DNA from: Escherichia phage vB_Eco_F31 | Sequence record: OP870147.1 | Strand: one strand, 5' to 3' | DNA length: 64,000 nucleotides | Shown: positions 1 to 64,000 of the stretch, piece by piece | Position numbering within the stretch: position 1 is the stretch's first letter | Layout of the letters: every line of letters begins with the position of its first letter | The notes under the pieces: generated by a model | The model's input: only the letters and a program-made list of their open reading frames with translations | The model's database searches: none | Told to the model about the DNA's origin: nothing | Position numbers and translations under genes: made by a program

Positions 1-131
1 TGAACCAAGCCATCAAAAACGCCTTTACTATTTACTTTGTATGTTACTTTGGGATTTTTACCTTCTTCGATAGCAGCTTTCTGTTCCGCAGATAATGTAA
101 CTTCAGTGATAAACTCCTGATATGTTTTCAT
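1..131 (-). CDS. internal protein-like, 3' end outside window (N-terminus MKTYQEFITEVTLSAEQK...)
   Basis: Manual translation of minus strand from ATG at 131; N-terminus matches T4 internal-protein capsid targeting sequence; ORF runs off left edge. Confidence 0.6.
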   Translation of the reverse strand, partial: MKTYQEFITEVTLSAEQKAAIEEGKNPKVTYKVNSKGVFDGLV

Positions 132-156
132 TTTGTTCCTATTGTTTTAATTTATG

Positions 157-471
157 TTATTCTTTAGGGAAGTTTTTAGAGTATGCATCATAAAGTTTAT
201 TACCAATACGACGGAAGACTTTAGCTGCAAAACGGTTTTCAGGGTTTTTAATCATGATTTGCATCATGTAAGTTCCTGCATCCGAAAGAGCTTCTTCATA
301 GTACCCATTAATTTCTTTAAGAGTCCTACGTTTACCACCAGGACCATCAACAGTAATTTTCCATTTACCTGTAGAAGTGCGGCTCGGTGGCTCAACTTGT
401 TCAATCCAAATATAACCACCTTCAACGCGTTGGTTGGCGGATTCTGCAATAAATTCTTTATACGTTTTCAT
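157..471 (-). CDS. internal protein (CTS-bearing, MKTYKEFIAE...)
   Basis: ORF track 104 aa; N-terminal MKTYxEFIxE capsid-targeting motif as in T4 IPI/IPII/IPIII; early promoter upstream. Confidence 0.75.
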   Translation of the reverse strand: MKTYKEFIAESANQRVEGGYIWIEQVEPPSRTSTGKWKITVDGPGGKRRTLKEINGYYEEALSDAGTYMMQIMIKNPENRFAAKVFRRIGNKLYDAYSKNFPKE

Positions 472-502
472 TTTTTGTTTCCTTGTTTGTTTTGATAGAG
501 TA

Positions 503-532
503 ATTATACCATATTAATACTTAAGCGTAAAC
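503..532 (-). promoter_or_regulatory. early promoter (GTTTAC-N18-TATAAT, minus strand)
   Basis: T4 early-promoter pattern upstream of IP gene 157..471. Confidence 0.6.
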
Positions 533-535
533 AAT

Positions 536-796
536 TTAAGCTTTACCGCCAGAAATAATTCCGAAGTTGTTAAAATCGTATCCAATATCGTCAACATCCA
601 CTTTAGGACTTGCTACAACATAAGCAATTTCACTACGTTTTGCATAGGTGTTGATTTCTTTACCATCGCCACCTAAGAAAGAATACCCATTACGTTTTAA
701 TGAGCCAAAGTCTTCGGCATCACCAATGAAAGCTTTAACTTTAAATTTAGGACATTTGGCATCTGCTTCAATGATAAATTCTTGATACATTTTCAT
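536..796 (-). CDS. internal protein (CTS-bearing, MKMYQEFIIE...)
   Basis: ORF track 86 aa; CTS-like N-terminus. Confidence 0.7.
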   Translation of the reverse strand: MKMYQEFIIEADAKCPKFKVKAFIGDAEDFGSLKRNGYSFLGGDGKEINTYAKRSEIAYVVASPKVDVDDIGYDFNNFGIISGGKA

Positions 797-802
797 TTTT
801 CC

Positions 803-1216
803 TTAGTAAATTGATTTACCATAGTATTTGTACCAAGTCGGACGTTGAGCAATTTTTTCATCTAAGCGTGCTTGACTTATCGCAATGGACGCTTCGGACG
901 GGACATAATTATTACGAAATTCGGCAGGGATGTCGGAAATATCCTGGACAGTCGTGTCCTTGATTTTGAAACCACGTTTCAAACATTCGGCTATTAGCTC
1001 GATTTGACGTAAACGTAAAAATTCGAGTTTGTCGTAAAAGAATGTTACGTGACCTGTGCCTAAGATAAATGTTGGAGAGATTTTAAAATCTTTTACACGT
1101 TTACCATTCTGAACATGTTTACGGACTGCACCAAATACGCGTGGTAATTCACGATACTCAGCCATAAGATGTTGGTCGGACAGTTCAGAAACAAGTGTTA
1201 AATTGATACGAGTCAT
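803..1216 (-). CDS. denV: endonuclease V (pyrimidine dimer DNA glycosylase/AP lyase)
   Basis: Translation [12 protein letters not shown]...[16 protein letters not shown] matches T4 endonuclease V; start taken at ATG 1216 preceded by GGAGGA (ORF track begins at upstream TTG). Confidence 0.93.
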
Positions 1217-1220
1217 AATT

Positions 1221-1273
1221 TCCTCCAAGTAGTTGATAGATGTATAGTATCAAAGTCCTTGGAGGAAGTAAAC
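1221..1273 (-). promoter_or_regulatory. early promoter (GTTTAC-N18-TACTAT) nested in a 9-bp inverted repeat that pairs the denV Shine-Dalgarno
   Basis: Arms TCCTCCAAG (1221-1229) and CTTGGAGGA (1258-1266); -10 lies in the loop. Confidence 0.55.
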
Positions 1274-1274
1274 A

Positions 1275-1556
1275 CTATTTTTCTGAAGCGCCTGAAATAT
1301 ATTTTTCAAGACGTTGTTTCATTAGCGAGCCGTTCTTAGCGATTTCTTCTGGTTTATCGCACATACGCAACAAGGCTTCAAGCTTAGCGATATCGCTGGT
1401 ACGTTCAAATTTGCGAGTATCTATCTTACTAGCAAGTTCAGAAATACGTGCTAATAGACTTTCGGCTTCAACCAAAGCTGCACCTAGCTTAGTTGCAAAT
1501 GTGTCAGTAGCTTCGTTAAGAATAGATTCTGATAAAAATTCACTATATGTTTTCAT
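1275..1556 (-). CDS. internal protein (CTS-bearing, [10 protein letters not shown]...)
   Basis: ORF track frame; start at internal ATG giving MKTY N-terminus; ATGA overlap with lysozyme stop. Confidence 0.7.
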
Positions 1557-2041
1557 ATATACGCTTTCCAAGTTCCTGTTTTAAATGTTGAGATTACGCG
1601 TTTCGCGCGATTAGGTGTCTGACGATACCATTTAGATTGGGCTAGATTTACTGCCGCTTCATCCCAACGTTTCTGTTGAAGCATACGAAGAGAATTAGTA
1701 AAACCGGCGACGCCTGATACACCCATTTGGAAGACCATATTGACCAATGCACACCGACGAACTGCATCTAAAGAATCATATACCGGTTTAAGTTTAGCAT
1801 TACCCAAGATTCCGCGGACGGCTTTATCAACGTCTTCATTAAATAGCTTTTCAGCCTCATCAAGGGTAATTGTACCGTTGCATTTACGTCCGATCATTCT
1901 GTCAAGTTCAGCTTTAGCTACGGCTAAAGACGGATTCTTTGTTACTAAATGGCCAATGCCAATCGTCCAAAAACCTTCAGTGTCTTTGTATAAAGTCAGT
2001 CTAAGACCTTCGTCATTACGAAGCATTTCAAATATATTCAT
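1553..2041 (-). CDS. e: lysozyme (endolysin)
   Basis: [15 protein letters not shown]...[12 protein letters not shown]... near-identical in pattern to T4 lysozyme; start at ATG 2041 (track starts at upstream GTG). Confidence 0.95.
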
Positions 2042-2043
2042 AA

Positions 2044-2067
2044 TACCTCCCACGTTTATAGGAGGTA
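2044..2067 (-). promoter_or_regulatory. gene e regulatory hairpin: SD-sequestering 7-bp inverted repeat with late-promoter-like TATAAACG in the loop
   Basis: Arms TACCTCC (2044-2050) and GGAGGTA (2061-2067); same architecture as the known T4 gene e control. Confidence 0.55.
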
Positions 2068-2075
2068 TTTATTAC

Positions 2076-2534
2076 TTATAGGAGTGTAGTGAGCACCTTA
2101 TATAATGATTTGCCCATTACATATTCCCATTGAGAAGGTTTAATTAAAGCGAATGCATCAAATTCAGGAATCTGTCGTCCGTCTGGGAATGTATGATAGG
2201 AATTACAAACACTGTTTCTGAATTGCTCGTGCTCTACAGGGATGGTATATAGGAACAGATGAATATTCTTATTGTCTGAGTAATGATGTTCACCTAGGTC
2301 TTTCAGGAAGGCAGGGTCGTATTGTGTAAACCCAGTTTCTTCTTCGCATTCACGAATAGCGGCTTCAATAGGAGATTCGCCAGGTTCGACACGGCCTTTA
2401 GGAATATCCCACCTATGAGCTAATGCACCTTTAGAACGAGAACCAGTTACACGCCCCATGAATAATTCTTTATCTTCGGTAAGGAAAATAATACCGGCTG
2501 ATAGTTCTTTCACTTTATTTTTCTTACTCATCAT
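2076..2534 (-). CDS. nudE: Nudix hydrolase
   Basis: Nudix box GRVEPGESPIEAAIRECEEETGF present; position after e as in T4. Confidence 0.88.
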   Translation of the reverse strand: MMSKKNKVKELSAGIIFLTEDKELFMGRVTGSRSKGALAHRWDIPKGRVEPGESPIEAAIRECEEETGFTQYDPAFLKDLGEHHYSDNKNIHLFLYTIPVEHEQFRNSVCNSYHTFPDGRQIPEFDAFALIKPSQWEYVMGKSLYKVLTTLL

Positions 2535-2760
2535 CTCGGTCCCATGATTTGGCCATTAATTCGGACATAAATTCTTCAATGCGCGTTTCTTTAGATGGAC
2601 TTTCACTATTAGAGACCGCAAGTTTGTAATCTGCAATAGGACAGAACATATCAAGGTCCATATTAAGGTCGTCTTTGATTTTTTCTTCTGACACATCTTT
2701 ATCGTATGTGTACAGATAACTATCACATGATTCTGATTTAATGTAAATTGCTATACTCAT
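2524..2760 (-). CDS. hypothetical protein
   Basis: ORF track 2524..2775; ATG at 2760 forms ATGA overlap with upstream stop; no recognisable domain. Confidence 0.45.
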   Translation of the reverse strand: MSIAIYIKSESCDSYLYTYDKDVSEEKIKDDLNMDLDMFCPIADYKLAVSNSESPSKETRIEEFMSELMAKSWDRDDE

Positions 2761-3248
2761 CTCAAATTCCTGCATTCGGTAATAAAACGTTCAACTTCAT
2801 TATTCTTGGCCTTTATCTTGTCTTTACGTTCCTGTAAACTACTTTTAACAAGATTAATAATGATGCCTACAGTACCGCCGCCAATGATGCCGCCAACAAC
2901 ACTTATGATAATAGATGCTAATAAGATAGCAATAATATCAACAAAACCGAAAGAACTCACCTTAGTACTAAAAAACCATACCGACGGTACAAATATAATC
3001 CATCCTGTTATCCATTGGCACTTATTGAAAAACTTTTCAAGCTCAGCTTGAGTTGTTCGTATTACTTCATCGATAGGTTGATATCCATTAATGTATCTGT
3101 TCACGATAATACCTGCTGGCTGGTCGATTTTAAATTCTTGGCAAATATGTTTCACTAAGTAGGATGGACATCCTGTCCAATCTACTGAATAGTACGAAAT
3201 ACCTTCATTGCCGTCGTCAATATTAGACCAATATGTTTTGTTAATCAT
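2757..3248 (-). CDS. small membrane protein, FIxECR-tail family
   Basis: 163 aa, long hydrophobic segment, C-terminal ...ERFITECRNLR. Confidence 0.55.
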   Translation of the reverse strand: MINKTYWSNIDDGNEGISYYSVDWTGCPSYLVKHICQEFKIDQPAGIIVNRYINGYQPIDEVIRTTQAELEKFFNKCQWITGWIIFVPSVWFFSTKVSSFGFVDIIAILLASIIISVVGGIIGGGTVGIIINLVKSSLQERKDKIKAKNNEVERFITECRNLR

Positions 3249-3934
3249 TACCAGCCTTCCATAGGGAATTCCAGATAAACTTGGGCATTGACACGAATTT
3301 CATTGGTAATCTTTTTAACTCGGTCTGTATTACGAGATACACGTCCGAACCAACGCCATCCGTTACTAATTGCACGAGAACCAGTGTGCCATGTTTGCCA
3401 ATCAAACTGAAGAAGAGTACGATCTGGAGCTTCCCATTTCTCTAGTTCACCTTTTTCAATTTTTTCGAGGACTTCTTTGTGCCACTGGCGATAGATAAGT
3501 TCGCCATCAGGAATCTGACTGAACTCTGCAGTTCCTGTTGCAAAATGAGTAGGACACACGTCAGCGTTAACAAGACCAAGAATATGTTCAGAATGGTAAC
3601 GAGGGTTGTCATAGTCAGGTTGTCCTGCAGTAATAAAGTGTTGACCAACTGGAATATCAGGGCGAGGAACATCGTCATGGTGGTATCCAGGAATAGCAGG
3701 ATACCAACCAGGCATCAGCATATGGACTCGTGAATCAAATACAACATGTTGATTAGTCCAATCAATTGGGAGATTGGCAATAAAGCTACGAGTGATTGAG
3801 CCACCATTATCCCAAGCAAAACCCAAATCACAATTAAAGAACATTGGTTCATTTTTGATTCGGTCATTTTGTACGTTATGTGCAAAACTACCAACTGCAC
3901 GAGCTTGACTATTAAAAGTTTTAGAACTATTCAT
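3248..3934 (-). CDS. hypothetical protein
   Basis: 228 aa ORF, ATG with GAGGAAA SD; His/Asp-rich segment GYHHDD; function not assignable by eye. Confidence 0.55.
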   Translation of the reverse strand: MNSSKTFNSQARAVGSFAHNVQNDRIKNEPMFFNCDLGFAWDNGGSITRSFIANLPIDWTNQHVVFDSRVHMLMPGWYPAIPGYHHDDVPRPDIPVGQHFITAGQPDYDNPRYHSEHILGLVNADVCPTHFATGTAEFSQIPDGELIYRQWHKEVLEKIEKGELEKWEAPDRTLLQFDWQTWHTGSRAISNGWRWFGRVSRNTDRVKKITNEIRVNAQVYLEFPMEGW

Positions 3935-3935
3935 A

Positions 3936-4241
3936 TTATTTTCCTCGACATTCTTTAATGAAATTTTCTAGATTGGTAGATTCAATAGCTTTTTTACGAG
4001 CTTCTGCATGTTCTTCTTCAGACAATTTACATTTATAATTAACCCAGACATTATGGTCGAAACTAGTCGTGGCATATAATAACAATGCTCCAACGAATAG
4101 CAAAAACGGCGATAAGAATACAAAACCAGGAACACCATCCATATCGTAAGCCTTTTGTAATACTGCAACAGAAAGAGCTGCGTAAAAAGGTGATGCAAAT
4201 ATTGTTAAAAGACCAATTCGGTTGGTTTCGCCTAATTTCAT
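3936..4241 (-). CDS. small membrane protein, FIxECR-tail family
   Basis: 101 aa, two hydrophobic segments, C-terminal ...ENFIKECRGK; early promoter module upstream. Confidence 0.55.
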   Translation of the reverse strand: MKLGETNRIGLLTIFASPFYAALSVAVLQKAYDMDGVPGFVFLSPFLLFVGALLLYATTSFDHNVWVNYKCKLSEEEHAEARKKAIESTNLENFIKECRGK

Positions 4242-4299
4242 AATATTCTCCTCATGTTTTAATAGGACTACTATAATATAGCCCTATCAGTTTGTACAC

Positions 4300-4500
4300 T
4301 TATTTTGACATTTCTTCGATGTCACGACGATACCCATCACGAACTTCACGAAGAGCTTCAAGGCCACACATAGGCTCGATACCAGTAATGTGAACTTGAT
4401 TAATCTGATACTCTACATCTTCTAACTGAGCGAAAACATAACGACGTTCTGCTGCACAACCAGGTTTAGCTTTACCGAAACGTTTATTCAAAGTAGTCAT
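4300..4500 (-). CDS. hypothetical protein
   Basis: ORF track 4300..4518; ATG 4500 preferred because preceded by GGAG SD and downstream of the early promoter. Confidence 0.45.
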   Translation of the reverse strand: MTTLNKRFGKAKPGCAAERRYVFAQLEDVEYQINQVHITGIEPMCGLEALREVRDGYRRDIEEMSK

Positions 4501-4538
4501 TTTTATATCTCCATTCACTCATTTGTTTTGATAGGTCT

Positions 4539-4568
4539 ATAGTATCAACAACTACAGACCTTGTAAAC
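4539..4568 (-). promoter_or_regulatory. early promoter (GTTTAC-N18-TACTAT) with flanking inverted repeat AGGTCT/AGACCT
   Basis: T4 early-promoter pattern upstream of 4300..4500. Confidence 0.5.
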
Positions 4569-4580
4569 TGTTTTGTGAAA

Positions 4581-5537
4581 TTATTTGAAAGGTTTTACCA
4601 TATGAAAGTTTTGTTTGAAACGCTTGACGTAATCGTCGTGTCCTAAGCTTTGGTACATACTTACTACTTTGCTATAATTTTCCCAAGCGAACTCACGGAA
4701 CCATCCTGATGTGATTGATGTACAGACCTTTTCAAGGGCCATCATAAAACTATCACGTGGATGGATTTTAAAGTCGTTAGGAATCTGTGAACGTTCAAGA
4801 GCTAATACACAAGCTTCTTCATATACACCGGCTAATTTAACCATTTCTGGTAACGATTCGAACTTCTCGCGTGAGGTCATGACTTCAGAACCGTCTTTCA
4901 TATAAAACTTATAAGCAGGCTGGTCAGTTAGTGCAATGGCTTCATGGATAGTATCATGGTCATACGTATAGATGTCATCTTTAAAGAACGCACTTTTAGA
5001 AGTGTCAAGAACTGGGTGAGCATAATTCAAGGTTTCTTTCTGGCGTTTCAGCATAATTTCAGTAAGTTCATCGTTCAGTGTAACACCTTTACCACGAAGA
5101 TACTGAATATGGTTCATAGTCTTTAAAAAGAATGGATTATTTTTCTTGAAACGATGAGACATCTTAATTGCAAGACATATCTCAGGAGTTGCCCAGTAAA
5201 ACCCGTTCAAACGGTCTTTAGTCAAATTTTTCTTGGAGTATTTTAAAAGGTCATAAGAAGACGTGAAATCTTCAGGAGTGAGTTCACCGACTAGTTCGCG
5301 AACGTTAGTGATAGCCGGAACGATGTATGCTTCAAAATGAGTTTCGCGTCCATTATGGAAGCATTTGAAAACTTGGACATCAGGGTTATCTTGGTGAACA
5401 TATACACCCATCATTTGATTTTTGAATGCATTCCAAGAACCTTGGTCCGCAATAAAGTCCCAGTCACTATTTTTAATAGCGCTAGAATCAATAAGACCGT
5501 GATAGTGAAGTGCACGAGAACCAATAACTAACATCAT
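4581..5537 (-). CDS. hypothetical protein with possible nucleotidyltransferase-like N-terminus
   Basis: 318 aa; N-terminal IGSRALHYHG...SDWDF resembles a GS...DxD signature (weak, unverified). Confidence 0.5.
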   Translation of the reverse strand: MMLVIGSRALHYHGLIDSSAIKNSDWDFIADQGSWNAFKNQMMGVYVHQDNPDVQVFKCFHNGRETHFEAYIVPAITNVRELVGELTPEDFTSSYDLLKYSKKNLTKDRLNGFYWATPEICLAIKMSHRFKKNNPFFLKTMNHIQYLRGKGVTLNDELTEIMLKRQKETLNYAHPVLDTSKSAFFKDDIYTYDHDTIHEAIALTDQPAYKFYMKDGSEVMTSREKFESLPEMVKLAGVYEEACVLALERSQIPNDFKIHPRDSFMMALEKVCTSITSGWFREFAWENYSKVVSMYQSLGHDDYVKRFKQNFHMVKPFK

Positions 5538-5565
5538 AATATTTTCCTCGGATTAATTCATTAAC

Positions 5566-5805
5566 TTAAATTTCACGACATGCGATATTATATTCATCCC
5601 AGAGGTCATCATGTGAAGCCTCTACCAATGGAACGATTGTACCGTTTATGTCTTCATTATAAGGGCAAATTGTACAGTGCGCATCTTCGAATCGGATGCC
5701 TTTGTGTTCAGATTTTTTATAACGCATATCGAATATCTTTGCAAACTTTTCACGAGTAATGGTTTTACCAACCACTTTGGTTCCGATACTTTCGTAATAA
5801 ATCAT
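5566..5805 (-). CDS. hypothetical small protein with CxxC motif
   Basis: ORF track 5566..5817; ATG 5805 preceded by GGAG; contains HCTICPY. Confidence 0.45.
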   Translation of the reverse strand: MIYYESIGTKVVGKTITREKFAKIFDMRYKKSEHKGIRFEDAHCTICPYNEDINGTIVPLVEASHDDLWDEYNIACREI

Positions 5806-5822
5806 TGTGGACTCCATTTGTT

Positions 5823-5863
5823 TTGATAGGACTACTATAACATAGCCCTATCTTGTTGTAAAC
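5823..5863 (-). promoter_or_regulatory. early promoter module (GTTTAC + TA-rich -10) with repeated element GATAGGACTACTATAACATAGCCCTATC
   Basis: Near-identical to the modules at 4262-4288 and 12443-12470. Confidence 0.5.
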
Positions 5864-5867
5864 TGTT

Positions 5868-6065
5868 TTAGCAAGAATAACTAGATGATACCCAGCCTTG
5901 AACAGTGATATTATTGTGGGATAATGAGATCGCGTCCTGGAGATTCAGACCTGCGTTATCTTCAATCCATAATGTAACTTCTTCGCGTTCTTCTGTTGCA
6001 ATTTGGAACAGGTTTTCCAGAGCAGCTACTGCCGTACGTACAGCACAATCTAATTCACGAGACAT
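5868..6065 (-). CDS. small protein, GWVxSSxxC C-terminal family (paralog 3)
   Basis: 65 aa ending ...VQGWVSSSYSC. Confidence 0.5.
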   Translation of the reverse strand: MSRELDCAVRTAVAALENLFQIATEEREEVTLWIEDNAGLNLQDAISLSHNNITVQGWVSSSYSC

Positions 6066-6074
6066 ATTGTTTCC

Positions 6075-6347
6075 TTAGCAAGTGTGAGAAGATGCGACCC
6101 AACCACCGGTTTCGAGGCTCAGGTTGTAGTCGTATTGGTAAACGTCAGCCCATTCAGCATAGCCGTTTTTTGTACAACGTTCAAGATCGGCTTTAAGATG
6201 TCCGGGTGAATGATAGGTTCCACCCATACCATAAGCTGGGTACAAGTTGAATGTTGTGTTTTGTTTATCAGCAATTTCTTTGGCAGCCTCAATAGCTGCA
6301 TAGATTTTTGCTACAGCTTCAGCCAGTTCGGTTTGTTCTTTAGACAT
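6075..6347 (-). CDS. small protein, GWVxSSxxC C-terminal family (paralog 2)
   Basis: 90 aa ending ...GGWVASSHTC. Confidence 0.55.
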   Translation of the reverse strand: MSKEQTELAEAVAKIYAAIEAAKEIADKQNTTFNLYPAYGMGGTYHSPGHLKADLERCTKNGYAEWADVYQYDYNLSLETGGWVASSHTC

Positions 6348-6356
6348 AATGATTCC

Positions 6357-6662
6357 TTAGCACAACGCAGAAGACGAAACCCAAGCACCTTCAGTAATAA
6401 CGTATCCATTACCTTCACGCTTAACATCGCCGCCATTATTTTCAATTTCATCTTTCATCCACTGGGATACGATTTCACCCTTAGGATAATAAGTACGACC
6501 GCTACCATAATCACCTACAGAAAATGATACGGCATATTGGTCTGCGATCTTTGTTGCTTCTTCTTCGATACGTTCAGCTTGATTCAGAAGTTTATAAATT
6601 GCATCTGAAGCGGATTTGGCATCATTAAACTCTGGTACTTTAATTTCAATAATCTTACTCAT
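6357..6662 (-). CDS. small protein, GWVxSSxxC C-terminal family (paralog 1)
   Basis: 101 aa ending ...GAWVSSSALC. Confidence 0.55.
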   Translation of the reverse strand: MSKIIEIKVPEFNDAKSASDAIYKLLNQAERIEEEATKIADQYAVSFSVGDYGSGRTYYPKGEIVSQWMKDEIENNGGDVKREGNGYVITEGAWVSSSALC

Positions 6663-7018
6663 TTTCTACATTCCTTAATAAAGTTTTCGATTGTTTCATT
6701 TTCACGTTTAGCTAGGAGTTCATTATAACTAATCATTTGAGAAGCGTAAACCTTTTTATTTTTCTTGTTATGGTTTATAAAATCGTAGTAAAAATAGACT
6801 ACAGTACAAAAGGATGCGATAGATGCAAAGGCTTGGGTATACCGTAAGTCCTGCCATTGGTCTGTGAATCCACCAGTGTTACCTATAAATCCTAACACAA
6901 CTCCGTCAATAAGAAATCCAACTAATCCAAAGGCAAATCCCATGCCAATACTCATAATAAAAATTAGAATGTTCTCACCAAGAGAAGGCCATACGGTTAA
7001 GAGTTGAGGCTTTTGCAT
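6659..7018 (-). CDS. small membrane protein, FIxECR-tail family
   Basis: 119 aa, hydrophobic core, C-terminal ...ENFIKECRK; stop overlaps next start. Confidence 0.55.
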   Translation of the reverse strand: MQKPQLLTVWPSLGENILIFIMSIGMGFAFGLVGFLIDGVVLGFIGNTGGFTDQWQDLRYTQAFASIASFCTVVYFYYDFINHNKKNKKVYASQMISYNELLAKRENETIENFIKECRK

Positions 7019-7392
7019 CTTATTTCCTTAACGAATTCCATAGCTTCTTCATATTCATACTTTTTAACAGCTTCATCATACTGAGCTTGGGCTTTTGCGC
7101 ACTGAACTTTCCACTCACGAACTCGAGCTCTGTGATGACGGCCTTGGTGCCAATATCCTGCCCAATTAATAGGCATTAATAAAAACGGTACAATAAGTGG
7201 TGCGACGAACATTAATGAAAACGCTGCATCAGACGATATAACTTTATTGGAATCTAAAACAGCTCCTATAATCATAAAGATTAAAAATGCTAAAGCTAAA
7301 ATAGGACCAAATAGTACTTCGTTTGGGATTAATTTACGTTTGTATTCGTATGCCCAGGGCTTAATTGGCATGTACAGGGTTGGCTTTGACAT
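6997..7392 (-). CDS. membrane protein (hypothetical)
   Basis: ORF track 6997..7422; ATG 7392 (MSKPTLY...) chosen; hydrophobic segments; C-terminal ...EFVKEIRCK. Confidence 0.45.
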   Translation of the reverse strand: MSKPTLYMPIKPWAYEYKRKLIPNEVLFGPILALAFLIFMIIGAVLDSNKVISSDAAFSLMFVAPLIVPFLLMPINWAGYWHQGRHHRARVREWKVQCAKAQAQYDEAVKKYEYEEAMEFVKEIRCKSLNS

Positions 7393-7963
7393 ATTCTCTA
7401 CATTCCATAATAAATTGCTCAAGGATTAAATTGTTAGTGAAATTAGGACTAACAACCATAGTTTCATAAAGCGCATCAATAGCACTTAAAGCATCAACTC
7501 TCTTAAGCAAAGGCTTGCCTTCATACATAGTTTCAGAATCGACGATTAAAGTGAAGTAGTATTTTTTATTATTGACCAGAACTTCTGTATCAATATAAAA
7601 CATGTTAGACCTCAGAAGCTTATCTCTAAAACCATAATAATCTTCAGAGCGTTCGCTGATATATTCCCATTCGGTGTTTAAACAACAAACAGACCACGTA
7701 GGAGCAACGAAATCAGTGAATCTAATATCATGGTCTGCAACTAGTTTAGCAATAGCTCCGATATCATGAATCATAATACCTGGGGCTAATAAAGATTTTC
7801 TGCTATGGCTAGCCGTTTTCTCGGTGGTCTCATAAGAAGACGACCAGTACCATTTACGTCCAGTTGCAACATATCGTAATGAATCAACTAAAGACGTAGG
7901 TGGATTTACCTTATCTCGGAACTCTTCGAACATTGAGTCAATATCATTATTTTGGTTTCGCAT
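7361..7963 (-). CDS. hypothetical protein (C-terminal EQFIMECRE motif)
   Basis: ORF track 7361..7984; ATG 7963 preceded by AAGGAG. Confidence 0.5.
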   Translation of the reverse strand: MRNQNNDIDSMFEEFRDKVNPPTSLVDSLRYVATGRKWYWSSSYETTEKTASHSRKSLLAPGIMIHDIGAIAKLVADHDIRFTDFVAPTWSVCCLNTEWEYISERSEDYYGFRDKLLRSNMFYIDTEVLVNNKKYYFTLIVDSETMYEGKPLLKRVDALSAIDALYETMVVSPNFTNNLILEQFIMECREYVKANPVHAN

Positions 7964-7980
7964 GTTAACTCCTTTATTAT

Positions 7981-8004
7981 CCAAAAGGAGGACCGGAGTC
8001 CTCC
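7981..8004 (-). terminator. hairpin GGAGGAC-CGGA-GTCCTCC + U-run (minus strand) after 8013..8606
   Basis: 7-bp GC-rich stem followed by TTTTGG on the transcribed strand. Confidence 0.45.
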
Positions 8005-8012
8005 GTATTATT

Positions 8013-8606
8013 TTATTTCAAAGAGTTAATATATTCTTGTACATCAGCAGAAGTGGTTTCGACACCAGCTGGAGTGCCATTGAACGTTTCAACACGAGTT
8101 AGAGTGTCTTCGATATCAACCTTAGTCAGTGCAGCGATTTCAATTACATCATCGGCCGTAGAGATACCAAGGGCATTAGCTGCTCGAGTTTCACGAATGT
8201 ATTCGAGTTTGATTGCCAGATTCTGCCGAGCATCATCAAGTTCAACCACCTTACGAGCAATTTCAATTCGCATAGCGGCATACCCGTCAGCTTTTGTATT
8301 AAGTTGTTCGGCAGTTCGACGATACAGAAGACCAAGCTTAGCATGCATAGTAACATCTTGTCCTTCGGCCAGGAGCTTACGAATTTCACGTTCCTTAGAA
8401 GCGGCTTGCTTGTTCTTTTCATTAACAAGTTCGCGAATACGTTTTTCTTCATTAATAGATTTAACAGAAGCCGTTTTTAGTTCTTTGATTTGGGTAATCA
8501 ACTTATCTGCAGCTGCGTTATACTGTTCTTCGACAGTCAGATTTTTAGCCATAGCAGTACCCAGTTTAGTGCGGATGAATTCAACAAGTTTCTTCAGTGT
8601 GTTCAT
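8013..8606 (-). CDS. coiled-coil protein (hypothetical; possibly PspA/IM30-like, unverified)
   Basis: about 198 aa, highly charged K/E/A/R-rich heptad-like sequence; ATG 8606. Confidence 0.45.
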
Positions 8607-8641
8607 ATTATTACCTTTCAATTGGTGGTTTATTATCCAAC

Positions 8642-8677
8642 GAGAGCATTATACTCTGCTCTCAAGAGTTTGTAAAT
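8642..8677 (-). promoter_or_regulatory. early-type promoter (ATTTAC-N18-TATAAT) with -10 inside inverted repeat GAGAGC/GCTCTC
   Basis: Pattern read upstream of 8013..8606. Confidence 0.45.
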
Positions 8678-8904
8678 TATTTTTTAATCAAATTGACATA
8701 AAACTTGGCGTCTTCAGGGTGCATGCCTTCGCAGTATTCTTCAACCATGAACTTCTTAACAGCTTCATAAGGACCACTCAGATTAAGCTCAGTTGTCCAG
8801 AACTTGGAATCTTGGACTGAATCGATACGAACTTCAGGGTGGCGGTTGCGAATAACTTCTTCGGTGTATTCATAATCAACGACATCAATACTAACTTTAG
8901 CCAT
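8677..8904 (-). CDS. hypothetical protein
   Basis: 75 aa ORF with AGAGGAAA SD. Confidence 0.5.
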   Translation of the reverse strand: MAKVSIDVVDYEYTEEVIRNRHPEVRIDSVQDSKFWTTELNLSGPYEAVKKFMVEEYCEGMHPEDAKFYVNLIKK

Positions 8905-8950
8905 TTTGTTTTCCTCTTGATTTGATGTGATTACTATAACATAAACTTAC

Positions 8951-9115
8951 TTAGATGTAAATTATTTCAACGTCACCTTTAGCTGCTTTATAACCTTCAG
9001 CCCAAGATACAACAGAGTTTTTATCTGAGGATTCAAATTCAGGCATTGGACTTTCACCAATATTCACACAGTATGTTTCTTCATTTTCATCGAACCAAAT
9101 AATTAAAGTAGTCAT
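8951..9115 (-). CDS. hypothetical small protein (54 aa)
   Basis: Manual translation MTTLIIWFDENEETYC...; GAGGAG SD; promoter-like module upstream; below ORF-track size cutoff. Confidence 0.4.
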   Translation of the reverse strand: MTTLIIWFDENEETYCVNIGESPMPEFESSDKNSVVSWAEGYKAAKGDVEIIYI

Positions 9116-9183
9116 TTTGTTTACTCCTCTGTTGTTGATAAACCCATAGTATCACCATCCTTGGTGCTTGTACATCATTATTT

Positions 9184-9489
9184 TTAATTTTTCCAACTTA
9201 ACAACTTGTAGTGTCCTTCATTCATACGTGGTTTATCCCAAGAAATACTAATATATGATTCACCGTCAATAGAAGTCGCCGGGTTTTTCTCTACCGTAAG
9301 ACCTTCACTTTCCAGCCATTCAATAGTATTTGAGCATAAATCAGAAGAACACCTCATCGGGAACCGGCAAGATTTTTCACCTTTAGCCGCAGTGTTATAC
9401 ATCTTTTCTAAAATACGCTTTTGCACGTTTTTAAAAATAGTTTCAGCAGATTCTTCAGATTTTTTATTCAGTTCAGTGTAAAGACTCAT
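9184..9489 (-). CDS. hypothetical protein
   Basis: 101 aa ORF, GAGGAG SD, early promoter upstream. Confidence 0.55.
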   Translation of the reverse strand: MSLYTELNKKSEESAETIFKNVQKRILEKMYNTAAKGEKSCRFPMRCSSDLCSNTIEWLESEGLTVEKNPATSIDGESYISISWDKPRMNEGHYKLLSWKN

Positions 9490-9517
9490 AATATTCTCCT
9501 CTGTGGTTGATAAGTCT

Positions 9518-9546
9518 ATAGTATCATGTCCTTAGAAGAAGTAAAC
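9518..9546 (-). promoter_or_regulatory. early promoter (GTTTAC-N17-TACTAT, minus strand)
   Basis: Upstream of 9184..9489, downstream of a terminator. Confidence 0.55.
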
Positions 9547-9577
9547 ATCTTTATGAAATATTTTTATGCCCTAGATG

Positions 9578-9607
9578 CCAAAAAGCCCCAACCATAAGGA
9601 AGGGGCA
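9578..9607 (-). terminator. rho-independent terminator (GCCCC...GGGGC + U5) after the 9613..10077 gene
   Basis: Stem-loop plus CTTTTTGGCAT on the minus strand. Confidence 0.5.
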
Positions 9608-9612
9608 TTCTA

Positions 9613-10077
9613 TTATTTAATTTGTTTAGCAGACCAGATACGGTCTTTAATAAGTTTTTGGATATCTTCAACATACTCAAGGCTATGAGCGTGAGGATTA
9701 TCTTTGAAGCTATGTGCTCGTGCCAGTTTCTGTCCTTCTGTTTTGATTACTAAAAGCTCTTTAAGAATTGCTTCATACTTAGAAATAATTCCTTTGGCGA
9801 TATTTTTTTCTTGAGCTGCTTTAGGGTCCGCTTTTGGCGCAGGTGCTTTACCTGTAGCTTTCTGGAACAATTCACCTGATGCAGCTAGGCTTTTAAAAAC
9901 TCGGCTAACAGTATTAGCATTAGTAAAACCTTCGGCTTTAAAATCTCTAATAAAACGGAAACGTTCTTCATCAGAGGCGTCTTTGTAAGAATATTTACCT
10001 GCTTGAATTGCTGCAATCGCAGCGGCTTTTACATCTGAACTAGATTGTTCAGTCAAAAATTCAGCGTATGATTTCAT
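9613..10077 (-). CDS. internal protein-like (CTS-bearing, MKSYAEFLTE...)
   Basis: 154 aa; N-terminus matches MKxYxEFxxE capsid-targeting pattern; Lys/Ala-rich. Confidence 0.55.
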   Translation of the reverse strand: MKSYAEFLTEQSSSDVKAAAIAAIQAGKYSYKDASDEERFRFIRDFKAEGFTNANTVSRVFKSLAASGELFQKATGKAPAPKADPKAAQEKNIAKGIISKYEAILKELLVIKTEGQKLARAHSFKDNPHAHSLEYVEDIQKLIKDRIWSAKQIK

Positions 10078-10121
10078 GTTGCTTTTCCTAAATTAATTAA
10101 CTTATCTATTTATTATTATGC

Positions 10122-10149
10122 CAAAAAGCCCCAACCTTTCGGAAGGGGC
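10122..10149 (-). terminator. rho-independent terminator (GCCCC...GGGGC + U5) closing the tRNA/small-RNA transcription unit
   Basis: Stem-loop plus CTTTTTGGCATAA on the minus strand. Confidence 0.5.
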
Positions 10150-10155
10150 TATGCC

Positions 10156-10340
10156 TTGCGGCAACCTTGTCGGGGTTCCACCTGCTAAGGCAAGTGTTTG
10201 TACGAAACGCCGGGATTTGAACCCGGTTATTAAGCAGTTGACGCTACTCAATATTTTTAAAAGGCCATATCTCGACCATATCCGAACGTTCCGTCAAAAA
10301 CGCTACTCGGCTTACGGCAAAGATATTTCCTCGAATCGAT
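10156..10340 (-). ncRNA. candidate small stable RNA downstream of tRNA-Arg (cf. T4 species 1/2 RNAs); tRNA-like T-arm CCGGG-TTCAAAT-CCCGG
   Basis: Non-coding stretch between tRNA cluster and a rho-independent terminator; T-arm-like hairpin at about 10211-10227; no full cloverleaf could be drawn. Confidence 0.3.
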
Positions 10341-10637
10341 AATTCGGTGCGCCGTTTCTGCTGTGATGTAAGGGGATATTAAAAAATCGTAAAGATTTAT
10401 TAAGACCAGTCCTTACTCAGGGAACATCAGTCCGACGACTTACCGGTAGCGACCCGGCTTCTTATTTTGGCATATCATCAATTTGCTCTCGACGCCGACG
10501 CCATAGATTAATAGCTTCATTAACACATTCGGCGTTTGGTATATGACGGCAATAATATAATGATTCGCGTTTCTGGAACCGATGTTGCAACGGGATTTCG
10601 TTTAAAAGGTCTTTACGGTCAAAGTATTCAAAACTAG

Positions 10638-10805
10638 TTAACCCGGAACGGTTTTAAGAAACTTCCAATGTCCGAATTCATTTTTAAAATAAACATAATC
10701 AGCATGTTGATATAATGAATTAATTAACCTATCGGAAATAACTGTTTCACGTTCGTTAAAATAAAACGTTAAATCATGAACTACCAGATACACATTGCCT
10801 TTCAT
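10638..10805 (-). CDS. hypothetical small protein
   Basis: ORF track 10638..10853 overlaps tRNA-Arg at its 5' end; internal ATG 10805 (MKGNVYL...) avoids the overlap. Confidence 0.3.
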   Translation of the reverse strand: MKGNVYLVVHDLTFYFNERETVISDRLINSLYQHADYVYFKNEFGHWKFLKTVPG

Positions 10806-10823
10806 ATTTTCCTCACTTGAAGT

Positions 10824-10900
<77 letters not shown>

Positions 10901-10903
10901 GAT

Positions 10904-10978
10904 TGGTGACCCTGGCTGGTTTCGATCCAGCTACCTATCAGTTATGAGCTGACAGCTCTCCCATTGAGCTACAGGGCC
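10904..10978 (-). tRNA. tRNA with CAU anticodon (Ile by lysidine modification, or Met), CCA encoded
   Basis: Manual cloverleaf: acceptor GGCCCTG/CAGGGTC, D-arm GCTC...GAGC, anticodon loop CTCATAA, T-arm GCTGG-ATCGAAA-CCAGC. Confidence 0.75.
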
Positions 10979-11040
10979 TTAATAACTTTCTATTATGAAA
11001 GGCACTTTAGAGCACCTTTGGTAATAGAGGGTATGAATTA

Positions 11041-11065
11041 ATAATAACACATAATTCTTAAAGCA
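11041..11065 (-). promoter_or_regulatory. putative MotA-type middle promoter upstream of tRNA cluster
   Basis: Minus strand TTTGCTTTA then 12 nt then TATTAT. Confidence 0.3.
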
Positions 11066-11573
11066 AATCAATCATTTTAACAGTCGGCAAAACGATTTCT
11101 TCTTCAATATAAGCAAATTCAACACATTCAACTACACGCAAGAAATCATAATCATAATATTCAGAAGCATGGCCAAGAATATCAATGAGACCTTCTGATA
11201 CTAAATATCCATTCTCATGGAACAGGTCAAATATACGTGATTCATCTTCTTCAGATTTATTACCGAGGTCGACTTCAATATCAAAGACCTTTTTAATGAA
11301 TTCTGGATAAAGCTGGTCTGAGAACAGTCCTTCAACCAAGTATTCATAGATTAAAAGCGAGCAATCACTGAATGGTGTATTACCACAGTAACGTTCAGCT
11401 TTAGTGCTAGAATGACGACTCTTAAATTTCTTCAAGAGATATTTAAACTGTTGGAGCTCATGCTCTTCTACACCAAATAATGTTTTGGTTTTATAGTTAT
11501 CGCCGTCATTTTCCCAAGTAGTGACATCAATTACGTAACCTTTAGGAATTGTACTGCCTAAACAAATATTCAT
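11058..11573 (-). CDS. hypothetical protein
   Basis: 171 aa ORF, ATG start. Confidence 0.55.
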   Translation of the reverse strand: MNICLGSTIPKGYVIDVTTWENDGDNYKTKTLFGVEEHELQQFKYLLKKFKSRHSSTKAERYCGNTPFSDCSLLIYEYLVEGLFSDQLYPEFIKKVFDIEVDLGNKSEEDESRIFDLFHENGYLVSEGLIDILGHASEYYDYDFLRVVECVEFAYIEEEIVLPTVKMIDLL

Positions 11574-11577
11574 TTAC

Positions 11578-11868
11578 TCACCGTACCATATTAATGTAAT
11601 TATATTCAATGCAACGTAATTTCAAAGGATTCTTGAAAATATCATATTCAAGAGGGCCTTTTTCTGTTTCAATAAAGAAATCAAAGTTAACTGTGTTAAA
11701 TTTATCGTCTTCACAGAGTAATTTAACCTGTGAAGACGAACGGTCGATATAAACCTTTTCAACCTCAAAGTTAGTCAGAATACCGTAGTCATCGACTAGT
11801 GCTTTAGCTGCACGTCGGTCGCTTTCATATCCATTCTCAATGGACGATACTTTAGCATAAAGAATCAT
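11578..11868 (-). CDS. hypothetical protein
   Basis: 96 aa ORF; ATGA overlap with upstream gene. Confidence 0.55.
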   Translation of the reverse strand: MILYAKVSSIENGYESDRRAAKALVDDYGILTNFEVEKVYIDRSSSQVKLLCEDDKFNTVNFDFFIETEKGPLEYDIFKNPLKLRCIEYNYINMVR

Positions 11869-12227
11869 GAATGTTCCACCATTTCAAAGGTATGAGCATC
11901 AACAATATGATACCAGTCAAAATTTTCTTCTGCGTTTTTATAAATTTCGCGAAGAGCTTCAACAGTTTTTCCTGTAGCAACAAGGTCGTCAATACCACCA
12001 AGAGGATAACAGTCATAACCAGCAAACAGAAGAAAATTAATAGTTTCTGTAGGTTCTGGATGCAGAACACCGTTATCGTCTACCACTTCAAAGAAAGTGT
12101 AAGAAGGAGTACAAGTTTTAATCCAAGCCCATGCTTGAGCCGCTGAATCAAATGGTCTGCGTATCAAACGACAATCAGGGTCTTTAGAAGGATTTGCTTC
12201 AAAATCAGCATATACATGATATTTCAT
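11865..12227 (-). CDS. hypothetical protein
   Basis: ORF track 11865..12245; ATG 12227 preceded by AAGGTGAG. Confidence 0.5.
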   Translation of the reverse strand: MKYHVYADFEANPSKDPDCRLIRRPFDSAAQAWAWIKTCTPSYTFFEVVDDNGVLHPEPTETINFLLFAGYDCYPLGGIDDLVATGKTVEALREIYKNAEENFDWYHIVDAHTFEMVEHS

Positions 12228-12228
12228 T

Positions 12229-12414
12229 TTACTCACCTTTTGCAATTTTATCCATAACGATAGCGATTAAGCTGATTAGAAATGCTACTACCAATGAGAT
12301 AGAGTTTTCAGTTGTTGTCAGTAGTCCACAAATGAATCCTACAAACATCGAAAAACTAAAAGCCATTGAAGCAATTACTACAGCAACATTACGAATCAGT
12401 TCAGCGCGTTTCAT
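12229..12414 (-). CDS. small membrane protein
   Basis: ORF track 12229..12435; ATG 12414 preceded by GGAGAAA; single long hydrophobic segment. Confidence 0.45.
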   Translation of the reverse strand: MKRAELIRNVAVVIASMAFSFSMFVGFICGLLTTTENSISLVVAFLISLIAIVMDKIAKGE

Positions 12415-12442
12415 TTTATTTCTCCATTTACTCATTTGTTTT

Positions 12443-12481
12443 GATAGGACTACTATAACATAGTCCTATCTGCATGTAAAC
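12443..12481 (-). promoter_or_regulatory. early promoter module (GTTTAC + -10) with perfect 9-bp inverted repeat GATAGGACT/AGTCCTATC
   Basis: Upstream of 12229..12414; module shared with 4262 and 5825. Confidence 0.5.
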
Positions 12482-12484
12482 TAC

Positions 12485-12772
12485 TTACAGAAGAGTTTTT
12501 GCAATAATTTTAAGCTGAGCTACAGAAATATGCTTAGCTTTAAACAGTGCAGTCTCTTCAGCCGGAGAGATAACAATAGTAGCGCCATCTTTCTTAGCGG
12601 ACCACCCATCCCCTAAGTAAACAGTACCTTTTACTTCTTCGCCGTCAACCAGACTAATCATTGGTTTACCCTCGCGTCCTTTATTTGCTTTAATAACTTC
12701 GGAAGTAAGGGTTGCTTCGGTCAGAGTAGAAACGTTAGCAAAAGGTGATATAAATTCTTTATAGGATTTCAT
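12485..12772 (-). CDS. internal protein-like (MKSYKEFIS...)
   Basis: 95 aa; CTS-like N-terminus; sits where ipI lies in T4 (upstream of 57B). Confidence 0.55.
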   Translation of the reverse strand: MKSYKEFISPFANVSTLTEATLTSEVIKANKGREGKPMISLVDGEEVKGTVYLGDGWSAKKDGATIVISPAEETALFKAKHISVAQLKIIAKTLL

Positions 12773-12806
12773 TTTATTTCCTTGAGGTTGTTTATTTGAT
12801 AGGACG

Positions 12807-12836
12807 ATAGTATCACACCAACATCCTTATGTAAAC
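12807..12836 (-). promoter_or_regulatory. early promoter (GTTTAC-N18-TACTAT, minus strand)
   Basis: Upstream of IP-like gene 12485..12772. Confidence 0.55.
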
Positions 12837-12849
12837 TGTTTTGTGAAAA

Positions 12850-13535
<686 letters not shown>

Positions 13536-13539
13536 TTTA

Positions 13540-14274
13540 TTACCTTAAGATTGTTTCAATTTTAGAATAAAGCTCTTCTAAAGAGCCGTCGTTTGTAATA
13601 ACTAAATCGCCTTCTTCAATAGGCAACCCAGCTTCTGTAATATGTTTATCGGTGGATTCCGTACCAGAGCGAACCACATGAATAACTGTAGCACCCATCG
13701 CTCTAGCGGTTTCCATTTCATGGACTTGACGTGTATCGGTTACGACATAGTAATCGAAATCACTTCCAATATAATCCATATAGTTTAATGCAAAAAGCTT
13801 AACCCAATACATACGGTCAAATAAATTAACGACAACATCCGTACCGAGGGCTTGCATAAGACGGCGGATTGACCATGTGTCGTTGATATTATTTATAGCT
13901 TCACGCAGGGCTTCATATGGTTTAATATCTAGATACGAATATCCACCTTCTAACGATGATAATACTTTAACATTATTAATTGGTAAATATTGACTTTGCA
14001 AATAAATTAGCGCTTCTTCCAATAATTCAATAACATCCAACTTATTGAGATTTAATGGTGTTTCACGGTCATATCCAATGCCTTCAAAGTATTCGTATTT
14101 CAACTCTGTGAATACATCAGGATTTTCAGCACGCCTACGTCCCCAGGCTATTGCTAAAGCGTCTTTAATTGGATACGCTAATTGGTATTTTACGGATTTA
14201 AAGTTTGAATTGATGTAATCAGCAGTAGTGTCTTTACCGCTACGTTTGATGCCACTTAAAAAGATTAGCTCCAT
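13540..14274 (-). CDS. 1: deoxynucleoside monophosphate kinase
   Basis: 244 aa; P-loop SGIKRSGKDT; strong resemblance to T4 gp1. Confidence 0.9.
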   Translation of the reverse strand: MELIFLSGIKRSGKDTTADYINSNFKSVKYQLAYPIKDALAIAWGRRRAENPDVFTELKYEYFEGIGYDRETPLNLNKLDVIELLEEALIYLQSQYLPINNVKVLSSLEGGYSYLDIKPYEALREAINNINDTWSIRRLMQALGTDVVVNLFDRMYWVKLFALNYMDYIGSDFDYYVVTDTRQVHEMETARAMGATVIHVVRSGTESTDKHITEAGLPIEEGDLVITNDGSLEELYSKIETILR

Positions 14275-14327
14275 AGGTTTTCCTCATATAATTTATGAGT
14301 GATTATAACATACGGAGCTAGAAGCGA

Positions 14328-14912
14328 TTAACGCAAGGAAGGGTGTCTAGAAATGGATTTAGATTCGGCGGCCTGACGTGGTTGTTGAGATACAATGACT
14401 TCGCCATCTTTTTCTATCGTCATATACGCATAGTGAATAGTTGCTACGCACGTAACGGCAGGGTCAGAGTCTTCAGTGTAACTAAATTCAATTTCACTCA
14501 AATCAGAAATCCATGGTTTATAGAAATTTGCCGTCAAAACTACTTCAGTCTTATTGTTGTTTAAAATGTGCAAAGTAACAAACTCAGGACCATCGGAGTG
14601 GGCCGTATTATGTCCGGTTATATAGTTATTAGTGCTGAGCATCCATTTATACATGTTCATCCAGGACGTCATGTCTTCATCAACTATAAATCGTACAATA
14701 AAAGGGTCATATTCAAATGTGGTGCCTGCACGCATTGCACGCCCTAGCCCCATTGTGCCTGTCACCGTTTCAACAACAGGAATTCTCACACCTGGCAGTG
14801 GAGCCGTTTGGGCGTTGAGCACAAAACCTGAAGTTCGTGTACTATCCGGGATATCCACAACAAAGTTTGTTATATTTGTTTGGTTAAAAATCTGTCTCGT
14901 TGGACGAGTCAT
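14328..14912 (-). CDS. 3: gp3 tail completion / sheath stabiliser (by synteny)
   Basis: ORF track 14328..14918 (GTG); ATG 14912 preceded by GAGGTG; order 1-3-2-4 as in T4. Confidence 0.65.
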   Translation of the reverse strand: MTRPTRQIFNQTNITNFVVDIPDSTRTSGFVLNAQTAPLPGVRIPVVETVTGTMGLGRAMRAGTTFEYDPFIVRFIVDEDMTSWMNMYKWMLSTNNYITGHNTAHSDGPEFVTLHILNNNKTEVVLTANFYKPWISDLSEIEFSYTEDSDPAVTCVATIHYAYMTIEKDGEVIVSQQPRQAAESKSISRHPSLR

Positions 14913-15014
14913 AAGCACCTCAAAAACGCTTTAATAAAAATGCAGTATAATGGTTTTAGGTCTCTTCCATTAATCCGGTTCAACAGAATATCAGAAGAAC
15001 GGAAGAGAATAGAA

Positions 15015-15836
15015 TTAAGATTTCCAAACAGTATTCGCAGAGAAACGTTTTCCTTTTGACATAAACTGCTGAGTAGGTAACATGATTATGTTAGCCCAGT
15101 CTTTAGGAGCTATTTCTGTTATTGTTCCTCTAATGTGGCCTGGCAGGTATGCTTTAATCATTTTGTCAGCACCTTGAAATCCTTTCACCTTGCTCCAGTC
15201 TATCTTCAACTTTGTGTTATTAGTAATAGTAGTTGTGCTAGCATATTGCTTCAGCAATTCTTCAAGAAACTGTTGACGTGCTTTAGGCGGGATATAGTGC
15301 AAGTTTAACCCATACATCAAATTATGTTTACCTAATCCTAAATAAATAATCAAAGGATATCTGTCCCAATACGGCAGAGTATCTTTATGTTTAGCATCAT
15401 ACACGTAAGTATAAATTTTGCCTGGCGTAGGCTTGACTACTTTATGGCCTTTTACACTTTTCTTAATTGTTTCAACAAACCACTTAGATGATTTGTTGTT
15501 TACTGCTGCGCCTTCATTTCTAATCTTTTCTCGTATTGAACTGCGAAACGAGTTTATCATCAGAAGTTGACGTTCTTGCTTATTGAGTTTATTTTTAGGT
15601 TTAGATTCAAGCGTTTCAATTTTCTGTGCAGTCTTAATAGATGATGCATATCTAGACATTGCCGATGTAAACGACGAGTATTTTATTCCTTTTGATTCTG
15701 CAAATGCTTTTGCAGTGATTCCTTTCTCTTTAGCTTTCTTGTATTCTAATCCTATCTCAATCCATTTTCTTTCATTCATAGACTGAGCAATCTTAGGGGC
15801 TTGTACGCCTTCAGATATAATTTGGAATATGCTCAT
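15015..15836 (-). CDS. 2: gp2 DNA end protector protein
   Basis: 273 aa (T4 gp2 is 274 aa); synteny. Confidence 0.8.
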
Positions 15837-15838
15837 AA

Positions 15839-16288
15839 TTACCCCTTGTATCCGAGTTTTCTAAGACCATCTTCGGTTAGAACTCGAAATTTTATATTTC
15901 TCTTTTCAGCAACAGCTGAGGCAGCTTTCCATTTGTCACAGTTCACAGACCACGTGTAGATTTCATTCATATAACGTTTCTTAGCCGCAGTTGTAAGATT
16001 CACTGGTTTAATAGGTGGCTGAGTTTCTTTCTTTGGTTTTATTTCTACAAAAAACTCTTGGCCTGATGCATCTTTCATCCATATGTCCATATAGTATCGA
16101 CGTTTCTTACCTTCAGCATTACAAAAATATGGAATTACTGCTGTTTCACTACCCCATGCAATAATTTCTGGATTTTTATCCAACCATTCGAAAAAGAATT
16201 TTTCCCAGTTTGAACGATACGTTATTTTGGTATGGTCTCCACGGTATTTTTTTAAATTTTTTGGGACCCATTTACCAGAGTAGGCCAT
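15839..16288 (-). CDS. 4: gp4 head completion protein
   Basis: ORF track frame; ATG 16288 gives a 150-aa protein, preceded by AAGGAGGA. Confidence 0.85.
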
Positions 16289-16299
16289 GTTGTCCTCCT

Positions 16300-16307
16300 T
16301 ATAAATA
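16300..16307 (+). promoter_or_regulatory. late promoter TATAAATA for genes 53-5
   Basis: Exact octamer 43 nt upstream of gene 53 start; back-to-back with the gene 4 promoter. Confidence 0.65.
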
Positions 16308-16314
16308 GTATTAT

Positions 16315-16322
16315 TATTTATA
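16315..16322 (-). promoter_or_regulatory. late promoter TATAAATA (minus strand) for gene 4
   Basis: Exact octamer 27 nt upstream of gene 4 ATG. Confidence 0.65.
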
Positions 16323-16349
16323 CCAATTTCATATTGGAAGGAGACTATC

Positions 16350-16925
16350 TTGTTATTTACATTCTTCGACCCAATAGGATATAGTGCTAAAACAGTTAAT
16401 AAGAATGCACCTACTATTCCTATGACAGACATATTTCGTAACTATAAAGAGTACTTTAAGCGTGTGGCTGCCAATTATAGATTACGTTCTTATTATATTA
16501 AAGGCTCTCCACGTCCTGAAGAACTAGCTAATATCATTTATGGCAACCCGCAATTATACTGGGTTCTTTTGATGTGCAACGATAACTACGACCCGTATTA
16601 TGGTTGGATTACATCTCAGGAAGCAGCGTATCAAGCTTCTATTCAGAAATATGCTAATGCCGGTGGAGACCAAATTCTTTACCATATTAACGAGAACCGT
16701 GAGAAATTTTACAATTTAGTTTCATATCCAGACGAGCCTTTAGTGTGGTACGATAAAGGTGATGAAGCTCGTAAGTATCCGCAATATAAAGGACCTTTAG
16801 CTGCAGTAGATACTTATGAAGCGGCAGTATTAGATAATGAAAAACTTCGTAAAATAAAAATTGTTGCAAAAGAAGATATAAACTCGTTTATTACTGATTT
16901 GATTCGTGAGATGGAGATTGCATAA
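16350..16925 (+). CDS. 53: gp53 baseplate wedge protein
   Basis: 191 aa, MLFTFFDPIGY...; initiator codon is TTG preceded by GGAAGGAG; no in-frame ATG upstream. Confidence 0.88.
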   Translation: MLFTFFDPIGYSAKTVNKNAPTIPMTDIFRNYKEYFKRVAANYRLRSYYIKGSPRPEELANIIYGNPQLYWVLLMCNDNYDPYYGWITSQEAAYQASIQKYANAGGDQILYHINENREKFYNLVSYPDEPLVWYDKGDEARKYPQYKGPLAAVDTYEAAVLDNEKLRKIKIVAKEDINSFITDLIREMEIA

Positions 16926-18658
16926 TGGAAATGATTAGCAGTAGCCTTAATTGGTTCGTGGGTGTTGTCGAGGACAGAATGGACCCATTAAAACAAGGGC
17001 GAGTTCGAGTGCGAGTGGTTGGACTTCATCCCGCACAGAGAGTACAAGGCGATGTGCAGGGTATTCCTACAGAAAAACTTCCATGGATGACTGTTATTCA
17101 ACCTATTACGTCTGCATCAATGTCAGGTATTGGTGGTTCTGTTACAGGTCCTGTTGAAGGAACTCGAGTATATGGTCATTTCTTAGACAAATGGAAAACA
17201 AACGGGATTGTACTTGGTACATATGGTGGAATTGTACGTGAAAAGCCTAATAGACTTGAAGGTTTTTCAGACCCGACAGGTCAGTATCCGCGACGTTTAG
17301 GTAATGATACGAACGTATTAAACCAAGGTGGTGAAGCTGGTTATTATTCAAACTCTAACGTAATTCAAGATAACAACTTGGATTATGGTATAAACCCAGA
17401 CGATACAGATTTAGCAAATATTCCAGAAGATGATGACCCTAATTTTACAATAACAGAAATGTTACGTCGTGACGAAGGTCTTCGTGATAAAGTGTATTGG
17501 GACCATCTCGGATATCCTACCGTAGGTATTGGACACCTTATAGTAATGGAAAAAACCCGAGATATGTCTCGAATTAATAAATTGTTATCCGATCAAGTAG
17601 GGCGTGAAGTAACAGGAAATCCAGGGACTATTACATTAGAAGAAGCAACAGCGTTATTTGAGAAAGACCTTGCTAAGATGCAGAAAGACATTCGTTCTAA
17701 TTCTAAAGTAGGTCCTGTTTATGCTAAAATGAACAGGTCTCGTCAAATGGCATTAGAAAACATGTGCTTCCAAATGGGTGTTGGTGGTGTAGCAAAATTC
17801 AATACTATGCTTAAAGCAATGGCCACAGGTGATTGGAAAACTGCATACAAATCTGGACGCGATTCGTTATGGTTCCAACAGACTAAAGGACGCGCTTCAC
17901 GTGTAACAACAATTATTTTAACTGGTAACATGGAATCATATGGCGTTCCTGTTAAAACACCACCTTCACCAGGAGTTGGTGCCGATTTAGTTACTAGAAA
18001 TACCGATCCAGAAGACCCTGCTGGTCCTCCTGTTCCATTAGATTCACGTATCCTTTTTAAAGAACCGGAATCAAGTTATCGTGGTGAGTATCCATACGTT
18101 CATGCTATGGAAACAGAAAGTGGTCATATCCAAGAATTTGACGATACTCCAGGTAATGAACGTTATCGCTTAGTTCATCCAACAGGGTCATATGAGGAAG
18201 TTTCTCCATCCGGGCGTCGTACTCGTAAAACTGTAGAAGACCTTTTTGACATCACTAATGGTGATGGGAACTTCTTGATTTCTGGCGATAAGCTTGTTAA
18301 CGTTGGTGCTAATGAAATATATTATAACATGGCAGACCGCCTCCATCAAATAGACGGCAATGACACAATCTTTATTCGTGGTAACCAATCTAAAACTGTT
18401 GAAGGCGATGGAACTCTTTACGTTAAGGGTAATATCAAAATAGTTGTTGACGGAAATGCAGATATTCTTGTTAAAGGCGATGCTAAAACTCAGGTCGAAG
18501 GGAATCATGATTACACCGTCAACGGAAACGTTAAATGGACTGTTAATGGTAATGTTGATATGACTGTTGCCGGGGATTGGGCAGAAACAATGTCTACAAT
18601 GAGCTCAGTAGCTTCAGGACAATACACTGTTGACGGATCTCGTATTGATATTGGGTAA
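16925..18658 (+). CDS. 5: gp5 baseplate hub / tail-associated lysozyme
   Basis: 577 aa; internal lysozyme-like segment DEGLRDKVYWDHLGYPTVGIGHL; C-terminal beta-helix VxGxxxxx repeats. Confidence 0.95.
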   Translation: MEMISSSLNWFVGVVEDRMDPLKQGRVRVRVVGLHPAQRVQGDVQGIPTEKLPWMTVIQPITSASMSGIGGSVTGPVEGTRVYGHFLDKWKTNGIVLGTYGGIVREKPNRLEGFSDPTGQYPRRLGNDTNVLNQGGEAGYYSNSNVIQDNNLDYGINPDDTDLANIPEDDDPNFTITEMLRRDEGLRDKVYWDHLGYPTVGIGHLIVMEKTRDMSRINKLLSDQVGREVTGNPGTITLEEATALFEKDLAKMQKDIRSNSKVGPVYAKMNRSRQMALENMCFQMGVGGVAKFNTMLKAMATGDWKTAYKSGRDSLWFQQTKGRASRVTTIILTGNMESYGVPVKTPPSPGVGADLVTRNTDPEDPAGPPVPLDSRILFKEPESSYRGEYPYVHAMETESGHIQEFDDTPGNERYRLVHPTGSYEEVSPSGRRTRKTVEDLFDITNGDGNFLISGDKLVNVGANEIYYNMADRLHQIDGNDTIFIRGNQSKTVEGDGTLYVKGNIKIVVDGNADILVKGDAKTQVEGNHDYTVNGNVKWTVNGNVDMTVAGDWAETMSTMSSVASGQYTVDGSRIDIG

Positions 18659-18661
18659 TAT

Positions 18662-19177
18662 ATGGCACAAATACTTCCTTTAAATACCGACTTAGGAGAA
18701 GACATGGAAGGGGCGTCAATAGACGCCCTTTTTACTCCACAGTTAGAAACAACCGAAACTTTAGTGTCAATAAATATAACAGATTATGAACCGACACAAG
18801 GCATTACGGTAGATGGTAATCGTTTATATGGAACATATGAAAGTGTGTTTAGCTTTTCTTCGGACGCATTGAAATACCGATTAAATGATGATTTTGAAAC
18901 CGCATCTTCATGGGATGATTTACCAAAAGATGAGTCTACACAGTTATATTTGTGGAGAGCTCCTCAGAATCTTCGTAAAGTGTTTAGTTATACGGTTGAA
19001 ATGATTTATAACTACCAAGAAGAAAGTTCATCAGGCGGTTCTAGAAGTGACTCTGGTACAGAACCTCCACCGGCTCCAGTACAAAAAACTCTTACTAAGG
19101 TTTATACAAAAACTATAGTAGGAAATTGGAGCAAATGGGCTCATCAATTACGAAACTATGTTTATATGAGGCCGTGA
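18662..19177 (+). CDS. 5.1: gp5.1-like protein
   Basis: 171 aa ORF between 5 and 5.4. Confidence 0.6.
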
Positions 19178-19180
19178 AAA

Positions 19181-19473
19181 TGTCTGGCTTAAGTTACGAC
19201 AAGTGCGTTACAACAGGTCATGAAGCATGGCCTCCTACTGTAATAAATGCTTCCCAATCTAAAGTGTTCACCGGCGGTATTCCTGTTCTTGTGGCAGGAG
19301 ACCAAATAACACCTCATACAGAAATTAAAAAACCATACGAGACTCATGGAGGTGTTACTGAACCTCGTACATCTAAAGTATACGTCACCGGTAAAAAGGC
19401 CGTTCAAATGGCTGACCCAATTTCATGCGGGGATACTGTTTCTCAGGCCTCGTCAAAAGTCTTTATCAAATAG
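19181..19473 (+). CDS. 5.4: gp5.4 PAAR-type tail spike tip
   Basis: ATG 19181 gives 97 aa [19 protein letters not shown]...; ORF track starts at an earlier alternative codon. Confidence 0.8.
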
Positions 19474-19481
19474 GAATTAAA

Positions 19482-21455
19482 ATGGCAAACACTCCTGTAA
19501 ATTATCAGTTAGTCAGAACAGCGAATGCTATTCCCGAGATTTTTATCGGGGGCACATTTGCCGAAATAAAACAAAACATTATCGAATGGCTCAATGGACA
19601 GAATGAATTTCTTGATTATGATTTTGAAGGTTCACGCTTAAACGTATTGTGTGACCTTTTAGCATATAACACTCTTTACATCCAACAGTTCAGTAATAGT
19701 GCAGTGTATGAAAGTTTTATGCGTACTGCAAACTTGCGTAGTTCTGTTGTACAAGCGGCTCAAGATAACGGATATCTGCCTTCATCTAAATCAGCAGCAC
19801 AAACAGAAATTATGCTCACATGTACGGATGCATTAAATAGAAACTATATCACCATTCCACGTGGCACTCGTTTCTTAGCATACGCTAAAGATACTTCTGT
19901 TAACCCGTATAACTTTGTTTCTACTGAAGATGTCATTGTAGTTAAAGACAAAAATAACCAATATTTTCCACGTCTTCGATTAGCTCAAGGACGTATTGTT
20001 CGCACTGAATTAACATTTGATAGATTAAAACCTATCATTATTCGTGATAAGAATATTGACCGTAATTTGGTTAAGTTGTATGTTGACGGAGCAGAATGGA
20101 TTAACTGGACCCGTAAGTCGATGGTTCACGCTGGTTCTACGTCAACAATCTATTATATGCGTGAAACAGTTGATGGGAACACAGAATTTTATTTTGGTGA
20201 AGGCGAAATCTCTATTAACACATCAGAAGGTGCGTTAACATCTAACTATATTGGTGGCCTTAAACCTGTTCAGGGTTCTAAAATCGTAATTGAGTATATT
20301 TCTACTAATGGTGCAGATGCTAACGGTGCTGTAGGATTTTCTTATGCTGATACATTAGCTAATATCACGGTAATCGATATTAATGAGAACCCTAGCAATA
20401 ACCCAGACTTTGTCGGGGCCGATGGTGGCGGTGACCCTGAAGATATTGAACGTATTCGAGAATTAGGCACAATTAAACGCGAAACTCAACAACGTTGTGT
20501 AACCGCTTCCGACTATGACACATTCGTCTCTGAGCGGTTTGGTTCTATTATTCAAGCGGTTCAAACATTCACAGATTCATCTAAACCAGGGTACGCATAT
20601 ATTGCTGCTAAGCCTAAATCTGGATTGTATTTGACTTCTGTTCAACGCGACGACATCAAAAACTATTTAAATGATTATAACTTAGGGACTATTACACCTG
20701 TTGTTATTTCGCCCGACTATTTGTTTATCAAAATGAATATCAAAGTTACATACGCGTTGAATAAACTTCAAGAATCAGAGCAATACCTTGAAGGACAGAT
20801 TATTAATAAGATAGACCGTTATTATATTGAAGATGTAGAAATTTTTAACTCATCGTTTGCAAAATCTAAAATGCTAACTTATGTCGATGATGCAGATATT
20901 TCTATTATTGGTTCTTCAGCTACTATTCAAATGGTTCGCGAAGTACAAAACTTCTATAAAACGCCTGAGGCCGGTATTAAATACAATAATCAGATTAAAG
21001 ATAGATCGATGGAATCTAATATATTCTCGTTTGATTCGCACAGACCTAATCCAGAAAATGCAAACGAAACTATTAAATACGGTGTTCGCATAGTATCTTC
21101 TGACCGTAATGACCGTGGCATAGGTCAAGTTATTATTGGTCCATTTGCAGACGGTGATGTTGTTGAAAACGAAAATATACAACCTTATACAGGTAATGAT
21201 TTTAATAAACTTACTGTTACTGACGGACGAAACAAATACTATTCAATTGGTGAAGTGAATTATCCTGCCGATTCGATTTATTGGAACATTGCTAAAATTG
21301 ACCTCACTTCAGACCGTTTTGAAGTTCAAACAATTGAACTTTATTCCGACCCTGCAGATGATATTATTTTTACAAAGGATGGTTCTTTAATCGTATTCGA
21401 AAATGACTTACGTCCTCAGTACTTAACTATAGATTTGGAGCCTATTTCACAATGA
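19482..21455 (+). CDS. 6: gp6 baseplate wedge protein
   Basis: ATG 19482 gives MANTPVNYQLVRTANAIPEIF...; about 658 aa. Confidence 0.93.
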   Translation: MANTPVNYQLVRTANAIPEIFIGGTFAEIKQNIIEWLNGQNEFLDYDFEGSRLNVLCDLLAYNTLYIQQFSNSAVYESFMRTANLRSSVVQAAQDNGYLPSSKSAAQTEIMLTCTDALNRNYITIPRGTRFLAYAKDTSVNPYNFVSTEDVIVVKDKNNQYFPRLRLAQGRIVRTELTFDRLKPIIIRDKNIDRNLVKLYVDGAEWINWTRKSMVHAGSTSTIYYMRETVDGNTEFYFGEGEISINTSEGALTSNYIGGLKPVQGSKIVIEYISTNGADANGAVGFSYADTLANITVIDINENPSNNPDFVGADGGGDPEDIERIRELGTIKRETQQRCVTASDYDTFVSERFGSIIQAVQTFTDSSKPGYAYIAAKPKSGLYLTSVQRDDIKNYLNDYNLGTITPVVISPDYLFIKMNIKVTYALNKLQESEQYLEGQIINKIDRYYIEDVEIFNSSFAKSKMLTYVDDADISIIGSSATIQMVREVQNFYKTPEAGIKYNNQIKDRSMESNIFSFDSHRPNPENANETIKYGVRIVSSDRNDRGIGQVIIGPFADGDVVENENIQPYTGNDFNKLTVTDGRNKYYSIGEVNYPADSIYWNIAKIDLTSDRFEVQTIELYSDPADDIIFTKDGSLIVFENDLRPQYLTIDLEPISQ

Positions 21456-24400
21456 CAGTAAAAGCGCCAGCAGTCACAAGTCTCAGAATATCCAAGTTGT
21501 CCGCTAACCAAGTTCAAATACGCTGGGATGACGTTGGTGCTAATTTCTACTATTTCGTAGAAATCGCTGAGACTAAAACGGCAGACGGGGAAATTATTCC
21601 CCCTGCCAGCTACAGATGGATAAATTTAGGATATACTCCTAATAGCAACTGGTTCGAAAATAGTTTAGACCCATTAACTTCTTATATTATTCGTGTATCA
21701 ACTGCAGCCGAAGGCTTCGAGAGATCTGATTGGGTATATACCGAAATATTTGAATCATTTCAGACTAACGCGTATACATTTCAACATATGATTGAAATGC
21801 AATTGGCTAACACTTTTATTAGAGAAAAATTTACAAATAACAACATGGCTTATGTTGATTTTAATAACGACACTATAATGGCAGCTCTAATGAATGAATC
21901 GTTCCAATTTAGCCCTGCTTATGCGGATATTTCATCTATTAAAAATTTCATTATTGGCGAAAATGAGTATCATGAAATTCAAGGTTCGATTCAACAGGTG
22001 TGTCATGATATAAACCGTGTTTATTTGATGGAATCCGAAGGAATTCTTTATTTGTTTGAACGGTATCAGCCTGTGGTTAAAGTCTCTAATGATAAGGGAC
22101 AAACCTGGAAATCGGTTAAATTGTTTAATGACCGTGTAGGGTATCCTGTATCAAGAACAGTGTATTACCAGACAGATTACACCACGTATGTTCTTGGGTA
22201 TGATAAATTATTTTACGGCCGTAAATCAACTGACGTTCGTTGGTCTGCTGATGATGTGAGATTTAGTTCTCAAGATATAACATTTGCTAAAATTGGTGAC
22301 CAGTTAAATTTAGGATACGATGTAGAAATATTTGGTAACTACGCATCATTACCTGCTAACGTATCACGTATTGCAGAAGCTATCGTTTGCAATGACGATT
22401 ATGTATACGTTGCTGCTCGAGATAAAGTTCGTTTTATTAAAACTAGTAATGCCCCTATTGATTCAGACCCGTTATCTCCGACATATTCCGAACGTTTGTT
22501 TGAACAAGAAACATTTAACATCACAGGTAACCCTAAGGCAGTTTGCTATAAAATGGATTCTGTCGGTGGTAAAATATTTGCACTGATTATCGGTGAAGTT
22601 GTTAATCTTAATGATGACCCGAGGACCACTCCTATTGTTGATTCTGCTGATAAGGGTGTTTACGTTCTAGACCATGATGCTGGCACATTTAAACGTGTGT
22701 TTGGTAATACTGAAGAAGAACGTCGTCGTATTGAACCTGGGTACACCAGTATGTCTACTGATGGTGTTGAGTTATCTATATCATCTAGTAATTTTAAATT
22801 TTTAGAATCTGATATTGTTGATGACCCAAAAACACAAATCAAGTACGGTTTAATCGGTGCTGTTAAATATGAGTATCCTCGCGAATGGTTGGCTGATAAA
22901 CATTATCATATGATGGCATTTATTTCAACTGAAGACTCTCAATGGGAATCGTTCACTCCCCAACCAATGGAATACTATGCTGAGCCATTCTTTAGTTATT
23001 CTAGAAAGTCTGGTACTCGTTGTTGGATTAATAACTCAGACAAAGCCGTTGTAATTTATTCTGATTTACTTTACACTAAGGTTATTGAGAATCATCCACT
23101 TAGTTCTTCAGACCGTGAAGTTCATGAATATTGGAAGGACGGTGACTGTACAATAGTGATGCCTAACGTAGATTTCACCGGATTTAAAAAATATGCATCC
23201 GGCATGATTTTCTATAAATCATCAGGTGAGATTATTTCTTATTATGATTTTAGTTATCGTGTTAGAGATAATGTTTCTATAATTTGGAAGCCTACTAATA
23301 TATTCTTAACAGCATCGTTACAAAACCAAGAAAAAGATACCACATGGACTCCTGTAGAAGAGAACGGCATTACGGACCCAGATTTACGACCATTGCTCAC
23401 TACAATGATGCCGGAGTCTTATCTTTTAGATAATACAAACTTCGAAGCATTCTGCGAGGCTTATATTCAGTATCTTTCTGACGGTTATGGGACTCATTAT
23501 AACAACCTTTTAAATCTTATTAAAAATCAATATCCGCGCGAAGAACATGCGTGGGAATACTTATGGTCTGAGATTTATAAACGAAACATTTACTTAAACG
23601 CCGAAAAACGCGATTTAGTGTCTCGTTTCTTTGAATCAAGAAGTTATGACTTCTATTCAACTAAAGGAACTGAAGCATCATATAAATTCTTGTTTAAAGT
23701 GCTTTATAACGAAGATGTTGAAATTGAAATTGAATCTAGTTCCGGGACCGAATATGATATCATCATTGAATCTGATTCGTTGACAGAAGATTTGGTCGGA
23801 CAAACCATATACACCGCGACAGGACGTTGTAATGTGACGTATATCGAGAGAAGTTACTCTAAAGGTAAATTACAATGGACTGTAACAATTCACAACCTCT
23901 TAGGACGTTTAATCCAAGGTCAAGAAGTTAAAGCTGAAAGACTCCCGGGTTTTGAAGGTGAAATTGTTCGTGGTATTAAAGGTAAAGAGCTTTCTCAGAA
24001 CAACATCGATTACATAAATCGTGGTAGAGCATACTATGTAATGAAGATTAAATCTAAACTTCCATCATCTCGTTGGAAATCAGACGTATTACGTTTTGTT
24101 CATCCGGTTGGATTTGGATTTATCGCAATTACCCTTCTCACAATGTTTATTAACACCGGATTAACACTTAAACATGTTGAAACCATTATTAATAAATACA
24201 AAAACTATAAGTGGGATTCTGGATTACCGACTAAATATGCAGACCGAGTGGCTAAATTAGACCCACAAGGAAATGTTGAGTTTGACCCTATTACAGGTAA
24301 AGCGATATATGAAATAGGCCCTATGGCTGGTCAAGATTATCCATTGCCTGAAGATTATAACGCTGAAAACAATAACTCCATATTTCAAGGTCAACTTCCA

Positions 24401-24550
24401 TCGGAACGACGTAAACTGATGAGCCCATTATTTGATGCGTCCGGAACAACATTCTCTAGATTTAGAGATTTGGTTGAACAACGGTTAATCGATAATGTAG
24501 GAAATCCAAGAGACCCCGTGAATCCACCGCAGGTTAAATTAGATGAATGA
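21452..24550 (+). CDS. 7: gp7 baseplate wedge initiator
   Basis: 1032 aa ORF, same length as T4 gp7. Confidence 0.93.
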   Translation: MTVKAPAVTSLRISKLSANQVQIRWDDVGANFYYFVEIAETKTADGEIIPPASYRWINLGYTPNSNWFENSLDPLTSYIIRVSTAAEGFERSDWVYTEIFESFQTNAYTFQHMIEMQLANTFIREKFTNNNMAYVDFNNDTIMAALMNESFQFSPAYADISSIKNFIIGENEYHEIQGSIQQVCHDINRVYLMESEGILYLFERYQPVVKVSNDKGQTWKSVKLFNDRVGYPVSRTVYYQTDYTTYVLGYDKLFYGRKSTDVRWSADDVRFSSQDITFAKIGDQLNLGYDVEIFGNYASLPANVSRIAEAIVCNDDYVYVAARDKVRFIKTSNAPIDSDPLSPTYSERLFEQETFNITGNPKAVCYKMDSVGGKIFALIIGEVVNLNDDPRTTPIVDSADKGVYVLDHDAGTFKRVFGNTEEERRRIEPGYTSMSTDGVELSISSSNFKFLESDIVDDPKTQIKYGLIGAVKYEYPREWLADKHYHMMAFISTEDSQWESFTPQPMEYYAEPFFSYSRKSGTRCWINNSDKAVVIYSDLLYTKVIENHPLSSSDREVHEYWKDGDCTIVMPNVDFTGFKKYASGMIFYKSSGEIISYYDFSYRVRDNVSIIWKPTNIFLTASLQNQEKDTTWTPVEENGITDPDLRPLLTTMMPESYLLDNTNFEAFCEAYIQYLSDGYGTHYNNLLNLIKNQYPREEHAWEYLWSEIYKRNIYLNAEKRDLVSRFFESRSYDFYSTKGTEASYKFLFKVLYNEDVEIEIESSSGTEYDIIIESDSLTEDLVGQTIYTATGRCNVTYIERSYSKGKLQWTVTIHNLLGRLIQGQEVKAERLPGFEGEIVRGIKGKELSQNNIDYINRGRAYYVMKIKSKLPSSRWKSDVLRFVHPVGFGFIAITLLTMFINTGLTLKHVETIINKYKNYKWDSGLPTKYADRVAKLDPQGNVEFDPITGKAIYEIGPMAGQDYPLPEDYNAENNNSIFQGQLPSERRKLMSPLFDASGTTFSRFRDLVEQRLIDNVGNPRDPVNPPQVKLDE

Positions 24551-25577
24551 TTCAAGTGTTATCTATCGTGCAATAGTTACATCAAAATTTAGAACAGAAA
24601 AAATGCTGAATTTTTATAATTCAGTTGGGGATGGAGATGATAAGAACTCCATTTATATTACGTTCGGACGTTCAGAGCCTTGGGCGTCAAATGAAAATGA
24701 GGTGGGCTTCGCCCCACCTTATCCTACAGATTCTGTTCTTGGTGTTACTGATATGTGGACCCATATGATGGGTACCGTTAAAGTTTTACCTTCAATGTTA
24801 GATTCTGTTATTCCTAGGCGTGATTGGGGAGATGTGCGATATCCGGACCCTTACACGTTTAGAATTAACGATATAGTCGCGTGTAATACTGCTCCGTACA
24901 ACGCGACAGAAGTTGGAGCTGGTTGGTTAATTTACCGTTGTTTAGACGTCCCTGACGTAGGGCTCTGTTCAATAGAATCTTTAGATAATAAAGATGAATG
25001 TCTTAAATTGGGTGGTAAATGGACTCCGTCTGTTCGTTCTATGTCTCCTCCTGAAGGCAGAGGCGATGCTAATGGGGTTATCGAAACCGGTGATGGATAT
25101 ATTTGGGAATATCTTTATGAGATTCCTGCCGATGTGTCAATTAACCGTTGCACTAATGAATACCTTGTAGTTCCATGGCCGGAAGAAATTAAAGAAGACC
25201 CAACCCGTTGGGGATATGAAAATAACTTAACTTGGCAACAAGATGACTATGGCTTGATTTACCGTGTTAAAGCCAATACGATGCGGTTTAAAGCATATTT
25301 TGATTCGGTTTATTTCCCTGAGGCAGCTTTGCCTGGTAACAAGGGTTTTAGACAGATATCAATTATCGCAAACCCGTTAGAAGCTAAGAAAAATCCAAAT
25401 GACCCTAATGTTAAAGCAGAAAAGGATTATTACGACCCTAGAGACTTGCAACGTCATTCTGGTGAAATGATTTATATGGAAAACCGACCACCTGTTATTA
25501 TGGCAATGGACCAAACAGAAGAAATTAACATTTTGTTTATGTTTTCCCAACCCGTTGGGGATATGAAAATAACTTAA
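24543..25577 (+). CDS. 8: gp8 baseplate wedge protein, C-terminus altered by tandem duplication (10-aa extension SQPVGDMKIT)
   Basis: 344 aa ORF; native stop displaced by a 347-bp duplication; without it the protein would be 334 aa. Confidence 0.85.
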   Translation: MNDSSVIYRAIVTSKFRTEKMLNFYNSVGDGDDKNSIYITFGRSEPWASNENEVGFAPPYPTDSVLGVTDMWTHMMGTVKVLPSMLDSVIPRRDWGDVRYPDPYTFRINDIVACNTAPYNATEVGAGWLIYRCLDVPDVGLCSIESLDNKDECLKLGGKWTPSVRSMSPPEGRGDANGVIETGDGYIWEYLYEIPADVSINRCTNEYLVVPWPEEIKEDPTRWGYENNLTWQQDDYGLIYRVKANTMRFKAYFDSVYFPEAALPGNKGFRQISIIANPLEAKKNPNDPNVKAEKDYYDPRDLQRHSGEMIYMENRPPVIMAMDQTEEINILFMFSQPVGDMKIT

Positions 25578-25892
25578 CTTGGCAACAAGATGACTATGGC
25601 TTGATTTACCGTGTTAAAGCCAATACGATGCGGTTTAAAGCATATTTTGATTCGGTTTATTTCCCTGAGGCAGCTTTGCCTGGTAACAAGGGTTTTAGAC
25701 AGATATCAATTATCGCAAACCCGTTAGAAGCTAAGAAAAATCCAAATGACCCTAATGTTAAAGCAGAAAAGGATTATTACGACCCTAGAGACTTGCAACG
25801 TCATTCTGGTGAAATGATTTATATGGAAAACCGACCACCTGTTATTATGGCAATGGACCAAACAGAAGAAATTAACATTTTGTTTATGTTTT
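25199..25892. repeat. perfect direct tandem duplication, 2 x 347 bp (copy 1 25199-25545, copy 2 25546-25892)
   Basis: Base-by-base comparison of the two copies; ORF 25601..25894 re-encodes the last 96 gp8 residues in a shifted frame. Confidence 0.9.
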
Positions 25893-25897
25893 AATTA

Positions 25898-25922
25898 GGG
25901 AGCCTTCGGGCTCCCATTTTTG
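25898..25922 (+). terminator. rho-independent terminator after gene 8 (GGGAGCC-TTCG-GGCTCCC + T-run)
   Basis: GC stem, tetraloop, ATTTTTG tail. Confidence 0.7.
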
Positions 25923-25926
25923 TATC

Positions 25927-25934
25927 TATAAATA
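25927..25934 (+). promoter_or_regulatory. late promoter TATAAATA for gene 9
   Basis: Exact octamer 33 nt upstream of gene 9 ATG. Confidence 0.7.
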
Positions 25935-25966
25935 GAATATAATATCGGACAACAAAAGGCAGAATT

Positions 25967-26839
25967 ATGGCATTTTTTAAGCAAACTCCTAAACAATTAA
26001 TCGATACCGGCGAAATTGGTAATGCCTCAACAGGTGATATCTTATTCGACGGTGGTAATAAAATAAATGACGATATCAACGCTATTTACAATGCATTTGG
26101 CGATCAACGTAAAATGGCCGTAGCAGATGGAACCGGACCTACAGGTCAAACTATTCATGCCACAGGATATTATCAAAAAGGAAAGGCGGTCGATTATCAA
26201 ACTCCTATTAAACCAGGCACCATGCATGATATTGATGCTTCTGATGGCGGTGTGATTGTTATTATTGACCGTCCTGAATTAGGTGACTCTGTAGAATTCA
26301 TAAACTCTAATGGGTCTATTTCTGTTAACAATCCTTTAAGTATCCAAGTAACCGATGGTTCGATTAAAGGTGTTCTTAATAATCTTGTTATTTCCACCCC
26401 TTATACCCATGTTGTTCTTCGTTGTGTTGAACTTAATGGACCAACTTCAGTATGGAATTATTCTACTGATAGCATGTTTGGGCAGAAAGAATCTCCTGTC
26501 GATGGGACTTGGAGTCTTACAGGAAACACAGTTTCTATTCCTCTGTTTTATCGCACGGATTATAACATGGCTAAATTGCTTGTTACATGCCAATCCGCTG
26601 ACGGTAGAAAAATAAAAACATGCGAAATAAATATTCTAATAGATACAATTAACTCAGAAGTTCTTTCTACCGAATTTGCAGTAATGCGAGTTGGTAATGT
26701 AGATGAAACCGACGAGATTGCTAATATTAGCTTTAGTATTATTAACAACTTTGCTACTATGACGATTACATCCGATATTATTGGATTACGTTCAGCAGTT
26801 AAAATTATCTCAACTCAGAAAATTGGGGTCGCTCAATAA
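25967..26839 (+). CDS. 9: gp9 baseplate wedge / long tail fibre socket
   Basis: 290 aa, MAFFKQTPKQLIDTGEIGNASTGDILFDGGNKINDD...; synteny. Confidence 0.92.
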   Translation: MAFFKQTPKQLIDTGEIGNASTGDILFDGGNKINDDINAIYNAFGDQRKMAVADGTGPTGQTIHATGYYQKGKAVDYQTPIKPGTMHDIDASDGGVIVIIDRPELGDSVEFINSNGSISVNNPLSIQVTDGSIKGVLNNLVISTPYTHVVLRCVELNGPTSVWNYSTDSMFGQKESPVDGTWSLTGNTVSIPLFYRTDYNMAKLLVTCQSADGRKIKTCEINILIDTINSEVLSTEFAVMRVGNVDETDEIANISFSIINNFATMTITSDIIGLRSAVKIISTQKIGVAQ

Positions 26840-28644
26840 TGAAACAAAATATTAAAATTGGTAACGTCGTTGATGACGGACAAGGCGATTACCTTCGTCG
26901 AGGTGGTGAAAAAATAAATGAGAACTTTGACGAAATCTATTATGAATTAGGTGATGGTGAAGTTCCTTACGCCGCTGGTGCGTGGAAGACTTATGATGCG
27001 GCTGATGGTCTTAATCTTAAGGCCGCTTGGGGTAAATCTTATGCAATTAATACTACTTCTGGACGAGTTTCGGTAAATCTTCCTAAAGGGACAATTGCAG
27101 ACTATAATAAAGTTATTCGTGCTCGTGACGTATTTGCAACTTGGAACATTAACCCTGTTACTTTAATTCCGGCAAACGGAGATACGATTAAAGGTTCTTC
27201 ATCTCCGGTAGAAATTAACGTTCAGTTCTCTGATTTAGAATTAGTTTATTGTGCTCCTGGACGTTGGGAATACATCAAGAACAAACAAATTGATAAAATA
27301 GTTAGCTCTGACATTAGTAATGTTGCTCGTAGAGAATATCTGGTTGAAACCCAAGGTCAGACCGATTTCATGGATGTTTTTAACGGGACCTCTTATAATG
27401 TTAACAACATTCGCGTAAAACATCGTGGCAACGAATTGTACTATGGTGATGTATTCAGTGATAATAGTGATTTTGGTTCTCCAGGCGCTAATCCTGGTGA
27501 ACTGGTTGCACTCGATGGATTTAATATTAGATTACGCCAACCGTGTAATGTTGGGGACACTGTACAAATTGAGACATTCCTAGATGGTGTTTCTCAGTGG
27601 CGTAGTTCATATACTCGTCGCCAAGTTCGCATTTTAGATAGTAAATTGACTGCTAAAAAGTCTATTGACGGAAGTATTTACGTCACTGATTTGAGTACGT
27701 TCCGGTCTATTCCATTTACAGCATTTGGTATTAATCCTACGGAACCACCTAACCCGAATTCGTTAGAAGTTCGCTTCAATGGTATTCTCCAAGAATTAGC
27801 TGGTACTGTTGGAACTCCTATTTTCCGTTGTGAAGGTGTGGATGCTGATTCTGAAGAGTCATGCGCTAATCTCGGTGGGACGTGGACTCAATCGTATACA
27901 GATTATGCGATTGAATATACTGATAATATCCCTAGCGCAATTCTGTTTGACCGTCAATTTGAAGACCAAGACATTATTACCATCACATGGTTTAATAACG
28001 ATTTAGGAACTCTTCTTGAAATGGAAGAAATCCTTGATGTCGCTGATGAGAAATATGTTTCTCAAGGGTCTAACATTGAAATTACTGGTGACGTTGCATT
28101 AACCGATTTCGATAAAATTGGATGGCCTAATGTAGAACCTGTTCCTAAGTATGAACGTGAATTCTCGACTATCTCGGCAATATTTGATACAATTTATCCT
28201 GTCGGGACTATTTACGAAAATGCGGTTAACCCTAATAATCCGGCAACTTATTTAGGTTTTGGTTTGTGGAAAATTTGGGGACAAGGCAAAGTATTAGCAG
28301 GTTGGAATGACGACGCGTCGGATCCTAATTTTGCATTAAATAATAATGACCTTGACGTCAATGGTAACCCTACTCATACCGCAGGTGGTACCGTTGGTGT
28401 AACAACCGTCACATTAGAAAATGCTGATTTACCGGCTACACAAACCGATGAAAAGGTTCTTATTTCTGATGATAATGGTACAGTAATTATAGGCGGTTGC
28501 CAATATGACCCGGATGAAGAAGGTCCTATTTACACTAAATATCGTGAAGACCATGCAAAGACTAACGGATCTCATGTTCCAGCGCGTTCTATAACTAATA
28601 TTCAGCCATCTATAACTGTATACCGTTGGGTAAGGATTGCATAA
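26839..28644 (+). CDS. 10: gp10 baseplate wedge / short tail fibre attachment
   Basis: 601 aa; synteny 9-10-11-12. Confidence 0.92.
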
Positions 28645-29303
28645 TGACTGTACTTAATACAAAGGCGGGAGTTATTTCCCGTCATGCTGATTTTTTGAAT
28701 TACAGAAAAAATCCAGCTCAAATTGATGTTTTAAACAACCAAGCTGTAGGTTCCGTGACTATTTCTCAGTTAGCTCGCGGTTTTTATGATGCTAACGTAG
28801 AATCTGCAATAAATGATGTCCATAATATGGCACGAGCTGATATTGGTACTGTTGTCACAAACACTTCAGGAGTATCGCCTGAAGGTACAGCACAAGTTGA
28901 TTATTGGACTTTTTCTGGTGATGTTCTCGACGATACTTTGGCCCCTGGAACGCCGGTCGTTATTAACGTATTTGGACTTGCTGTTAAAGCAACAATCGGT
29001 ATGACTGATAACGAATTAACGGCACAAGTTCGTATAGCTTTACAAGAAGCCATTGCTAATCAAATCGCTATTTCTTCTTATAAAGACCATCCGTCTGAAG
29101 GTAATAAACTTCAGGTGACATATTTAGATAACCAACGTCATGTGTTGCCAACATATGCTTCGTTTGGTGTAACAATTTCGCAAGAAATTTTGTCTGAAGC
29201 AAAATCCGGATACGGAACATGGAATTTATTGGGTGCCCAAACGGTTACTCTTGATAACCATGATACTCCTACCGTTTTCTACCACTTTGTGAGAGCCTCA
29301 TGA
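28644..29303 (+). CDS. 11: gp11 baseplate wedge / STF connector
   Basis: ATG 28644 overlapping gp10 stop; [18 protein letters not shown]...; 219 aa. Confidence 0.92.
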
Positions 29304-30883
29304 GTAATAACAATACATACCAACACGTTTCAAATGAATCTATTTACGTTGAATTCGACCCTACGGGGTCGAATTTTCCAGACACAGTCACTAATGTCCA
29401 AGCCGCATTAGCTGCCATTTCTCCTTCAGGTGTTAATGGCGTACCGGAAGCAACAACTACTACACCTGGAATTATTCAAATAGCCACTCCACAAGAAGTT
29501 ATTGATGGATTAGATAATAGTAAAGCTGTTACTCCGGCATCACTGAATGCTCGTCTACAATATCCTAATGCAACCGAAACTCAATATGGTTTAACTCGTT
29601 ATGCTACTGAAGATGAAGCAGTAGCCGGAGTAATTGATGCATCGTCAATTACTCCGCTTAAATTGAATCAAAAAATAGACAATGTATTCCAGACAAAAGT
29701 ATCAACAGAAGCAACAAATGGTGTAATTAAAATTTCAACTTCTGCTGCGGCATTAGCTGGTTCTGACGATACAACGGCAATGACCCCGTTAAAAACACAA
29801 CAATTAGCAATTAAACTTATTTCACAAATTGCTCCAAATAATAGTGACGCCACCGAATCTATTACAGGTGTTGTTCGTTTAGCTACAGTTGCACAAGCAC
29901 AACAAGGCACCCTGCGTGAAGGCTATGCAATTTCACCTTATACCTTTATGAATTCAGTAGCATCAGAAACTAATAAAGGTGTCGTTAAACTAGGGACACA
30001 GACTGAAGTAAATAGTAACAACTCTTCAGTTGTAGTGACCGGCGCAACATTAAACGGGCGTGGGGCTACAACTTCTTTACGTGGAGTTGTTCGTTTAACT
30101 ACACAAGCGGGTAGCCAATCAGGTGGTGATGGTTCTTCTGCCCTTGCTTGGAATGCTGATGTTATCCACCAACGAGGTGGTCAAACTATTAATGGCACTC
30201 TTCGCATTAATAATACGTTGACGGTTGGTTCTGGTGGTGCTAATATAACGGGTAATGTCAATATGACCGGTGGTTATATTCAAGGCAATCGTATTGTGAC
30301 TCAAAATGAATTAGACCGAATTCTTCCAGTTGGCGCTATTACAATGTGGGCTGCAGATAGTTTGCCGAGTTCGGACTGGCGTTTCTGTCACGGTGGGACA
30401 GTTTCTGCTTCAGAATGTCCGGTATATGCTTCCAGAATTGGGACACGATATGGTGGTAGTTCTTCTAACCCAGGCTTGCCCGATATGCGTGGATTATTTG
30501 TTCGCGGCTCAGGTCGTGGTAACCATTTAACTAACCCTAATGTTAATGGTAATGACCAATTCGGTAAGCCTCGTCTGGCGGTAGGTTGTACCGGTGGATA
30601 TGTTGGTGAGGTGCAAAAACAACAGATGTCATATCATAAGCATGCTGGCGGTTTTGGTGAACATGACGATGCAGGAGCATTCGGTAATACTCGTCGTTCA
30701 AACTTTGTTGGTACTCGTAAAGGACTTGACTGGGATAACCGTTCGTATTTTACTAACGATGGATATGAAATTGATCCAGCGTCTCAGCGTAACTCTAAAT
30801 ATACCCTGAATCGTCCAGAATTAATTGGAAATGAAACTCGCCCATGGAATATTTCTTTAAACTATATCATTAAGGTAAAATAA
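29300..30883 (+). CDS. 12: gp12 short tail fibre
   Basis: 527 aa, same length as T4 gp12. Confidence 0.93.
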
Positions 30884-32331
30884 TGACTGATATAACTCTG
30901 GTAGATTTACCATATGTTGACGGCCCACCAGACGCGGGTCAGAGTCGTATTGAATGGATTAAAAACGATGAAGAAATAACAGGTGCTGACACAAAATACG
31001 GTTCTGAAGGTGTAATGAACCGTCCTATTGTTGAAGTTCAACGTAACGTAGAAGCGTTAGATGTTAATATTAAAACTATAGCATCTTCTTTGAATACGGC
31101 CAATGAAGATATCAAAGCTATTCAAGGTATTTTAGATGTTTCTGGGGATGTTGATGCTCTTGCACAGATAGGCCAGAACACCCAAGATATCGATGTCATT
31201 AAAGTCACAGTTCAAACCCATGCCAGTGAATTGAATGATTTGAATGAACATATTGATGCGAATACTGACGATATTGGTGTTTATAATCAGGAAACAGATT
31301 CAGTTTATAGAACGGTTCGTAACGACCTGCTTTGGATTAAAAATGAATTAGGACAATATACCGGTCAAGATATTAATGGGGTTCCTACTCCAGGAAATGA
31401 TAGCACTGGTATGAAACGCCGTATTATGACTAATAGCTCCGTAATTGTTGACCACGGTGTTCGATTAACTGATTTGGAAACTAAATTTGCTGATTCTGAC
31501 GTCGGCTCTTTAACTGTTGAAGTTGAACACTTGCGCGAAGAAATGGGGCCTCGCACTTCTTTCACTACTCCAGTGTTTAGTCGTCTTTCCGGTATTGATT
31601 TAACTTTGTCGCGTCAAAATGCTGACTTGGATGGCATTAAACAGTCTATTGGGTATCCTAATACGACTTCTATTATTACTACAACTAATGCGAATAGTTC
31701 AGCAATAAACGACATTAATCTTGAGCTCAATCAATCTGGTGGTATTAAACCTCGTTTGACTACAGTAGAAACTGCCATTGGCGCCGATGATTTGCCTACT
31801 ACAATCCAAGGACGTATTAAACTCAATACTGATGCTATCGGAGCATTGAATACTGTTGTCGGCTCTGATTCTTCGTCAGGATTGCGTTTTAATGTGTCAT
31901 GGTTAAATAACGTAGTTGGTGTTGACGCTTCAGGTGGGAAACCGGAACCAGACGGCTCTTTGCTTTATCGTACTCGAGAGCTTGAAGGAACTATCGGTGG
32001 GCTGAGTAATGACATTCAGAACATTCAAACTGATGTTGGGACTAATTCCACAGGAATTAAGGGTTCTGTAAACACATTAAATACTCTTATAAATGGCACC
32101 AACCCAAATGGTTCGACTGTTGAAGAACGCGGTATATTGCCTACAGTTAAAAGTCATGATACGACAATTAATGGTTTAACTTCTAGAATTGCTACTCTTG
32201 AAACTGATTTGGCCGCTGCAGAAGCTGAAATCCAAACTCTTAAGGACGCTGGATATATTGAAGATGCTCCTTCAGACGGTAAATTCTATGTTCGCAAAGA
32301 TGGTGCATGGGTTGAACTTCCTACAGCTTAA
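30883..32331 (+). CDS. wac: fibritin (whisker antigen control)
   Basis: 482 aa coiled-coil protein with C-terminal foldon-like GYIEDAPSDGKFYVRKDGAWVELPTA. Confidence 0.93.
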   Translation: MTDITLVDLPYVDGPPDAGQSRIEWIKNDEEITGADTKYGSEGVMNRPIVEVQRNVEALDVNIKTIASSLNTANEDIKAIQGILDVSGDVDALAQIGQNTQDIDVIKVTVQTHASELNDLNEHIDANTDDIGVYNQETDSVYRTVRNDLLWIKNELGQYTGQDINGVPTPGNDSTGMKRRIMTNSSVIVDHGVRLTDLETKFADSDVGSLTVEVEHLREEMGPRTSFTTPVFSRLSGIDLTLSRQNADLDGIKQSIGYPNTTSIITTTNANSSAINDINLELNQSGGIKPRLTTVETAIGADDLPTTIQGRIKLNTDAIGALNTVVGSDSSSGLRFNVSWLNNVVGVDASGGKPEPDGSLLYRTRELEGTIGGLSNDIQNIQTDVGTNSTGIKGSVNTLNTLINGTNPNGSTVEERGILPTVKSHDTTINGLTSRIATLETDLAAAEAEIQTLKDAGYIEDAPSDGKFYVRKDGAWVELPTA

Positions 32332-32337
32332 TGAAAA

Positions 32338-32351
32338 GGGCCTTCGGGCCC
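32338..32351 (+). terminator. hairpin GGGCC-TTCG-GGCCC after wac (weak T tail)
   Basis: GC stem with TTCG loop. Confidence 0.4.
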
Positions 32352-32363
32352 TAAAGGATTTAT

Positions 32364-33290
32364 ATGTCAGGTTATAATGCACAAAACCCTAAAGAATTAA
32401 AGGATGTAATATTACGTCGTTTAGGCGCTCCTATTGTAAATGTTGAATTAACTACAGACCAAATTTATGATTGTATTTCACGAGCGTTAGAACTTTATGG
32501 CGAATACCATTTCGACGGGTTGAATAAAGGTTTCCATGTATTTTTTGTTGATGACGAAGAAAAATATCGTCACGGCGTATTTGATATGCGTGGTTCTAAC
32601 GTATTTGCTGTAACAAGAATTATAAGAACAAATGTTGGCTCTATTACTTCAATGGATGGTAATGCAACTTATCCATGGTTCACTGATTTCCTTTTAGGAA
32701 TGGCAGGTGTTTCAGGTGGTATGGGTAGTAATTGTGGTAAATTCTACGGTCCGAACGCTTTTGGCGCTGACCTCGGGTATTATTCTCAATTAGTATCTTA
32801 TATGGGTATGCTTCAAGATATGATTGCTCCTCTTCCGGATTTTTGGTTTAATTCTGCAAACGAGCAATTAAAAGTAATGGGTAACTTTAGACAGAAAGAT
32901 GTCATTATCGTTGAATCGTACGTTCGCTCTTATATCGAGACCCATAAGATGGTAGGAAATACAGTAGGGTACGGTCAGGTTGGTCCTCGTGATTCATGGT
33001 CTATTTCTGAACGTTATGATAATCCAGACCATAATTTGGTCGGACGACGAGTTGGTGAAGATCCTGCAACTAAACAAGGCGCATATAACAACCGCTGGGT
33101 TAAAGATTACGCAACTGCATTAGCTAAAGAGCTTAATGGACAAATTCTTGCTAAACATCAAGGTATGATGTTACCGGGTGGCGTCACTGTTGATGGTGTT
33201 CGATTAATTGAAGAAGCTCGTTTAGAGAAAGAAGCTTTACGAGAAGAGTTATATTTACTAGACCCTCCTGCAGGTATTTTGGTAGGTTAA
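32364..33290 (+). CDS. 13: gp13 neck protein
   Basis: 308 aa; synteny. Confidence 0.9.
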
Positions 33291-33291
33291 T

Positions 33292-34056
33292 ATGGCAACT
33301 TATGATAAAAATCTTTTCGCCAAGCTAGAAAATCGTGGTGGGTATTCTCAGACAAATGAGACTGAAATCCTCAATCCATTTGTCAATTTTAATAATTATG
33401 AGAATAGTCAGACATTAGCCGATGTTCTAGTGGCAGAAAGCATACAGATGCGCGGTATTGAATGTTTTTATGTTCCACGTGAATATGTTGCCGTGGACCT
33501 TATCTTTGGTGAGGACCTTAAAAATAAATTTACTAAAGCATGGAAATTTGCTGCATATCTGAACTCTTTTGAAGGTTATGAAGGAGCGAAATCGTTCTTC
33601 AGCAACTTCGGAATGCAAGTTCAAGACGAAGTTACATTATCTATTAACCCAGGTCTTTTCAAACACCAGGTCAACAATCAGGAGCCTAAGGAAGGTGATT
33701 TAATATACTTCCCAATGGACAACAGTTTGTTTGAGATTAACTGGGTTGAACCATATGACCCATTCTATCAAGTAGGTAAAAATGCGATTCGTAAAATTAC
33801 TGCAGGCAAGTTTATTTACTCTGGCGAAGAAATCAATCCGGTGCTTCAGAAAAATGAAGGTATCAATATACCTGAATTTAGTGACTTGGAACTTAACCCT
33901 GTTAGAAATCTTGACGGTATCCATGACATTAATATCGATGAATATTCTGAAGTTGAGCAAATCAATTCAGAGGCAAGTGAATACGTTGAACCGTACGTAG
34001 TAGTTAACAACCGTGGTAGACAAAATTCACCATTTGACGATGGGTTTATGAATTAA
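33292..34056 (+). CDS. 14: gp14 neck protein
   Basis: 254 aa; synteny. Confidence 0.9.
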
Positions 34057-34105
34057 TAAATAGATAAGATAAAGCAAACACCGGTCGAAAGGCCGGTTAG
34101 GAGAA

Positions 34106-34930
34106 ATGATGTTTGGCTATTTTTACAACTCGTCGTTCAGGCGATATATCACAATGATGGGCGATTTGTTTTCAAATATCCAAGTTAACCGTCAATTGTC
34201 TACAGGCAATAAATTAATTAGAGTTCCTATTACGTATGCATCTAAAGAGCACTTTATGATGAAACTTAATAAATGGACCTCTATAAACTCACAAGAAGAT
34301 GTGGCTAAAGTCGAAACTATTCTACCACGTATAAATCTCCAAATGGTAGATTTCGTTTATAACCCAACGTTTAAAACTAATATATTGAATAACTCTCTTT
34401 TGAGTAAATCGACTAAGGATATTGTAGACCAATACAACCCATCACCAATTAAAATGATTTTTGAACTGAGCATCTTTACTCGTTATGAAGATGATATGTT
34501 CCAAATCGTTGAGCAAATTATTCCATATTTTCAGCCGCATTTTAATACGACTATGATTGAGCAATATGGGCAGGATATTCCATTTGAAAGGGATATTAAA
34601 GTCGTATGGATGGCAGCAGCAATGGATGAACAAATAGACGGTGATAATTTATCTCGTCGACGTTTAGAGTGGTCATTAACATTTGAAGTAAATGGATGGA
34701 TGTATCCTCCGGTAGGCGCAGCTGAAGGCCTTATTAAAACGACTTATCTTGATTTTCATGCTAATGAACGAGACCTTCAAACAGCCGCCAGCGTTTTTGA
34801 ATCAGTTGATACAGAAATTAAACCGAGAGACGTTGAAGCACAAGATTGGAATGGTGAAGTTGAACAAACTTATACTCATGATATTCCAATCCCGACTCCA
34901 CCAACCCCTCCTGGTCCTAGAAAACAATAA
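34106..34930 (+). CDS. 15: gp15 tail sheath stabiliser / tail terminator
   Basis: 274 aa, MMFGYFYNSSFRRY... Confidence 0.9.
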   Translation: MMFGYFYNSSFRRYITMMGDLFSNIQVNRQLSTGNKLIRVPITYASKEHFMMKLNKWTSINSQEDVAKVETILPRINLQMVDFVYNPTFKTNILNNSLLSKSTKDIVDQYNPSPIKMIFELSIFTRYEDDMFQIVEQIIPYFQPHFNTTMIEQYGQDIPFERDIKVVWMAAAMDEQIDGDNLSRRRLEWSLTFEVNGWMYPPVGAAEGLIKTTYLDFHANERDLQTAASVFESVDTEIKPRDVEAQDWNGEVEQTYTHDIPIPTPPTPPGPRKQ

Positions 34931-34939
34931 GAGGTAAAT

Positions 34940-37256
<2,317 letters not shown>

Positions 37257-37283
37257 AAATAAAGCAAATTAAGAGGAATTAAA

Positions 37284-39263
37284 ATGGCACTTCTCTCTCC
37301 GGGCGTTGAGCTCAAAGAAACTACCGTACAGAGTACTGTAGTTAATAACTCCACTGGTACTGCTGCCCTGGCTGGAAAATTCCAATGGGGACCTGCATTC
37401 CAGATTAAACAAATCACTGATGAAGTTGCATTAGTTGATATGTTTGGTACTCCTAATACGGATACAGCAGATTATTTCATGTCTGCTATGAACTTCCTTC
37501 AATATGGTAATGACCTTCGTGTTGTACGCGCAGTTGATCGTGATACTGCTAAGAACTCATCTCCTGTAGCAGGCAATATTGAATTCACAATCTCTGCTGC
37601 TGGTAGTAACTATGCGGTTGGTGATAAAATTATCGTTAAGTATTTGACCGAAACTGTTGAAGCAGATGGTTATGTCACTTCAGTTGATGTCGATGGTAAA
37701 ATTCGTAACATTTATATCCCAACCGGTAAAATTATTGCTCGTGCAAAAGAAATTAATGAATATCCGGCATTGGGTTCTAACTGGACCGCCGAAGTTGCCA
37801 GTTCTTCTGGACTTTCTGGCGTTATTACAATTGGTTCTATCGTAACCGATTCGGGTATTCTGTTAACTGAAGTTGAAACTTCTGAAGAAGCTATTACTTC
37901 TCTAACTTTCCAAGAATCTATTAAAAAATATGGTGTCCCAGGCGTAGTTGCTCTTTATCCTGGTGAACTTGGCGACCAGCTCGAAATTGAAATCGTATCT
38001 AAAGCAGACTATGACAAAGGTGCTTCAGCCCAGTTAAAAATTTATCCTGATGGTGGTACTCGTGCATCTACTGCTAAAGCAATCTTTGGGTATGGTCCAC
38101 AAACTGATGACCAATATGCAATTATCGTTCGTCGTAACGATGCTGTAGTCCAGAGTGTAGTTCTTTCTACTAAACGTGGTGAACGCGATATTTATGGTAG
38201 TAATATCTTTATTGATGATTTCTTTGCTAAAGGCGCAAGCAATTATATTTTCGCTACTGCACAAGGTTGGCCAAAAGGTTTCTCTGGCGTAATCAAACTG
38301 GGTGGTGGCTTATCATCTAATGAAACGGTTGACGCTGGTGATTTAATGGAAGCTTGGGATTTGTTTGCTGACCGCGAATCTGTTAATGCGCAGTTGTTTA
38401 TTGCCGGTTCTTGTGCAGGTGAATCTTTAGAAGTTGCTTCTACAGTTCAGAAACATGTTGTAGCAATTGGTGATTCTCGTCAAGATTGCTTGGTTCTTTG
38501 CTCACCGCCACGTGCAACTATAGTCGGTATTCCTGTTAATCGTGCAGTTGATAATCTGGTTGATTGGCGTACTGCATCAGGAACTTACACTGATAATAAC
38601 TTTAATGTAAGTTCTACTTACGCGGCTATTGACGGTAACTATAAATATCAATATGACAAATATAATGATGTGAATCGTTGGGTTCCATTAGCTGCTGATA
38701 TTGCTGGACTTTGTGCTCGTACAGACAATATTTCTCAGCCTTGGATGTCTCCTGCCGGTTATAACCGTGGACAAATTCTTAACGTTATTAAGCTTGCAAT
38801 TGAAACTCGCCAAGCGCAGCGTGATCGTTTGTATCAGGAAGCTATTAACCCTGTCACTGGTACCGGTGGTGATGGGTATGTTCTGTACGGTGATAAAACT
38901 GCCACTTCTGTTCCTTCACCATTTGACCGTATTAACGTTCGTCGTTTGTTCAATATGGTTAAAACGAACATTGGTTCAGCATCTAAATATCGCCTGTTTG
39001 AATTGAACAACGCATTTACCCGTTCTTCTTTCCGTACAGAGACTTCTCAATATCTACAGGGTATTAAAGCTCTTGGTGGTGTATATAACTTTAAAGTTGT
39101 TTGTGATACTACCAATAACACCCCAGCAGTTATCGACCGTAATGAATTTGTAGCTACTTTCTACTTACAACCTGCCCGCTCGATAAATTATATTACATTG
39201 AACTTTGTAGCAACAGCAACTGGTGCCGATTTCGACGAACTAATTGGTGCTGTAGGTGGTTAA
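37284..39263 (+). CDS. 18: tail sheath protein
   Basis: 659 aa, same length as T4 gp18. Confidence 0.95.
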   Translation: MALLSPGVELKETTVQSTVVNNSTGTAALAGKFQWGPAFQIKQITDEVALVDMFGTPNTDTADYFMSAMNFLQYGNDLRVVRAVDRDTAKNSSPVAGNIEFTISAAGSNYAVGDKIIVKYLTETVEADGYVTSVDVDGKIRNIYIPTGKIIARAKEINEYPALGSNWTAEVASSSGLSGVITIGSIVTDSGILLTEVETSEEAITSLTFQESIKKYGVPGVVALYPGELGDQLEIEIVSKADYDKGASAQLKIYPDGGTRASTAKAIFGYGPQTDDQYAIIVRRNDAVVQSVVLSTKRGERDIYGSNIFIDDFFAKGASNYIFATAQGWPKGFSGVIKLGGGLSSNETVDAGDLMEAWDLFADRESVNAQLFIAGSCAGESLEVASTVQKHVVAIGDSRQDCLVLCSPPRATIVGIPVNRAVDNLVDWRTASGTYTDNNFNVSSTYAAIDGNYKYQYDKYNDVNRWVPLAADIAGLCARTDNISQPWMSPAGYNRGQILNVIKLAIETRQAQRDRLYQEAINPVTGTGGDGYVLYGDKTATSVPSPFDRINVRRLFNMVKTNIGSASKYRLFELNNAFTRSSFRTETSQYLQGIKALGGVYNFKVVCDTTNNTPAVIDRNEFVATFYLQPARSINYITLNFVATATGADFDELIGAVGG

Positions 39264-39275
39264 TAAGACGCCTGA

Positions 39276-39295
39276 TGGGCTATTTCGGTAGCCCA
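39276..39295 (+). terminator. hairpin TGGGCTA-TTTCGG-TAGCCCA after gene 18
   Basis: Stem-loop directly followed by the gene 19 late promoter. Confidence 0.5.
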
Positions 39296-39303
39296 TATAA
39301 ATA
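39296..39303 (+). promoter_or_regulatory. late promoter TATAAATA for gene 19
   Basis: Exact octamer upstream of gene 19. Confidence 0.65.
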
Positions 39304-39375
39304 TACTATATCGTTTAAAAATTAATTCTATGGGCATCCGGTTAATCCTAGGCCCATATTACTACAGAGGCTAAT

Positions 39376-39867
39376 ATGTTTGTAGATGACGTAACTCGTG
39401 CCTTCGAATCTGGTGATTTCGCTCGCCCTAACCTGTTCGAAGTAGAAATCTCTTATCTTGGGCAAAACTTTAGCTTCCAGTGTCGTGCTACGGCTCTTCC
39501 TGCTGCGATCGTTGAAAAGGTTCCTGTTTCTTATATGAACCGTAAAATTAACGTGGCTGGTGATCGTACATTCGATGATTGGACTATTACAGTAATGAAC
39601 GATGATGCTCATAGCATTCGTCAGAAATTTGTTGATTGGCAAGGTATTGCAGCAGGACAAGGTAATGAAATTACCGGTGGTAAACCTGCTGAATATAAAA
39701 AGTCTGCTATCGTTCGTCAATTTGCTCGTGATGCTAAAACGATCACTAAAGAAGTTGAAATTGTCGGCTTGTGGCCTACTAACGTTGGCGAAGTATCTCT
39801 TGACTGGGACAGCAATAACGAGATTGAAACGTTCGAAGTAACTCTTGCTCTTGATTGGTGGGAATAA
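39376..39867 (+). CDS. 19: tail tube protein
   Basis: 163 aa, same length as T4 gp19. Confidence 0.95.
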   Translation: MFVDDVTRAFESGDFARPNLFEVEISYLGQNFSFQCRATALPAAIVEKVPVSYMNRKINVAGDRTFDDWTITVMNDDAHSIRQKFVDWQGIAAGQGNEITGGKPAEYKKSAIVRQFARDAKTITKEVEIVGLWPTNVGEVSLDWDSNNEIETFEVTLALDWWE

Positions 39868-39870
39868 TCT

Positions 39871-39892
39871 GGTTGGGGAGAAATCCCCAACC
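39871..39892 (+). terminator. hairpin GGTTGGGGA-GAAA-TCCCCAACC after gene 19
   Basis: 9-bp stem with GAAA loop. Confidence 0.5.
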
Positions 39893-39915
39893 TCCCGTGA
39901 TGACGGAGAAGTCCA

Positions 39916-39923
39916 TATAAATA
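39916..39923 (+). promoter_or_regulatory. late promoter TATAAATA for gene 20
   Basis: Exact octamer about 29 nt upstream of gene 20 ATG. Confidence 0.65.
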
Positions 39924-39951
39924 TAACTATAATTCCCATTCGGAGAATACA

Positions 39952-41523
39952 ATGAAATTTAATATCTTAAGTTTGTTTGCTCCATGGGCAAAAATGGACG
40001 AACGTGATTACAAAGACCAAGAAAAAGAAAATTTAGAATCTATCACCACACCAAAATTAGACGATGGTGCTAAAGAATACGAAGTATCTGAAAATGAAGC
40101 ACAGCAAACATATAATGCTATGTTTCAGAGAATGTTCGGTAGTCAAGAACCAGGGCTCAAATCAACCCGTGAATTAATCGATACGTATCGAAATTTGATG
40201 ACGAACTATGAAGTGGATAATGCAGTCTCTGAAATAGTTTCTGATGCTATCGTATATGAAGATGATACAGAAGTCGTTTCTATAAATTTAGACAACACAA
40301 AATTTAGTCCAAATATAAAATCAATGATGTTGGATGAATTTAACGAAGTGTTGAATCATTTATCTTTCCAACGTAAAGGTTCAGACCATTTTAGACGTTG
40401 GTATGTAGATTCTCGAATTTTCTTCCATAAAATTATTGACCCTAAACGCCCTAAAGAAGGTATTAAAGAGCTTCGTCGTTTAGACCCACGTCAAGTTCAA
40501 TATGTCCGTGAAGTTATTACAACCACTGAAGCCGGTGTTAAAATAGTCAAGGGTTATAAAGAATATTTCATTTATGACACATCACACGAATCTTATGCTT
40601 GTGATGGCCGCATATATGAAGCTGGCACAAAAATAAAAATCCCTAAAGCCGCGATTGTTTATGCCCATTCTGGTTTAGTTGATTGTTGTGGTAAAAATAT
40701 CATCGGTTATTTGCATCGGGCTATTAAGCCAGCGAACCAATTAAAACTTCTTGAAGATGCCGTCGTAATTTATCGCATTACTCGTGCTCCCGATCGTCGT
40801 GTATGGTACGTTGATACAGGTAATATGCCTTCAAGAAAAGCAGCAGAACATATGCAGCATGTTATGAATACGATGAAAAACCGTATTGCATATGATGCTA
40901 CTACAGGCAAGATTAAAAACCAGCAGCATATTATGTCGATGACCGAAGATTATTGGTTACAACGACGTGATGGTAAAGCAGTAACAGAAGTTGACACATT
41001 ACCAGGTGCAGATAATACTGGAAATATGGAAGATGTACGTTGGTTCCGTAATGCGCTTTATATGGCTTTACGTATTCCTATTACCCGTATTCCAAGTGAC
41101 CAAGGTGGTATACAGTTTGATGCTGGTACTTCTATTACACGAGATGAATTGTCGTTTGGTAAATTTATTCGTGAGCTGCAACATAAATTTGAAGAGATAT
41201 TCCTAGACCCGCTTAAAACTAATTTAATTCTTAAAGGAATTATTACAGAAGATGAGTGGAATGATGAAATAAATAATATTAAGATAAAATTTCATCGGGA
41301 TAGTTATTTCTCGGAATTAAAGGATGCTGAGATTCTGGAGCGTCGCATTAATATGCTTCAGATGGCCGAACCATTTATTGGTAAATATATTTCTCACAGA
41401 ACAGCTATGAAAGATATTCTTCAGATGTCTGATGAGGAAATTGAACAAGAGGCTAAGCAAATTGAAGAAGAGTCGAAAGAGGCTCGTTTCCAAGACCCCG
41501 ACCAAGAACAAGAGGATTTTTAA
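39952..41523 (+). CDS. 20: portal vertex protein
   Basis: 523 aa; synteny. Confidence 0.95.
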
Positions 41524-41759
41524 TGGACGATTTAATTCAAGCTATTAAATCAAACGACCTCGTTGCTACTCGAAAGTTTTTTGAAAGTGCAATGGCAGAA
41601 AAAGCGGTTCGTTTGATTGAAGCACGCAAAGCAGAAATCGCTTCTCAATTTTTGATTGAAGGCGAAGAACCTGAAGAAGAAAAGAAAGCTAAAGCTTCGG
41701 AAGACGACGCTGATGAAGGCGATGACGACGAAGACGAAGATGATGAGGACGATGAATAA
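41523..41759 (+). CDS. 67: prohead core protein gp67
   Basis: 78 aa with poly-acidic C-terminus. Confidence 0.85.
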
Positions 41760-42184
41760 TGTATCTTATCCCTGAATCTTATGAATTGGTACTCGAAAAT
41801 GTCGAAGCACTTATTCCTGAAGCACAGGGCCGAATCGATGCATTGTCTTCTGCTCTCGATATTGACGATATAAATACTATTATCGAGAACATGCTTGAAA
41901 CTGAAACGGATTTAGCTGTTGCAATGGCTTCCATTATTAATGAAGAACAGTTAAATGAGTTTATCGTTAAACATGTTTCTTCTCGTGGTGAAGTCACCCG
42001 CACTAAAGACCGTAAAACTCGTGAACGTAACGCGTTCCAAACCACTGGTCTTTCTAAAGCAAAACGTAGACAAATCGCTCGTAAGGTCGTTAAAGCTAAA
42101 AAAGCTAACCCTTCAGGCCAAGTTAAAGGCTTGCGTAAGCGTAAAAAAGCTCTTAAACGTCGTAAAGCATTAGGATTAAGCTAA
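41759..42184 (+). CDS. 68: prohead core protein gp68
   Basis: 141 aa, same length as T4 gp68. Confidence 0.85.
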
Positions 42185-42825
42185 TGAATAAACCCGAGTT
42201 ACTTATTGAAACTTGGGGTCAACCCGGTGAGATTATTGATGGCGTTCCAATGTTGGAATCTCATGATGGAAAAGATTCTGGCTTAAAACCAGGGCTTTAT
42301 ATAGAAGGTATTTTTCTTCAGGCAGAGGTTGTTAACCGAAATAAACGTTTATATCCTAAACGCGTTTTGGAAAAAGCAGTAAGTGACTATATTAAAGAAC
42401 AAGTCGCAACCAAACAAGCCCTTGGAGAATTAAACCATCCACCTCGTGCAAATGTTGACCCTATGCAAGCCGCTATCATTATTGAAGATATGTGGTGGAA
42501 AGGAAACGATGTATATGGACGTGCTAGAATTATTGAAGGCGACCATGGTCCCGGCGATAAATTAGCTGCTAATATACGAGCTGGTTGGATTCCAGGTGTT
42601 TCCTCTCGTGGTCTTGGTTCTTTAACCGACACCAATAAAGGGTACCGTATCGTGAACGAAGGATTTAAATTAACCGTCGGCGTAGATGCCGTATGGGGAC
42701 CTTCTGCTCCAGATGCTTGGGTTACTCCTAAACAAATATCAGAATCAGAAAATTCGGTGGAAACCACCAAAAACAGTGCTGATGAAGCATTTAAAGCTCT
42801 CGCAGAGAGTTTAAAAGCATTATAA
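42184..42825 (+). CDS. 21: prohead core protease
   Basis: 213 aa; synteny 68-21-22-23. Confidence 0.92.
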   Translation: MNKPELLIETWGQPGEIIDGVPMLESHDGKDSGLKPGLYIEGIFLQAEVVNRNKRLYPKRVLEKAVSDYIKEQVATKQALGELNHPPRANVDPMQAAIIIEDMWWKGNDVYGRARIIEGDHGPGDKLAANIRAGWIPGVSSRGLGSLTDTNKGYRIVNEGFKLTVGVDAVWGPSAPDAWVTPKQISESENSVETTKNSADEAFKALAESLKAL

Positions 42826-42828
42826 ATA
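42821..42828 (+). promoter_or_regulatory. late promoter TATAAATA for gene 22
   Basis: Exact octamer about 30 nt upstream of gene 22 ATG. Confidence 0.65.
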
Positions 42829-42858
42829 ATAATGTAATCTAAACCACAGGACACTAAA

Positions 42859-43671
42859 ATGATCAAAGAACAACTTTTGAAAGAAGCTCAGAACATCGAG
42901 ACTTCAGTTGCTCTTAATAGTGTTTTCGAATCAGTAGAACTGTCTCCGGACGTTAAAGCTAATTTCAGCACTGTATTCGAAGCCACCGTTAAGCAGGAAG
43001 CAGTCAAACTGGCTGAATCTCATATCAAAGCCATCGCCGAAAAGGCCGAAGAAGAAGTTGAAAAGGCCAAAGAAGATGCTGAAGAGAAAGCTGATAAAAA
43101 ATTGGCTGAACAAGCTTCTAAATTCCTAGACCATCTTGCAAAAGAATGGCTCGCAGAAAACCAAATCGCAGTTGATAAAGGCATTAAAGCTGATTTGTTC
43201 GAATCCATGCTTGGTGGTCTGAAAGAACTGTTTGTTGAACATAACGTTGTTGTTCCAGAAGAATCTGTAGATGTTGTAGCAGAAATGGAAGAAGAGCTGG
43301 CCGAACATAAAGAAGAAACCGCTCGTTTGTTCGAAGAAGTTACCAAACGTGATGCATATATCAATTACGTTCAGCGTGAAACCGCTATTAATGAAAGCGT
43401 AAAAGACCTGACTGAATCTCAGAAAGAAAAAGTTATTGGCCTGGTTGAAGGTATGGATTATTCTGACGCATTTGGTACTAAGTTAACTGCTATTGTAGAA
43501 ATGGTTAAAGGTTCTACTAAAGAAGAAGCCGCTATTACCGAAAGTATAAATACAGTTGACAATGACGCTGCCGGTCTTAATTTTGTTGCCGAAGCAGTTG
43601 ACACTACCACAACTCAGGTAGAACAGAATTCTAATGTAAGTTTATATGCGAAAGTCGCATCTCGTTTCTAA
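42859..43671 (+). CDS. 22: prohead core scaffold protein
   Basis: 270 aa, acidic coiled-coil. Confidence 0.92.
   Translation: MIKEQLLKEAQNIETSVALNSVFESVELSPDVKANFSTVFEATVKQEAVKLAESHIKAIAEKAEEEVEKAKEDAEEKADKKLAEQASKFLDHLAKEWLAENQIAVDKGIKADLFESMLGGLKELFVEHNVVVPEESVDVVAEMEEELAEHKEETARLFEEVTKRDAYINYVQRETAINESVKDLTESQKEKVIGLVEGMDYSDAFGTKLTAIVEMVKGSTKEEAAITESINTVDNDAAGLNFVAEAVDTTTTQVEQNSNVSLYAKVASRF
43545..43552 (+). promoter_or_regulatory. late promoter TATAAATA inside gene 22 3' end, candidate P23
   Basis: Exact octamer about 137 nt upstream of gene 23 ATG. Confidence 0.45.
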
Positions 43672-43688
43672 TTTAAAGGTTAACACAA

Positions 43689-45257
43689 ATGACTACTATC
43701 AAAACTAAAGCTCAGCTCGTAGACAAATGGAAAGAACTGCTGGAAGGTGAAGGCCTGCCGGAAATCGCTAATAGCAAGCAGGCTATTATCGCTAAAATCT
43801 TCGAAAACCAGGAAAAAGATTTCGAAGTATCCCCTGAATATAAAGACGAGAAAATCGCTCAGGCATTTGGTTCTTTCTTGACCGAAGCTGAAATTGGTGG
43901 TGACCATGGTTATAATGCTCAGAACATCGCAGCAGGTCAAACCTCTGGTGCAGTAACCCAAATTGGGCCGGCAGTTATGGGTATGGTTCGTCGTGCTATT
44001 CCTAATCTGATCGCTTTTGATATTTGTGGTGTTCAGCCTATGAACAGCCCTACCGGTCAGGTATTTGCTCTCCGTGCAGTATATGGTAAAGACCCTATCG
44101 CTGCTGGCGCTAAAGAAGCTTTCCATCCGATGTATGCCCCAGACGCGATGTTCTCTGGTCAGGGTGCTGCTAAGAAATTCCCAGCTCTGGCTGCTGACAC
44201 TACTACTGTTGTAGGTGATATCTATACTCACTTCTTCCAAGAAACTGGTACTGTATATCTGCAAGCTTCTGCTGTCGTAACACTTGATTCTAGTGCAACT
44301 GATGCAGCTAAATTAGATGCAGAAGTTAAGAAACAAATGGAAGCTGGTGCACTGGTAGAAATCGCTGAAGGTATGGCTACTTCTATCGCTGAACTCCAGG
44401 AAGGTTTCAACGGTTCTACCGATAACCCATGGAATGAAATGGGCTTCCGTATCGATAAACAAGTTATCGAAGCTAAATCTCGCCAGCTGAAAGCTGCTTA
44501 CTCTATCGAATTAGCACAAGACCTCCGTGCAGTACACGGTATGGATGCTGATGCTGAACTGAGCGGTATTCTGGCTACAGAAATTATGCTAGAAATCAAC
44601 CGTGAAGTTGTTGATTGGATTAACTACTCAGCACAGGTTGGTAAATCCGGTATGACCCTGACTCCGGGTTCTAAAGCTGGTGTATTTGACTTCCAGGACC
44701 CGATTGATATCCGTGGTGCTCGTTGGGCCGGTGAAAGCTTTAAATCTCTGTTGTTCCAGATTGATAAAGAAGCAGTTGAAATTGCTCGTCAAACCGGTCG
44801 TGGTGAAGGTAACTTCATTATCGCTTCCCGTAACGTAGTTAACGTACTGGCTTCAGTTGATACTGGTATTTCTTACGCTGCACAGGGTCTGGCTTCTGGT
44901 TTTAATACCGACACTACTAAGTCTGTATTTGCCGGTGTACTTGGTGGTAAATACCGCGTATACATCGACCAGTATGCTAAACAGGATTACTTCACCGTTG
45001 GTTACAAAGGCGCTAACGAAATGGATGCAGGTATTTACTATGCTCCTTACGTTGCACTTACCCCGCTGCGTGGTTCCGATCCTAAGAACTTCCAGCCGGT
45101 AATGGGCTTTAAAACTCGTTACGGTATCGGTGTTAACCCGTTTGCTGAAAGTTCCCTGCAGGCTCCAGGTGCTCGCATCCAGTCCGGTATGCCATCTATC
45201 CTGAACAGCCTTGGTAAGAACGCTTACTTCCGCCGTGTATATGTAAAAGGCATCTAA
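43689..45257 (+). CDS. 23: major capsid protein
   Basis: 522 aa; strong resemblance to T4 gp23. Confidence 0.97.
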   Translation: MTTIKTKAQLVDKWKELLEGEGLPEIANSKQAIIAKIFENQEKDFEVSPEYKDEKIAQAFGSFLTEAEIGGDHGYNAQNIAAGQTSGAVTQIGPAVMGMVRRAIPNLIAFDICGVQPMNSPTGQVFALRAVYGKDPIAAGAKEAFHPMYAPDAMFSGQGAAKKFPALAADTTTVVGDIYTHFFQETGTVYLQASAVVTLDSSATDAAKLDAEVKKQMEAGALVEIAEGMATSIAELQEGFNGSTDNPWNEMGFRIDKQVIEAKSRQLKAAYSIELAQDLRAVHGMDADAELSGILATEIMLEINREVVDWINYSAQVGKSGMTLTPGSKAGVFDFQDPIDIRGARWAGESFKSLLFQIDKEAVEIARQTGRGEGNFIIASRNVVNVLASVDTGISYAAQGLASGFNTDTTKSVFAGVLGGKYRVYIDQYAKQDYFTVGYKGANEMDAGIYYAPYVALTPLRGSDPKNFQPVMGFKTRYGIGVNPFAESSLQAPGARIQSGMPSILNSLGKNAYFRRVYVKGI

Positions 45258-45281
45258 TCTTAATTGATTAAATCTTATTTT

Positions 45282-45310
45282 GGGAGACTTCGGTCTCCCA
45301 TTTTTGGTTT
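45282..45310 (+). terminator. rho-independent terminator after gene 23 (GGGAGAC-TTCG-GTCTCCC + T-run)
   Basis: GC stem, TTCG loop, ATTTTTGGTTTT tail. Confidence 0.75.
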
Positions 45311-45579
45311 TATTTCTGTGCAATTTCGATGTAAGTTTTCAAAATATTTTGCCAATTAGGCATACCTTCTTGGACATATGCTGGAGAACCGTCTTTGTTT
45401 TTGAATGATGCAAGTTTATCAGTGGCCCAATAACCTTTAGCTCGAGCTTCAGAATCAACTTTCATCCATACTTTGTTGAAGGCATTACCATTAACTTTTG
45501 CACCATATTTTTCTACTAACTTAACTGCTTCAGCTTCCAGAACTTTTAAAGTATCTCTTAAGAAACGTGCTTTAGTCAT
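45310..45579 (-). CDS. hypothetical protein
   Basis: 89 aa ORF with GAGGAG SD and own early promoter; occupies the segD position of T4. Confidence 0.55.
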   Translation of the reverse strand: MTKARFLRDTLKVLEAEAVKLVEKYGAKVNGNAFNKVWMKVDSEARAKGYWATDKLASFKNKDGSPAYVQEGMPNWQNILKTYIEIAQK

Positions 45580-45609
45580 TTTGTTTACTCCTCTGTAGTT
45601 GATAAGTCT

Positions 45610-45639
45610 ATAGTATCACATACCAAATACGTTGTAAAC
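45610..45639 (-). promoter_or_regulatory. early promoter (GTTTAC-N18-TACTAT, minus strand)
   Basis: T4 early-promoter pattern upstream of 45310..45579. Confidence 0.55.
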
Positions 45640-45645
45640 AATCTT

Positions 45646-45653
45646 TATAAATA
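45646..45653 (+). promoter_or_regulatory. late promoter TATAAATA for gene 24
   Basis: Exact octamer 28 nt upstream of gene 24 ATG. Confidence 0.65.
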
Positions 45654-45680
45654 ATCTATATCACATAAGGAAAAAATGCA

Positions 45681-46964
45681 ATGAGTAAAATCCAAAAATT
45701 ATTGCGTGAATCTACAACGTCTACTAGCAACTCAATTGGTCGCCCAAATCTCGTTGCTTTGACTCGCGCTACGACTAAATTAATATATTCTGACATTGTA
45801 GCAACACAAAGAACTAATCAACCTGTTGCTGCTTTTTATGGTATCAAATATCTTAACCCAGACAACGAATTCACATTTAAAACCGGTGCTACTTATGCTG
45901 GCGAAGTTGGATATGTAGACCGAGAAAAAATTACTGAACTCACAGAAGAATCAAAAGTCACACTAAATAAAGGTGATTTTTTCAAATATAATAATATCGT
46001 CTATAAAGTGTTAGAAGATACACCATTTGCAGATATTCAAGAAAGTGATCTAGAATTAGCTCTTCAGATTGCAGTCGTTCATTTAAAGGTACGGTTATTT
46101 TCAGATGCAGCGGTAACAAGCAAATTTGAAAGCTCTGATAGCGAAATTTCTGATGCAAGATTCCAGATTAATAAATGGCAAACTTCAGTCAAATCTCGCA
46201 AACTTAAAACTGGTCTCACGGTTGAATTAGCGCAAGATTTGGAAGCGAATGGATTTGATGCCCCTAACTTCTTAGAGGATTTGCTTGCTACTGAAATGGC
46301 TGATGAAATTAATAAAGATATTCTTCAGTCTTTAATTACTGTATCGAAACGTTATAAAGTTACTGGAATTACTGACACCGGATTTATTGACTTGAGCTAT
46401 GCATCCGCTCCAGAAGCAGGTCGTTCATTATATCGAATGGTGTGTGAAATGGTATCACACATTCAAAAAGAGACAACTTATACTGCAACGTTTTGTGTAG
46501 CCTCAGCTCGTGCAGCTGCTATTCTTGCTGCTTCTGGTTGGTTAAAACATAAGCCAGAAGATGACAAGTATCTTTCACAAAATGCTTATGGATTCTTGGC
46601 AAATGGATTACCTCTTTACTGCGATACCAACAGCCCGTTAGATTATGTTATTGTGGGTGTTGTAGAAAATCTCGGCGAAAAAGAAATTGTAGGGTCCATC
46701 TTTTATGCTCCATACACTGAAGGAGTAGATTTAGATGACCCAGAACATGTCGGTGCTTTTAAAGTTGTAGTTGATCCAGAAAGCTTGCAACCGTCTATCG
46801 GATTATTGGTTAGATATGCCTTATCAGCAAATCCTTACACAGTAGCAAAAGATGAAAAAGAAGCGAGAATAATTGATGGCGGGGACATGGATAAAATGGC
46901 AGGACGTTCAGACTTGTCTGTTTTACTCGGTGTTAAGCTACCAAAAATTATCATTGATGAATAA
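45681..46964 (+). CDS. 24: capsid vertex protein
   Basis: 427 aa, same length as T4 gp24. Confidence 0.95.
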   Translation: MSKIQKLLRESTTSTSNSIGRPNLVALTRATTKLIYSDIVATQRTNQPVAAFYGIKYLNPDNEFTFKTGATYAGEVGYVDREKITELTEESKVTLNKGDFFKYNNIVYKVLEDTPFADIQESDLELALQIAVVHLKVRLFSDAAVTSKFESSDSEISDARFQINKWQTSVKSRKLKTGLTVELAQDLEANGFDAPNFLEDLLATEMADEINKDILQSLITVSKRYKVTGITDTGFIDLSYASAPEAGRSLYRMVCEMVSHIQKETTYTATFCVASARAAAILAASGWLKHKPEDDKYLSQNAYGFLANGLPLYCDTNSPLDYVIVGVVENLGEKEIVGSIFYAPYTEGVDLDDPEHVGAFKVVVDPESLQPSIGLLVRYALSANPYTVAKDEKEARIIDGGDMDKMAGRSDLSVLLGVKLPKIIIDE

Positions 46965-46973
46965 AAAAAAAAA

Positions 46974-46995
46974 GGGACCGTAAGGTCCCTTTTTC
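46974..46995. terminator. bidirectional terminator (A-run, GGGACC-GTAA-GGTCCC, T-run) between gene 24 and rnlB
   Basis: Stem-loop flanked by A11 and T5. Confidence 0.7.
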
Positions 46996-46996
46996 G

Positions 46997-47995
46997 TTAT
47001 GATACTAATTCAATCCATGCAGGACGCAGAACATCTTGCACCATTCGGACTAATTCTTTCTTAACAAGATTCGGATTATCAGATGATGTTAATACAATAC
47101 CTTCACGAGAAGTTTCTTCCAGAATATCTTGAACAGTCAATCCCATCACTTTGCCAAAATCTTTTGGCGTTACAGTCCCAATCTTAGAAATCACATTATT
47201 AACACGATTTAATGTAACATAACAAGCTAGAACATCAAGTAAGTTTTTGTCAATTTCGGTTAATGGAACCTGAGTTTTAATAGGCTTATCAGACTTTTTC
47301 TTTTCACTGAATTTAGAGTTCTTGCACTTAATAGCTACACGAGTACCGTTTGGCAGCCATTTAGGGAAACAGGGCTTCAGAACATAACCTTCCGCAGTAT
47401 TATTACCAATAACATTAGCATCAAATACGCAATTATTTGCTTCGACAAGGTCTTCTGACGCAGTAGCATTATAAGCGGCTAAGACAGAATCAAGGTCGTT
47501 TGGAATCATGATAAGAGCATCAAATGTGCCACGACCAAGCATTGGTGCCATTTTAAAACCGAATTCATTACAGAAATCTTGCATTTCATAATCGGTCAAA
47601 TACGTATTATCACCACTTTCTGTATTGATAAGGATATCGAACACATAAAAATCTTTTTCACCGTAGTCAACACCTTTCTGGATTCCACCACCGGCGAATT
47701 CACCGAATACTTGATATGATACGGCTCGAGCTGTGTACATGAATTCCTGAACGGCTTTAATAGCTTTATCATACTTCTTGAGTACGATTTCATAACCATA
47801 AAAATCTTCTGCTGGAAGAATAGGGCCTGTGCGCTTGGCGCATGTGACGTTGTCACGTTCAATTATTAACGAGAAGTTAGTCCCATGGATTTTCTCACGT
47901 GCTACCCAAACACCAGTAGTCAAACCATTAGTGTAGAGTTTTTCAATAAACTTAGAGTTGTAGTGGTTTTCAAGACTGCTGTATTTCTTAAACAT
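46997..47995 (-). CDS. rnlB: RNA ligase 2
   Basis: 332 aa; [21 protein letters not shown]...[12 protein letters not shown] with ligase motif I lysine. Confidence 0.93.
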
Positions 47996-48083
47996 AAATC
48001 ACCATTATAAATAATATCAAAATAATTAGCAGAGACTCTGTCTCCGACCAGATGTTTAATTTGAATGGATAGAACCTAGATTC

Positions 48084-48109
48084 ATTATACCATCAAAAAA
48101 TGTAAAGCA
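48084..48109 (-). promoter_or_regulatory. putative MotA-type middle promoter upstream of rnlB
   Basis: Minus strand ATGCTTTAC then 13 nt then TATAAT. Confidence 0.35.
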
Positions 48110-48111
48110 TA

Positions 48112-48363
48112 TTAGAACTTGATTTCTATCCAATGACCATCACGCTGGTCGTGATTAATTTTATACTGAAAGCCATTATCACGTAACCACTGCCCGACTT
48201 GCTCAGTGATAGTTAAATCATTCTTTGACGGGTAGTACGTGAATTGTGTCTGGCCTTTATCAGCGGCTTTCTCTGCCATCACAGAGAAGTTAGTAATAAA
48301 ATCACTCAACAAATTAGCTTTAGTGGCCAGAGCCCTTTCTCTTAATTCCTGTGCAAAACTCAT
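48112..48363 (-). CDS. hypothetical protein
   Basis: 83 aa ORF. Confidence 0.55.
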   Translation of the reverse strand: MSFAQELRERALATKANLLSDFITNFSVMAEKAADKGQTQFTYYPSKNDLTITEQVGQWLRDNGFQYKINHDQRDGHWIEIKF

Positions 48364-48560
48364 TTCTTCACCTTTTTGTTAATCAAACGTTTACGGTATA
48401 CAACTTTTTCTTTTGCTTTAAACTTTGACCGAGCTGTCTCGGCTTTAGTCCATAGTAATCCAACTTCTTTAGGTTGTAAACCGATTTTTTGAGCAATTTC
48501 TACGAATGAAAATCCCGCCTCATGTAATGTATAAACTTCAACTTCAGCTCTCATAATCAA
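48360..48560 (-). CDS. hypothetical small protein, possible helix-turn-helix
   Basis: 66 aa; segment GFSFVEIAQKIGLQPKEV followed by basic tail. Confidence 0.5.
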   Translation of the reverse strand: MIMRAEVEVYTLHEAGFSFVEIAQKIGLQPKEVGLLWTKAETARSKFKAKEKVVYRKRLINKKVKK

Positions 48561-48619
48561 TCCCGTATTATTTGGTTTGTGCCATTATATACATCAATCT
48601 CAAGATGTGTTTTGTATGC

Positions 48620-48650
48620 TTTAAAAACGAAGAAAGGGGCCGAAGCCCCT
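48620..48650 (-). terminator. rho-independent terminator after hoc (AGGGGC-TTCG-GCCCCT + U-run on minus strand)
   Basis: GC stem with tetraloop followed by T-rich tract on the transcribed strand. Confidence 0.6.
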
Positions 48651-48655
48651 TACGA

Positions 48656-50074
48656 TTATGGATATGTATAGATGATACCAGTTTCCAAAGCAGTTTTATG
48701 GATGATGTATCCATTACGTGATTCTTGAACATCAACTTCTGGATAATCTTTCATCATCTTCTGAAGAGTGTAACGATGCAGGTAGTATTTACTATCTGGA
48801 TCTTCAGTTTTCCAATCTTTACCTTCTTCAGTCATTTTTTGGATTTCATCCATAACCCACCATCCGCACCAGATGTAAGCTGAAGTACGATGTGGAAGAG
48901 GATGAACATAAGGTAATTCACCTTCTGGTTCTGGAGCAACTTTATCGGTTACCTGAACTTGACCTTCTGCTGTAATAGTTTTGCTATCGTAATCAGTTGC
49001 AGTAATAGTTGCAGTAACTTCAATAGTTTGACTTCCAATAGATGAGGTATCAACGGTATATACATTAGTTGACCCTTCTACAGGAGAAGAATCTTTCTTC
49101 CATGAATACTCAATTTGCGCTTCTTCTGGAGCATCAGTGACATTAGCGGTAAATGTAGCCGAAGCATCTTGCTGAACGTTAATAGAAGGAGGAGTCAATG
49201 TAACCCGTGGATTCATTGTCTTCTTATTAACCGTTAATGATACTTCATTCGAAGTAACTTCCTTTGCATCATAATCTGTCGCGGTTACTTGGGCTACACA
49301 CTTAATTCTTTTTACTCCACTTGTAGTCGGAGTATAGCTAAATGTAGAGTTAGTTTCTCCACCAACCTGTGAATCATCTACATACCACTGATACGTAGCA
49401 GACGCTCCAACCGGTTGAGAAGCTAAGGCAGCAGTAAATTGAACTGGGGTTCCAATTACTCCGGCTGAAGGACTATTGGGAGTTACTGCCAACGTAGTTG
49501 TCTGTGTCTTTTTATTAACAGTCAGTGACACTTCATTAGAAGTAACGCTTAGTGCGTCATAATCTGTTGCGGTTACTTGGGCTACACATTTAATTTTTTT
49601 AACTCCGCTTGTGGTAGGAGTGTAATTGAATGTAGCAGAAGTTGCTTCGCCAACAGGAGAATCATCTACATACCATTGATAAGTAGCGTTTGCGCCTGAT
49701 GGCTGCGAAGCTAAAGCGGCGGTAAATTCAATAGCTGTTCCTATTACTCCAGCGTCAGGGCTATTAGGAGTTACAGCTAAGGTAGTCGTTTGTGTCTTGT
49801 TTTGAACTGTGATAGTTGTAGTAGCTTCTGCTGTTTCAGCTTCAGCGTCTGGAACTGTATTTGTTGCAACTACTTTAATAGTCTTTTGACCGGCAGGTCC
49901 TTTTAGTACATAACTAAAAGTTGCTTCAGCTCCATCTTGTGGAACATCATCCACAGACCAAGCATATGTAATAGGTCCATCTCCAGTTTGACCACTGGGT
50001 GTAGCAGTAAACTGCTTAGTCTCATCTATAACTCCAGTAGGTGTTTTAGGAGTTATATCAACTGTAAAAGCCAT
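48656..50074 (-). CDS. hoc: Hoc outer capsid decoration protein with four Ig-like domains
   Basis: 472 aa; N- and C-terminal segments match T4 Hoc pattern; internal 96-aa unit duplicated in tandem. Confidence 0.9.
   Translation of the reverse strand: MAFTVDITPKTPTGVIDETKQFTATPSGQTGDGPITYAWSVDDVPQDGAEATFSYVLKGPAGQKTIKVVATNTVPDAEAETAEATTTITVQNKTQTTTLAVTPNSPDAGVIGTAIEFTAALASQPSGANATYQWYVDDSPVGEATSATFNYTPTTSGVKKIKCVAQVTATDYDALSVTSNEVSLTVNKKTQTTTLAVTPNSPSAGVIGTPVQFTAALASQPVGASATYQWYVDDSQVGGETNSTFSYTPTTSGVKRIKCVAQVTATDYDAKEVTSNEVSLTVNKKTMNPRVTLTPPSINVQQDASATFTANVTDAPEEAQIEYSWKKDSSPVEGSTNVYTVDTSSIGSQTIEVTATITATDYDSKTITAEGQVQVTDKVAPEPEGELPYVHPLPHRTSAYIWCGWWVMDEIQKMTEEGKDWKTEDPDSKYYLHRYTLQKMMKDYPEVDVQESRNGYIIHKTALETGIIYTYP
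49223..49798. repeat. diverged in-frame tandem duplication (2 x 288 bp) inside hoc encoding two Ig-like domains
   Basis: Protein units KTQTTTLAVTPNSP...SLTVNK repeated with about 84% amino-acid identity. Confidence 0.8.
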
Positions 50075-50083
50075 AACTTATCC

Positions 50084-50752
50084 TTATTTTAATGTTATGA
50101 AAGAAGAATTACGAGTTTCACGAATTAGAACTGATCCATCGCGATTAATATAATAAATTAAGCTAAATAATGTTTGGTGAGCAGAAGCATGCACAAAACT
50201 AGTTGGGCGAGATTTCCAATCTGGGGTTTCGGCTATCCATTGATAAATCCACCAAGGAACAGTAACATATCCTGGGCCTTTGCCTAATTTAATGAGTGTA
50301 GGACTAAAATTTTCAGGCAGAACAAATTTTACTTCTTTATTTACCTCTGGTTCAGGCTCTTTTTCGGATTCAACAATCTGAGTAATTGCTTCTTCGAATT
50401 TATCATGGTCGAATTCTTTTTCTTGTTCGACAACTTCTAATACTTCAACTTGTTCTGTTGGAGAATCAAACAACAGAATAGCTTCTTCTTTAACTTCTTC
50501 GTTGGTGAAATTAACACCGTCCACATCATCTGCGGCAGTAATTAAATCGGTGATAGATAATCCATCAGTTTCAGGTAATGGTTCATCAGCCAGTGCGTTA
50601 AGAGCTTCTTCGATATCAATAACAATATTATCGAATGATTTTGTTTTCTTAACACTAATGCCAAATTGTTCCGCATATTCAAACAGTTTAGCTTTGGCTT
50701 CCTTTTTATCAGAAAGAGCACGTAACTCTTCAATATAGTCTTTATCGATCAT
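50084..50752 (-). CDS. inh: Inh inhibitor of prohead protease
   Basis: 222 aa; position between hoc and uvsW as in T4. Confidence 0.8.
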   Translation of the reverse strand: MIDKDYIEELRALSDKKEAKAKLFEYAEQFGISVKKTKSFDNIVIDIEEALNALADEPLPETDGLSITDLITAADDVDGVNFTNEEVKEEAILLFDSPTEQVEVLEVVEQEKEFDHDKFEEAITQIVESEKEPEPEVNKEVKFVLPENFSPTLIKLGKGPGYVTVPWWIYQWIAETPDWKSRPTSFVHASAHQTLFSLIYYINRDGSVLIRETRNSSFITLK

Positions 50753-50765
50753 GATATTTCCTCAT

Positions 50766-50773
50766 TATAAATA
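50766..50773 (+). promoter_or_regulatory. late promoter TATAAATA for uvsW
   Basis: Exact octamer about 30 nt upstream of uvsW ATG. Confidence 0.6.
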
Positions 50774-50802
50774 TAACTATATTTATTACATGGTAATTTG
50801 AC

Positions 50803-52317
50803 ATGACTGACATTAAAGTACATTTTTATGATTTTAGTCACGTGCGCATTGAATGCGACGAAAGTACGTTTTACGAACTTCGTGACTTTTTTAGCTTTGA
50901 AGCTGACGGGTATAAATTTAACCCAAAATATCGCTATGGGCAATGGGATGGTAGAATTCGACTTTTAGATTACAATCGTTTGTTACCATATGGACTTGTA
51001 GGACAAATAAAAAAGTTCTGTAACAATATGAGTTATTCTGTATGGATTGACCCTAAAATCTTTGAGACTGAAGACCTTACCAGGGAAGATTTTGACGCAT
51101 GGCTTTCTAAACAAGAAATTTATTCTGGCAACGCCAAAATTGAACCACATTGGTATCAAAAAGATGCAGTATATGAAGGACTAGTTAATCGTCGTCGAAT
51201 TTTAAACCTTCCGACATCAGCAGGTAAATCACTAATCCAAGCACTTTTAGCTCGGTATTATCTAGAGAACTATGAAGGTAAAATTCTCATTATCGTCCCT
51301 ACAACAGCATTGACAACCCAGATGGCTAATGATTTTGTTGATTATCGCTTGTTTAGTCATTCGATGATTAAGAAAATTGGCGGTGGTGCTGATAAAGCGG
51401 ACAAATCTAAAAACGACGCTCCAATTATTGTTGGCACATGGCAAACGGTAGTTAAGCAGCCTAAAGAATGGTTCTCTCAGTTCGGTATGATGATGAACGA
51501 TGAATGCCACTTAGCAACAGGCAAAAGTATTTCTTCAATCATCTCAGGATTAAATAATTGTATGTTTAAATTCGGTTTATCCGGCTCATTAAGAGACGGA
51601 AAAGCCAATGTAATGCAGTACGTAGGAATGTTCGGTGAAATCTTCCGTCCTGTTAGCACGTCTAAATTAATGGAAGATGGACAAGTAACTGAGCTTAAGA
51701 TTAATAGTATTTTCCTTCGTTATCCGGACGAATTCGCCACCAAATTAAAAGGTAAAACATACCAAGAAGAAGTTAAAATTATTACCGGACTAAAACGTCG
51801 TACAAAGTGGATTGCTCAACTTTCGGTCAAATTGGCTAAGAAAGACGAGAACGCCTTTGTAATGTTTAAACATGTTACACACGGTAAAGAAATATTTGAA
51901 GCTATTAAAGAGCTTGGATACGAAAAAGTTTATTACGTATCAGGTGAAGTTGATACTGAAACACGTAACGCGCTTAAAGTCATGGCAGAAAATGGTAAAG
52001 GCATTATTATTGTCGCATCATATGGAGTATTCTCTACTGGTATTTCAGTCAAGAATCTTCATCATGTTATTTTTGCCCATGGTGTTAAATCAAAAATTAT
52101 CGTACTTCAAACCGTAGGTCGCGTGCTTCGTAAGCATGGTTCTAAAGCTGTTGCTACAGTTTGGGATCTCATCGACGATGCAGGTGTAAAACCTAAATCA
52201 TTAAATACTAAAAAGAAGTATACTCATCTTAATTACTTGTTAAAACACGGTATTGATCGTATCCAACGTTACGCTGATGAGAAATTTAACTATGTAATGA
52301 AAACAATTAATTTATAA
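50803..52317 (+). CDS. uvsW: UvsW DNA/RNA helicase
   Basis: 504 aa; Walker A PTSAGKS and MMNDECH box. Confidence 0.93.
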   Translation: MTDIKVHFYDFSHVRIECDESTFYELRDFFSFEADGYKFNPKYRYGQWDGRIRLLDYNRLLPYGLVGQIKKFCNNMSYSVWIDPKIFETEDLTREDFDAWLSKQEIYSGNAKIEPHWYQKDAVYEGLVNRRRILNLPTSAGKSLIQALLARYYLENYEGKILIIVPTTALTTQMANDFVDYRLFSHSMIKKIGGGADKADKSKNDAPIIVGTWQTVVKQPKEWFSQFGMMMNDECHLATGKSISSIISGLNNCMFKFGLSGSLRDGKANVMQYVGMFGEIFRPVSTSKLMEDGQVTELKINSIFLRYPDEFATKLKGKTYQEEVKIITGLKRRTKWIAQLSVKLAKKDENAFVMFKHVTHGKEIFEAIKELGYEKVYYVSGEVDTETRNALKVMAENGKGIIIVASYGVFSTGISVKNLHHVIFAHGVKSKIIVLQTVGRVLRKHGSKAVATVWDLIDDAGVKPKSLNTKKKYTHLNYLLKHGIDRIQRYADEKFNYVMKTINL

Positions 52318-52331
52318 GGGCTTCGGCCCTT
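52316..52331 (+). terminator. hairpin AAGGGC-TTCG-GCCCTT after uvsW
   Basis: GC stem with TTCG loop; weak T tail. Confidence 0.4.
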
Positions 52332-52342
52332 AGGAGATAAAA

Positions 52343-52573
52343 ATGGTACTTGAATTTAAACAATTTTTATACGAAGCATCTATTGACGAATTCATGGGTA
52401 AAATTGCTAGTTGTCATACCCTAGAAGGGCTTGAAGAATTGGAAGCTTATTATAAGAAACGTATAAAAGAAACGGAATTAAAAGATACAGATGATATTTC
52501 TGTCAGGGATGCCTTAGCAGGTAAGCGTGCCGAACTTGAAGGCGATGATGAGGATGTGGAAGAAGACTTCTAA
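52343..52573 (+). CDS. uvsW.1: UvsW.1
   Basis: 76 aa acidic protein, same length and position as T4 UvsW.1. Confidence 0.8.
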   Translation: MVLEFKQFLYEASIDEFMGKIASCHTLEGLEELEAYYKKRIKETELKDTDDISVRDALAGKRAELEGDDEDVEEDF

Positions 52574-52630
52574 TTAAAAAAAGGCCCGACCTTTTTGGAA
52601 GGGCCAAAAACCATAGGCAAAAAAGGTAAC

Positions 52631-52798
52631 ACTATAGTAAAAGTTGGGTTTCGTTCAATTGCTCTTCTGAACTTTCTGAAACCGGCAATTGTTGGACATA
52701 GTTATAACAAGGACCAGGATGTGCTGGGCCTTTGTCTGTTTCAACAACCAATGTAGAATCGATTGGAGTTTTACAGACAACACAAATCTTATCTGACA
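52631..52798 (-). CDS. small zinc-ribbon-like protein (uvsY.-2 position)
   Basis: Manual translation MSDKICVVCKTPIDS...PGPCYNY...; AGGAGG SD; below ORF-track cutoff. Confidence 0.5.
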
Positions 52799-52831
52799 TG
52801 ATTGCCTCCTAAGTTGAAATTACATATCTAT

Positions 52832-53056
52832 TTATACAACTCTCATATGCATATCAATGCCCATATCTTTAGAATAAAAATATTCATCAAGATATCCGGC
52901 AAATTTTCCTTTAATATAAAGGACGTCTTCACCACACGGGTGGTCTGCCAGGATACGAATATCCTGACGACGTAGACGATACTTTTCCATTAAGAATTTA
53001 ATTTCAGTTTCAAATTCTTCGTCATTATTAAAGGCATCTTCAATTGAATAACGCAT
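52832..53056 (-). CDS. UvsY.-1-like protein
   Basis: 74 aa ORF immediately downstream of uvsY with overlapping stop/start. Confidence 0.6.
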   Translation of the reverse strand: MRYSIEDAFNNDEEFETEIKFLMEKYRLRRQDIRILADHPCGEDVLYIKGKFAGYLDEYFYSKDMGIDMHMRVV

Positions 53057-53469
53057 TATTGCCCCGCTTCAAATTCTCGCATATCCTGGATATGTTTAAG
53101 TGCAAAACTACGAGACTTAACTGCGTCAAGTGCACCACTACAGAACTCAAGTAAAATTCCCCAGTATTGTAAAGTAGTCTCTATTTTAAGCACATCTTTA
53201 TCTGCAGCCAGGACAGTTTTCATTTCAGATTTCTCGTATCGGTCCATACTGAATTCATCACCGTCACCTCGTCCCGAGTAGTAGTCTAATCTTGCTTTTA
53301 GAGCAGTTTTCTTCTGAGTCTCTATACGCAACATTTCTTTACGAATAAATGAGTGCTTACGTAGCCATTTGCTGTATAACTTAACATTATTCGCCGTCTC
53401 ATATTGCAACTTTGTCATATCAATAGCTAAGTCTGCGTCTAACTCTTCCTGTAAATCTTCCAGCTTCAT
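53056..53469 (-). CDS. uvsY: UvsY recombination mediator
   Basis: 137 aa, same length as T4 UvsY. Confidence 0.92.
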   Translation of the reverse strand: MKLEDLQEELDADLAIDMTKLQYETANNVKLYSKWLRKHSFIRKEMLRIETQKKTALKARLDYYSGRGDGDEFSMDRYEKSEMKTVLAADKDVLKIETTLQYWGILLEFCSGALDAVKSRSFALKHIQDMREFEAGQ

Positions 53470-53523
53470 AATATTCTCTCTTTAACTAATAATCTCCCGG
53501 CTGTATCGGAAGGACCTAAAACC

Positions 53524-53548
53524 ATTATACATAGGTTGCCTTGAAGCA
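53524..53548 (-). promoter_or_regulatory. MotA-dependent middle promoter for uvsY
   Basis: Minus strand AATGCTTCA then 12 nt then TATAAT. Confidence 0.6.
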
Positions 53549-53947
53549 TTACACTCTATTGCTTGACGCTAACTGAAGTTTAATTTGTTCAATATCGTCA
53601 GGGTTGTCTACGACCGAAAATCTAATCTCTACTATAACCGTATAGTCATCATATACTGGCGTTACACTTACAGAAAGTTTGTCGATGCGTGGCTCATAGT
53701 TACGAACAGCTGCCTGGATATTACGCTCAATCGTATCGGCTGTAAGTGGTGTCATGTTCTCGAAAAGTTCATCGACCAAATCACATCCAAATTCAGGGTC
53801 GAAGGGGCGTGAGCCTTTTCTAGTTGTCACTATGCCAAGAAGACTATTTTTAATAGAACGAAGTCCTACAGAACGAGCAACGTCCTTGTTCCAATCCATA
53901 CGCATTTCTGGGTCGATATCTGAATAAAGTTTATTGATATTAGACAT
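53549..53947 (-). CDS. 25: gp25 baseplate wedge protein
   Basis: 132 aa, same length as T4 gp25. Confidence 0.92.
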   Translation of the reverse strand: MSNINKLYSDIDPEMRMDWNKDVARSVGLRSIKNSLLGIVTTRKGSRPFDPEFGCDLVDELFENMTPLTADTIERNIQAAVRNYEPRIDKLSVSVTPVYDDYTVIVEIRFSVVDNPDDIEQIKLQLASSNRV

Positions 53948-54573
53948 TATAGTAACTCAAAGAATTCTTTGAGGCCTCGTATTGTGTGAACGTGTGACGC
54001 CCCACATTTGGGACATTTAATAGGGGTTGCTAGATAAATTGATGGTGATACTAAAAGATTTTTAATATTGATCATGTCATCTTCCGTTATAAGGCCATAA
54101 AGGTCGTTTATTTCTGCTTCAGTTAAATCTTCAACAGGGATGGACTCTCCATTGACAAAAACGGCCTCAATACATGAAGCAATCATTAATGCGATATTTT
54201 TATCGTCAAATAATTTAGGTTGACGGAACTTAATTTTAATACCGCTGAACGAATACCAGGGATCGGCCTGTTCATCTAATTGAGTGTGCAATAAATTCAT
54301 ATAGACTTGAAATGAATGCCCACAGGAACAATTCCAGGTGTGTTCTTGATTCACTTCACCTAATGAATGGGCCCACAGATTTACCAACAATAGCTCGGCT
54401 TCTTGTTTAGTCAAGTTTTTAGCGTTAGAGCAATTAGTGATAATATTGTTCACTGCTGATTCAATAGTACCGGTAGCCCGTGCACCTATGAGTCCTAAAT
54501 ATTCTTTTAAAGTAAAGGCTCTACAATTCACTTCTTTATCGCCTAAACGTACGGTAAACGTATATTTGTACAT
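53947..54573 (-). CDS. 26: gp26 baseplate hub protein
   Basis: 208 aa, same length as T4 gp26. Confidence 0.9.
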   Translation of the reverse strand: MYKYTFTVRLGDKEVNCRAFTLKEYLGLIGARATGTIESAVNNIITNCSNAKNLTKQEAELLLVNLWAHSLGEVNQEHTWNCSCGHSFQVYMNLLHTQLDEQADPWYSFSGIKIKFRQPKLFDDKNIALMIASCIEAVFVNGESIPVEDLTEAEINDLYGLITEDDMINIKNLLVSPSIYLATPIKCPKCGASHVHTIRGLKEFFELL

Positions 54574-54591
54574 GTTAACTCCTTTATTGTG

Positions 54592-54599
54592 TATTTATA
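54592..54599 (-). promoter_or_regulatory. late promoter TATAAATA (minus strand) for genes 26-25
   Basis: Exact octamer about 19 nt upstream of gene 26 ATG; overlaps the divergent gene 51 promoter. Confidence 0.6.
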
Positions 54600-54603
54600 A
54601 ATA
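54596..54603 (+). promoter_or_regulatory. late promoter TATAAATA for gene 51
   Basis: Exact octamer 18 nt upstream of gene 51 ATG. Confidence 0.6.
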
Positions 54604-54620
54604 ATAGAAAAGGAGTAATT

Positions 54621-55373
54621 ATGGCTAATATAATTCGTTGTAAATTACCGGATGGTGTTCATCGTTTTAAGCCGTTCACTGTGGCGGATTATAGAGACTT
54701 TTTACTAGTTAGAAATGATATCGAACATCGTTCGCCGCAAGAACAAAAAGAAATAATTGCCGATCTGATTGATGATTATTTTGGCGAGTACCCTAAAACA
54801 TGGCAACCATTTATATTCCTGCAAGTTTTTGCAGGCTCTATAGGCAAAACAAAAGTTCCCGTTATTTTCACTTGCCCTAAATGCTCTAAAGAAAAAACTG
54901 CACCATTTGAGATATATCAAAAAGAACTAGTCGAACCTGAACTTGATGTTGCTGGTATAAAAATACGTTTTTCTTTCCCTGAAAAGTTTTATGACAACAA
55001 GGCATTAATGATAAGTGAAAACATAAAAGAAATATATTATAATGACAAATGGTACCCATGGAATGATTTGACTGAAGAGAACCAAATCCAAGTAATAGAA
55101 GCAATAGACATTGACTCGCTCGAGAAGGTTATTGCTTCTATGAACCCTATTAATTTGACCCTTAGATTAGGTTGTTGTGAACGTCATGTTAAAACATATA
55201 CTGATATCTTAGAGGTTTTTAAATTGTTAGTTAACCCTGATGAGATTTTTACATTCTATCAGATAAACCATTCACTGGTAAAGAGTCAATACACATTGGA
55301 TTCTATTATGCAAATGATTCCTGTTGAACGTGGTATTGCTTTAACATTAGTAGAAAAGGACCATAAAAAATGA
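54621..55373 (+). CDS. 51: gp51 baseplate hub assembly catalyst
   Basis: 250 aa; synteny 51-27-28-29-48-54. Confidence 0.9.
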
Positions 55374-56542
55374 AAGTATTCCAACGTCCAGGATATCCTA
55401 ACTTAAGCGTTAAATTATACCAAGATTATTCGGCTTGGCAAGAAAATAGATACGTTGAACTCGCTGCAACAATAACAACTTTAACCATGCGAGATTCGCT
55501 ATATGGAAGAAATGAAGGGATTCTTCAATTTTATGACACTAAAAACATCCACACTAAAATGGACGGTAGACAGATAGTTCAAATCTCTGTTTCAAATTCA
55601 AACACACCTCTCCAAGTTAGAACTCGAATTTATGGATGTAGACATTATTCTGTGTCTGTGGACTCAAAAGGTGACAATATTATTGCAATTGAGCTTGGAA
55701 CAATACATTCTATAGAGAACCTTAAATTTGGGCGACCATTCTTCCCGGACGCAGGCGAATCTATACGTGAAATGTTAGGTGTCATATACAAAGACCGTGC
55801 GTTAATTACTCCGCCAATAAACACTATTAATGCTTATGTTCCTGATATCCCTTGGACAAGCACATTTGATGATTATTTGGCATATGTCAGAGAATTAGGA
55901 CTTGCTACAGCGAGTGATAAGTTCGTATTCGTATGGCAAGATATTTTAGGCGTAAACATGATTGACTACGATACTCTTATTGGTCAGGAAGGCATTAAGA
56001 TGATTGTAGGTGAGCCAAATACTGTAGGTCAGTATATTCAAGAGCTTGAGTATCCATTAGTATGGGATTTCACCTGGATGACTAAAGCCAACCAATTTAC
56101 AAGAGACCCTATTAAAAACGCCACGATATTCGCTCATTCATTTTTAGATACATCTATTCCGGTTATTGTTACAGGCGATGGTGATAATGCTATTGTTGTG
56201 TCAAGATCAGGTGGATATTCCGAAATGACCTATCGTAATGGATTTGAAGAAGCAAGTCGTCTTCAGACAATGGCTCAATATGACGGATATGCTAAATGCA
56301 CTACTACAGGTAATTTTAACATAACGCCTGCTACTAAAATTATATTTGTTGACCAAAAGAACCAATTCAAATCCGAATTTTACGTGGATGAAGTTATTCA
56401 TGAGTTATCAAATAACAACTCACAAACTCATCTGTACATGTTTACCAACTCAATGGTGTTAGAACCTGTTAACCCAGTTAAGGTTAAAAATGAACTTAAA
56501 TCTGATTCTACCTCTAAAGAAAATAATTCTACCACAGTCTAA
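55370..56542 (+). CDS. 27: gp27 baseplate hub protein
   Basis: 390 aa; synteny. Confidence 0.92.
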
Positions 56543-57023
56543 TAAAAAGGTAATGATTCCTAAATTAGGGCTTAAACATTATAATCTTTTAAAGGACGTT
56601 AAAGGTCCTGATGAAAACATGAAAATCTTAGCTGATTCTATTTGTAAAAATATGAGTCCCGCAGATTTTGATTTTGCATGTCTACATATATTGGAATTTA
56701 ATAACAAACTTAAGTCTGAAGTTGAAAAAGACGGATTCACATATAAACTAGATGACGTCTATGTATGCCAACGAACAGAATTCCAATTCCAAGGCAATAC
56801 TTTTTATTTTAGACCTCCAGGCAAATTTGAACAATTCGCTACAATCAGTGAAATGCTATCAAATTGCTTAATAAAAGTTAATGACGAAGAGAAAGAAATT
56901 TCTTTCCTTGAGATGCCTGCTTTTGTAATCAAATGGGCAGAAGACCTTTCGACAACTATTGCTATTCCAGGCCCTAATGGTCCTATTAAGGGTATAGCAG
57001 AAATTATTGGATTGCTTGAATGA
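56490..57023 (+). CDS. 28: gp28 baseplate hub distal subunit
   Basis: 177 aa, overlaps gp27 3' end by about 50 nt. Confidence 0.85.
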
Positions 57024-58792
57024 AACCTGAAGAAATGAAATCCATGCGTAGAAATAAGGTCATTGCCGATAATAAACCACAAAAAGTAGCTGCAACAGCA
57101 GCTACCGATTCATTAGAAGCATTGAATGACATTTCATCAAAACTAGACGATGTCCAAGCCGCGTCTGAACTCACATCACAAAGTGTAGAAGATAAAGGCA
57201 ATGGAATTATTGAATCAATTGGAGACTTAAAGAATTCGACAGATAATACTGCTGAAGGCACAGAGCTTATCGCAGAAGTTATTGAAAAACAAACTGAAGT
57301 CACTAAAAGTATAAACGAAGTTTCTAGTGCAATAAGCTCTAAGTTAGACCGATTAGCTACATTATTAGAGCAAAAATTACAAACATCTACCGCTATTCAA
57401 AATACAGGAGGCACCTCTCTTGAAGTAATTGAGAACGCGATACCTGTTAAAGTGGTTGAGAACGAAACTTCTGATGAGTTGTTTAAAGCATTACCTACAC
57501 CTGAAAAGATTGATAATAAGCCAGACGAAGATTTCTTCCCAGTCCCGGTTCAAGAAAGTGCTAATTCTACTTCCGATTCTAAAGGCGGAATTAGCTTTAA
57601 ATTGAGCGATAAAATTGCAATGCTCACCAAAACAGTTCAAACCGGGTTTAATAAATCAATATCCATTTCAGACAGAATTGCTGGAATGCTTTTCAAATAC
57701 ACTATAACGGCTGCTATTGAAGCAGCAAAAATGGCCGCACTTATTCTTGGTATTGTTATCGGTATTGATTTATTGATAGTCCATTTCAAATATTGGACAG
57801 ACAAGTTCACTTCTGCCTGGGATTTATTTGATGAAAACTTTACTAAATTCTCCGATGAAGCTAAAGAGTGGGGTAAATTCTTAAGTGATATATTCACTTC
57901 TATTGACTCGATAAAACAAATGTGGGAAGCTGGAGACTGGGGTGGTTTAACCGTTGCTATTGTCAAAGGTGTAGGAACAGCATTAATGAACTTAGGTGAA
58001 CTAATTCAATTAGGAATGGCTAAACTCTCCGCGTCTATATTGCGTGCTATAGGTTTTGGTGATACCGCGGACGAAATAGAAGGACGTGCTTTGGAAGGAT
58101 TCCAAGAAACTACTGGGAACAAATTAAAGAAAGAAGACCAAGAGAAAGTCGCTAAATATCAAATGAAGCGTGACGATGGGGAATTAGGAACCGTTTCTAA
58201 AGGTCTTGATATGTTACAACGCGGCAAAACATTCGTTACTAACTGGGTTCGTGGTAATGACAATAAAGAAGAGTTTAGTACAAGTGATGAGCGCGCTGCG
58301 GAATCAGCAAAATTAAAAGAGTTACCTGAAGAGGAGCGTAAAGAGGCGTACATAAAAGCTAATGAAACTCGTGCGGCAATAGTTAGATTTGAGGATTATA
58401 TCGATAAAATCGATATGACTAATCCAGAAAATGCTAAAAACGTCGAGAAGTCTTATGCTGATTTAAGTAAACTTATTAAAGACCCTGAACTTAATAAAAC
58501 TCCTGTTGTTAAAAAGGAAATAGATGCTAGATTTGAAAAGCTAAATAATAAAATGGCTGAAGCCAAAAAGGCTCAGACAACAGTTAAGCCTGAATCTTCG
58601 ACTAAATCTCCGGAAGCAAAACAAGTTCAGTCAATAGAGAAAGGACGTGCTTCTGAATCTAAACAACAGCAACCGGTAGCGGCGATTAGTAACACAAATA
58701 ATGTCGTCAAAAAGAATACCGTAGTCCAGAATATGACCCCTGTAACAAGTACAACGGCTCCTGGAATTTTCCATGCCACCGGTGTTAATTAA
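57020..58792 (+). CDS. 29: gp29 tail tape measure protein
   Basis: 590 aa, same length as T4 gp29. Confidence 0.92.
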   Translation: MKPEEMKSMRRNKVIADNKPQKVAATAATDSLEALNDISSKLDDVQAASELTSQSVEDKGNGIIESIGDLKNSTDNTAEGTELIAEVIEKQTEVTKSINEVSSAISSKLDRLATLLEQKLQTSTAIQNTGGTSLEVIENAIPVKVVENETSDELFKALPTPEKIDNKPDEDFFPVPVQESANSTSDSKGGISFKLSDKIAMLTKTVQTGFNKSISISDRIAGMLFKYTITAAIEAAKMAALILGIVIGIDLLIVHFKYWTDKFTSAWDLFDENFTKFSDEAKEWGKFLSDIFTSIDSIKQMWEAGDWGGLTVAIVKGVGTALMNLGELIQLGMAKLSASILRAIGFGDTADEIEGRALEGFQETTGNKLKKEDQEKVAKYQMKRDDGELGTVSKGLDMLQRGKTFVTNWVRGNDNKEEFSTSDERAAESAKLKELPEEERKEAYIKANETRAAIVRFEDYIDKIDMTNPENAKNVEKSYADLSKLIKDPELNKTPVVKKEIDARFEKLNNKMAEAKKAQTTVKPESSTKSPEAKQVQSIEKGRASESKQQQPVAAISNTNNVVKKNTVVQNMTPVTSTTAPGIFHATGVN

Positions 58793-58800
58793 GGATTATT

Positions 58801-59910
58801 ATGATTAGTGTAAAAGAAATAGTAGTAGATGCAAAGGATTTAAATAAAGCAATCCCAGTATCAGAAAGTGCTGGGCAAAGCACTAAAACCGAAACAACTA
58901 CTAAAACTTATGTTGCTCAATTTCCTACAGGAAGAGCAGCCGGAAATGACTCCACAGGAGACTTCCAGGTAACAGACCTTTATAAGAATGGATTATTATT
59001 TACCGCGTACAATATGTCTGCACGCGATTCAGGATCCCTCAGGAATTTACGTCCGGCATACGCTGGTACTTCATCTAATGGTATCATATCAGATTTAACT
59101 GATAACGTGAAAGATGCAGTGACTAAATTCTCAAACGGATTGCTTCCTGCCGGAGCTAATAAGTCTACTATAAATAAAACTCCTGTTGCTAATATACTTT
59201 TGCCACGTTCCAAATCTGACGTTGATACAACTTCACATCGTTTTAATGATATCGGTGATAGCCTTATTACTAAAGGTGGAGGTACTGCTACAGGTGTTTT
59301 AAGTAACATTGCTTCTACTGCAGTTTTTGGTGCATTAGATTCTATTACTCAAGGGCTTATGGCTGATAATAACGAACAGATTTATACGACTTCTCGTAGT
59401 ATGTATGGCGGTGCTGAGAACCGTACTAAAGTCTTTACATGGGATTTAACTCCGCGTTCAACTGAAGACCTTATGGCTATTATAAACATTTACCAGTATT
59501 TTAACTATTTCTCATATGGTGAGACTGGTAAATCACAGTACGCCCAAGAGATTAAAAGTTATTTAGACGAATGGTACCGTTCAACGTTTATTGAGCCTAT
59601 GACACCAGACGATGCAGTAAAAAATAAGACATTGTTTGAAAAGATTACTGCGTCATTAACAAATGTATTAGTTGTAAGCAACCCTACAATTTGGATGGTT
59701 AAAAACTTTGGTTATACGTCTAAATTTGATGGATTAACTGACGTATTTGGTCCATGCCAAATACAAAGCGTACGTTTTGATAAAACTCCAAATGGACAAT
59801 TTAATGGTCTTGCTGTTGCTCCTAACTTACCATCAACATTTACGTTAGAGATAACAATGCGAGAAATTATTACATTAAACCGTTCTTCACTTTATGCGGG
59901 GACTTTCTAA
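58801..59910 (+). CDS. 48: gp48 baseplate tail tube cap
   Basis: 369 aa; synteny. Confidence 0.9.
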   Translation: MISVKEIVVDAKDLNKAIPVSESAGQSTKTETTTKTYVAQFPTGRAAGNDSTGDFQVTDLYKNGLLFTAYNMSARDSGSLRNLRPAYAGTSSNGIISDLTDNVKDAVTKFSNGLLPAGANKSTINKTPVANILLPRSKSDVDTTSHRFNDIGDSLITKGGGTATGVLSNIASTAVFGALDSITQGLMADNNEQIYTTSRSMYGGAENRTKVFTWDLTPRSTEDLMAIINIYQYFNYFSYGETGKSQYAQEIKSYLDEWYRSTFIEPMTPDDAVKNKTLFEKITASLTNVLVVSNPTIWMVKNFGYTSKFDGLTDVFGPCQIQSVRFDKTPNGQFNGLAVAPNLPSTFTLEITMREIITLNRSSLYAGTF

Positions 59911-60872
59911 TGTACTCTTTAGAAGAATTTAATAACCAAGCTATAAATGCGGATTTCCAACGAAACAATATGTTTAGTTGTGTATTTGCTACTACCCCAT
60001 CGACCAAATCATCTTCACTAATTTCGTCAATTGGTAGTTTTGCTTATAATAACTTAGGGTTGGATTCAGATTGGCTAGGATTGTCTCAAGGTGATATCAA
60101 TCAGGGCGTAACAACCCTGATTACAGCAGGAACACAGAAATTAATTCGAAAATCGGGTGCAAGTAAATATCTGATTGGAGCAATGAGTCAACGTACGGTA
60201 CAAAGCTTGTTAGGTGAGTTCACAGTAGGAACTTATCTGATAGACTTCTTCAATATGGCATATAATAATACAGGTTTAATGATTTATTCTGTAAAAATGC
60301 CTGAGAACCGATTATCTTATGAAACGGATTTCAACTATAACTCCCCGAACATCCGAATTACCGGTCGTGAAATGGACCCGTTAGTAATAAGCTTTAGAAT
60401 GGATTCCGAAGCATCTAACTTTAGAGCAATGCAAGACTGGGTAAACTCAGTCCAAGACCCTGTAACAGGTCTTCGTGCTTTACCACAAGACGTCGAAGCA
60501 GATATTCAGGTTAATTTACACGCACGAAATGGTTTACCACATACCGCTGTCATGTTCACAGGATGTATTCCTGTTAGTGTCTCTTCTCCTGAGTTAACGT
60601 ATGATGGTGATAATCAGATAACAGTTTTTGATGTAACATTTGCTTATCGCGTTATGCAATCAGGTGCTGTAAATAGACAGGCCGCTTTAGAATGGCTGGA
60701 ATCAGGACTTATTAGTAGTGTTTCAGGAATGTTTGGAAATAATCAGAATGATTCTGGACTAGGAAGTGCAGTATCAAGACTTTCTAGATTAGGTGGGACT
60801 GCTGGTGGTGTGTCTAATATAAACACATTGACAGGTGTGGTGAATTCTGCGTCAAGAGTTTTAGGACTATAA
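59910..60872 (+). CDS. 54: gp54 baseplate tail tube initiator
   Basis: 320 aa, same length as T4 gp54. Confidence 0.92.
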   Translation: MYSLEEFNNQAINADFQRNNMFSCVFATTPSTKSSSLISSIGSFAYNNLGLDSDWLGLSQGDINQGVTTLITAGTQKLIRKSGASKYLIGAMSQRTVQSLLGEFTVGTYLIDFFNMAYNNTGLMIYSVKMPENRLSYETDFNYNSPNIRITGREMDPLVISFRMDSEASNFRAMQDWVNSVQDPVTGLRALPQDVEADIQVNLHARNGLPHTAVMFTGCIPVSVSSPELTYDGDNQITVFDVTFAYRVMQSGAVNRQAALEWLESGLISSVSGMFGNNQNDSGLGSAVSRLSRLGGTAGGVSNINTLTGVVNSASRVLGL

Positions 60873-60878
60873 GAAAAA

Positions 60879-60905
60879 GGGAGACGTTGTCTCCCTTTAG
60901 GGGTT
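60879..60905. terminator. terminator after gene 54 (GGGAGAC-GTTG-TCTCCC + T-rich tail)
   Basis: GC stem-loop followed by TTTAGGGGTTT. Confidence 0.6.
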
Positions 60906-61198
60906 TATTTACGGAATGAAAGGAATGCTGGTGCTCGGAATGGAGTATCATCTTTAGAGTATTTAACTAATACGACCATTGGTACCTCTGTTTCTAAATG
61001 ACCTGTCACCACACCGATAAAAATTTGATCAGTGTGCTCAGGGTCACGAAAGTTTTTAAGAGGTTCCATAGCAATATGGAATGCACCTGGGAATACTCGA
61101 TTCAATTCGTCAATCACAGCTTCGTTAAAAACATCATCCGCTGGGATAGCATCTTCAACTACTAGTTCTTGACCATTAAAGCGAAGCATAGATTTCAT
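60905..61198 (-). CDS. hypothetical protein (alt-downstream ORF)
   Basis: ORF track 60905..61270; ATG 61198 preceded by GAGGAAA and located downstream of the early promoter. Confidence 0.5.
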   Translation of the reverse strand: MKSMLRFNGQELVVEDAIPADDVFNEAVIDELNRVFPGAFHIAMEPLKNFRDPEHTDQIFIGVVTGHLETEVPMVVLVKYSKDDTPFRAPAFLSFRK

Positions 61199-61227
61199 AA
61201 CGTTTTCCTCATGTTGTTGATGGGATG

Positions 61228-61258
61228 ATAGTATCACACATCCATGTGTTTGTAAACT
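61228..61258 (-). promoter_or_regulatory. early promoter (GTTTAC-N19-TACTAT, minus strand) with palindrome ACACATCCATGTGT in spacer
   Basis: T4 early-promoter pattern between the alt stop and the downstream ORF. Confidence 0.5.
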
Positions 61259-63344
61259 ATCCTTGGACAAACTTAAACGGAACTGATTCTAAATCCATTA
61301 AAGATGCTAACAATTTCAAACCTTTAGGTGCACTAGTTTTTTCTACAAATGAGGAGAACGATACCGGCTCATCCGATTCGATTTCACCCGTCATAGCAAC
61401 CACCTCGCCTGTTTCCATGAGAACATCACCATCGTAAATGACAGCTTCGTCCAACTGGTCCGAGGACATGACTTCAGCTTGAATAAATTTAAGGTTGGAT
61501 TCTAAACCTGCACCAGTGTCAGATGACGCATCTGTAATTTTATTTATCTGCAAGAGAATGCCTCTAGGCAAAATAATTTCTTGCTCATTAGGGTGATTAC
61601 TCAATTGGCCTGGATAAATCACGTTAACTTTATGAGCGCCATCAATAGCCCATCCAACATTAACACGAATTTGTTCTGGCGCATGCATAGCGGTACGTGC
61701 CAGGCTAGGAGAAATAGTAACACCTTCATCATTATTGTCAATGTTAAGCTCTTTTCGAACTTCTTCAGGAGCAAGTCCAAGGGCAACGTTCTCTTTAAAC
61801 CCACCGAAAATAATAGGAGCTAGTGAAGTGGAAACATAGTTTCTGAAGTAGAATACCTTATTTTTAACCATTGCTTCGTAAATAGGCATTCTGATAGACT
61901 GAGCTCTATATAACGTTAGTCCTTCAGGTAAACGGTCTCCATTTAAAAACGCCGAATCAAGACCATCAATAGCGCGTTTAACTTCATCTTCATCTGCAAC
62001 ATCGTAAAAATCTGGTTTATAACGACCTAACAACATATTATTGATATCGGTATACGCAGAAGAGGCATATTCGCGAATAGCTCGTTTTTCAGCAACAGAG
62101 TATTGTTTAGGGTCCCGATTCATTGTTATATTAAAGGTGCCTCTAGCCGATTCTCGTGCATAAGTATACATCACATTAGACAAGAACGCTGATTTACGTT
62201 GTTTCCAAGTTTTTTCAGATACTTCAGCTAAAACATCGTCGGCCAGTTGGAAATTATCACGTCTAAAATCTTCAAACCATTCGTCTTTAATAGAGTCCGC
62301 AATTTCGTTTGCAGCTTCAACAAAAGCAGCTAATGCTTTAACAGATGTTGTTTTTTCAGTTTTAATTTTCTTAGCAAACTTTTCTAAAGTTGGCTTAATA
62401 ACACTACCATAAGAAACTTCATCAGCAAATTTAAAGGATTCATCAATACGATTATAAATCTTATTTTCGATATCAGCAACTAAAGTGCCTTTTGCTGTGG
62501 ACGATGCTTGGGCTAGTACGATTTCATATGCTTCAGGAAGTAATTCGGCCGTAGCTGGGCCACTAACTTCTTTAGCAGAATTTTCGTATTTCTGGAATAA
62601 CTCACCTTCTTGTCGGTCAGCTTCTAAAGATTGACTTGCTGCAATAGCACGACGAGAAATTTTAGTGCGAGCAATAACAGGTTTATCTTTACGTTTTTCT
62701 TCTACCGCGGCAATAGAACCAGCGATAGCCGTTTCTTTGGTGACCTTTTCACCGGTCTTTTTACTCACATAAACTTCGCCAACATCAGAATCTACTTTCG
62801 TATACAACTCTGTGTTAATGTTAGGGATGCCTTTAATATCTTCAATGTTGGCATTTTTACGAACCATCATCACATAGGTGTGTTTACCTGTGAATTGATA
62901 CATTGCCGACAATACTTTAAAACGACCACCGGTTTTAGTAGAAACTAAACGAGCAAGAAGAGTTTGAAGCTGTTGTCCACGTCCTTTCAATTTCTTGGTA
63001 GGGAACCGGAACAGAACTGCATCCATACGAAGAGCTTTAACCTGTTCATATACTGTATTGAAAATGGTGTTGATTGCATCAATAGGAGCAGGACCAAGGC
63101 CATTTTTCAATTCAGCGAGATTACCCTTTTCAGATAGACTCATAATAACAACATGAGCGTATTTGTCGCCAAGTTTAACTTGTTTTACGGCATCGCCTTC
63201 AGAAAGATAAGAGAATAAGCGAACTACGATGTTTGTATCGATATCACCAATTTTCCAGACTTGTGGAACTTTAGCTTTAGGGTTCAAATTGACGACAGGA
63301 AGACTGCCTTCAGATTCAAACACTTCATTTAATTGTTCAGACAT
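61257..63344 (-). CDS. alt: Alt ADP-ribosyltransferase (packaged, modifies host RNA polymerase)
   Basis: 695 aa; recalled similarity to T4 Alt over the central and C-terminal regions (e.g. ...ILPRGILLQINKITDAS...). Confidence 0.9.
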   Translation of the reverse strand: MSEQLNEVFESEGSLPVVNLNPKAKVPQVWKIGDIDTNIVVRLFSYLSEGDAVKQVKLGDKYAHVVIMSLSEKGNLAELKNGLGPAPIDAINTIFNTVYEQVKALRMDAVLFRFPTKKLKGRGQQLQTLLARLVSTKTGGRFKVLSAMYQFTGKHTYVMMVRKNANIEDIKGIPNINTELYTKVDSDVGEVYVSKKTGEKVTKETAIAGSIAAVEEKRKDKPVIARTKISRRAIAASQSLEADRQEGELFQKYENSAKEVSGPATAELLPEAYEIVLAQASSTAKGTLVADIENKIYNRIDESFKFADEVSYGSVIKPTLEKFAKKIKTEKTTSVKALAAFVEAANEIADSIKDEWFEDFRRDNFQLADDVLAEVSEKTWKQRKSAFLSNVMYTYARESARGTFNITMNRDPKQYSVAEKRAIREYASSAYTDINNMLLGRYKPDFYDVADEDEVKRAIDGLDSAFLNGDRLPEGLTLYRAQSIRMPIYEAMVKNKVFYFRNYVSTSLAPIIFGGFKENVALGLAPEEVRKELNIDNNDEGVTISPSLARTAMHAPEQIRVNVGWAIDGAHKVNVIYPGQLSNHPNEQEIILPRGILLQINKITDASSDTGAGLESNLKFIQAEVMSSDQLDEAVIYDGDVLMETGEVVAMTGEIESDEPVSFSSFVEKTSAPKGLKLLASLMDLESVPFKFVQG

Positions 63345-63375
63345 AGTGTTTTCCTTTTAGTAATAATTTATATTT

Positions 63376-63400
63376 ATGCCAAAAAGAGCCCGAAGGCTCT
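63376..63400 (-). terminator. rho-independent terminator (AGAGCC-TTCG-GGCTCT + U5 on minus strand) upstream of alt
   Basis: Same stem-loop-CTTTTTGGCATAA module as at about 9580 and about 10125. Confidence 0.55.
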
Positions 63401-63609
63401 TAATCCACAATCGGAAGCAAAGTACGATAAACTTCAAAATTAGAGCCTTTTTCGTACTTATCGAAATTGTCCATAAAAATATGATAGGAATCGTTATTAG
63501 GAAAATCTAATATAATCTGAGAGCAAGAGGTGGAAACATCTCCACCATCCTTCTTAGCTACAATAACTGTTTCTAAATAAGCTTTCATTATAAACCTGTC
63601 TGGGACCAC
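63400..63609 (-). CDS. hypothetical protein
   Basis: 69 aa ORF. Confidence 0.45.
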   Translation of the reverse strand: MVPDRFIMKAYLETVIVAKKDGGDVSTSCSQIILDFPNNDSYHIFMDNFDKYEKGSNFEVYRTLLPIVD

Positions 63610-64000
63610 GGTCCAAATACGTCTTCAAACGAATCCGCTTCTGTTTTATCAAAACGGAACCCTTTAATAATTGGAAGGAAAATACCTACAGTTCCTTCAC
63701 GTCCTTTAGAATGAACCCAACCATTGCATTCACAATCAGCGATACGTCCAATTAATTTACCTTCACGAGCTTCGGCCATTAATCGTTCACGGTCCAAATC
63801 ATGACGCTCATCTAAAGGAATAAGAACCTTTACACCATCAACTGTTTTATGAGTTGTATCTTTAAAACCTGAACCACAATCGGTTGTAATACGACGACAA
63901 CGTGATACGAGTTCGACACCACCTAATTTGTTAGGGTCTTTAGAGTGTTCATAGTATCCTACAACTTCTAAAGCGATATCAATAACTTCTTTAAATTTAA
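63588..64000 (-). CDS. hypothetical protein, 5' end outside window
   Basis: Reading frame stays open from 63588 to the right window edge (manual translation ...DPNKLGGVELVSRCRRITTDCGSGF...); ORF-track start at 63797 is a TTG. Confidence 0.45.
   Translation of the reverse strand, partial: KFKEVIDIALEVVGYYEHSKDPNKLGGVELVSRCRRITTDCGSGFKDTTHKTVDGVKVLIPLDERHDLDRERLMAEAREGKLIGRIADCECNGWVHSKGREGTVGIFLPIIKGFRFDKTEADSFEDVFGPWSQTGL

Follow-up and report, generated by a model that had tools for sequence, protein, structure and literature searches.

Tag-bearing internal-protein genes around denV of an RB69-like phage as candidate injected inhibitors of type IV restriction

What is the role of a group of small open reading frames that surround denV in Escherichia phage vB_Eco_F31 and share their first ten residues? 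A sequence-only reading of a 64,000-nucleotide stretch of this genome (the window) had taken four of them for internal-protein (IP) genes of the T4 type and their products for candidate injected anti-defence effectors. Positions 1-2100 of the window matched 361 phage records with Mosigvirus genomes as the best matches, and full-length matches were obtained with vB_EcoM_NBG1 (98.9% identity) and RB69 (97.8%). Nucleotide identity of 98-99% to sequenced phages places the source of the window in Mosigvirus, among the RB69-like members of the T4 subfamily.

The minus strand carries every gene of the denV/IP region, and the four IP reading frames at 1-131, 157-471, 536-796 and 1275-1556 are present both in the ORF list and in the sequence, all of them on this strand. 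The arrangement e, IP, denV, IP, IP, IP proposed earlier holds when the locus is read in the direction of transcription, where the order is nudE, e, IP, denV, IP, IP, IP, with vs.8 as the next gene in relatives; T4, for comparison, has e, ipIII, ipII, denV, vs.8. The upstream border of the locus is e (1553..2041, minus strand), which encodes a T4-type lysozyme (MNIFEML...), while denV (803..1216, minus strand), encoding endonuclease V, a pyrimidine-dimer glycosylase, is a conserved gene with IP cassettes around it; both were recognised from their ORFs and orthologue annotation. On comparison of the gene order with T4, RB69, SP18 and PSD9, the four genes were found to lie in one of the two variable Ip loci, of which one runs from e to vs.8 and the other from 57B to the tRNA genes. 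IP genes on both sides of denV proved to be usual among the relatives of T4 (SP18, PSD9 and IMG/VR loci), T4 itself being the exception: SP18 has the order e, denV, Ip10, IP, IP, vs.8 and PSD9 the order e, IPIII, denV, IP, IP, vs.8.

The shared N-terminus MK(T/M)Y.EF(I/L).E, on which the first identification was built, is indeed present in all four IP frames. Six-frame translation of the window gave 5 matches to the pattern MK[TSM]Y.EF[IL].E, all of them at minus-strand ORF starts, where residue frequencies predict 8e-6 and 300 shuffles produced none. For T4 IPIII, ten N-terminal residues are enough to bring the protein into the head (review of Black's work, PMC9026906), and mutagenesis of this protein assigned residues 4 and 7 to targeting and residues 8 and 10 to processing by gp21 (PMC9026906). 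All four frames start with MK(T/M)Y.EF and contain both targeting determinants, Tyr4 and Phe7; the gp21 signal, Ile or Leu at position 8 and Glu at position 10, is likewise found in each of them as FLSE, FIIE, FIAE and FITE. A logo of 68 tagged ORFs, drawn from 33 denV-anchored T4-like loci, showed M1, K2 and E6 to be invariant, Y4, F7, I/L8 and E10 to be near-invariant, and residues 5, 9, 11 and 12 to be variable.

Both partners that such a tag calls for are encoded by the same phage. A tblastn search with RB69 gp21 located gene 21, the prohead protease expected to cut the tags, at 42184..42825 on the plus strand (99.5% over 213 aa), and gene 22, for the scaffolding core protein thought to be bound by the tag, was located at 42859..43671 on the same strand (99-100% identity to RB69 gp22). 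Just upstream of genes 21 and 22 are gp67 (41523-41759) and gp68 (41759-42184), again at 99-100% to RB69 by tblastn. Identification of the four ORFs as T4-type internal-protein genes is thus supported by sequence on three grounds, namely the tag residues, the gp21 and core genes, and the position in one of the two classical Ip loci.

The gene adjoining e (1275..1556, minus strand; 93 aa) belongs to the RB69 ORF127c family, and its start ATG overlaps the e stop codon (ATGA), which suggests coupled translation. Behind the ten-residue tag the protein reads ...SILNE-ATD, with ILNE-A at residue 15 as a second possible gp21 site; in two relatives position 10 is Val and the LNE site is retained. Its predicted mature form is of ~9 kDa and pI 6.3. 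In PHROGs its hit is phrog_3499, 'internal head protein' (E 2e-46), and the body is found in 496 phage records, Tequatrovirus among them at at least 97% identity. Beyond denV lies the gene of the RB69 ORF125c family (536..796, minus strand; 86 aa), whose product begins MKMYQEFIIE-ADAK... (N-terminus MKMYQEFIIEADAK), with a predicted mature form of 8.2 kDa and pI 6.4; it matches phrog_2667, also 'internal head protein', at E 1e-20, and its body is found in 217 phage records. The RB69 orthologues of these two proteins carry the RefSeq name 'internal head protein'.

The gene at 157..471 (minus strand; 104 aa; RB69 ORF124c family) encodes Ip10. Its product, MKTYKEFIAE-SANQ... (N-terminus MKTYKEFIAESANQ; predicted mature form 10.8 kDa, pI 9.6), shares a 90%-identity cluster with 'Ip10 [Enterobacteria phage Pol]' (CAA84455) and shows 71-72% identity with SP18 Ip10, and it is the only one of the four with close identity to Ip10 of either phage; the body occurs in 189 phage records. 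Ip10 is reportedly among the additional Ip proteins named from the work on T-even polymorphism by Repoila et al. in 1994. The fourth gene, of the RB69 ORF123c family, is represented by its 5' part (1..131, minus strand; 43 codons), starting MKTYQEFITE-VTLS... (N-terminus MKTYQEFITEVTLS). It is complete in NBG1 (locus L002:2802-3131), where it encodes 109 aa and is 100% identical over the part present in the window; the body of this family is found in 90 phage records.

After a cut at Glu10 the predicted mature proteins would measure 8.2-10.8 kDa, two of them neutral (pI 6.3 and 6.4) and two basic (9.6 and 9.7). The computed net charge of the mature 1275-1556 and 536-796 proteins is zero, and mature Ip10, the ORF123c-type protein and a 154-aa protein described below have pI 9.6-9.7 and a net charge of +5 to +8. 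Measured against diverged homologues, dN/dS was 0.04-0.11 for 1275-1556, 0.16-0.28 for 536-796 and 0.22-0.32 for 157-471, and 0.09 for the fourth gene against a diverged homologue. The four ORFs are real genes under purifying selection.

Do the proteins have anything in common beyond the tag? The statement that their bodies are unrelated was borne out at the sequence level by BLAST and hhalign. With the first 11-12 residues removed, BLAST found no similarity of the bodies to each other or to T4 IPI, IPII and IPIII, and hhalign among 18 body families gave a best probability of 12%. The possibility that all bodies are simply close homologues of T4 IPII or IPIII, which had been named as an outcome that would undo the proposal, is not what these two methods showed; among the tag-bearing proteins of the window, mature-body homology to IPI*, IPII, IPIII or Bas37_0260 is seen only in a separate IPI orthologue at 12485-12772. 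The bodies are, however, not novel as the sequence-only reading held, one being Ip10 of Pol and two being annotated internal head proteins, and each occurring in 90-496 phages. As a feature of T4-type phage genomes, the IP locus is ordinary and has been described before.

Sequence searches with the bodies against Pfam, NCBIfam and PDB returned nothing above noise; for the 157-471 protein there were weak matches to CsgH and filamin (E 0.07-0.8). When the Ip10 body was searched exhaustively with HMMER, a single true relative cluster was recovered, and the further matches were rejected as summed weak matches to unrelated repeat proteins (FG-GAP, RTX, CBM, SdrD). The same body also matches, at 27% identity, a module present three times in P0081. 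The 157-471 and 1-131 proteins are both placed in phrog_3966, a family without assigned function, and tblastn aligned them at 33% over 76 aa (E 0.01) with the tag within the alignment; paralogy is not claimed, since no similarity is seen by BLAST or hhalign once the tag is removed. AlphaFold2 models of the 536-796 protein (mean pLDDT 46.4, 7-sequence alignment) and of the 157-471 protein (mean pLDDT 45.6, 4-sequence alignment) were unusable, their alignments being shallow because a word-indexed homologue search gave too few diverse relatives. With models at pLDDT of about 46, no feature of the bodies themselves indicates a target.

The window holds two additional tag-bearing genes which the first reading had missed. 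One is a 154-aa ORF (9613..10077, minus strand) located at a third site, with e.8 on one side and the tRNA genes on the other, and with the start MKSYAEFLTE-QSSS... and a predicted mature pI of 9.6; it falls in phrog_2280, a family without assigned function, and RB69 differs at this site in having another tag-bearing ORF (149c). The other (12485..12772, minus strand; 95 aa) is directly downstream of 57B and is an orthologue of T4 IPI (87% over 95 aa, E 6e-52, tblastn), with a 19-residue propeptide ending ...STLTE-ATLTSE. Among the 5' regions of the six genes, no DNA similarity was detected beyond the tag codons and the ribosome-binding site.

Considering the locus across relatives, for which 80 related loci were collected with denV as anchor, the number of tagged ORFs per locus is one to five in 33 T4-like IMG/VR loci, and these ORFs represent 17-18 unrelated body families. 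The 1275-1556 family illustrates, by its distribution, the mobility of the cassettes. In Tequatrovirus vB_Eco_EL a 98.8% identical body lies between e and denV with the same overlap of ATG and e stop, and in G9062 and Bas37 a 47-48% relative follows 57B, in the ipI locus. The clearest example of exchange is provided by two loci (L006 and L007) whose denV is 99% identical to that of the window, and in which an orthologue of T4 IPIII (92% identical) occupies exactly the slot of Ip10 in the window. The window, L006 and L007 do not differ in the 3' end of the gene before the slot, in the intergenic stretch with its promoter-like site or in the ribosome-binding site; identity to the window is 100% up to about codon 9 of the tag, where similarity collapses, and it resumes where the next IP gene has its ribosome-binding site and ATG. 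As identity ends at about tag codon 9 and resumes at the next IP start, the exchange points lie at tag-coding DNA, and the slot is occupied in some phages by Ip10 and in others by a protein with proven activity against a GmrSD enzyme. What the analysis adds are the two further tagged genes, the approximately 17 body families at the locus and the IPIII/Ip10 swap breakpoint at the tag codons.

Consensus matches to promoters were also recorded. An early-type sigma-70 promoter-like site precedes the Ip10 gene (503..531, minus strand; GTTTAC/TTTACG, 17 nt, TATAAT, with TG). It was the top match of the scan (10/12) and is 100% conserved in relatives that have a different cassette downstream. Sites of this kind (GTTTAC, 17-18 nt, TATAAT or TACTAT; consensus matches) are found before denV, the Ip10 gene and the IPI orthologue. 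The minus strand of the first 13 kb contains no exact T4 late promoter TATAAATA, and near-matches to it (AATAAATA; consensus only) precede e and the 9613-10077 ORF. Since there is no exact late promoter and an early-type one stands before Ip10, late expression, which packaging would require, is assumed from the precedent of T4.

From these observations we infer packaging, cleavage, injection and anti-restriction activity, with differing confidence. Each protein would be made with the ten-residue N-terminal capsid targeting sequence M-K-T-Y-x-E-F-(I/L)-x-E, and during prohead assembly this tag would dock it on the gp22 scaffolding core. The protease gp21 would then cut after Glu10, and in the 1275-1556 protein possibly after Glu15 as well, leaving mature proteins of 8-11 kDa that would stay beside the DNA inside the head and be injected together with it. 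Inside the cell they would most likely bind and block nucleases that attack sugar-modified cytosine DNA (type IV enzymes of the GmrSD or McrBC kind), with one enzyme variant targeted per IP. The locus itself may diversify by swaps of whole cassettes, for which the conserved tag-coding DNA would serve as a recombination handle.

Taken as a whole, packaged and injected internal proteins of the T4 type that most likely block type IV restriction are the best explanation of the four genes, and we regard it as a likely one. That the four proteins are packaged in the virion is quite likely. The chance that they inhibit modification-dependent nucleases is somewhat better than even. A search of the searchable literature found no virion proteomics for any Mosigvirus or RB69-like phage.

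The original proposal of candidate injected anti-defence effectors is reasonable, and precedents for it have accumulated. T4 IPI* inhibits GmrSD (PMC3012670). The reading has been strengthened since that work by results on Ip2, Ip3, IPIII and a tagged Bas37 protein: T4 Ip1, Ip2 and Ip3 each block one distinct GmrSD variant, with no cross-protection (Silas et al., PMC12373910), T4 IPIII is required on ECOR17 (PMC9391042), and the tag-bearing Bas37_0260 blocks McrBC (preprint, bioRxiv 10.1101/2025.11.20.689424). The anti-defence idea for Ip-locus proteins is itself already published, Silas et al. having proposed that all of them act likewise (PMC12373910). Mosigvirus DNA contains arabinosylated 5-hydroxycytosine and is cut by BrxU, an enzyme of the GmrSD family (PMC13390438; PMC13326640), so selective pressure from such enzymes applies to the phage of the window too.

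Other readings of the same genes can be weighed against this one. Small ORFs that share an N-terminus may in principle be chance open frames or a coincidence, and small size alone would allow it; this reading is refuted by a motif found 5 times where 8e-6 are expected, by dN/dS of 0.04-0.32 and by conservation of the ORFs in 90-496 genomes, and its probability is negligible. The tag could also be a relic on proteins that act only after early de novo synthesis, for instance in host takeover, and are little packaged. Early-type promoter-like sites upstream of denV and of the Ip10 gene would fit such a role, as would the finding that T4 IPIII without its tag, when expressed in the host cytoplasm, still rescues infection (PMC9391042). 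It is nevertheless very improbable, for the targeting and processing residues are almost invariant in 68 ORFs with unrelated bodies, which points to continued selection on the tag, and the same tag is found on the T4 IP genes, whose products are packaged.

More plausible, yet still quite unlikely, is that the proteins are packaged with a mainly physical role, as basic counter-ions or spacers in DNA condensation, packaging or ejection, and are not inhibitors of defence. T4 internal proteins contact the phosphates of DNA through lysines (PMC3012670), and a basic character like that of T4 IPII and IPIII is predicted for mature Ip10, the ORF123c-type protein and the 154-aa protein; the 1275-1556 and 536-796 proteins, however, lack net charge. 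Unrelated bodies are moreover swapped between near-identical phages, which an arms race fits better, and each of the four IPs examined to date counters a specific restriction enzyme. It may also be that the proteins are packaged and injected anti-defence factors of which at least one is aimed at a defence other than type IV restriction of the GmrSD/McrBC kind, that is, at another nuclease family or a system acting on DNA entry. The target could then be a nuclease tuned to DNA with arabinosyl-5-hydroxycytosine, or a non-restriction system acting on the entering DNA. The bodies have no homology to any known inhibitor, and that of 1275-1556 is at least 97% identical across phages of the arabosylated type (Mosigvirus) and glucosylated phages (Tequatrovirus), which means that its target need not read one particular sugar. 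This family would be the best candidate for another target because its near-identical copies occur under different DNA sugars and it has relatives in both Ip loci. We consider such an outcome rather unlikely, given that the members of the class characterised to date, four in number, all act on type IV enzymes and that GmrSD diversity is large enough for many inhibitors (PMC12373910).

If, as in the preferred reading of inhibitors of type IV restriction, the proteins are injected, they would act before phage gene expression and decide the survival of the modified DNA in its first seconds in the cell, which makes them matter for host range and for the selection of therapeutic phages. Both the class and its principle are already established, and the window opens no new question. 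Its remaining value lies in four orphan proteins of this class plus a fifth at 9613-10077, all intact and among approximately 17 uncharacterised body families, and in the clear example of cassette exchange at tag-coding DNA that the window and its relatives provide.

Amongst known systems, Bas37_0260 of Tequatrovirus KarlGJung resembles the proteins of the window in its tag and similarly small size, but apart from the tag nothing homologous to it is encoded in the window; the product of the adjacent bas37_0261 is homologous (48%) to the 1275-1556 protein. The RB69 genes ORF123c, 124c, 125c and 127c are orthologues of the genes of the window, in the same order and with bodies 96-100% identical. 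In the RB69 reference the tag of 127c contains a pair of frameshifts (-1/+1), 124c is cut short by a +1 insertion and 123c has Ala in place of Glu10, whereas the versions of these three in the window are intact, as in most relatives. Between the 157-471 ORF and Ip10 of Pol or Shigella phage SP18 there is no difference of substance, and the SP18 copy also lies just after denV. At this locus T4 differs in having two IP genes, both upstream of denV, where the window has four, three of them downstream, and its IPs are basic, unlike two of the predicted mature proteins of the window. With T4 IPI, IPII and IPIII the proteins of the window nevertheless share the targeting and processing signal (Y4, F7, I/L8, E10), their small size, the neighbourhood between e and vs.8 around denV, and the same protease and core genes.

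Comparison of window positions 400-570 (minus strand) with positions 4647-4817 of L006 and L007, two relatives whose denV is 99% identical to that of the window, revealed a cassette swap between near-identical phages, in which Ip10 (157-471, minus strand) in the window corresponds to an IPIII orthologue in the relatives. The 5' breakpoint falls within the codons of the capsid targeting tag, and the 100 bases upstream of it are identical, promoter-like site included. Within the Ip10 body (window 160-441, minus strand), residues 8-70 share 27% identity with all three modules, each about 83 aa long and arranged in tandem, of P0081, a metagenomic RTX-repeat protein of 596 aa (E about 5e-6 for every pairing); weak matches to CsgH and filamin were obtained as well. 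These similarities may or may not reflect a shared small beta-rich fold.

A fifth tag-bearing ORF (9613-10077, minus strand; 154 aa) lies between e.8 and the tRNA genes, at a third site beyond the two classical Ip loci. Its product begins with MKSYAEFLTE followed by QSSS and would have a pI of 9.6 in its mature form; it matches phrog_2280, a family with no assigned function. The ORF is preceded on its 5' side by a terminator-like hairpin and AATAAATA. The upstream flank (10123-10400) is 97.5% identical to RB69; the tag-bearing ORF at the equivalent site of that phage, 149c (MKTYAEFLTEAAKL...), is another one and shows no similarity to the ORF of the window. The adjacent tRNA genes, Arg-tct and Met-cat (10824-10978, minus strand), number only two, against eight in the equivalent region of T4.

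RB69 ORFs 148c and 149c look like a single gene split by a frameshift, and several IP genes are damaged in the RB69 reference (L001, NC_004928) relative to the window and its close relative NBG1; the regions concerned are 4275-4556, 3200-3472 and 2802-3131 of L001 and 1929-2491 of L092. ORF127c carries a -1/+1 frameshift pair within the tag, the last 20 residues of ORF124c are replaced through a +1 insertion, and Glu10 has become Ala in ORF123c. These lesions are either mistakes in the sequence of 2003 or signs that genes which a laboratory stock can do without have decayed.

The lysozyme gene e and the first IP gene overlap at ATGA (1553-1556), where the start codon of the latter runs into the stop codon of the former. 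This overlap suggests translational coupling of the two genes, and it recurs in the Tequatrovirus vB_Eco_EL (L087, 2471-2474). A T4-lysozyme-like start of e, MNIFEML, is found at 2041 (2026-2053, minus strand); annotations differ on this point, RefSeq RB69 using an internal Met five codons downstream and the NBG1 record a start further upstream. The protein of the first IP gene (1275-1556) has a 48% homologue in phage Bas37, bas37_0261 (MZ501089, 5864-6121), which adjoins the McrBC inhibitor bas37_0260. bas37_0261 carries the annotation 'internal head protein ipI', but its homology is to the 1275-1556 protein and not to T4 IPI.

The IPI orthologue of the window itself is encoded at 12485-12772 (minus strand), immediately 3' of 57B; RB69 has an additional tag-bearing gene, ORF156c (MKTYQEFIAEATKAD...), between 57B and ipI, which is absent from the window. 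The IPI orthologue of the window shares 87% identity with T4 IPI, and the differences between the two lie mostly within the 19-residue propeptide.

Follow-up and report, generated by a model that had tools for sequence, protein, structure and literature searches.

The denV locus raises the question of whether, and how, a gene served by its own early-type promoter could be held silent in the longer transcripts that would cross it on their way through the surrounding lysozyme and internal-head-protein genes. The locus lies near one end of the 64-kb stretch of DNA analysed here, referred to below as the window, in a region that is 97–98.5% identical to RB69-type phages (Mosigvirus). Every gene within positions 1–4000 of the window is carried by the minus strand, and the genes around e and denV are tightly packed or overlapping (Table 1); the ATG of the internal-head-protein gene at 1556..1275 shares bases with the stop codon of e in an ATGA overlap. 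A terminator scan from e to denV (2100–1200) revealed no terminator-like sites on the minus strand. The late-promoter motif (T/A/G)ATAAATA has a single occurrence on the minus strand of positions 1–6000, at e, with none near denV, and no late motif for the second internal-head-protein gene (796..536) was found within or after denV. Since the sole late motif of this region sits at e, late expression of both internal-head-protein genes would need transcripts from there, and those that reach 796..536 would cross denV. The gene at 1556..1275 is predicted to be the source of read-through into denV. This arrangement suggests that a block is needed, as otherwise every long transcript, the abundant late ones included, would yield DenV.

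Table 1. Genes, promoter elements and hairpin arms around e and denV, with positions in the window.
Feature	Position	Strand	Remarks
nudE	2534..2076	-	First in transcription order among the genes listed
e, T4-type lysozyme, 162 aa	1553..2041	-	ORF call and homology
Internal-head-protein gene, N-terminus MKTYSEF	1275..1556	-	phrog_3499, 2e-46; directly upstream of denV
denV, endonuclease V, 137 aa	803..1216	-	99% identical to RB69 DenV; phrog_1183, 3e-62
Second internal-head-protein gene	536..796	-	phrog_2667, 1e-20; begins 6 nt past the denV stop codon
Third gene sharing the MKTY.EF N-terminus	471..157	-	Last in the order listed
AATAAATA, conserved late-promoter-like motif of e	2066..2073	-	3' end overlaps the 5' arm; predicted start near 2060
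e hairpin 5' arm, AAUACCUCCUAU	2058..2069	-	Perfect part 2069..2061
TATAAACG, late-promoter-like loop motif	2053..2060	-	Counterpart of the second TATAAATA of T4; degenerate here
e hairpin 3' arm, GUGGGAGGUAUU	2042..2053	-	SD GGAGG at 2050..2046; directly precedes the AUG at 2041
denV promoter -35 element, GTTTAC	1268..1273	-	T4 early-promoter form; begins one base past the upstream stop codon
denV hairpin 5' arm (anti-SD), UUCCUCCAAG	1267..1258	-	Within the promoter spacer
denV extended -10 element, TGaTACTAT	1244..1252	-	Inside the hairpin loop
denV predicted transcription start, A of AUCAAC	1237	-	From promoter geometry; 7 nt past the -10 hexamer
denV hairpin 3' arm, CUUGGAGGAA	1229..1220	-	Holds the denV SD

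Ahead of denV lies an inverted repeat that contains its Shine-Dalgarno (SD) sequence. TCCTCCAAG (1221–1229) and CTTGGAGGA (1258–1266) are exact reverse complements, as the initial annotation of this DNA had described; the perfect repeat proved to be one base longer than the 9 bp it gave, pairing 1220–1229 with 1258–1267 over 10 bp and enclosing a 28-nt loop. The SD GGAGG (1226..1222), followed 5 nt later by the AUG at 1216, lies inside the 3' arm, and the helix that joins it to the upstream anti-SD is present in the calculated fold, in agreement with the pairing first proposed. In RNAfold, read-through RNA across denV folds with −19.9 to −23.5 kcal/mol; at −19.9 kcal/mol the z-score is −3.5 and none of 200 shuffled sequences is as good. 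RNA beginning at the predicted start of the denV promoter reaches −2.1 kcal/mol, which is not better than shuffles. The same comparison at e gave −16.3 kcal/mol for read-through RNA (z = −4.3, with 0/200 shuffles as good) and −1.0 kcal/mol for RNA from the predicted start, again not better than shuffles, so that the folding check suggested along with the original claim comes out in its favor at both genes. Among the 92 called genes of the window, denV and e occupy ranks 1 and 2 for SD occlusion, with an unpaired probability of the SD of ~0.00 in both versus a median of 0.44. According to these folding models, the SD of either gene is held in a stable helix when the RNA enters from upstream.

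A stable, GC-containing stem right behind a stop codon could also be an intrinsic terminator or attenuator that ends internal-protein or e transcripts ahead of denV. The combination that marks such a terminator, a short-looped, GC-rich stem ahead of a U-run, is not what the denV stem presents: a U-run is absent 3' of the stem (GGAGGAAAUUAUG in the window, GGAGAACACUAAAAUG in T4), 28 nt separate the two arms, and the terminator scan returned no match. Furthermore, read-through would be needed for the downstream internal-protein gene, and the terminators that jumbo phages carry at the same position look quite different. Termination is, in our judgment, an extremely improbable function for this stem.

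The 28-nt loop was also said to hold the −10 element of an early promoter, and this is borne out by a match to eight other promoters of the window and by a fixed position in relatives. Read along the minus strand, the promoter region is cagaaaaatagtGTTTACttcctccaaggactTTGaTACTATacatctATCAACtacttggaggaaattATG, with the A-rich stretch CAGAAAAATAGT preceding the −35 element. T4-type early promoters were recognized by GTTTAC, a spacer of 16–18 nt, a −10 element composed of TGn and TAnnnT, and an A-rich upstream region; in cagaaaaatagtGTTTAC, 18 nt separate GTTTAC from TACTAT and TGa stands ahead of TACTAT, in keeping with this definition. The promoter agrees with the E. coli consensus (TTGACA/TATAAT) at only 8/12 positions and was missed by a generic promoter scan, which is why the T4-specific pattern was used. 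Eight further early-type promoters in the window are built like that of denV, down to the ...ATCAAC with which transcription would begin, and the TGATACTAT motif of the denV −10 element recurs at other early-type promoters of the window. A gene starts 21–32 nt downstream of each of the nine. Long segments are common to the early promoters of the window, and the one at 9546 has a pyrimidine-rich spacer with weak SD pairing (6.5 bp).

The geometry of this promoter places its predicted start within the hairpin loop, downstream of the 5' arm, and yields a predicted leader of 21 nt from which that arm is missing. When the nine early-type promoters were compared for the helix that the SD forms with the segment preceding the start, denV had 10 bp, the next 6.5 and the others 4–6; as the helix is found only at denV, an anti-SD in the spacer is no general trait of the early promoters of this window. 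By motif and geometry, both denV and e have a promoter whose predicted transcripts lack the 5' arm. At denV this releasing promoter is of the early type and not of the late type, with no (T/A/G)ATAAATA nearby; a late releasing promoter describes the known members of this class of switches and is not a part of the mechanism.

Perfect inverted repeats of this size are commonplace. With a minimum of 9 bp and a loop of 3–40 nt, 15 were observed in the 64-kb window versus 10.9 ± 3.8 expected from dinucleotide shuffles; the count is near the shuffle level, hence the repeat by itself is not significant, and the case for function rests on position and conservation. Such a rate would suit a repeat without function, which arose by chance or from shuffled early-promoter cassettes with pyrimidine-rich spacers, and so would the long segments shared among early promoters and the weak SD pairing of the 9546 spacer. 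Against this reading stand the absence of the helix at the eight other early promoters of the window and, above all, the behavior of the pairing in relatives. We compared 29 distinct Straboviridae upstream regions, taken from denV loci in IMG/VR. The promoter position is fixed in 29/29, with the −35 element at −54..−59 and the predicted start at −19..−24 before denV, and in 23 of the 29 the SD region forms a helix of 9 bp or more with an arm that precedes the predicted start or lies no more than 3 nt from it. The remaining six (L012, L015, L018, L019, L026 and L035) have weak helices only, of 5–6.5 bp, so the denV hairpin is not universal. Across the set, read-through folds range from −16 to −37 kcal/mol and promoter-initiated folds from 0 to −3.4 kcal/mol.

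Relatives use at least 10 different denV stem sequences in two geometries. In the first, the arm lies in the promoter spacer; this form includes RB69-like phages (CCUCCAAG/CUUGGAGG), T4 and putative JS98-like phages (CUCCUGUAG/CUACAGGAG), putative CC31-like phages (CUCCGUUUG/CAAACGGAG) and Citrobacter phage Merlin (CUCCUGUG/CACAGGAG). In T4 the layout matches that of the window, in that an arm complementary to the SD precedes the predicted denV start (about position 65,378 of AF158101, minus strand), but the stem is a different one (GTTTACaTCTCCTGTAGgtaTGaTACTAT...CTACAGGAGA); its read-through and promoter-initiated folds are −20.8 and −0.7 kcal/mol. In the second geometry, the arm lies over the −10 element and discriminator, as in IME341/IME08 (UAGUGUUCUC/GAGAACACUA), Serratia phage CHI14 (GAUGUCUUCC/GGAGGACAUC) and Pectobacterium phage PM2 (AUGUCCUCC/GGAGGACAU), among others. 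Either geometry leaves the arm out of the promoter's own predicted transcript.

Covariation of the arms is strong. The median helix is 10 bp for a phage's own arms versus 6 bp when arms are exchanged between phages, and the share that reaches 9 bp is 79% for own arms, 7% for swapped arms and 1.8% if the upstream segment is shuffled. Because MAFFT lost the register of the arms across stem classes, covariation was examined in an alignment of 14 spacer-class sequences anchored by hand on the invariant CUCC/GGAG cores. Two-sided changes occur at 7/11 pairs of the denV stem. The number of two-sided-change cells is 32, compared with 13.2 ± 2.7 in shuffles, and 0/500 shuffles reach 32; paired cells amount to 88% versus 39–50% with a slid partner, and the covariation score is 0.48 versus 0.04–0.14 with partners slid. 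A pairing kept by at least 10 stem sequences across genera, with own arms exceeding swapped and shuffled ones and changes on both sides of 7/11 pairs, makes a functionless repeat very unlikely. Judged by compensatory changes in relatives, the helices at denV and e are maintained by selection.

The gene directly upstream of denV is an internal-head-protein gene with the MKTY.EF N-terminus at 27/29 loci and e at 2/29, and its stop codon abuts or overlaps the denV −35 element across loci. This proximity brings in translational coupling, whereby a ribosome that terminates on the upstream gene (UAG, 1277..1275) would open the stem and enable re-initiation or 30S entry at denV. The gap between stop codon and 5' arm is 5–10 nt in the spacer-arm class and 7 nt in the window, and the first 1–3 pairs of the denV stem may be reachable by a terminating ribosome; the stem would nevertheless stay stable even after the loss of 1–3 of its 10 pairs. 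In the second geometry the gap grows to 23–32 nt, and it is 30 nt in L038 and 73 nt in L035, beyond the reach of the ribosome, yet the SD helix is kept. The arm, moreover, keeps its place with respect to the promoter start and not with respect to the stop codon. A stop-to-arm gap of up to 73 nt makes coupling unlikely as a general mechanism, and we consider it an improbable account of the denV hairpin.

A natural contrast is provided by jumbo phages. Four 121Q-like denV loci carry an intrinsic terminator that overlaps the −35 element, and their SD is unoccluded: here transcription is stopped and the translational block is absent. In outline, the 121Q-like module would do the job proposed for the denV hairpin, insulating denV from upstream transcription and giving it a promoter of its own; it acts on transcription, by a terminator, and not by SD occlusion as in the window.

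The second hairpin, upstream of e, is an established one. Translational control of T4 e by an SD-occluding hairpin was described by McPheeters et al. 1986, as summarised in PMC3014915, and similar e leaders have been predicted in T4 relatives (PMC3014915). The e leader of the window is the direct orthologue of the T4 leader, which confirms that the hairpin belongs to the known gene e mechanism. In both, the SD through the bases adjacent to the AUG is paired upstream, and late promoters are placed such that their transcripts would lack the 5' arm. The repeat pairs the SD as annotated, although it is longer than the 7 bp originally given: the perfect inverted repeat comprises 9 bp (2042–2050 with 2061–2069), and in RNAfold the RNA helix reaches 12 bp (2069..2058 with 2053..2042) by including G.U pairs and is closed by an AAAC loop. 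The stem of the window is longer than that of T4, and its fold is as stable: the same calculation yields −16 to −19 kcal/mol for the window versus −15 to −16 kcal/mol for T4. The hairpin is kept in 24 distinct e loci by several stems, for example AAUACCUCC, AUACCCCU and CUCCUAUC.

The e promoter itself has to be reassigned. T4 e has two perfect copies of TATAAATA, at −34 and −21; in the window, the distal copy is represented by AATAAATA and the proximal one by the degenerate TATAAACG. The latter, in the loop, had been taken for the late-promoter-like element, an assignment that probably does not hold up. Upstream of gene starts of the window, TATAAACN is found in 2/26 occurrences, no more than the background rate, compared with 4/9 for AATAAATA, 11/18 for TATAAATA and a background of 4.4%, and conservation of TATAAACG among the e loci of relatives was not found. 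A motif of the form (A/G/T)ATAAATA, in contrast, abuts or overlaps the e 5' arm at all 24 distinct loci. Transcripts starting from AATAAATA, near 2060, are predicted to retain 3 weak arm pairs, whereas those from TATAAACG would start within the SD. TATAAACG is probably not a functional late promoter of e, and the late transcripts of e most likely start from AATAAATA at 2073..2066. The e hairpin being already known, what is added here is the corrected promoter assignment. Up to this point, the sequences, folds, promoter motifs, conservation and covariation are demonstrated.

We think it likely that the denV and e hairpins are promoter-gated translational switches, in which access to the SD is set by the origin of the transcript. 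RNA entering denV from upstream, whether early read-through or late transcripts from the e promoter that would carry e and the internal-protein gene into denV, would contain the anti-SD arm UUCCUCCAAG. This arm would pair with CUUGGAGGAA over 10 bp, at about −20 kcal/mol, burying the SD and blocking 30S loading. The sigma-70-type early promoter of denV would start transcription at about A1237, past the arm, and its 21-nt unstructured leader would be translated. DenV synthesis would in this way be tied to the activity of denV's own early promoter, and the gene would be silent inside the abundant transcripts that cross it toward the next internal-protein gene. Gene e would be the mirror case: read-through RNA is expected to be occluded, and late RNA, starting at the end of the 5' arm, to be translated. 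For both genes, where transcripts start, that they read through and that they are translated differently is inferred from these models. What benefit the phage would draw from silencing denV in read-through RNA is a matter of conjecture. In T4, ipII and ipIII, which lie upstream of denV, have early-type promoter-like sequences and no TATAAATA within 80 nt, which makes late read-through less clear in T4 than in the window.

A more far-reaching proposal is that denV is an inverted e switch that has gone unrecognised as regulatory: an early gene, set among internal-head-protein and lysozyme genes, that would be translated only from its own early transcripts, with promoter DNA that encodes the anti-SD and an arrangement kept across Tevenvirinae genera by turnover of the stem and two interchangeable geometries. 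Taken in full, we regard the arguments for and against this proposal as evenly balanced.

The accessibility of the denV SD has been touched upon in T4 through the endoribonuclease RegB, whose cutting at the GGAG of SD sequences is inhibited by RNA structure (PMC1702504, PMC3014915). T4 denV mRNA is detectable 3 min after infection (PMC1702504), and a T4 denV[AU] mutant transcript is cleaved efficiently in vivo by this structure-inhibited enzyme (PMC1702504). That RegB cuts denV[AU] despite being inhibited by structure indicates that the GGAG of early denV mRNA is accessible, as the promoter-gated model predicts; no other experimental support for the model at denV was found. The wild-type T4 denV GGAG is resistant to RegB in vivo owing to its 3' context, with a C at position 9 (PMC1702504). 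Set against the RegB site consensus GGAGRAYARAA (PMC1702504), in which GGAG precedes an A-rich 7-mer devoid of C, the window has GGAG-GAAAUUA, which fits at positions 5, 6, 8 and 11, departs at 7, 9 and 10, and is free of C. The authors of PMC1702504 took denV RNA as unstructured, which suggests that the read-through helix was not in their view.

These data bear on a further possibility, in which the helix mainly shields the denV GGAG from RegB or RNase E and thereby keeps polycistronic RNA intact as far as the downstream internal-protein gene, silencing being a by-product. Late RNA would have to cross denV toward 796..536, and the preference of RegB for unstructured SD sites agrees with such a role. 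The T4 denV GGAG, however, is already resistant through its 3' context and the hairpin is still present there, and the main targets of RegB are early mRNAs. A stable helix on the SD blocks initiation in any case, so protection would be an addition to promoter-gated silencing and not its replacement. We consider it improbable that protection is the main role of the helix.

If the promoter-gated reading is true, the e-type mechanism also serves an early gene, with its temporal logic reversed. That would account for a repair enzyme of low abundance being encoded, without terminators, amid heavily expressed head-protein genes. The proposal of an inverted e switch would further imply that, in T4-type phages, genes of different temporal classes can alternate on one strand because each is insulated at the level of translation, and not by terminators. 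The denV leaders, with at least 10 stem variants in two geometries, form a comparative data set on the co-evolution of promoters and RNA structure. One direct prediction is that denV with its native leader placed behind a vector promoter would be translated poorly. In T4 engineering, the denV leader could supply a compact cassette for early-only expression.

Parts of this structure have probably been seen before. Valerie et al. reportedly noted, in 1986, potential stem-loops before ipIII, ipII and denV in T4; if so, the denV structure itself would not be new. The use of the mechanism for denV had been put forward in the initial annotation as its novel part, and this stands in a narrower form: T4 has the same layout and the stem-loop was probably noted in 1986, and denV is unmentioned among the SD-hairpin genes in accessible T4 reviews, where those listed are e, soc, 49 and I-TevI (PMC3014915). 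Full-text literature searches, the coverage of which does not extend to older primary T4 papers, found no paper describing a denV hairpin. In the accessible part of its supplement, a T4 dRNA-seq preprint with 150 start sites (bioRxiv 10.1101/2024.04.04.588121) has no entries for denV, ipII or ipIII.

SD-sequestering hairpins released by starts proximal to late or middle promoters are known for T4 soc, 49 and I-TevI and for Aeh1 mobE (PMC3014915), and T4 e is the only gene for which a different translation of the two transcript forms has been demonstrated (PMC3014915). The denV leader shares the logic of the soc, 49, I-TevI and mobE leaders, in that the choice of the 5' end decides whether an SD-occluding helix forms. 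In the known cases of the soc/49/I-TevI type, release is ascribed to a late promoter, and translation is delayed for genes that have early transcripts as well. At denV, release would come from a promoter of the sigma-70 early type, with the arm placed in the spacer or across the −10 element. This promoter resembles T4-type early promoters in GTTTAC, the TGn extended −10 and the A-rich upstream region, and differs from the other early promoters of the window in having a spacer that contains the 10-nt complement of the SD region. Unlike in the known cases, translation of denV would be early-only and blocked in later or longer transcripts. On the strength of its sequence, the denV hairpin would belong with the switches of e, soc, 49 and I-TevI, to which it would add an early promoter, inverted timing and an arm built into the promoter.

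What may be a second leader built like that of denV, the UV-repair gene, lies upstream of a 101-aa ORF whose protein matches only PHROGs of unknown function. In its early-type promoter, GTTTAC-TTCTTCTAAGG...TGATACTAT, the spacer is pyrimidine-rich and can form 7 bp, including G.U, with the Shine-Dalgarno sequence (SD) AGAGGAGAA. The unpaired probability of this SD is 0.016, placing the ORF 7th by SD occlusion among the 92 called genes of the window, and the leader looks like another denV-like case, weaker than denV itself. The nine early-type promoters of the window share GTTTAC and TG(a/t)TA(c/t)(t/a)(a/g)T, and their likeness extends well past the hexamers; an initial transcribed block, (A/T)GNCCTATCAA(A/C), is also common to them. 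On sequence grounds, these promoters look like copies of a single cassette.

Features discussed in the text (window coordinates unless a locus is named)
Feature	Position	Strand	Details
Small genes flanking denV	157..471, 536..796, 1275..1556	minus	N-terminus MK(T/M)Y.EF
Inverted repeat, divergent pair 1	54574-54620		Between 53947..54573 (minus) and 54621..55373 (plus)
Inverted repeat, divergent pair 2	16289-16349		Between 15839..16288 (minus) and plus-strand ORF from 16350
Leader of 101-aa ORF 9184..9489	9490-9546	minus	Early-type promoter and SD-pairing spacer
Early-type promoters	61257, 45639, 12836, 12481, 9546, 5863, 4568, 1273, 532	minus	Shared sequence
Terminator-like hairpin	7964-8040	minus	GGAGGACuccgGUCCUCC then UUUU; upstream of gene 7361..7963
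Terminator-promoter module upstream of denV	~1435-1470		denV loci L025, L027, L031, L033 (121Q-like jumbo phages)
T4 leader hairpins	ipII 3720-3800, ipIII 4417-4497 (L001)	minus	L001 is the T4 denV locus

SD occlusion also ranks highly at two divergent gene pairs, whose genes stand 3rd, 8th, 12th and 15th of 92. At both, the SD (AAGGAG) of one gene is complementary to that of its partner, a pairing that arises as an automatic outcome of the divergent layout; the loop of each intergenic repeat carries perfect TATAAATA late motifs on both strands.

The terminator-promoter module upstream of denV in the jumbo phages is compact, its hairpin consisting of an A-tract, a GC stem and a U-tract (e.g., AAAAGGGUUGACUUCGGUCAGCCCUUUUU), with the -35 TTGAC of the denV promoter included in the 5' arm. 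In the window, gene 7361..7963, immediately preceded by a terminator-like hairpin, has an SD (AAGGAG) that also pairs with an upstream AACUCUUU (rank 6/92).

Hairpin geometry differs between the denV loci of two E. coli phages, L006 (JS98-like) and L007 (IME341/IME08): the arm lies in the promoter spacer in the former and over the -10 element in the latter. Because their DenV proteins are 91-92% identical, closely related phages can evidently change from one geometry to the other, with recombination of the leader as the probable route.

The stop codon of the lysozyme gene e overlaps the start of the next gene (ATGA, 1553-1556, minus strand). The N-terminus shared by the three denV-flanking genes is the capsid-targeting one typical of T4 internal proteins; two of the three match internal-head-protein PHROGs, and the remaining one matches only an unknown-function family. 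In T4 itself, strong hairpins surround the early-type -10 element upstream of ipII and ipIII, that of ipII (ACUCCUAGAAUUGUGA...UCACAAUUCUAGGA) reaching -21.6 kcal/mol. These hairpins leave the SD uncovered, and no TATAAATA occurs within 80 nt. The T4 ipIII leader shares homology with that of denV at another collected locus, L019; it seems, then, that promoter-hairpin cassettes can pass from gene to gene within the ip/denV cluster.

Follow-up and report, generated by a model that had tools for sequence, protein, structure and literature searches.

The nudE-to-tRNA region of an RB69-like phage: a variable accessory-gene array in which a nucleotidyltransferase-like gene is linked to a family of small acidic proteins

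The locus between nudE and the tRNA genes of Escherichia phage vB_Eco_F31 raises the question of what its tightly packed small genes are and whether they serve to take over the host or to counter its defences. In the original prediction it was described as a hyperplastic accessory region with about 18 often translationally coupled ORFs of no assignable function. The window analysed (64,000 nucleotides, record OP870147.1) is a T-even segment of the Mosigvirus (RB69-like) type, and at this locus every gene, as well as every promoter and terminator given below, is on the minus strand. The region proper (2524-10077; 7,554 bp) is flanked by denV (803-1228), e (1553-2053) and nudE (2076-2534) on one side and by the rnaC/rnaD/tRNA cluster on the other. 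The stretch 10078-10823 contains the rnaC and rnaD homologues and a frameshifted ORF, and is followed by tRNA-Arg (10824-10900) and tRNA-Met (10904-10978).

Exactly 18 ORFs (g1-g18) were found, which occupy about 92% of the region. The gene calls of close relatives agree with this number (JK36, 18; mobillu, 19, because g2 is split there). Although some of the ORFs are no longer than 54-79 aa, all 18 had full-length PHROG family matches with E <= 5e-19 and are therefore true genes rather than chance ORFs. Distant phages conserve the proteins with 40-80% identity, and a Shine-Dalgarno sequence with a properly spaced start codon was seen for each gene. With this coding density on a single strand, the alternative that many of the ORFs are no genes and that the region is largely non-coding or regulatory sequence, open by chance, is next to impossible and can be regarded as effectively refuted. 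Translational coupling was also found as predicted: g2/g1 and g11/g10 overlap by ATGA and g3/g2 by TAATG, and longer overlaps occur between g1 and nudE (11 nt), g12 and g11 (22 nt), and g13 and g12 (32 nt).

The region is not new. Used as a query, it matched 716 phage records, the best with 98.4% identity over 100% of its length, and in 127 deposited phage genomes 80% or more of its length is matched with 95-98% identity. It is a variable accessory-gene stretch of an RB69-like phage that has been sequenced before, and as a region it is ordinary. In the RB69 record e.2-e.6 and frd.3 are already named. Very probably we are dealing with the Mosigvirus version of the well-known variable e-to-tRNA region, a leftward-transcribed array of non-structural genes composed of a backbone, a block and cassettes.

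The T-even backbone consists of the homologues of e.2, e.3, e.4, e.5 and e.6, with the 3.4-kb block g3-g10 placed between e.2 and e.3. The e.2 homologue g2 (2757-3248; 163 aa; phrog_2203, 'membrane protein'; TM segment 92-135) is 41% identical to T4 e.2 over the N-terminal 46 aa. The membrane proteins g11 (6659-7018; 119 aa) and g12 (6997-7392; 131 aa, two TM segments) and the soluble g13 (7361-7963; 200 aa) correspond to T4 e.3 (35%), e.4 (54%) and e.5 (48%), respectively. Together with the two-TM protein g4 of the block (3936-4241; 101 aa; phrog_9798), these proteins have the C-terminal motif F-[IV]-x-E-C-R in common (FITECR in g2, FIKECR in g4 and g11, FVKEIRC in g12, and FIMECR 11 residues before the end of g13). 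The gene g4 has its own early promoter and occurs in the Mosigvirus locus only (one of 80 loci). TM-like hydrophobic segments were detected in four ORFs only (g2, g4, g11 and g12), not in five to six as had been proposed. The helix-rich e.6 homologue g14 (8013-8606; 197 aa; 88%) is the most conserved T4 homologue of the region; it was found in 31 of 80 loci and is 50% identical in an Aeromonas contig. A crude heptad test gave no support for the coiled coil assigned to it: 29 of 200 shuffled sequences scored as high.

Outside the backbone and the block lie g1 (2524-2760; 78 aa; phrog_2900, 6e-37) and the genes g15-g18. The very acidic g1 (net charge -11), for which T4 has no homologue, corresponds to RB69 ORF130c; in jumbo-phage contigs a g1-like ORF precedes a g9-like ORF. 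The Frd3-family protein g15 (8677-8904; 75 aa; Pfam PF05798, 1.3e-38) is 59% identical to T4 frd.3, whose gene is located elsewhere in T4 (146.6 kb). The acidic g16 (8951-9115; 54 aa; net -8; phrog_5461) has a teqhad counterpart of the same length and with the same VOG label in the equivalent position. The gene g17 (9184-9489; 101 aa; phrog_18312, and phrog_6869 positions 1-89 of 173) is the short allele found also in RB69, whereas the allele of mobillu and JK36 encodes 167 aa. Single-gene cassettes, all possessing a promoter and/or terminator of their own, are formed by g4, g5 (4300-4500; 66 aa; phrog_6200), g15, g16, g17 and g18.

Early promoters had been predicted for most genes, but only seven of the 18 (g17, g16, g15, g14, g7, g5 and g4) have a recognisable one. 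With a strict pattern seven matches were obtained, all intergenic, on the minus strand and 25-38 nt before a start codon; the plus strand contained no match to this pattern. A general promoter scan showed no enrichment over shuffled sequences (41 found, 30 +/- 6 expected), and the promoter assignment is based on the stricter pattern, the position and the strand bias. The matches are located upstream of g4 (4270-4298; TGTACA-N17-TATAGT, with a flanking inverted repeat), g5 (4539-4567; TTTACA-N17-TACTAT), g7 (5834-5862; TTTACA-N17-TATAGT), g14 (8648-8676; TTTACA-N17-TATAAT, 11/12 matches), g15 (8933-8961), g16 (9146-9174) and g17 (9518-9545). They form the repeat families D1 (the g4, g5 and g15 copies and the g7 copy, which served as reference) and D5 (g5), and their consensus equals that published for early-promoter/stem-loop elements (PeSLs), TTTACW-N17-TAYWAT (PMC4122927); the copies at g4, g5, g7 and g15 are assigned to this type. 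Judged from the sequence, expression would be driven by seven sigma-70-type, T4-type early promoters (TTTACA-N17-TAtAgT), and the remaining eleven genes would be served through read-through and translational coupling. An intrinsic-terminator-like hairpin follows g14 (7987-8004; GGAGGACTCCGGTCCTCC and a T run). The intrinsic terminator after g18 (9575-9606; GCCCCTTCC-TTAT-GGTTGGGGC and T5) is a 91% copy of the one that follows the rnaC homologue (10118-10149), the two constituting repeat D14.

The statement that no function can be assigned holds for database annotation, but assignments at the level of fold or motif were possible for g3, g6, g15 and g18. Neither g3 nor g6 matched a Pfam enzyme family or reached a PDB sequence. 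The 228-aa protein g3 (3248-3934; RB69 ORF132c, without T4 homologue) is predicted to be a PhyH-type Fe(II)/2-oxoglutarate dioxygenase. Its AF2 model (pLDDT 86) gave 50 listed PDB matches in Foldseek, mostly to Fe/2OG oxygenases (ThoJ, GriE, MysH, HygX), at modest similarity (E about 1e-3, TM 0.3-0.44), and H85/H86-D87/D88, H183, R194 and R198 were invariant among 31 homologues. In an Aeromonas phage contig g3 is 82% identical.

The NTase-like candidate of the original prediction, g6 (4581-5537; 318 aa; DUF7277 and DUF7275), was confirmed at the level of fold and motif. Sequence and structural model point to a Pol-beta-fold nucleotidyltransferase of the MenT/ANT(2'')/LnuA structural type with an intact active site. 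The gene corresponds to RB69 ORF134c, has no homologue in T4, and was found in 733 records ranging from Escherichia to Gordonia phages. It is preceded by g7 (5566-5805; 79 aa; phrog_3723), with which the g7-g6 transcription unit begins. A single CxxC is present in g7, but it is not conserved, its second Cys being replaced in most homologues.

The most interesting result in this otherwise ordinary region is the linkage of g6 to g8-g10. These three genes encode acidic members of a small-protein family with a C-terminal W-x-x-S-S-x-x-Cys: g8 (5868-6065; 65 aa, the shortest; net -7; GWVSSSYSC; family HMM 2e-11), g9 (6075-6347; 90 aa; GWVASSHTC; phrog_899, 5e-19; family HMM 2e-23) and g10 (6357-6662; 101 aa; AWVSSSALC; phrog_899, 1e-22; family HMM 6e-28). 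The g10 counterpart is split into ORF138c/139c in the RB69 record. The two paralogue families that had been predicted exist as motif-defined groups, and both occur nowhere else in the window. One to six tail-family genes precede the g6 homologue, on its strand and at a distance of up to 2.5 kb, in 74 of 83 diverse phage loci and in 14 of the 15 g6 clades; none of the other families neighbouring g6 was found in more than four clades. We suggest that g6 acts together with g8-g10 and that the invariant tail of these small acidic proteins is the likely recognition point.

For g18 (9613-10077; 154 aa), a basic (net +7), Ala/Lys-rich protein, the N-terminus MKSYAEFLTE matches the T4 capsid-targeting sequence and contains an L-x-E prohead-protease site, which makes it a candidate extra internal head protein. 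It would be packaged into the head by means of this sequence, cut after Glu10 and then injected. No early promoter was recognisable upstream of g18, and only a near-match to the T4 late promoter (AATAAATA) was found. All three of the T4 proteins Ip1-3 are injected and inhibit GmrSD type IV restriction (PMC12373910), and by analogy g18 probably inhibits a type IV restriction enzyme. Genes like g18 are present in 511 phage records, the sampled Tequatroviruses included, and in about 400 of these the identity is 60-80%.

Two other explanations of the g6 linkage were considered. In MenAT systems a small antitoxin gene stands ahead of the toxin gene, and the small genes likewise always lie upstream of the g6 homologue on the same strand; g6 might accordingly be a MenT-like toxic tRNA nucleotidyltransferase that shuts off host translation, with g8-g10 as its inhibitors or regulators. 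Such a toxin-antitoxin-like pair is unlikely, as each NTase is accompanied by one to six diversified paralogues sharing an invariant tail, which fits clients or adaptors better than one dedicated antitoxin. In addition, g6 did not match Pfam DUF1814 or the PADLOC AbiE/MenT models, the part aligned with MenT1 (145 residues) leaves the large, conserved extra domain DUF7275 uncovered, and g8-g10 and g6 belong to different promoter units here. Alternatively g6, possibly with g3, could repair or modify nucleic acids, in connection either with the neighbouring tRNA genes or with DNA hypermodification; it might, for instance, restore tRNA 3' ends after attack by a host nuclease, or aid in making the arabinosylated cytosine of RB69-type DNA. 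CCA-adding/poly(A) polymerase-type 'tRNA processing' enzymes are among the weaker Foldseek matches, the gene is a few kb from the tRNA cluster in enterobacterial T4-like phages, and Aeromonas contigs have an Rnl1-type RNA ligase 4-5 kb upstream. This explanation appears quite improbable: of 56 loci examined, only 15 have tRNA genes at a distance of 9 kb or less from the g6 homologue, the RNA ligase is not a conserved neighbour, and the sole conserved partner of g6 is the tail-family protein. Moreover, the cytosine-arabinosylation genes of RB69 were mapped to gp3, gp28, gp45-55 and gp159, none of which falls in this region (PMC13326640).

For the region as a whole, the anti-defence or host-takeover reading is only partly plausible. 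It is doubtful that the majority of the 18 ORFs inhibit host immunity or host functions independently of one another, even though the early promoters, small gene size, cassette turnover and acidic products (g1, g8 and g16) agree with it. Known counter-defence genes lie nearby, namely homologues of ipI (12485-12772) and of 57B, also called Acb1 (12850-13305). The internal-protein targeting sequence of g18, seen beside the GmrSD inhibition by all of Ip1-3, is a further point in favour. However, none of the 18 ORFs matched a PADLOC or NCBIfam model, and no homology to a characterised anti-defence protein was detected by these searches. The g3/g6/g8-g10 genes are kept across phages of Aeromonas, Acinetobacter, Pseudomonas and other hosts, unlike fast-evolving, host-specific anti-defence genes; the best 120 of 1290 g3 homologues are all at least 69% identical, and g6 is present in the 733 records mentioned. 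The 88% identity of g14 to T4 e.6 also argues against such an island. An array of backbone, block and cassettes remains the preferred description.

Comparison with related phages supports this description. As had been predicted, the interval is shorter in T4: from the end of nudE (67,490) to rnaC (70,908) it measures 3.4 kb and holds 7 genes, less than half of the distance here (7.6 kb to the rnaC homologue, 8.3 kb to tRNA-Arg). When all of T4 was searched with tblastn, homologues were found only for g2, g11-g14 and g15 (e.2-e.6 and frd.3), leaving 12 of the 18 ORFs without one; the genes are not all T4 e.x/tRNA.x homologues, and the original idea therefore survives. The locus of the Tequatrovirus teqhad comprises only tRNAs, a g18-like gene, e.8, a g16-like gene, e.7, e.6-e.2 and nudE, so that the backbone is present and g1 and g3-g10 are absent. 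The block g3-g10 is missing from T4 and other Tequatroviruses, whereas many other T4-like genera have it in the same place, and either an insertion in Mosigvirus or a loss in Tequatrovirus would account for this. As in the present phage, nudE, e and denV are located 1-5 kb downstream in 28 of the 80 loci that contain g6. The term hyperplastic is appropriate at the subfamily level, where most ORFs lack a T4 homologue and cassettes differ from RB69, but not within the genus, where the region is stable in the 127 genomes. Among the 18 ORFs RB69 lacks g5 and g18 only (tblastn). The two phages differ by entire cassettes, with promoter or terminator repeats at their boundaries. The stretch 4300-4561 with g5 is absent in RB69; at the corresponding junction the two flanking PeSLs are combined into a hybrid, the crossover lying at the -35 GTTTACA. 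In place of the g18 cassette RB69 has 1.2 kb (e.8, ORF148c/149c) between the g17 ribosome-binding site and the terminator corresponding to 10118-10149, which is the upstream boundary of the cassette and is common to both phages, the sequences diverging thereafter. Cassettes are gained, lost or swapped by recombination within repeated PeSL and terminator motifs; this is shown for g5, largely shown for g18 and inferred for the other cassettes, and it resembles the PeSL-mediated shuffling of cassettes described previously (PMC4122927).

At its left end the window carries genes on the - strand only, in the order denV (803-1228), the lysozyme gene e (1553-2053), nudE (2076-2534), the region (2524-10077), tRNA-Arg (10824-10900) and tRNA-Met(CAU) (10904-10978). 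The 7,554 bases of the region matched 716 phage records in a megablast search. Because 127 of these match 80% or more of the region at a single location, its sequence is already present many times in GenBank. The best match was vB_EcoM_MM02 (98.4% identity, 100% coverage), followed by mobillu, JK36 and APCEc01; the relatives whose records were opened (mobillu, JK36, RB69) are classified as Mosigvirus. The region as such is already known, with near-identical DNA in more than 100 deposited genomes. It exemplifies a class already described in the literature, the hyperplastic regions of T4-like phages with their promoter-early stem-loop (PeSL) cassettes (Arbiol et al. 2010, PMC2839356; Comeau et al. 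2014, PMC4122927).

The original prediction had put the number of small ORFs at about 18. Exactly 18 were counted (g1 to g18, numbered from nudE towards the tRNAs), equal to the gene calls of JK36; mobillu has 19 genes because a frameshift splits g2. Unique coding sequence occupies approximately 6,950 of the 7,554 bases (92%), and all 18 ORFs match a PHROG family essentially over their full length (E <= 5e-19). The predicted translational coupling was found as ATGA at g2/g1 and g11/g10 and as TAATG at g3/g2. Genes also overlap by 11 nt (g1/nudE), 22 nt (g12/g11) and 32 nt (g13/g12), and are separated by gaps of 1-9 nt at g4/g3, g9/g8 and g10/g9. The expectation of five to six membrane proteins was too high, transmembrane-like segments being detectable only in g2, g4, g11 and g12. 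That the ORFs had no assignable function was true of the PHROG labels, all of which read unknown function except for the 'membrane protein' of the g2 family, but not of g6, which could be identified at the level of fold and active site. Scans of the 18 ORFs against Pfam, NCBIfam and PADLOC returned solely DUF7275/DUF7277 (g6) and Phage_FRD3 (g15); sub-threshold matches to PcfK, Peptidase_S78_2, hisJ_fam and MAG0920 were set aside as noise. PDB sequence searches with g3, g6, g13 and g14 singly, and with family profiles of g3 and g6, gave no match below E = 0.1, and an Rfam scan of the region reported the two tRNAs and no other family.

The corresponding RB69 segment, from nudE to tRNA-Arg (RB69p129-p150), has the same gene order as the window, as have about 130 other Mosigvirus genomes. 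RB69 and its Mosigvirus relatives (MM02, mobillu, JK36, APCEc01 and others) are 95-98% identical to the region at the nucleotide level, and 16 of the 18 ORFs show 90-100% protein identity to RB69. In the RB69 record (2003-2006) the genes are named nudE, ORF130c, e.2, ORF132c-139c, e.3, e.4, e.5, e.6, frd.3 and ORF145c-150c. By tblastn RB69 lacks g5 and g18 and contains all other ORFs of the region; in the place of g18 it has a 1.2-kb segment with e.8, ORF148c and ORF149c. The g10 gene, a single ORF in the window, is split in two in the RB69 record. For g17 the window and RB69 share a 101-aa allele, whereas mobillu and JK36 have a long allele of 167 aa.

When all 18 proteins were compared with the whole T4 genome by tblastn, g2 matched e.2 (41%, first 46 residues only, 1e-7), g11 e.3 (35%, 7e-20), g12 e.4 (54%, 1e-48), g13 e.5 (48%, 1e-58), g14 e.6 (88%, 1e-112) and g15 frd.3 (59%, 2e-30), which in T4 is located elsewhere, at 146.6 kb. 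The product of g15 is a Frd3-family protein also by Pfam (Phage_FRD3, 1.3e-38). Similarity identifies e.2-e.6 and frd.3 as orthologues, and for the e.x genes the conserved order beside nudE does so as well. The other 12 ORFs (g1, g3-g10, g16, g17 and g18) had no T4 homologue in this search, and T4 e.7 and e.8 are lacking in the region. As predicted, the T4 interval is shorter: from the end of nudE (67,490) to rnaC (70,908) it measures 3.4 kb and holds seven genes, e.2-e.8. In T4 (67.5-70.9 kb) and in Tequatrovirus teqhad the interval is placed as here, between nudE and rnaC/rnaD/tRNA. The order in teqhad is tRNAs, a g18 homologue, e.8, a g16-like gene at the equivalent position, e.7, e.6, e.5, e.4, e.3, full-length e.2 and nudE. 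From this order the Mosigvirus region can be described as an e.2-e.6 backbone with three additions: a 3.4-kb block, g3-g10 (3248-6662), between e.2 and e.3; g1 between e.2 and nudE; and other small cassettes at the tRNA-proximal end. The g3-g10 block is no peculiarity of Mosigvirus. Twenty-eight of 80 g6-encoding viral contigs carry nudE, e and denV 1-5 kb downstream on the same strand, as in the window; they come from T4-like phages, and their g6 homologues share 63-75% identity with that of the window. Variable, non-core genes thus lie between conserved ones: the gene sets differ in T4, teqhad, RB69 and the window, and the flanks, e/nudE on one side and rnaC/rnaD/tRNA on the other, are conserved.

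Both strands of 2000-11000 were scanned with the promoter pattern T[TG][TG]AC[ATC]-N16-18-TA[TC][AT][AG]T. Seven copies were found on the - strand, all intergenic and ending 25-38 nt upstream of a start codon, and zero on the + strand. They precede g17, g16, g15, g14, g7, g5 and g4, fewer than the 'most' genes for which an early promoter of their own had been claimed. The copies belong to DNA repeat families of approximately 48 nt (D1 and D5, 60-100% identity), whose members include promoters of internal-protein genes outside the region. An inverted repeat, GATAGGGCTAT...ATAGTAGTCCTATC, flanks the -10 sequence in the g4, g7 and 12440-12487 copies. The PeSL consensus of T4/PST is TTTACW-N17-TAYWAT (PMC4122927), and the repeated elements correspond to this published element. 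PeSLs have been documented in RB49/phi1, PST/T4 and nt-1/KVP40, with 0 occurrences for RB69 in the same 2014 paper (PMC4122927). A general promoter scan was not enriched over shuffled sequences, and both promoters and terminators were called by pattern matching. Downstream of g14 (8004-7987, - strand) and g18 (9606-9575, - strand) stand terminator-like hairpins, that of g18 being a 91% copy of the terminator after the rnaC homologue (10149-10118, - strand; repeat family D14). Predicted transcription units would be g18, g17, g16 and g15 singly, g14 with g13-g8 by read-through, g7-g6, g5 alone, and g4-g3-g2-g1-nudE.

In both differences from RB69 that were examined, the end points fall in repeats. 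The stretch 4300-4561, comprising g5 and one promoter, is absent from RB69, where the sequence upstream of g5 runs as far as the -35 element GTTTACA and continues with the spacer, -10 and ribosome-binding site of g4. This junction combines parts of both flanking PeSLs, and the crossover lies at -35. In place of the stretch 9502-10122, which contains g18, its terminator and the promoter of g17, RB69 has 1.2 kb of other sequence; identity resumes at the shared terminator GCCCCTTCCGAAAGGTTGGGGCTTTTT and, on the opposite side, at the g17 ribosome-binding site. The differences between the window and RB69 are whole cassettes, as the PeSL recombination model predicts; exchange bounded by PeSLs was verified in two events (g5 and g18).

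The C-terminal motif F-[IV]-x-[ED]-C-R is common to five proteins, g2, g4, g11, g12 (there FVKEIR) and g13. It is located on the - strand at 2786, 3962, 6682, 7035 and 7414, respectively, and was not found elsewhere in the window. T4 e.3, e.4 and e.5 (F-V-x-E-C-R) and teqhad e.2 retain it. The motif codons fall where the following gene has its ribosome-binding site and start, and the constraint that keeps the motif may act on the peptide or on the initiation region. Whole-protein paralogy of g2, g4, g11 and g12 was rejected, as BLAST similarity extends over no more than the final 13-22 residues and no cross-hits occur between the PHROG families; what these proteins share is a motif and an architecture. 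Two further details of the original prediction were not confirmed. In g7 the only CxxC lacks conservation: homologues of the protein read HCGID, HCIND or HVTDD. For the g14 coiled coil the heptad score did not exceed that of shuffled sequences; the test was crude, not COILS, and leaves the coiled coil unverified rather than refuted. A PspA/IM30-like nature of g14 (e.6) was also rejected: a 26-sequence alignment compared by hhalign with E. coli PspA scored like the shuffled and reversed controls. No relevant paper on e.4, e.5 or e.6 was found.

Between the region and the tRNAs, homologues of the T4 small stable RNAs rnaC and rnaD (species 1 and 2) lie at about 10201-10464 (- strand), within a match spanning 10118-10467. 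They are 92.6% identical to T4, compared with about 70% for the flanking protein genes, and were reported by no Rfam family. In the near-identical contig L012 ARAGORN called a 'tRNA-Stop(tta)' 533 nt downstream of tRNA-Arg, which may be the rnaC/rnaD element. A homologue of RB69 ORF150c/mobillu_62 (114 aa) lies between rnaD and tRNA-Arg (10462-10806, - strand). It is frameshifted near 10645-10650 by loss of one A from an A5 run, and is either a pseudogene or the product of a homopolymer sequencing error. The tRNA at 10904-10978, called Met from its CAT anticodon, is probably a lysidine-modified tRNA-Ile, which is present in all tRNA-bearing T4-like phages (Nolan et al. 2006, PMC1524935).

Regions of this kind had been named as typical locations of anti-defence genes, and this idea finds concrete support at g18 alone. 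The N-terminal decapeptide of g18, MKSYAEFLTE, has the features of a capsid-targeting sequence: it resembles that of T4 IPII/IPIII (MKTYQEFIAE) and includes the [LI]-x-E prohead-protease site. Six ORFs in the 64-kb window open with MK[STM]YxEF[ILV], all of them in the tRNA/IP neighbourhood on the - strand, with starts at 131 (cut by the window end), 471, 796, 1556, 10077 and 12772. The phage therefore has no fewer than five or six genes for internal head proteins, lying on both sides of the region. The repeat families D3, which includes g18, and D4 are the 5' ends of these ORFs. The g18 protein is basic and rich in Ala and Lys. Of 511 phage records with homologues, the sampled Tequatroviruses included, about 400 show 60-80% identity; by tblastn neither T4 nor RB69 has one. 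In every record sampled the protein is annotated 'hypothetical'. Homologues of T4 57B (12850-13305) and ipI (12485-12772) lie on the - strand just past the tRNAs. T4 57B is the anti-CBASS nuclease Acb1 and IPI an anti-GmrSD protein, so that known counter-defence genes occur in this neighbourhood. The three T4 proteins Ip1, Ip2 and Ip3 are inhibitors of GmrSD type IV restriction enzymes, each directed against a different one (PMC12373910), and our best guess, by analogy, is that g18 is a candidate Ip-type inhibitor of type IV restriction. The T-even anti-DarT factor AdfN is T4 30.3 and lies outside the region. Participation of g3 or g6 in the cytosine-arabinosylation pathway of RB69 was rejected, the published genes being elsewhere in the genome (PMC13326640). 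Neither the arabinosylation genes nor AdfN explains the region.

The 228-aa product of g3 has 1,290 homologues; identity is 69% or more throughout the best 120, and one homologue from an Aeromonas phage contig is 82% identical. Its AF2 model (pLDDT 86) has a double-stranded beta-helix fold. The 50 PDB matches listed by Foldseek are mostly Fe/2OG oxygenases, with probabilities of 0.9-1.0, E values around 1e-3 and TM scores of 0.3-0.44. H85, H86, D87, D88, H183, R194 and R198 are invariant in 31 g3 sequences. The model places H183 and R194 on successive strands; its HHDD loop is predicted with a pLDDT of 59-66. Searches of Pfam (PhyH, 2OG-FeII_Oxy), of NCBIfam and of the PDB by sequence and profile gave no match; a single UniRef name among the homologues reads 'Phytanoyl-CoA dioxygenase family protein'. 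On these weak fold scores g3 is probably a dioxygenase of the PhyH-type Fe(II)/2OG class. Homologues 71-77% identical to g3 also occur on 108-113-kb contigs in assemblies of Klebsiella pneumoniae, K. michiganensis, K. oxytoca and K. variicola (P0156, P0160, P0164, P0205), which may be phage-plasmids or contaminating phage contigs.

For the 318-aa product of g6 Pfam gives DUF7277 and DUF7275, and the protein collection contains 2,121 homologues. Across 42 homologues, the most distant at 46% identity, G6, S7, D25, D27 and E69 do not vary, and neither do approximately 50 further residues of the C-terminal domain. All catalytic motifs of a nucleotidyltransferase (NTase) are present, namely hG[GS], [DE]h[DE]h and the third carboxylate, E69, which lies in model strand 64-73; the AlphaFold2 model (pLDDT 91) shows the NTase alpha/beta fold. 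Since the motifs are invariant and the model is confident, the 'NTase-like candidate' of the original prediction was right for g6 at the fold and active-site level, and g6 is predicted to be a Pol-beta-fold nucleotidyltransferase. By sequence g6 is not a member of the MenT/AbiEii DUF1814 family, Pfam reporting only DUF7277/DUF7275 and PADLOC nothing. The last approximately 170 residues are explained by none of the matches. Linkage of g6 to tRNA genes was rejected because it is not conserved. Relatives were found in at least 733 phage records from many hosts and at 5 loci in 185,579 species genomes, all of these on MAG contigs. In the records sampled the genes with predictions made here are annotated 'hypothetical protein', apart from one Acinetobacter phage record that reads 'putative nucleotidyltransferase'. 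No paper on DUF7275, DUF7277 or ORF134c was found.

Just upstream of g6, three small acidic proteins end in GWVSSSYSC (g8), GWVASSHTC (g9) and AWVSSSALC (g10). A profile built from these and close homologues was iterated on the ORFs of both strands, down to a length of 35 aa, in 83 g6 loci (g6 homologue 37-97% identical, up to 9 kb of flank on each side). It identified 192 ORFs of this tail family, all 192 on the g6 strand, and all but three of them 3.4 to 0.18 kb upstream of g6; the three exceptions lie approximately 1.1 kb downstream of the g6 start. One to six copies were present within 2.5 kb upstream of g6 in 74 of the 83 loci. As a single large clade accounts for 50 of the 83 loci, clades were counted as well: every same-strand ORF within 5 kb of g6 was clustered, and the g6 homologues were divided into 15 clades at 60% identity. 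The tail family stands beside g6 in 14 of the 15 clades and is the sole neighbour in more than four clades, whereas g3 and e.6 are neighbours in two clades only. An exhaustive profile search of 1.84 billion representative proteins yielded 171 tail-family clusters, nearly all of 70-120 aa and matching to the last residue. Among the 153 sequences retrieved, 138 end in W-x(1-3)-S-[SA]-x(0-3)-Cys. Common features are an N-terminal 'IADE' helix, a 'YG(M/S)GGTYYP' loop and an acidic linker plus tail. No Pfam family was found for g8-g10 or ten representative members, and in T4 neither g6 nor a tailed family member was detected. As a fourth member g7 was rejected, having no HMM match and homologues with different ends. 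T4 tk.1 (T4 60346-60534, part of locus L006) matched the profile with E = 0.002 and was not counted, lacking the W..SS..C tail. This marginal match runs through the helix and an 'EYGDAETYY' segment, and tk.1 is possibly a distant tail-less relative of the family.

The linkage by locus and by clade, the confinement to phages and the absence of both partners from T4 together make functional coupling of g6 and the tail family a well-supported reading of the sequences. What the small proteins do was considered in two ways. A dedicated antitoxin would be one possibility; since several diversified paralogues per enzyme keep one invariant tail, clients or adaptors recognised via the tail, and possibly nucleotidylylated on a tail serine, are favoured. 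As clients they would be nucleotidylylated or phosphorylated by g6 on a tail serine, a chemistry that is speculation. As interchangeable adaptors the one to six diversified small acidic proteins would direct g6 to different targets. A tentative and rather doubtful extension of the client/adaptor reading is an undescribed phage two-component system, in which a MenT/ANT-like g6 would recognise the invariant W-x-x-S-S-x(0-2)-Cys-COOH tail and then modify the tail serine or use the proteins as adaptors. In six phage contigs of the 350-kb class (L049, L052, L060, L063, L065, L066) a g1-like ORF lies directly upstream of a g9-like tail-family ORF, the pair being approximately 1.1-1.7 kb upstream of the g6 homologue. 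This adjacency suggests that g1 may be part of the NTase module in some lineages. No paper describing g6, the tail family or a C-terminal-cysteine/NTase system was found.

The value of the region lies in a shortlist of testable genes rather than in its novelty as a region. It offers in g18 a putative internal protein for injection, encoded by hundreds of T-even genomes though not by T4 or RB69, and in g6 (NTase) and g3 (Fe/2OG dioxygenase) predicted enzymes that are wanting in the model phage T4, which may be why they were never studied. The strict association of the NTase with the W..SS..C tail provides a clean and tractable hypothesis, applicable to at least 733 sequenced phages of many hosts; if true, the pair would represent an undescribed two-component system across many phages. 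The predictions for g3, g6 and g18 and the NTase/tail linkage were not in the annotations or in any paper found, and are leads, not results. The structure-based assignments depend on predicted models, and that of g3 also on weak scores.

Comparison with known systems places these elements as follows. Like the published PeSLs, the approximately 48-nt elements combine a sigma-70-like early promoter, an inverted repeat, a Shine-Dalgarno sequence and a start codon, are intergenic in a variable region, and include an indel relative to a close relative that ends inside two tandem elements; unlike them, the g18 exchange is bounded on one side by a terminator repeat and not by a promoter. With T4 IPI, IPII and IPIII g18 shares the targeting decapeptide, the basic, Ala/Lys-rich composition, the IP-rich neighbourhood of the tRNA cluster and the nature of a polymorphic cassette, but no similarity beyond the targeting sequence. 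The g3 protein resembles PhyH-type enzymes (GriE, ThoJ, MysH, HygX, proline hydroxylases) in its predicted beta-helix; its invariant H-x-D ... H residues and an Arg 11 residues past the distal His, the spacing in human PhyH, may be the iron triad and the 2OG-binding Arg of such enzymes. It differs from them in being shorter (228 aa) and in having its H-H-D-D motif in a low-confidence loop of 40 residues. Compared with MenT/AbiEii and ANT(2'')/LnuA, g6 has approximately 170 extra, highly conserved C-terminal residues and belongs to an essentially phage-only family, and in place of the MenA/AbiEi antitoxin of MenT/AbiEii its partner is a small protein of the tail family.

Follow-up and report, generated by a model that had tools for sequence, protein, structure and literature searches.

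The window analysed here is a 64,000-nucleotide stretch of sequence record OP870147.1 from Escherichia phage vB_Eco_F31, a Mosigvirus (RB69-like). At one locus on its minus strand lie three small tandem genes whose products end in closely similar Cys-terminated tails, together with a gene for a larger protein predicted to have a nucleotidyltransferase (NTase) fold. In the order of transcription, the features of the locus are:

6722..6750, minus strand: promoter-like sequence TTTACG-17-TATAAT, within the e.3-like gene and upstream of the trio (consensus scan)
6659..7018, minus strand: gene for an e.3-like small membrane protein, directly upstream of the trio (phrog_2330 and annotations)
6357..6662, minus strand: member 1, 101 aa, C-terminus AWVSSSALC, homologue of RB69ORF139c, main 'YGxGxTY' body type
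6357..6383, minus strand: tail of member 1, WVSSSALC plus stop (six-frame regex scan)
6075..6347, minus strand: member 2, 90 aa, C-terminus GWVASSHTC, homologue of RB69ORF137c, main body type
6075..6101, minus strand: tail of member 2, WVASSHTC plus stop (six-frame regex scan)
5868..6065, minus strand: member 3, 65 aa, C-terminus GWVSSSYSC, homologue of RB69ORF136c, short body type
5868..5894, minus strand: tail of member 3, WVSSSYSC plus stop (six-frame regex scan)
5834..5862, minus strand: promoter-like sequence TTTACA-17-TATAGT (with TG), overlapping the hairpin (consensus scan only)
5825..5852, minus strand: RNA hairpin directly 3' of member 3, with no U tract after it
5566..5817, minus strand: 83-aa ORF, phrog_3723, function unassigned, between the trio and the NTase-fold gene
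4581..5537, minus strand: NTase-fold partner gene, 318 aa, DUF7277 plus DUF7275, homologue of RB69ORF134c

The coordinates, lengths (101, 90 and 65 aa) and C-termini of the three small genes are exactly those given in the first-pass annotation of this DNA, and its view of them as tandem relatives is borne out by homology searches, which place all three in one family defined by the tail. Member 1 matches phrog_899 (E = 1.3e-22) and the family HMM (E = 5.8e-23), as does member 2 (E = 5e-19 and 6.4e-22, respectively). Member 3 matches phrog_4882 (E = 1e-36) and, weakly, the family HMM (E = 6.9e-5). These PHROGs, and the Pfam entries DUF7275 and DUF7277 to which the larger protein belongs, are sequence clusters with no assigned function. 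The same annotation had found little in common among the three proteins except the tail, which understates the likeness of the first two. Both have an N-terminal amphipathic helix ending in I-A-D, followed by F-x-F and Y-G-x-G-x-T-Y, both match phrog_899, and BLASTP aligns them over 54 residues (E = 2e-4). Member 3 keeps the N-terminal helix and is without the YGxGxTY segment; with the tail removed, proteins of its type form a separate body cluster of 15, and in different genera it is mostly this type that lies nearest to the NTase-fold gene among the tail-bearing genes. The net charges of the three proteins are -6, -5 and -7.

The trio, counterpart of RB69ORF139c/137c/136c, is inserted between e.2 and e.3, genes that are adjacent in T4, and the e.3-like gene marks this junction. 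The start codon of member 1 overlaps the stop of the e.3-like gene (ATGA), and the RBS of member 2 (TAAGGA) overlaps the stop of member 1. In a related record, the part of the e.3-like gene that holds the promoter-like sequence at 6722..6750 carries an annotated T4-type middle promoter. The label "sulfurtransferase" in some related records belongs to an e.4-like gene two genes upstream, has no other support and was set aside. Phage tRNA genes lie about 4 kb from the module in the window.

The third gene had been described as having no gene downstream. The 83-aa ORF in fact starts about 50 nt further on, past a stable hairpin (MFE -16 kcal/mol, z = -4.55, 0 of 200 shuffles as stable) that is annotated as a terminator in the related record SA79RD. 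The site at 5834..5862 may, judged by its consensus match, drive the 83-aa and NTase-fold genes; it is a weak candidate, because such sites are no more numerous in this region than shuffles would give. The 83-aa ORF was found in Mosigvirus and PEi20 and not in distant loci, where the small protein gene directly adjoins the NTase-fold gene, and we therefore regard it as an accessory rather than a core part.

Is the shared tail a property of the proteins or of the DNA? The motif W..SS..C-stop occurs three times in the 64 kb window (six frames), each time at the end of a trio ORF, against an expectation of 0.013 (300 shuffles) or 0.023 (analytic), so the likeness seen in the first pass is real. 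The three genes use different codons for it: Val is GTT, GTC or GTA, the next residue is TCG, GCA or TCA, and the last Ser of the pair is TCT, TCT or AGT. A DNA-level signal, such as an RBS for the next gene, is ruled out by these differing codons and by the same tail in 140 distant proteins, and the tail is thus conserved at the protein level, as the earlier annotation had concluded. Its argument from ribosome-binding sites also still holds, since there is no overlapping RBS after gene 3.

The trio is, on sequence evidence, part of a large, essentially phage-restricted and unstudied family of acidic proteins. The family comprises at least 171 clusters, and its members are about 65–175 aa (typically about 90 aa), with a median net charge of -8.5 and, in all of them, a long N-terminal amphipathic helix. 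The tail W-x-[S/A/P]-S-S-x-x-C, preceded by G-x in the family consensus, is the exact C-terminus in 140 of 156 sequences, and all three window ORFs comply with it. In an alignment of 104 sequences with a mean column identity of 20%, the only invariant columns are W(-8), S(-5), S(-4) and C(-1), two variable residues separating the Ser pair from the terminal Cys, which is the sole Cys in 79 of the 140 tail-bearing proteins. When the last 12 residues are removed, the tail is seen to be carried by at least five multi-member body clusters that BLASTP does not link. A 953-aa helicase-like protein (P0064) with five weak matches has no tail, looks like a spurious repeat match and was left uncounted. 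No match to the small proteins was found in Pfam, NCBIfam, PADLOC or PDB, their PHROGs entry is listed as unknown, and the papers searched contained nothing about this family, its module, the tail or the linkage of the two components.

The first-pass idea of the tail as a tag for modification, targeting or binding gains support, short of proof, from the five or more body types that bear it and from the linkage described below. The tail is not simply a floppy appendage, because AlphaFold places its Trp in a β-strand. In the AF2 model of member 1 (pLDDT 89.3), W94-S96 lie in the strand and residues 97-100 in a short helix, with pLDDT of about 85 for the tail. This good-confidence placement would fit a structural, oligomerisation or metal-binding role, in which the Trp would close a small fold while the Cys, the Ser hydroxyls and the carboxylate would bind metal or make thiol-mediated contacts between subunits or paralogues. 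The acidic proteins would then act alone, for instance as mimics or sponges directed against factors of the host, and the NTase gene would merely share their early-gene cassette. One sub-family carries the motif twice per chain (internal DW.SSSCYGE and terminal W.[PS]SSC), as if the copies pair, and some members, for example P0065, have W-x-S-S-S in tandem repeats; the strong acidity of the proteins and the existence of partner-less NTase-fold genes would also fit. A purely structural motif, however, need not be exactly C-terminal, as this one is in 140 of 156 sequences, nor is it clear on such a reading why bodies unlinkable by BLASTP retain the same tail, or why tail genes lie almost only upstream of the NTase-fold gene in phages with otherwise unlike neighbourhoods. 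We consider this explanation unlikely.

The NTase-fold gene (4581-5537) lies downstream of the trio (5868-6662) on the same minus strand; it is outside the coordinates of the first-pass annotation and was missed there. Loci were sampled from the NTase side, with the DUF7277/DUF7275 gene as the anchor. In a first sample, 28 of 30 loci had motif ORFs, every one of them on the strand of the NTase-fold gene and at most about 3.4 kb upstream, and no motif ORF was found elsewhere in the roughly 21 kb searched per locus (30 loci). The broader sample covered 80 diverse viral loci (40-97% identity, 1.28 Mb, 13,624 ORFs). One to six tail-bearing ORFs accompany the DUF7277/DUF7275 gene in 79 of them, 220 ORFs in all, with 216 on the same strand, 214 upstream and a median gap of 876 nt. 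The same arrangement is present in Phapecoctavirus, in Acinetobacter and Erwinia jumbo phages and on four MAG contigs. The linkage also holds in reverse: on 7 of 7 informative contigs of distant small-protein members, the DUF7275 gene is zero or one gene downstream, and the other neighbours vary (UvsX/gp41, Prim-Pol, RNR with intein, IMPDH). By the Pfam calls at seven diverse loci, DUF7275/DUF7277 is the only neighbour that recurs. Ser/Thr phosphatase genes are near the module in two loci, with no general linkage.

The first annotator did not recognise the family from T4. HMM and motif scans of T4 from 1-90 kb and 119.5-168.9 kb, on either side of the late structural block (90-119.5 kb), found neither the tail motif nor the NTase, the two being absent together from the scanned parts. 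A family-HMM match in the T4 tk.1 region (E = 0.003) lacks the tail and was dismissed as not credible. NTase-fold genes with no nearby tail gene are present in a 165,540-bp T4-like genome (L020/L068), Gordonia phage Aphelion and Curvibacter phage P26059A; from these three cases, the enzyme can exist without an adjacent partner. In two of the partner-less phages the NTase-fold gene adjoins tRNA genes.

This pattern suggests a previously undescribed phage module of an enzyme plus its partners. Gene linkage by itself cannot distinguish a partner from a co-regulated neighbour. The paralogues might instead be independent effectors directed by their tails to one host site or machine (membrane, protease, chaperone or virion), with the NTase gene as an unrelated neighbour, and the presence of one tail on diverse bodies is what such targeting would give. 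Small membrane proteins of the e.3/e.4 type are also encoded directly upstream in T4-like phages, yet these genes are not kept in distant loci and the NTase-fold gene is. The sequences are acidic, without an evident signal peptide or transmembrane segment, and the literature search found no known targeting signal of this form. We judge targeting very unlikely.

The 318-aa protein is predicted to be an NTase of the pol-β superfamily with a MenT/AbiEii-like fold. The pol-β signature, G6-S7 and D25-x-D27, is invariant in 42 sequences and in seven very diverse ones, and the predicted secondary structure around it is strand 2-5, helix 6-12 and strand 26-31. E69, on strand 64-73, is a candidate for the third catalytic carboxylate; it is invariant in the 42-sequence set and not clearly alignable in the shortened Gordonia and Curvibacter versions. 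K125 (in I-K-x-S-H-R) and H194-D195 are also invariant and may correspond to the catalytic motifs III (Lys) and IV (Asp) of MenT, although their spacing is 68 residues against 15 for K137/D152 of MenT. The protein resembles solved NTases in fold, and ANT and Lnu enzymes, which nucleotidylylate hydroxyl groups, are also among the fold matches. Only DUF7275 and DUF7277 were matched in Pfam, PADLOC gave no match, and the NTase family profile had no HMM match among PDB sequences; the likeness to MenT is therefore at the level of the fold only.

We propose that the small proteins are partners of the NTase, whether as regulators, pseudosubstrates or acceptor substrates, and that the tail is the element by which they are recognised, a reading that we hold with confidence a little short of even. 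The invariant tail, the size of the family, the two-way gene linkage, the joint absence from the scanned parts of T4 and the NTase fold with its motifs are shown by the data. The physical interaction and the role of the tail as its contact element are what we infer, and the chemistry and biological purpose that follow are put forward on the same footing. The Trp would anchor the tail, and the invariant Ser-Ser hydroxyls, together with the terminal Cys and its free carboxylate, would sit inside or close to the active-site cleft. Placed in this way, the small protein could be an acceptor, its Ser being nucleotidylylated or phosphorylated, or it could modulate the enzyme as a pseudosubstrate or regulator. 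Mimicry of the nucleic-acid substrate of the enzyme's relatives (tRNA 3' ends for MenT) is a possible role of the acidic bodies, and the differing bodies of the paralogues may confer different regulatory or targeting properties. As AF2 places the Trp and the residues after it within the fold, the tail may serve chiefly as a structural element and be unable to reach into an active site. For a simple regulator, as many as six paralogues to one enzyme would also be unusual, and in MenAT1 the active part of the antitoxin is its N-terminal helix rather than its C-terminus (PMC10435456).

A bolder form of the proposed partnership, which we think unlikely, is that the tail is the acceptor peptide for a new protein modification by the linked phage NTase, which would nucleotidylylate or phosphorylate the invariant Ser pair; elimination and capture by the terminal Cys might then close a thioether ring. 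One enzyme would in this way switch or arm differently bodied proteins during infection, possibly tRNA-end mimics that disturb tRNA-directed defence or translation of the host. Could the tail be a substrate of lanthionine- or aminovinyl-cysteine-type ring chemistry as such? Ser -5 or -4 would be activated by the linked enzyme (phosphorylated or nucleotidylylated) and eliminated to dehydroalanine, to which the Cys thiol would add to give a thioether ring. A spacing of 3-4 residues from Ser to Cys is typical of lanthionine rings, and here an invariant Ser-Ser stands 3-4 residues before an invariant terminal Cys with two variable residues between. The fold of the linked enzyme also transfers phosphate or nucleotides onto hydroxyls (PMC11375011). 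Against this, the variant tails W.PSG..C and W.[PS]SSC alter the spacing, the proteins are folded domains and not leader-plus-core peptides, and none of the genes conserved beside the module encodes a lyase, cyclase, flavoprotein decarboxylase or radical-SAM enzyme. We hold ring chemistry to be highly improbable.

T4-like phages carry a great many small early genes with unassigned function. Here the last eight residues alone suffice to define a family, and that family is linked to a single enzyme gene in phages as unlike as those of the T4 type from enterobacteria, Aeromonas and Acinetobacter, Phapecoctavirus, jumbo phages of Erwinia and phages from aquatic metagenomes. DUF7275 and DUF7277 gain a fold-level assignment, as a MenT-like NTase, and a candidate protein partner. 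Since relatives of the enzyme block translation through tRNA-end extension under the control of small proteins, the phage-borne version could be a device for host takeover or counter-defence.

How does the module compare with known systems? Precursors of lanthipeptides and AviCys peptides likewise have Ser 3-4 positions before a Cys that is at or close to the C-terminus, and tandem precursor-like genes beside one enzyme gene. In the phage proteins, which are folded, the tail is invariant and the N-terminal body variable, the reverse of the precursor pattern, and the Pfam calls for neighbours at seven diverse loci include no dehydratase, cyclase, flavin-dependent Cys decarboxylase or radical-SAM maturase. 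In the MNT-HEPN type VII and GlnD-PII systems, a pol-β-fold enzyme nucleotidylylates a hydroxyl of a small partner encoded nearby. The acceptor there is a loop Tyr, in contrast to the Ser-rich C-terminal tail here, and the analogy is functional only.

RlaP is a phage pol-β NTase, associated with RNA ligase and proposed to act on damaged RNA ends (PMC7824862). It resembles the present enzyme as a phage-encoded NTase of pol-β type, and tRNA genes occur near the module or near partner-less NTase-fold genes. The conserved neighbour is, unlike that of RlaP, a small Cys-tailed protein and not an RNA ligase, a gene found near only one inspected locus (L041), and the enzyme has no match to Pfam RlaP. 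AbiE (AbiEi/AbiEii) and the DUF1814 toxins likewise have a pol-β NTase core and a C-terminal helical lobe, with the enzyme under the control of a partner gene that lies upstream (PMC7450476; bioRxiv 10.64898/2026.01.19.700257). Pfam and PADLOC profiles do not place the 318-aa protein in DUF1814, MenT or AbiEii. AbiE and DUF1814 systems are host defences and not phage genes, and their partners AbiEi and MenA3/MenA4 are larger winged-helix/COG5340 proteins, unlike the small phage proteins.

Protease recognition through C-terminal tags is well known, and this counts for a reading in which the small proteins are antitoxin-like, with the N-terminal helix restraining a toxic NTase and the tail serving as a turnover signal that frees the enzyme at a set time of infection. 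The order of the genes, small gene upstream and NTase downstream, is that of MenAT1 of Mycobacterium tuberculosis, in which MenT1 is a DUF1814 NTase. MenA1 works through its long N-terminal helix and not its C-terminus (PMC10435456), and all members of the phage family have such a helix. On the other hand, multiple paralogues per enzyme would be unexpected for an antitoxin, and the tail is partly folded in the model. It is also unlike known C-terminal degrons, such as the non-polar endings of the ssrA type. We judge an antitoxin role decidedly unlikely.

MenAT1, like the hydroxyl-modifying ANT and Lnu enzymes, is also a precedent for the proposed enzyme-partner module, whose gene order it shares. 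The gene for MenA1, a protein of 68 aa with a long helix, precedes that for MenT1, and MenA1 binds MenT1 to control phosphotransfer at the active site of MenT1 (PMC10435456, PMC11375011). The phospho-acceptor of MenT enzymes is two residues before the catalytic Asp, in T39-x-D41 of MenT1 and S78-x-D80 of MenT3 (PMC10435456). Where MenT has this Ser/Thr-x-Asp, the phage enzyme has an invariant canonical D25-W-D27. The phage enzyme is also longer by about 120 residues and has a conserved His/Asp/Glu cluster of its own. Sequence similarity to MenAT1 is undetectable. The phage module is carried by lytic phages and not by bacterial chromosomes, it has up to six partner genes per enzyme, and its partners end in an invariant Cys tail that is unreported for MenA1.

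Three consecutive minus-strand genes encode small proteins with a near-identical extreme C-terminus. The first-pass annotation had their coordinates, lengths and endings right (ORF list; six-frame motif scan), and they are shown here with the features that follow them.

6357-6662, minus strand: member 1, 101 aa, ending ...GAWVSSSALC
6075-6347, minus strand: member 2, 90 aa, ending ...GGWVASSHTC
5868-6065, minus strand: member 3, 65 aa, ending ...QGWVSSSYSC
5825-5852: RNA hairpin after member 3 (-16 kcal/mol, z = -4.55, no U tract)
5566-5817, minus strand: 83-aa ORF (phrog_3723) between the trio and an NTase-fold gene, containing H-C-T-I-C-P and ending ..IACREI

The string W..SS..C followed by a stop has three matches in six frames of the 64 kb, all at the ends of these ORFs, where 0.013 (300 shuffles) or 0.023 (residue frequencies) would be expected by chance. 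Across members 1, 2 and 3 the Val of the tail is encoded by GTT, GTC and GTA, the residue after it by TCG, GCA and TCA, and the last Ser of the pair by TCT, TCT and AGT. Since the codons differ, conservation is at the protein level, as had been proposed. The accompanying claim that no gene lies downstream of the third was mistaken; the 83-aa ORF starts about 50 nt past its stop. This ORF is kept in phage PEi20 (L004:4165-4434) and is not in distant loci. The start codon of member 1 shares bases with the stop codon of the gene before it (ATGA), and members 2 and 3 have TAAGGA before their starts, overlapping the preceding stop codon, so translation of the trio is probably coupled.

With 99.4% identity, the region matches Mosigvirus genomes (APCEc01 and JK36, for example), a group of RB69-like T4-type phages. 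The trio corresponds to RB69ORF139c, 137c and 136c, all 'hypothetical' in annotated relatives, and is part of a block inserted between homologues of e.2 and e.3, which are adjacent in T4. In the RB69 record RB69ORF139c (P0002) is annotated as 71 aa and lacks the tail, its last residues being ..GEIVSQWYEK; its match to member 1 is 100% across the first 67% of the protein in the window, and the record probably has a frameshift or a difference in sequence.

The three proteins had been described as sharing little except the C-terminus. The near-identity of the tail stands, but members 1 and 2 share more: they align by BLASTP (E = 2e-4 across 54 residues), both match phrog_899, and each has a helix at its N-terminus that ends in IAD, followed by a YGxGxTY segment. 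Member 3 (phrog_4882) keeps the helix and tail and has no middle segment. The family is large: a profile search run exhaustively over 1.84 billion cluster representatives returned 171 proteins at E <= 0.001. The C-terminal similarity survives alignment, in which Trp, the two Ser and the terminal Cys are the only invariant columns of 104 sequences (20% mean column identity). The exact ending W-x-[S/A/P]-S-S-x-x-C is present in 140 of the 156 sequences examined, which include the three from the window (near variant, 148/156), and in 79 of the 140 the terminal Cys is the sole Cys. Median length is 89.5 aa and median net charge -8.5; the consensus runs from an amphipathic helix (...EAExIADExG) through F-x-F, YGMGGTYYP and an acidic variable stretch to GGW[V]SSSxxC. 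When the last 12 residues were removed from the tail-bearing ORFs of 80 loci, at least five multi-member clusters were unlinked by BLASTP (128, 24, 15, 7 and 4 members, the cluster of 15 being of the member 3 type). As judged from the sequences, what unites them is the tail and not the body.

Related T4-like phages carry more copies, with five in tandem in JS10 and five in PEi20, one of them set apart by an unrelated ORF. These include a sub-type of about 75 aa, absent from the window's phage, which has an internal D-W-x-S-S-S-C-Y-G-E and a terminal W-x-[P/S]-S-S-C of shorter spacing, suggesting that the two motif copies may pair.

L003:3622-3846 (JS10): double-motif protein
L004:3190-3420 (PEi20): double-motif protein
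L042:4368-4631 (a Phapecoctavirus): double-motif protein
L024:9700-9954 (a further comparison locus): double-motif protein

A higher-GC metagenomic phage has four tandem members (L040:161-1353), three with the variant tail G-W-x-P-S-G-x-x-C, which strictly preserves only Trp, a single Ser and the terminal Cys.

The small proteins have no significant match in Pfam, NCBIfam or PADLOC, and the family profile found no solved structures by sequence. A confident AlphaFold model of the 101-aa protein (pLDDT 89.3, pTM 0.75) predicts a long helix (15-43) followed by a small sheet, with the tail as a strand (93-96) and short helix (97-100); Foldseek against viral models returned only uncharacterised members of the same family. 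A structural or metal-binding tail would fit both this predicted folding and the sub-family with two motif copies, but it leaves the linkage to an enzyme gene unexplained, and we consider it unlikely. A ring formed by the terminal Cys with a dehydrated Ser would have the right Ser-to-Cys spacing, but no lyase or cyclase genes are linked, and such chemistry is very improbable.

The linked gene encodes a DUF7277/DUF7275 protein. It lies directly downstream of the distant aquatic member P0030, and in the window a 318-aa ORF of the same family (4581-5537, minus strand) is one gene downstream of the trio. Motif ORFs, one to five per locus, are present in 28 of 30 enzyme-bearing viral loci (~21 kb each), all on the enzyme strand and within ~3.4 kb upstream; none was found elsewhere in the 30 loci, and an HMM scan agrees. 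A broader sample of 80 loci (40-97% identity, 1.28 Mb, 13,624 ORFs) gave at least one match in 79 and 220 in total, 216 on the enzyme strand and 214 upstream of the enzyme gene, with a median gap of 876 nt; the four opposite-strand matches are one same gene in four related loci. The pairing also occurs in a Phapecoctavirus, an Acinetobacter phage, an Erwinia jumbo phage and four MAG contigs. In the reverse direction, eight distant small-protein members were looked up, and in all seven informative contigs a DUF7275 gene is zero or one gene downstream, with other neighbours that are unrelated between contigs (UvsX/gp41, Prim-Pol, ribonucleotide reductase with an intein, IMPDH/dCMP deaminase). 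The enzyme family is very common in phages, with 734 phage records and over 2,100 protein clusters, and is nearly absent from ~185,000 species genomes (five MAG contigs only). Neither component was found in T4 at 1-90 kb and 119.5-168.9 kb, in keeping with the earlier remark that the family was not recognised from T4. A shared targeting tag, unrelated to the enzyme, is an improbable explanation of the tail.

There are exceptions. In a 165,540-bp T4-like genome the place directly upstream of the enzyme gene is taken by tRNA genes, and no partner was detectable at the enzyme loci of Gordonia phage Aphelion and Curvibacter phage P26059A, whose enzymes have a shortened N-terminal domain. In two partner-less phages the NTase-fold gene adjoins a tRNA cluster (L020:9200-9560, L044:5865-8081), directly downstream of the tRNAs in the T4-like genome (L020) and 1.2 kb upstream of the cluster in Aphelion (L044). 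The window has tRNA-Arg and tRNA-Met at 10824-10978 (minus strand), ~4 kb upstream of the trio. Such proximity may point to a role connected with tRNA, or it may reflect no more than synteny. Ser/Thr protein phosphatase (NinI-like) genes lie a few kb from the module in the Phapecoctavirus (L042:1534-2277) and the Erwinia jumbo phage (L045:6645-7394), and none was seen at the other loci; this is possibly coincidence.

Another C-terminal motif recurs, 1-11 residues before the stop, in several otherwise different genes flanking the module: (E/D)-x-F-[I/V]-x-[E/M]-C-R.

2757-3299, minus strand: second-motif gene
3936-4283, minus strand: second-motif gene
6659-7018, minus strand: second-motif gene
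6997-7422, minus strand: second-motif gene
7361-7984, minus strand: second-motif gene
5566-5817, minus strand: weaker match

The endings are ..ERFITECRNLR, ..ENFIKECRGK, ..ENFIKECRK, ..EFVKEIRCKSLNS and ..EQFIMECREYVKANPVHAN. F[IV]..CR occurs only five times in the 716 window ORFs of at least 35 aa, four of them at these gene ends, and the same endings are also found in JS10 (L003), PEi20 (L004) and the 165.5-kb T4-like genome (L020:9576-9971). The motif may be a tag at the level of the protein, or may in part reflect an RBS constraint (K-E is encoded by AAGGAA). An e.4-like small membrane protein here (L001:5498-5872, window ~6997-7371) is labelled 'sulfurtransferase' in JK36, JK42, JK45 and vB_Eco_F27, which looks like an annotation artefact because neither Pfam nor PHROGs supports it.

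What might the enzyme do? By sequence it has no membership in DUF1814/AbiEii, RlaP or any PADLOC family, and its fold matches nucleotidyltransferases.

Fold matches of the 318-aa protein, with scores
MenT1 toxin: 10.0 (145 residues aligned)
ANT(2''): 8.7
TglT/MenT3: 8.6
MenT4: 7.8
Further putative NTases: about 7.6-7.7
Lincosamide NTase LnuA: 7.2
Megavirus poly(A) polymerase: 6.8

Its invariant residues are consistent with an active site of the pol-beta type: G6-S7 at the strand 1/helix 1 junction, D25-x-D27 on strand 2 and, as a candidate third carboxylate, E69 on a later strand. The helical lobe carries further invariant residues, namely K125/H128, H194-D195, H198 and a cluster E240-E241...E248-R249.

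MenT enzymes add nucleotides to tRNA 3' ends and are controlled by upstream partner proteins (PMC7450476, PMC10435456). MenA1, of 68 aa with a long helix, binds MenT1 and causes the toxin to be phosphorylated in the active site (PMC11375011). Other fold-match enzymes transfer nucleotides to small-molecule hydroxyl groups. The analysis shows the tail, the gene linkage and the fold of the enzyme, whereas an interaction, its chemistry and its purpose are inferences. We propose the Cys-tailed proteins as protein partners for the phage enzyme, with their invariant tail as the shared recognition element. The tail could serve as an acceptor through its Ser hydroxyls, or as a pseudosubstrate or regulator, and the acidic bodies may mimic nucleic acid. 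A partner role is the most likely reading because the gene linkage is tight and directional; taken whole, with its chemistry, it is plausible while falling a little short of probable, and the weaker claim that the small proteins and enzyme function together is probable. A MenA1-like inhibitor acting through the helix, with the tail as a turnover signal, is rather improbable.

Databases already list the sequences, as hypothetical proteins or as PHROG or DUF entries. Literature searches by gene name, family identifier and tail string brought up nothing on the family, and neither a family defined by this tail nor a pairing of it with a MenT-like enzyme was found in the literature searched. The phage module shares its architecture with the theme of an NTase plus a small upstream partner. 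At a position that defines MenT toxins, two residues ahead of the catalytic Asp, MenT1 and MenT3 carry a phospho-acceptor Thr/Ser (PMC10435456), whereas the phage enzyme has Asp, giving a canonical D-x-D. The module differs further in its carriage by lytic phages, in its several partner paralogues and in the invariant Cys-ending tail of those partners.
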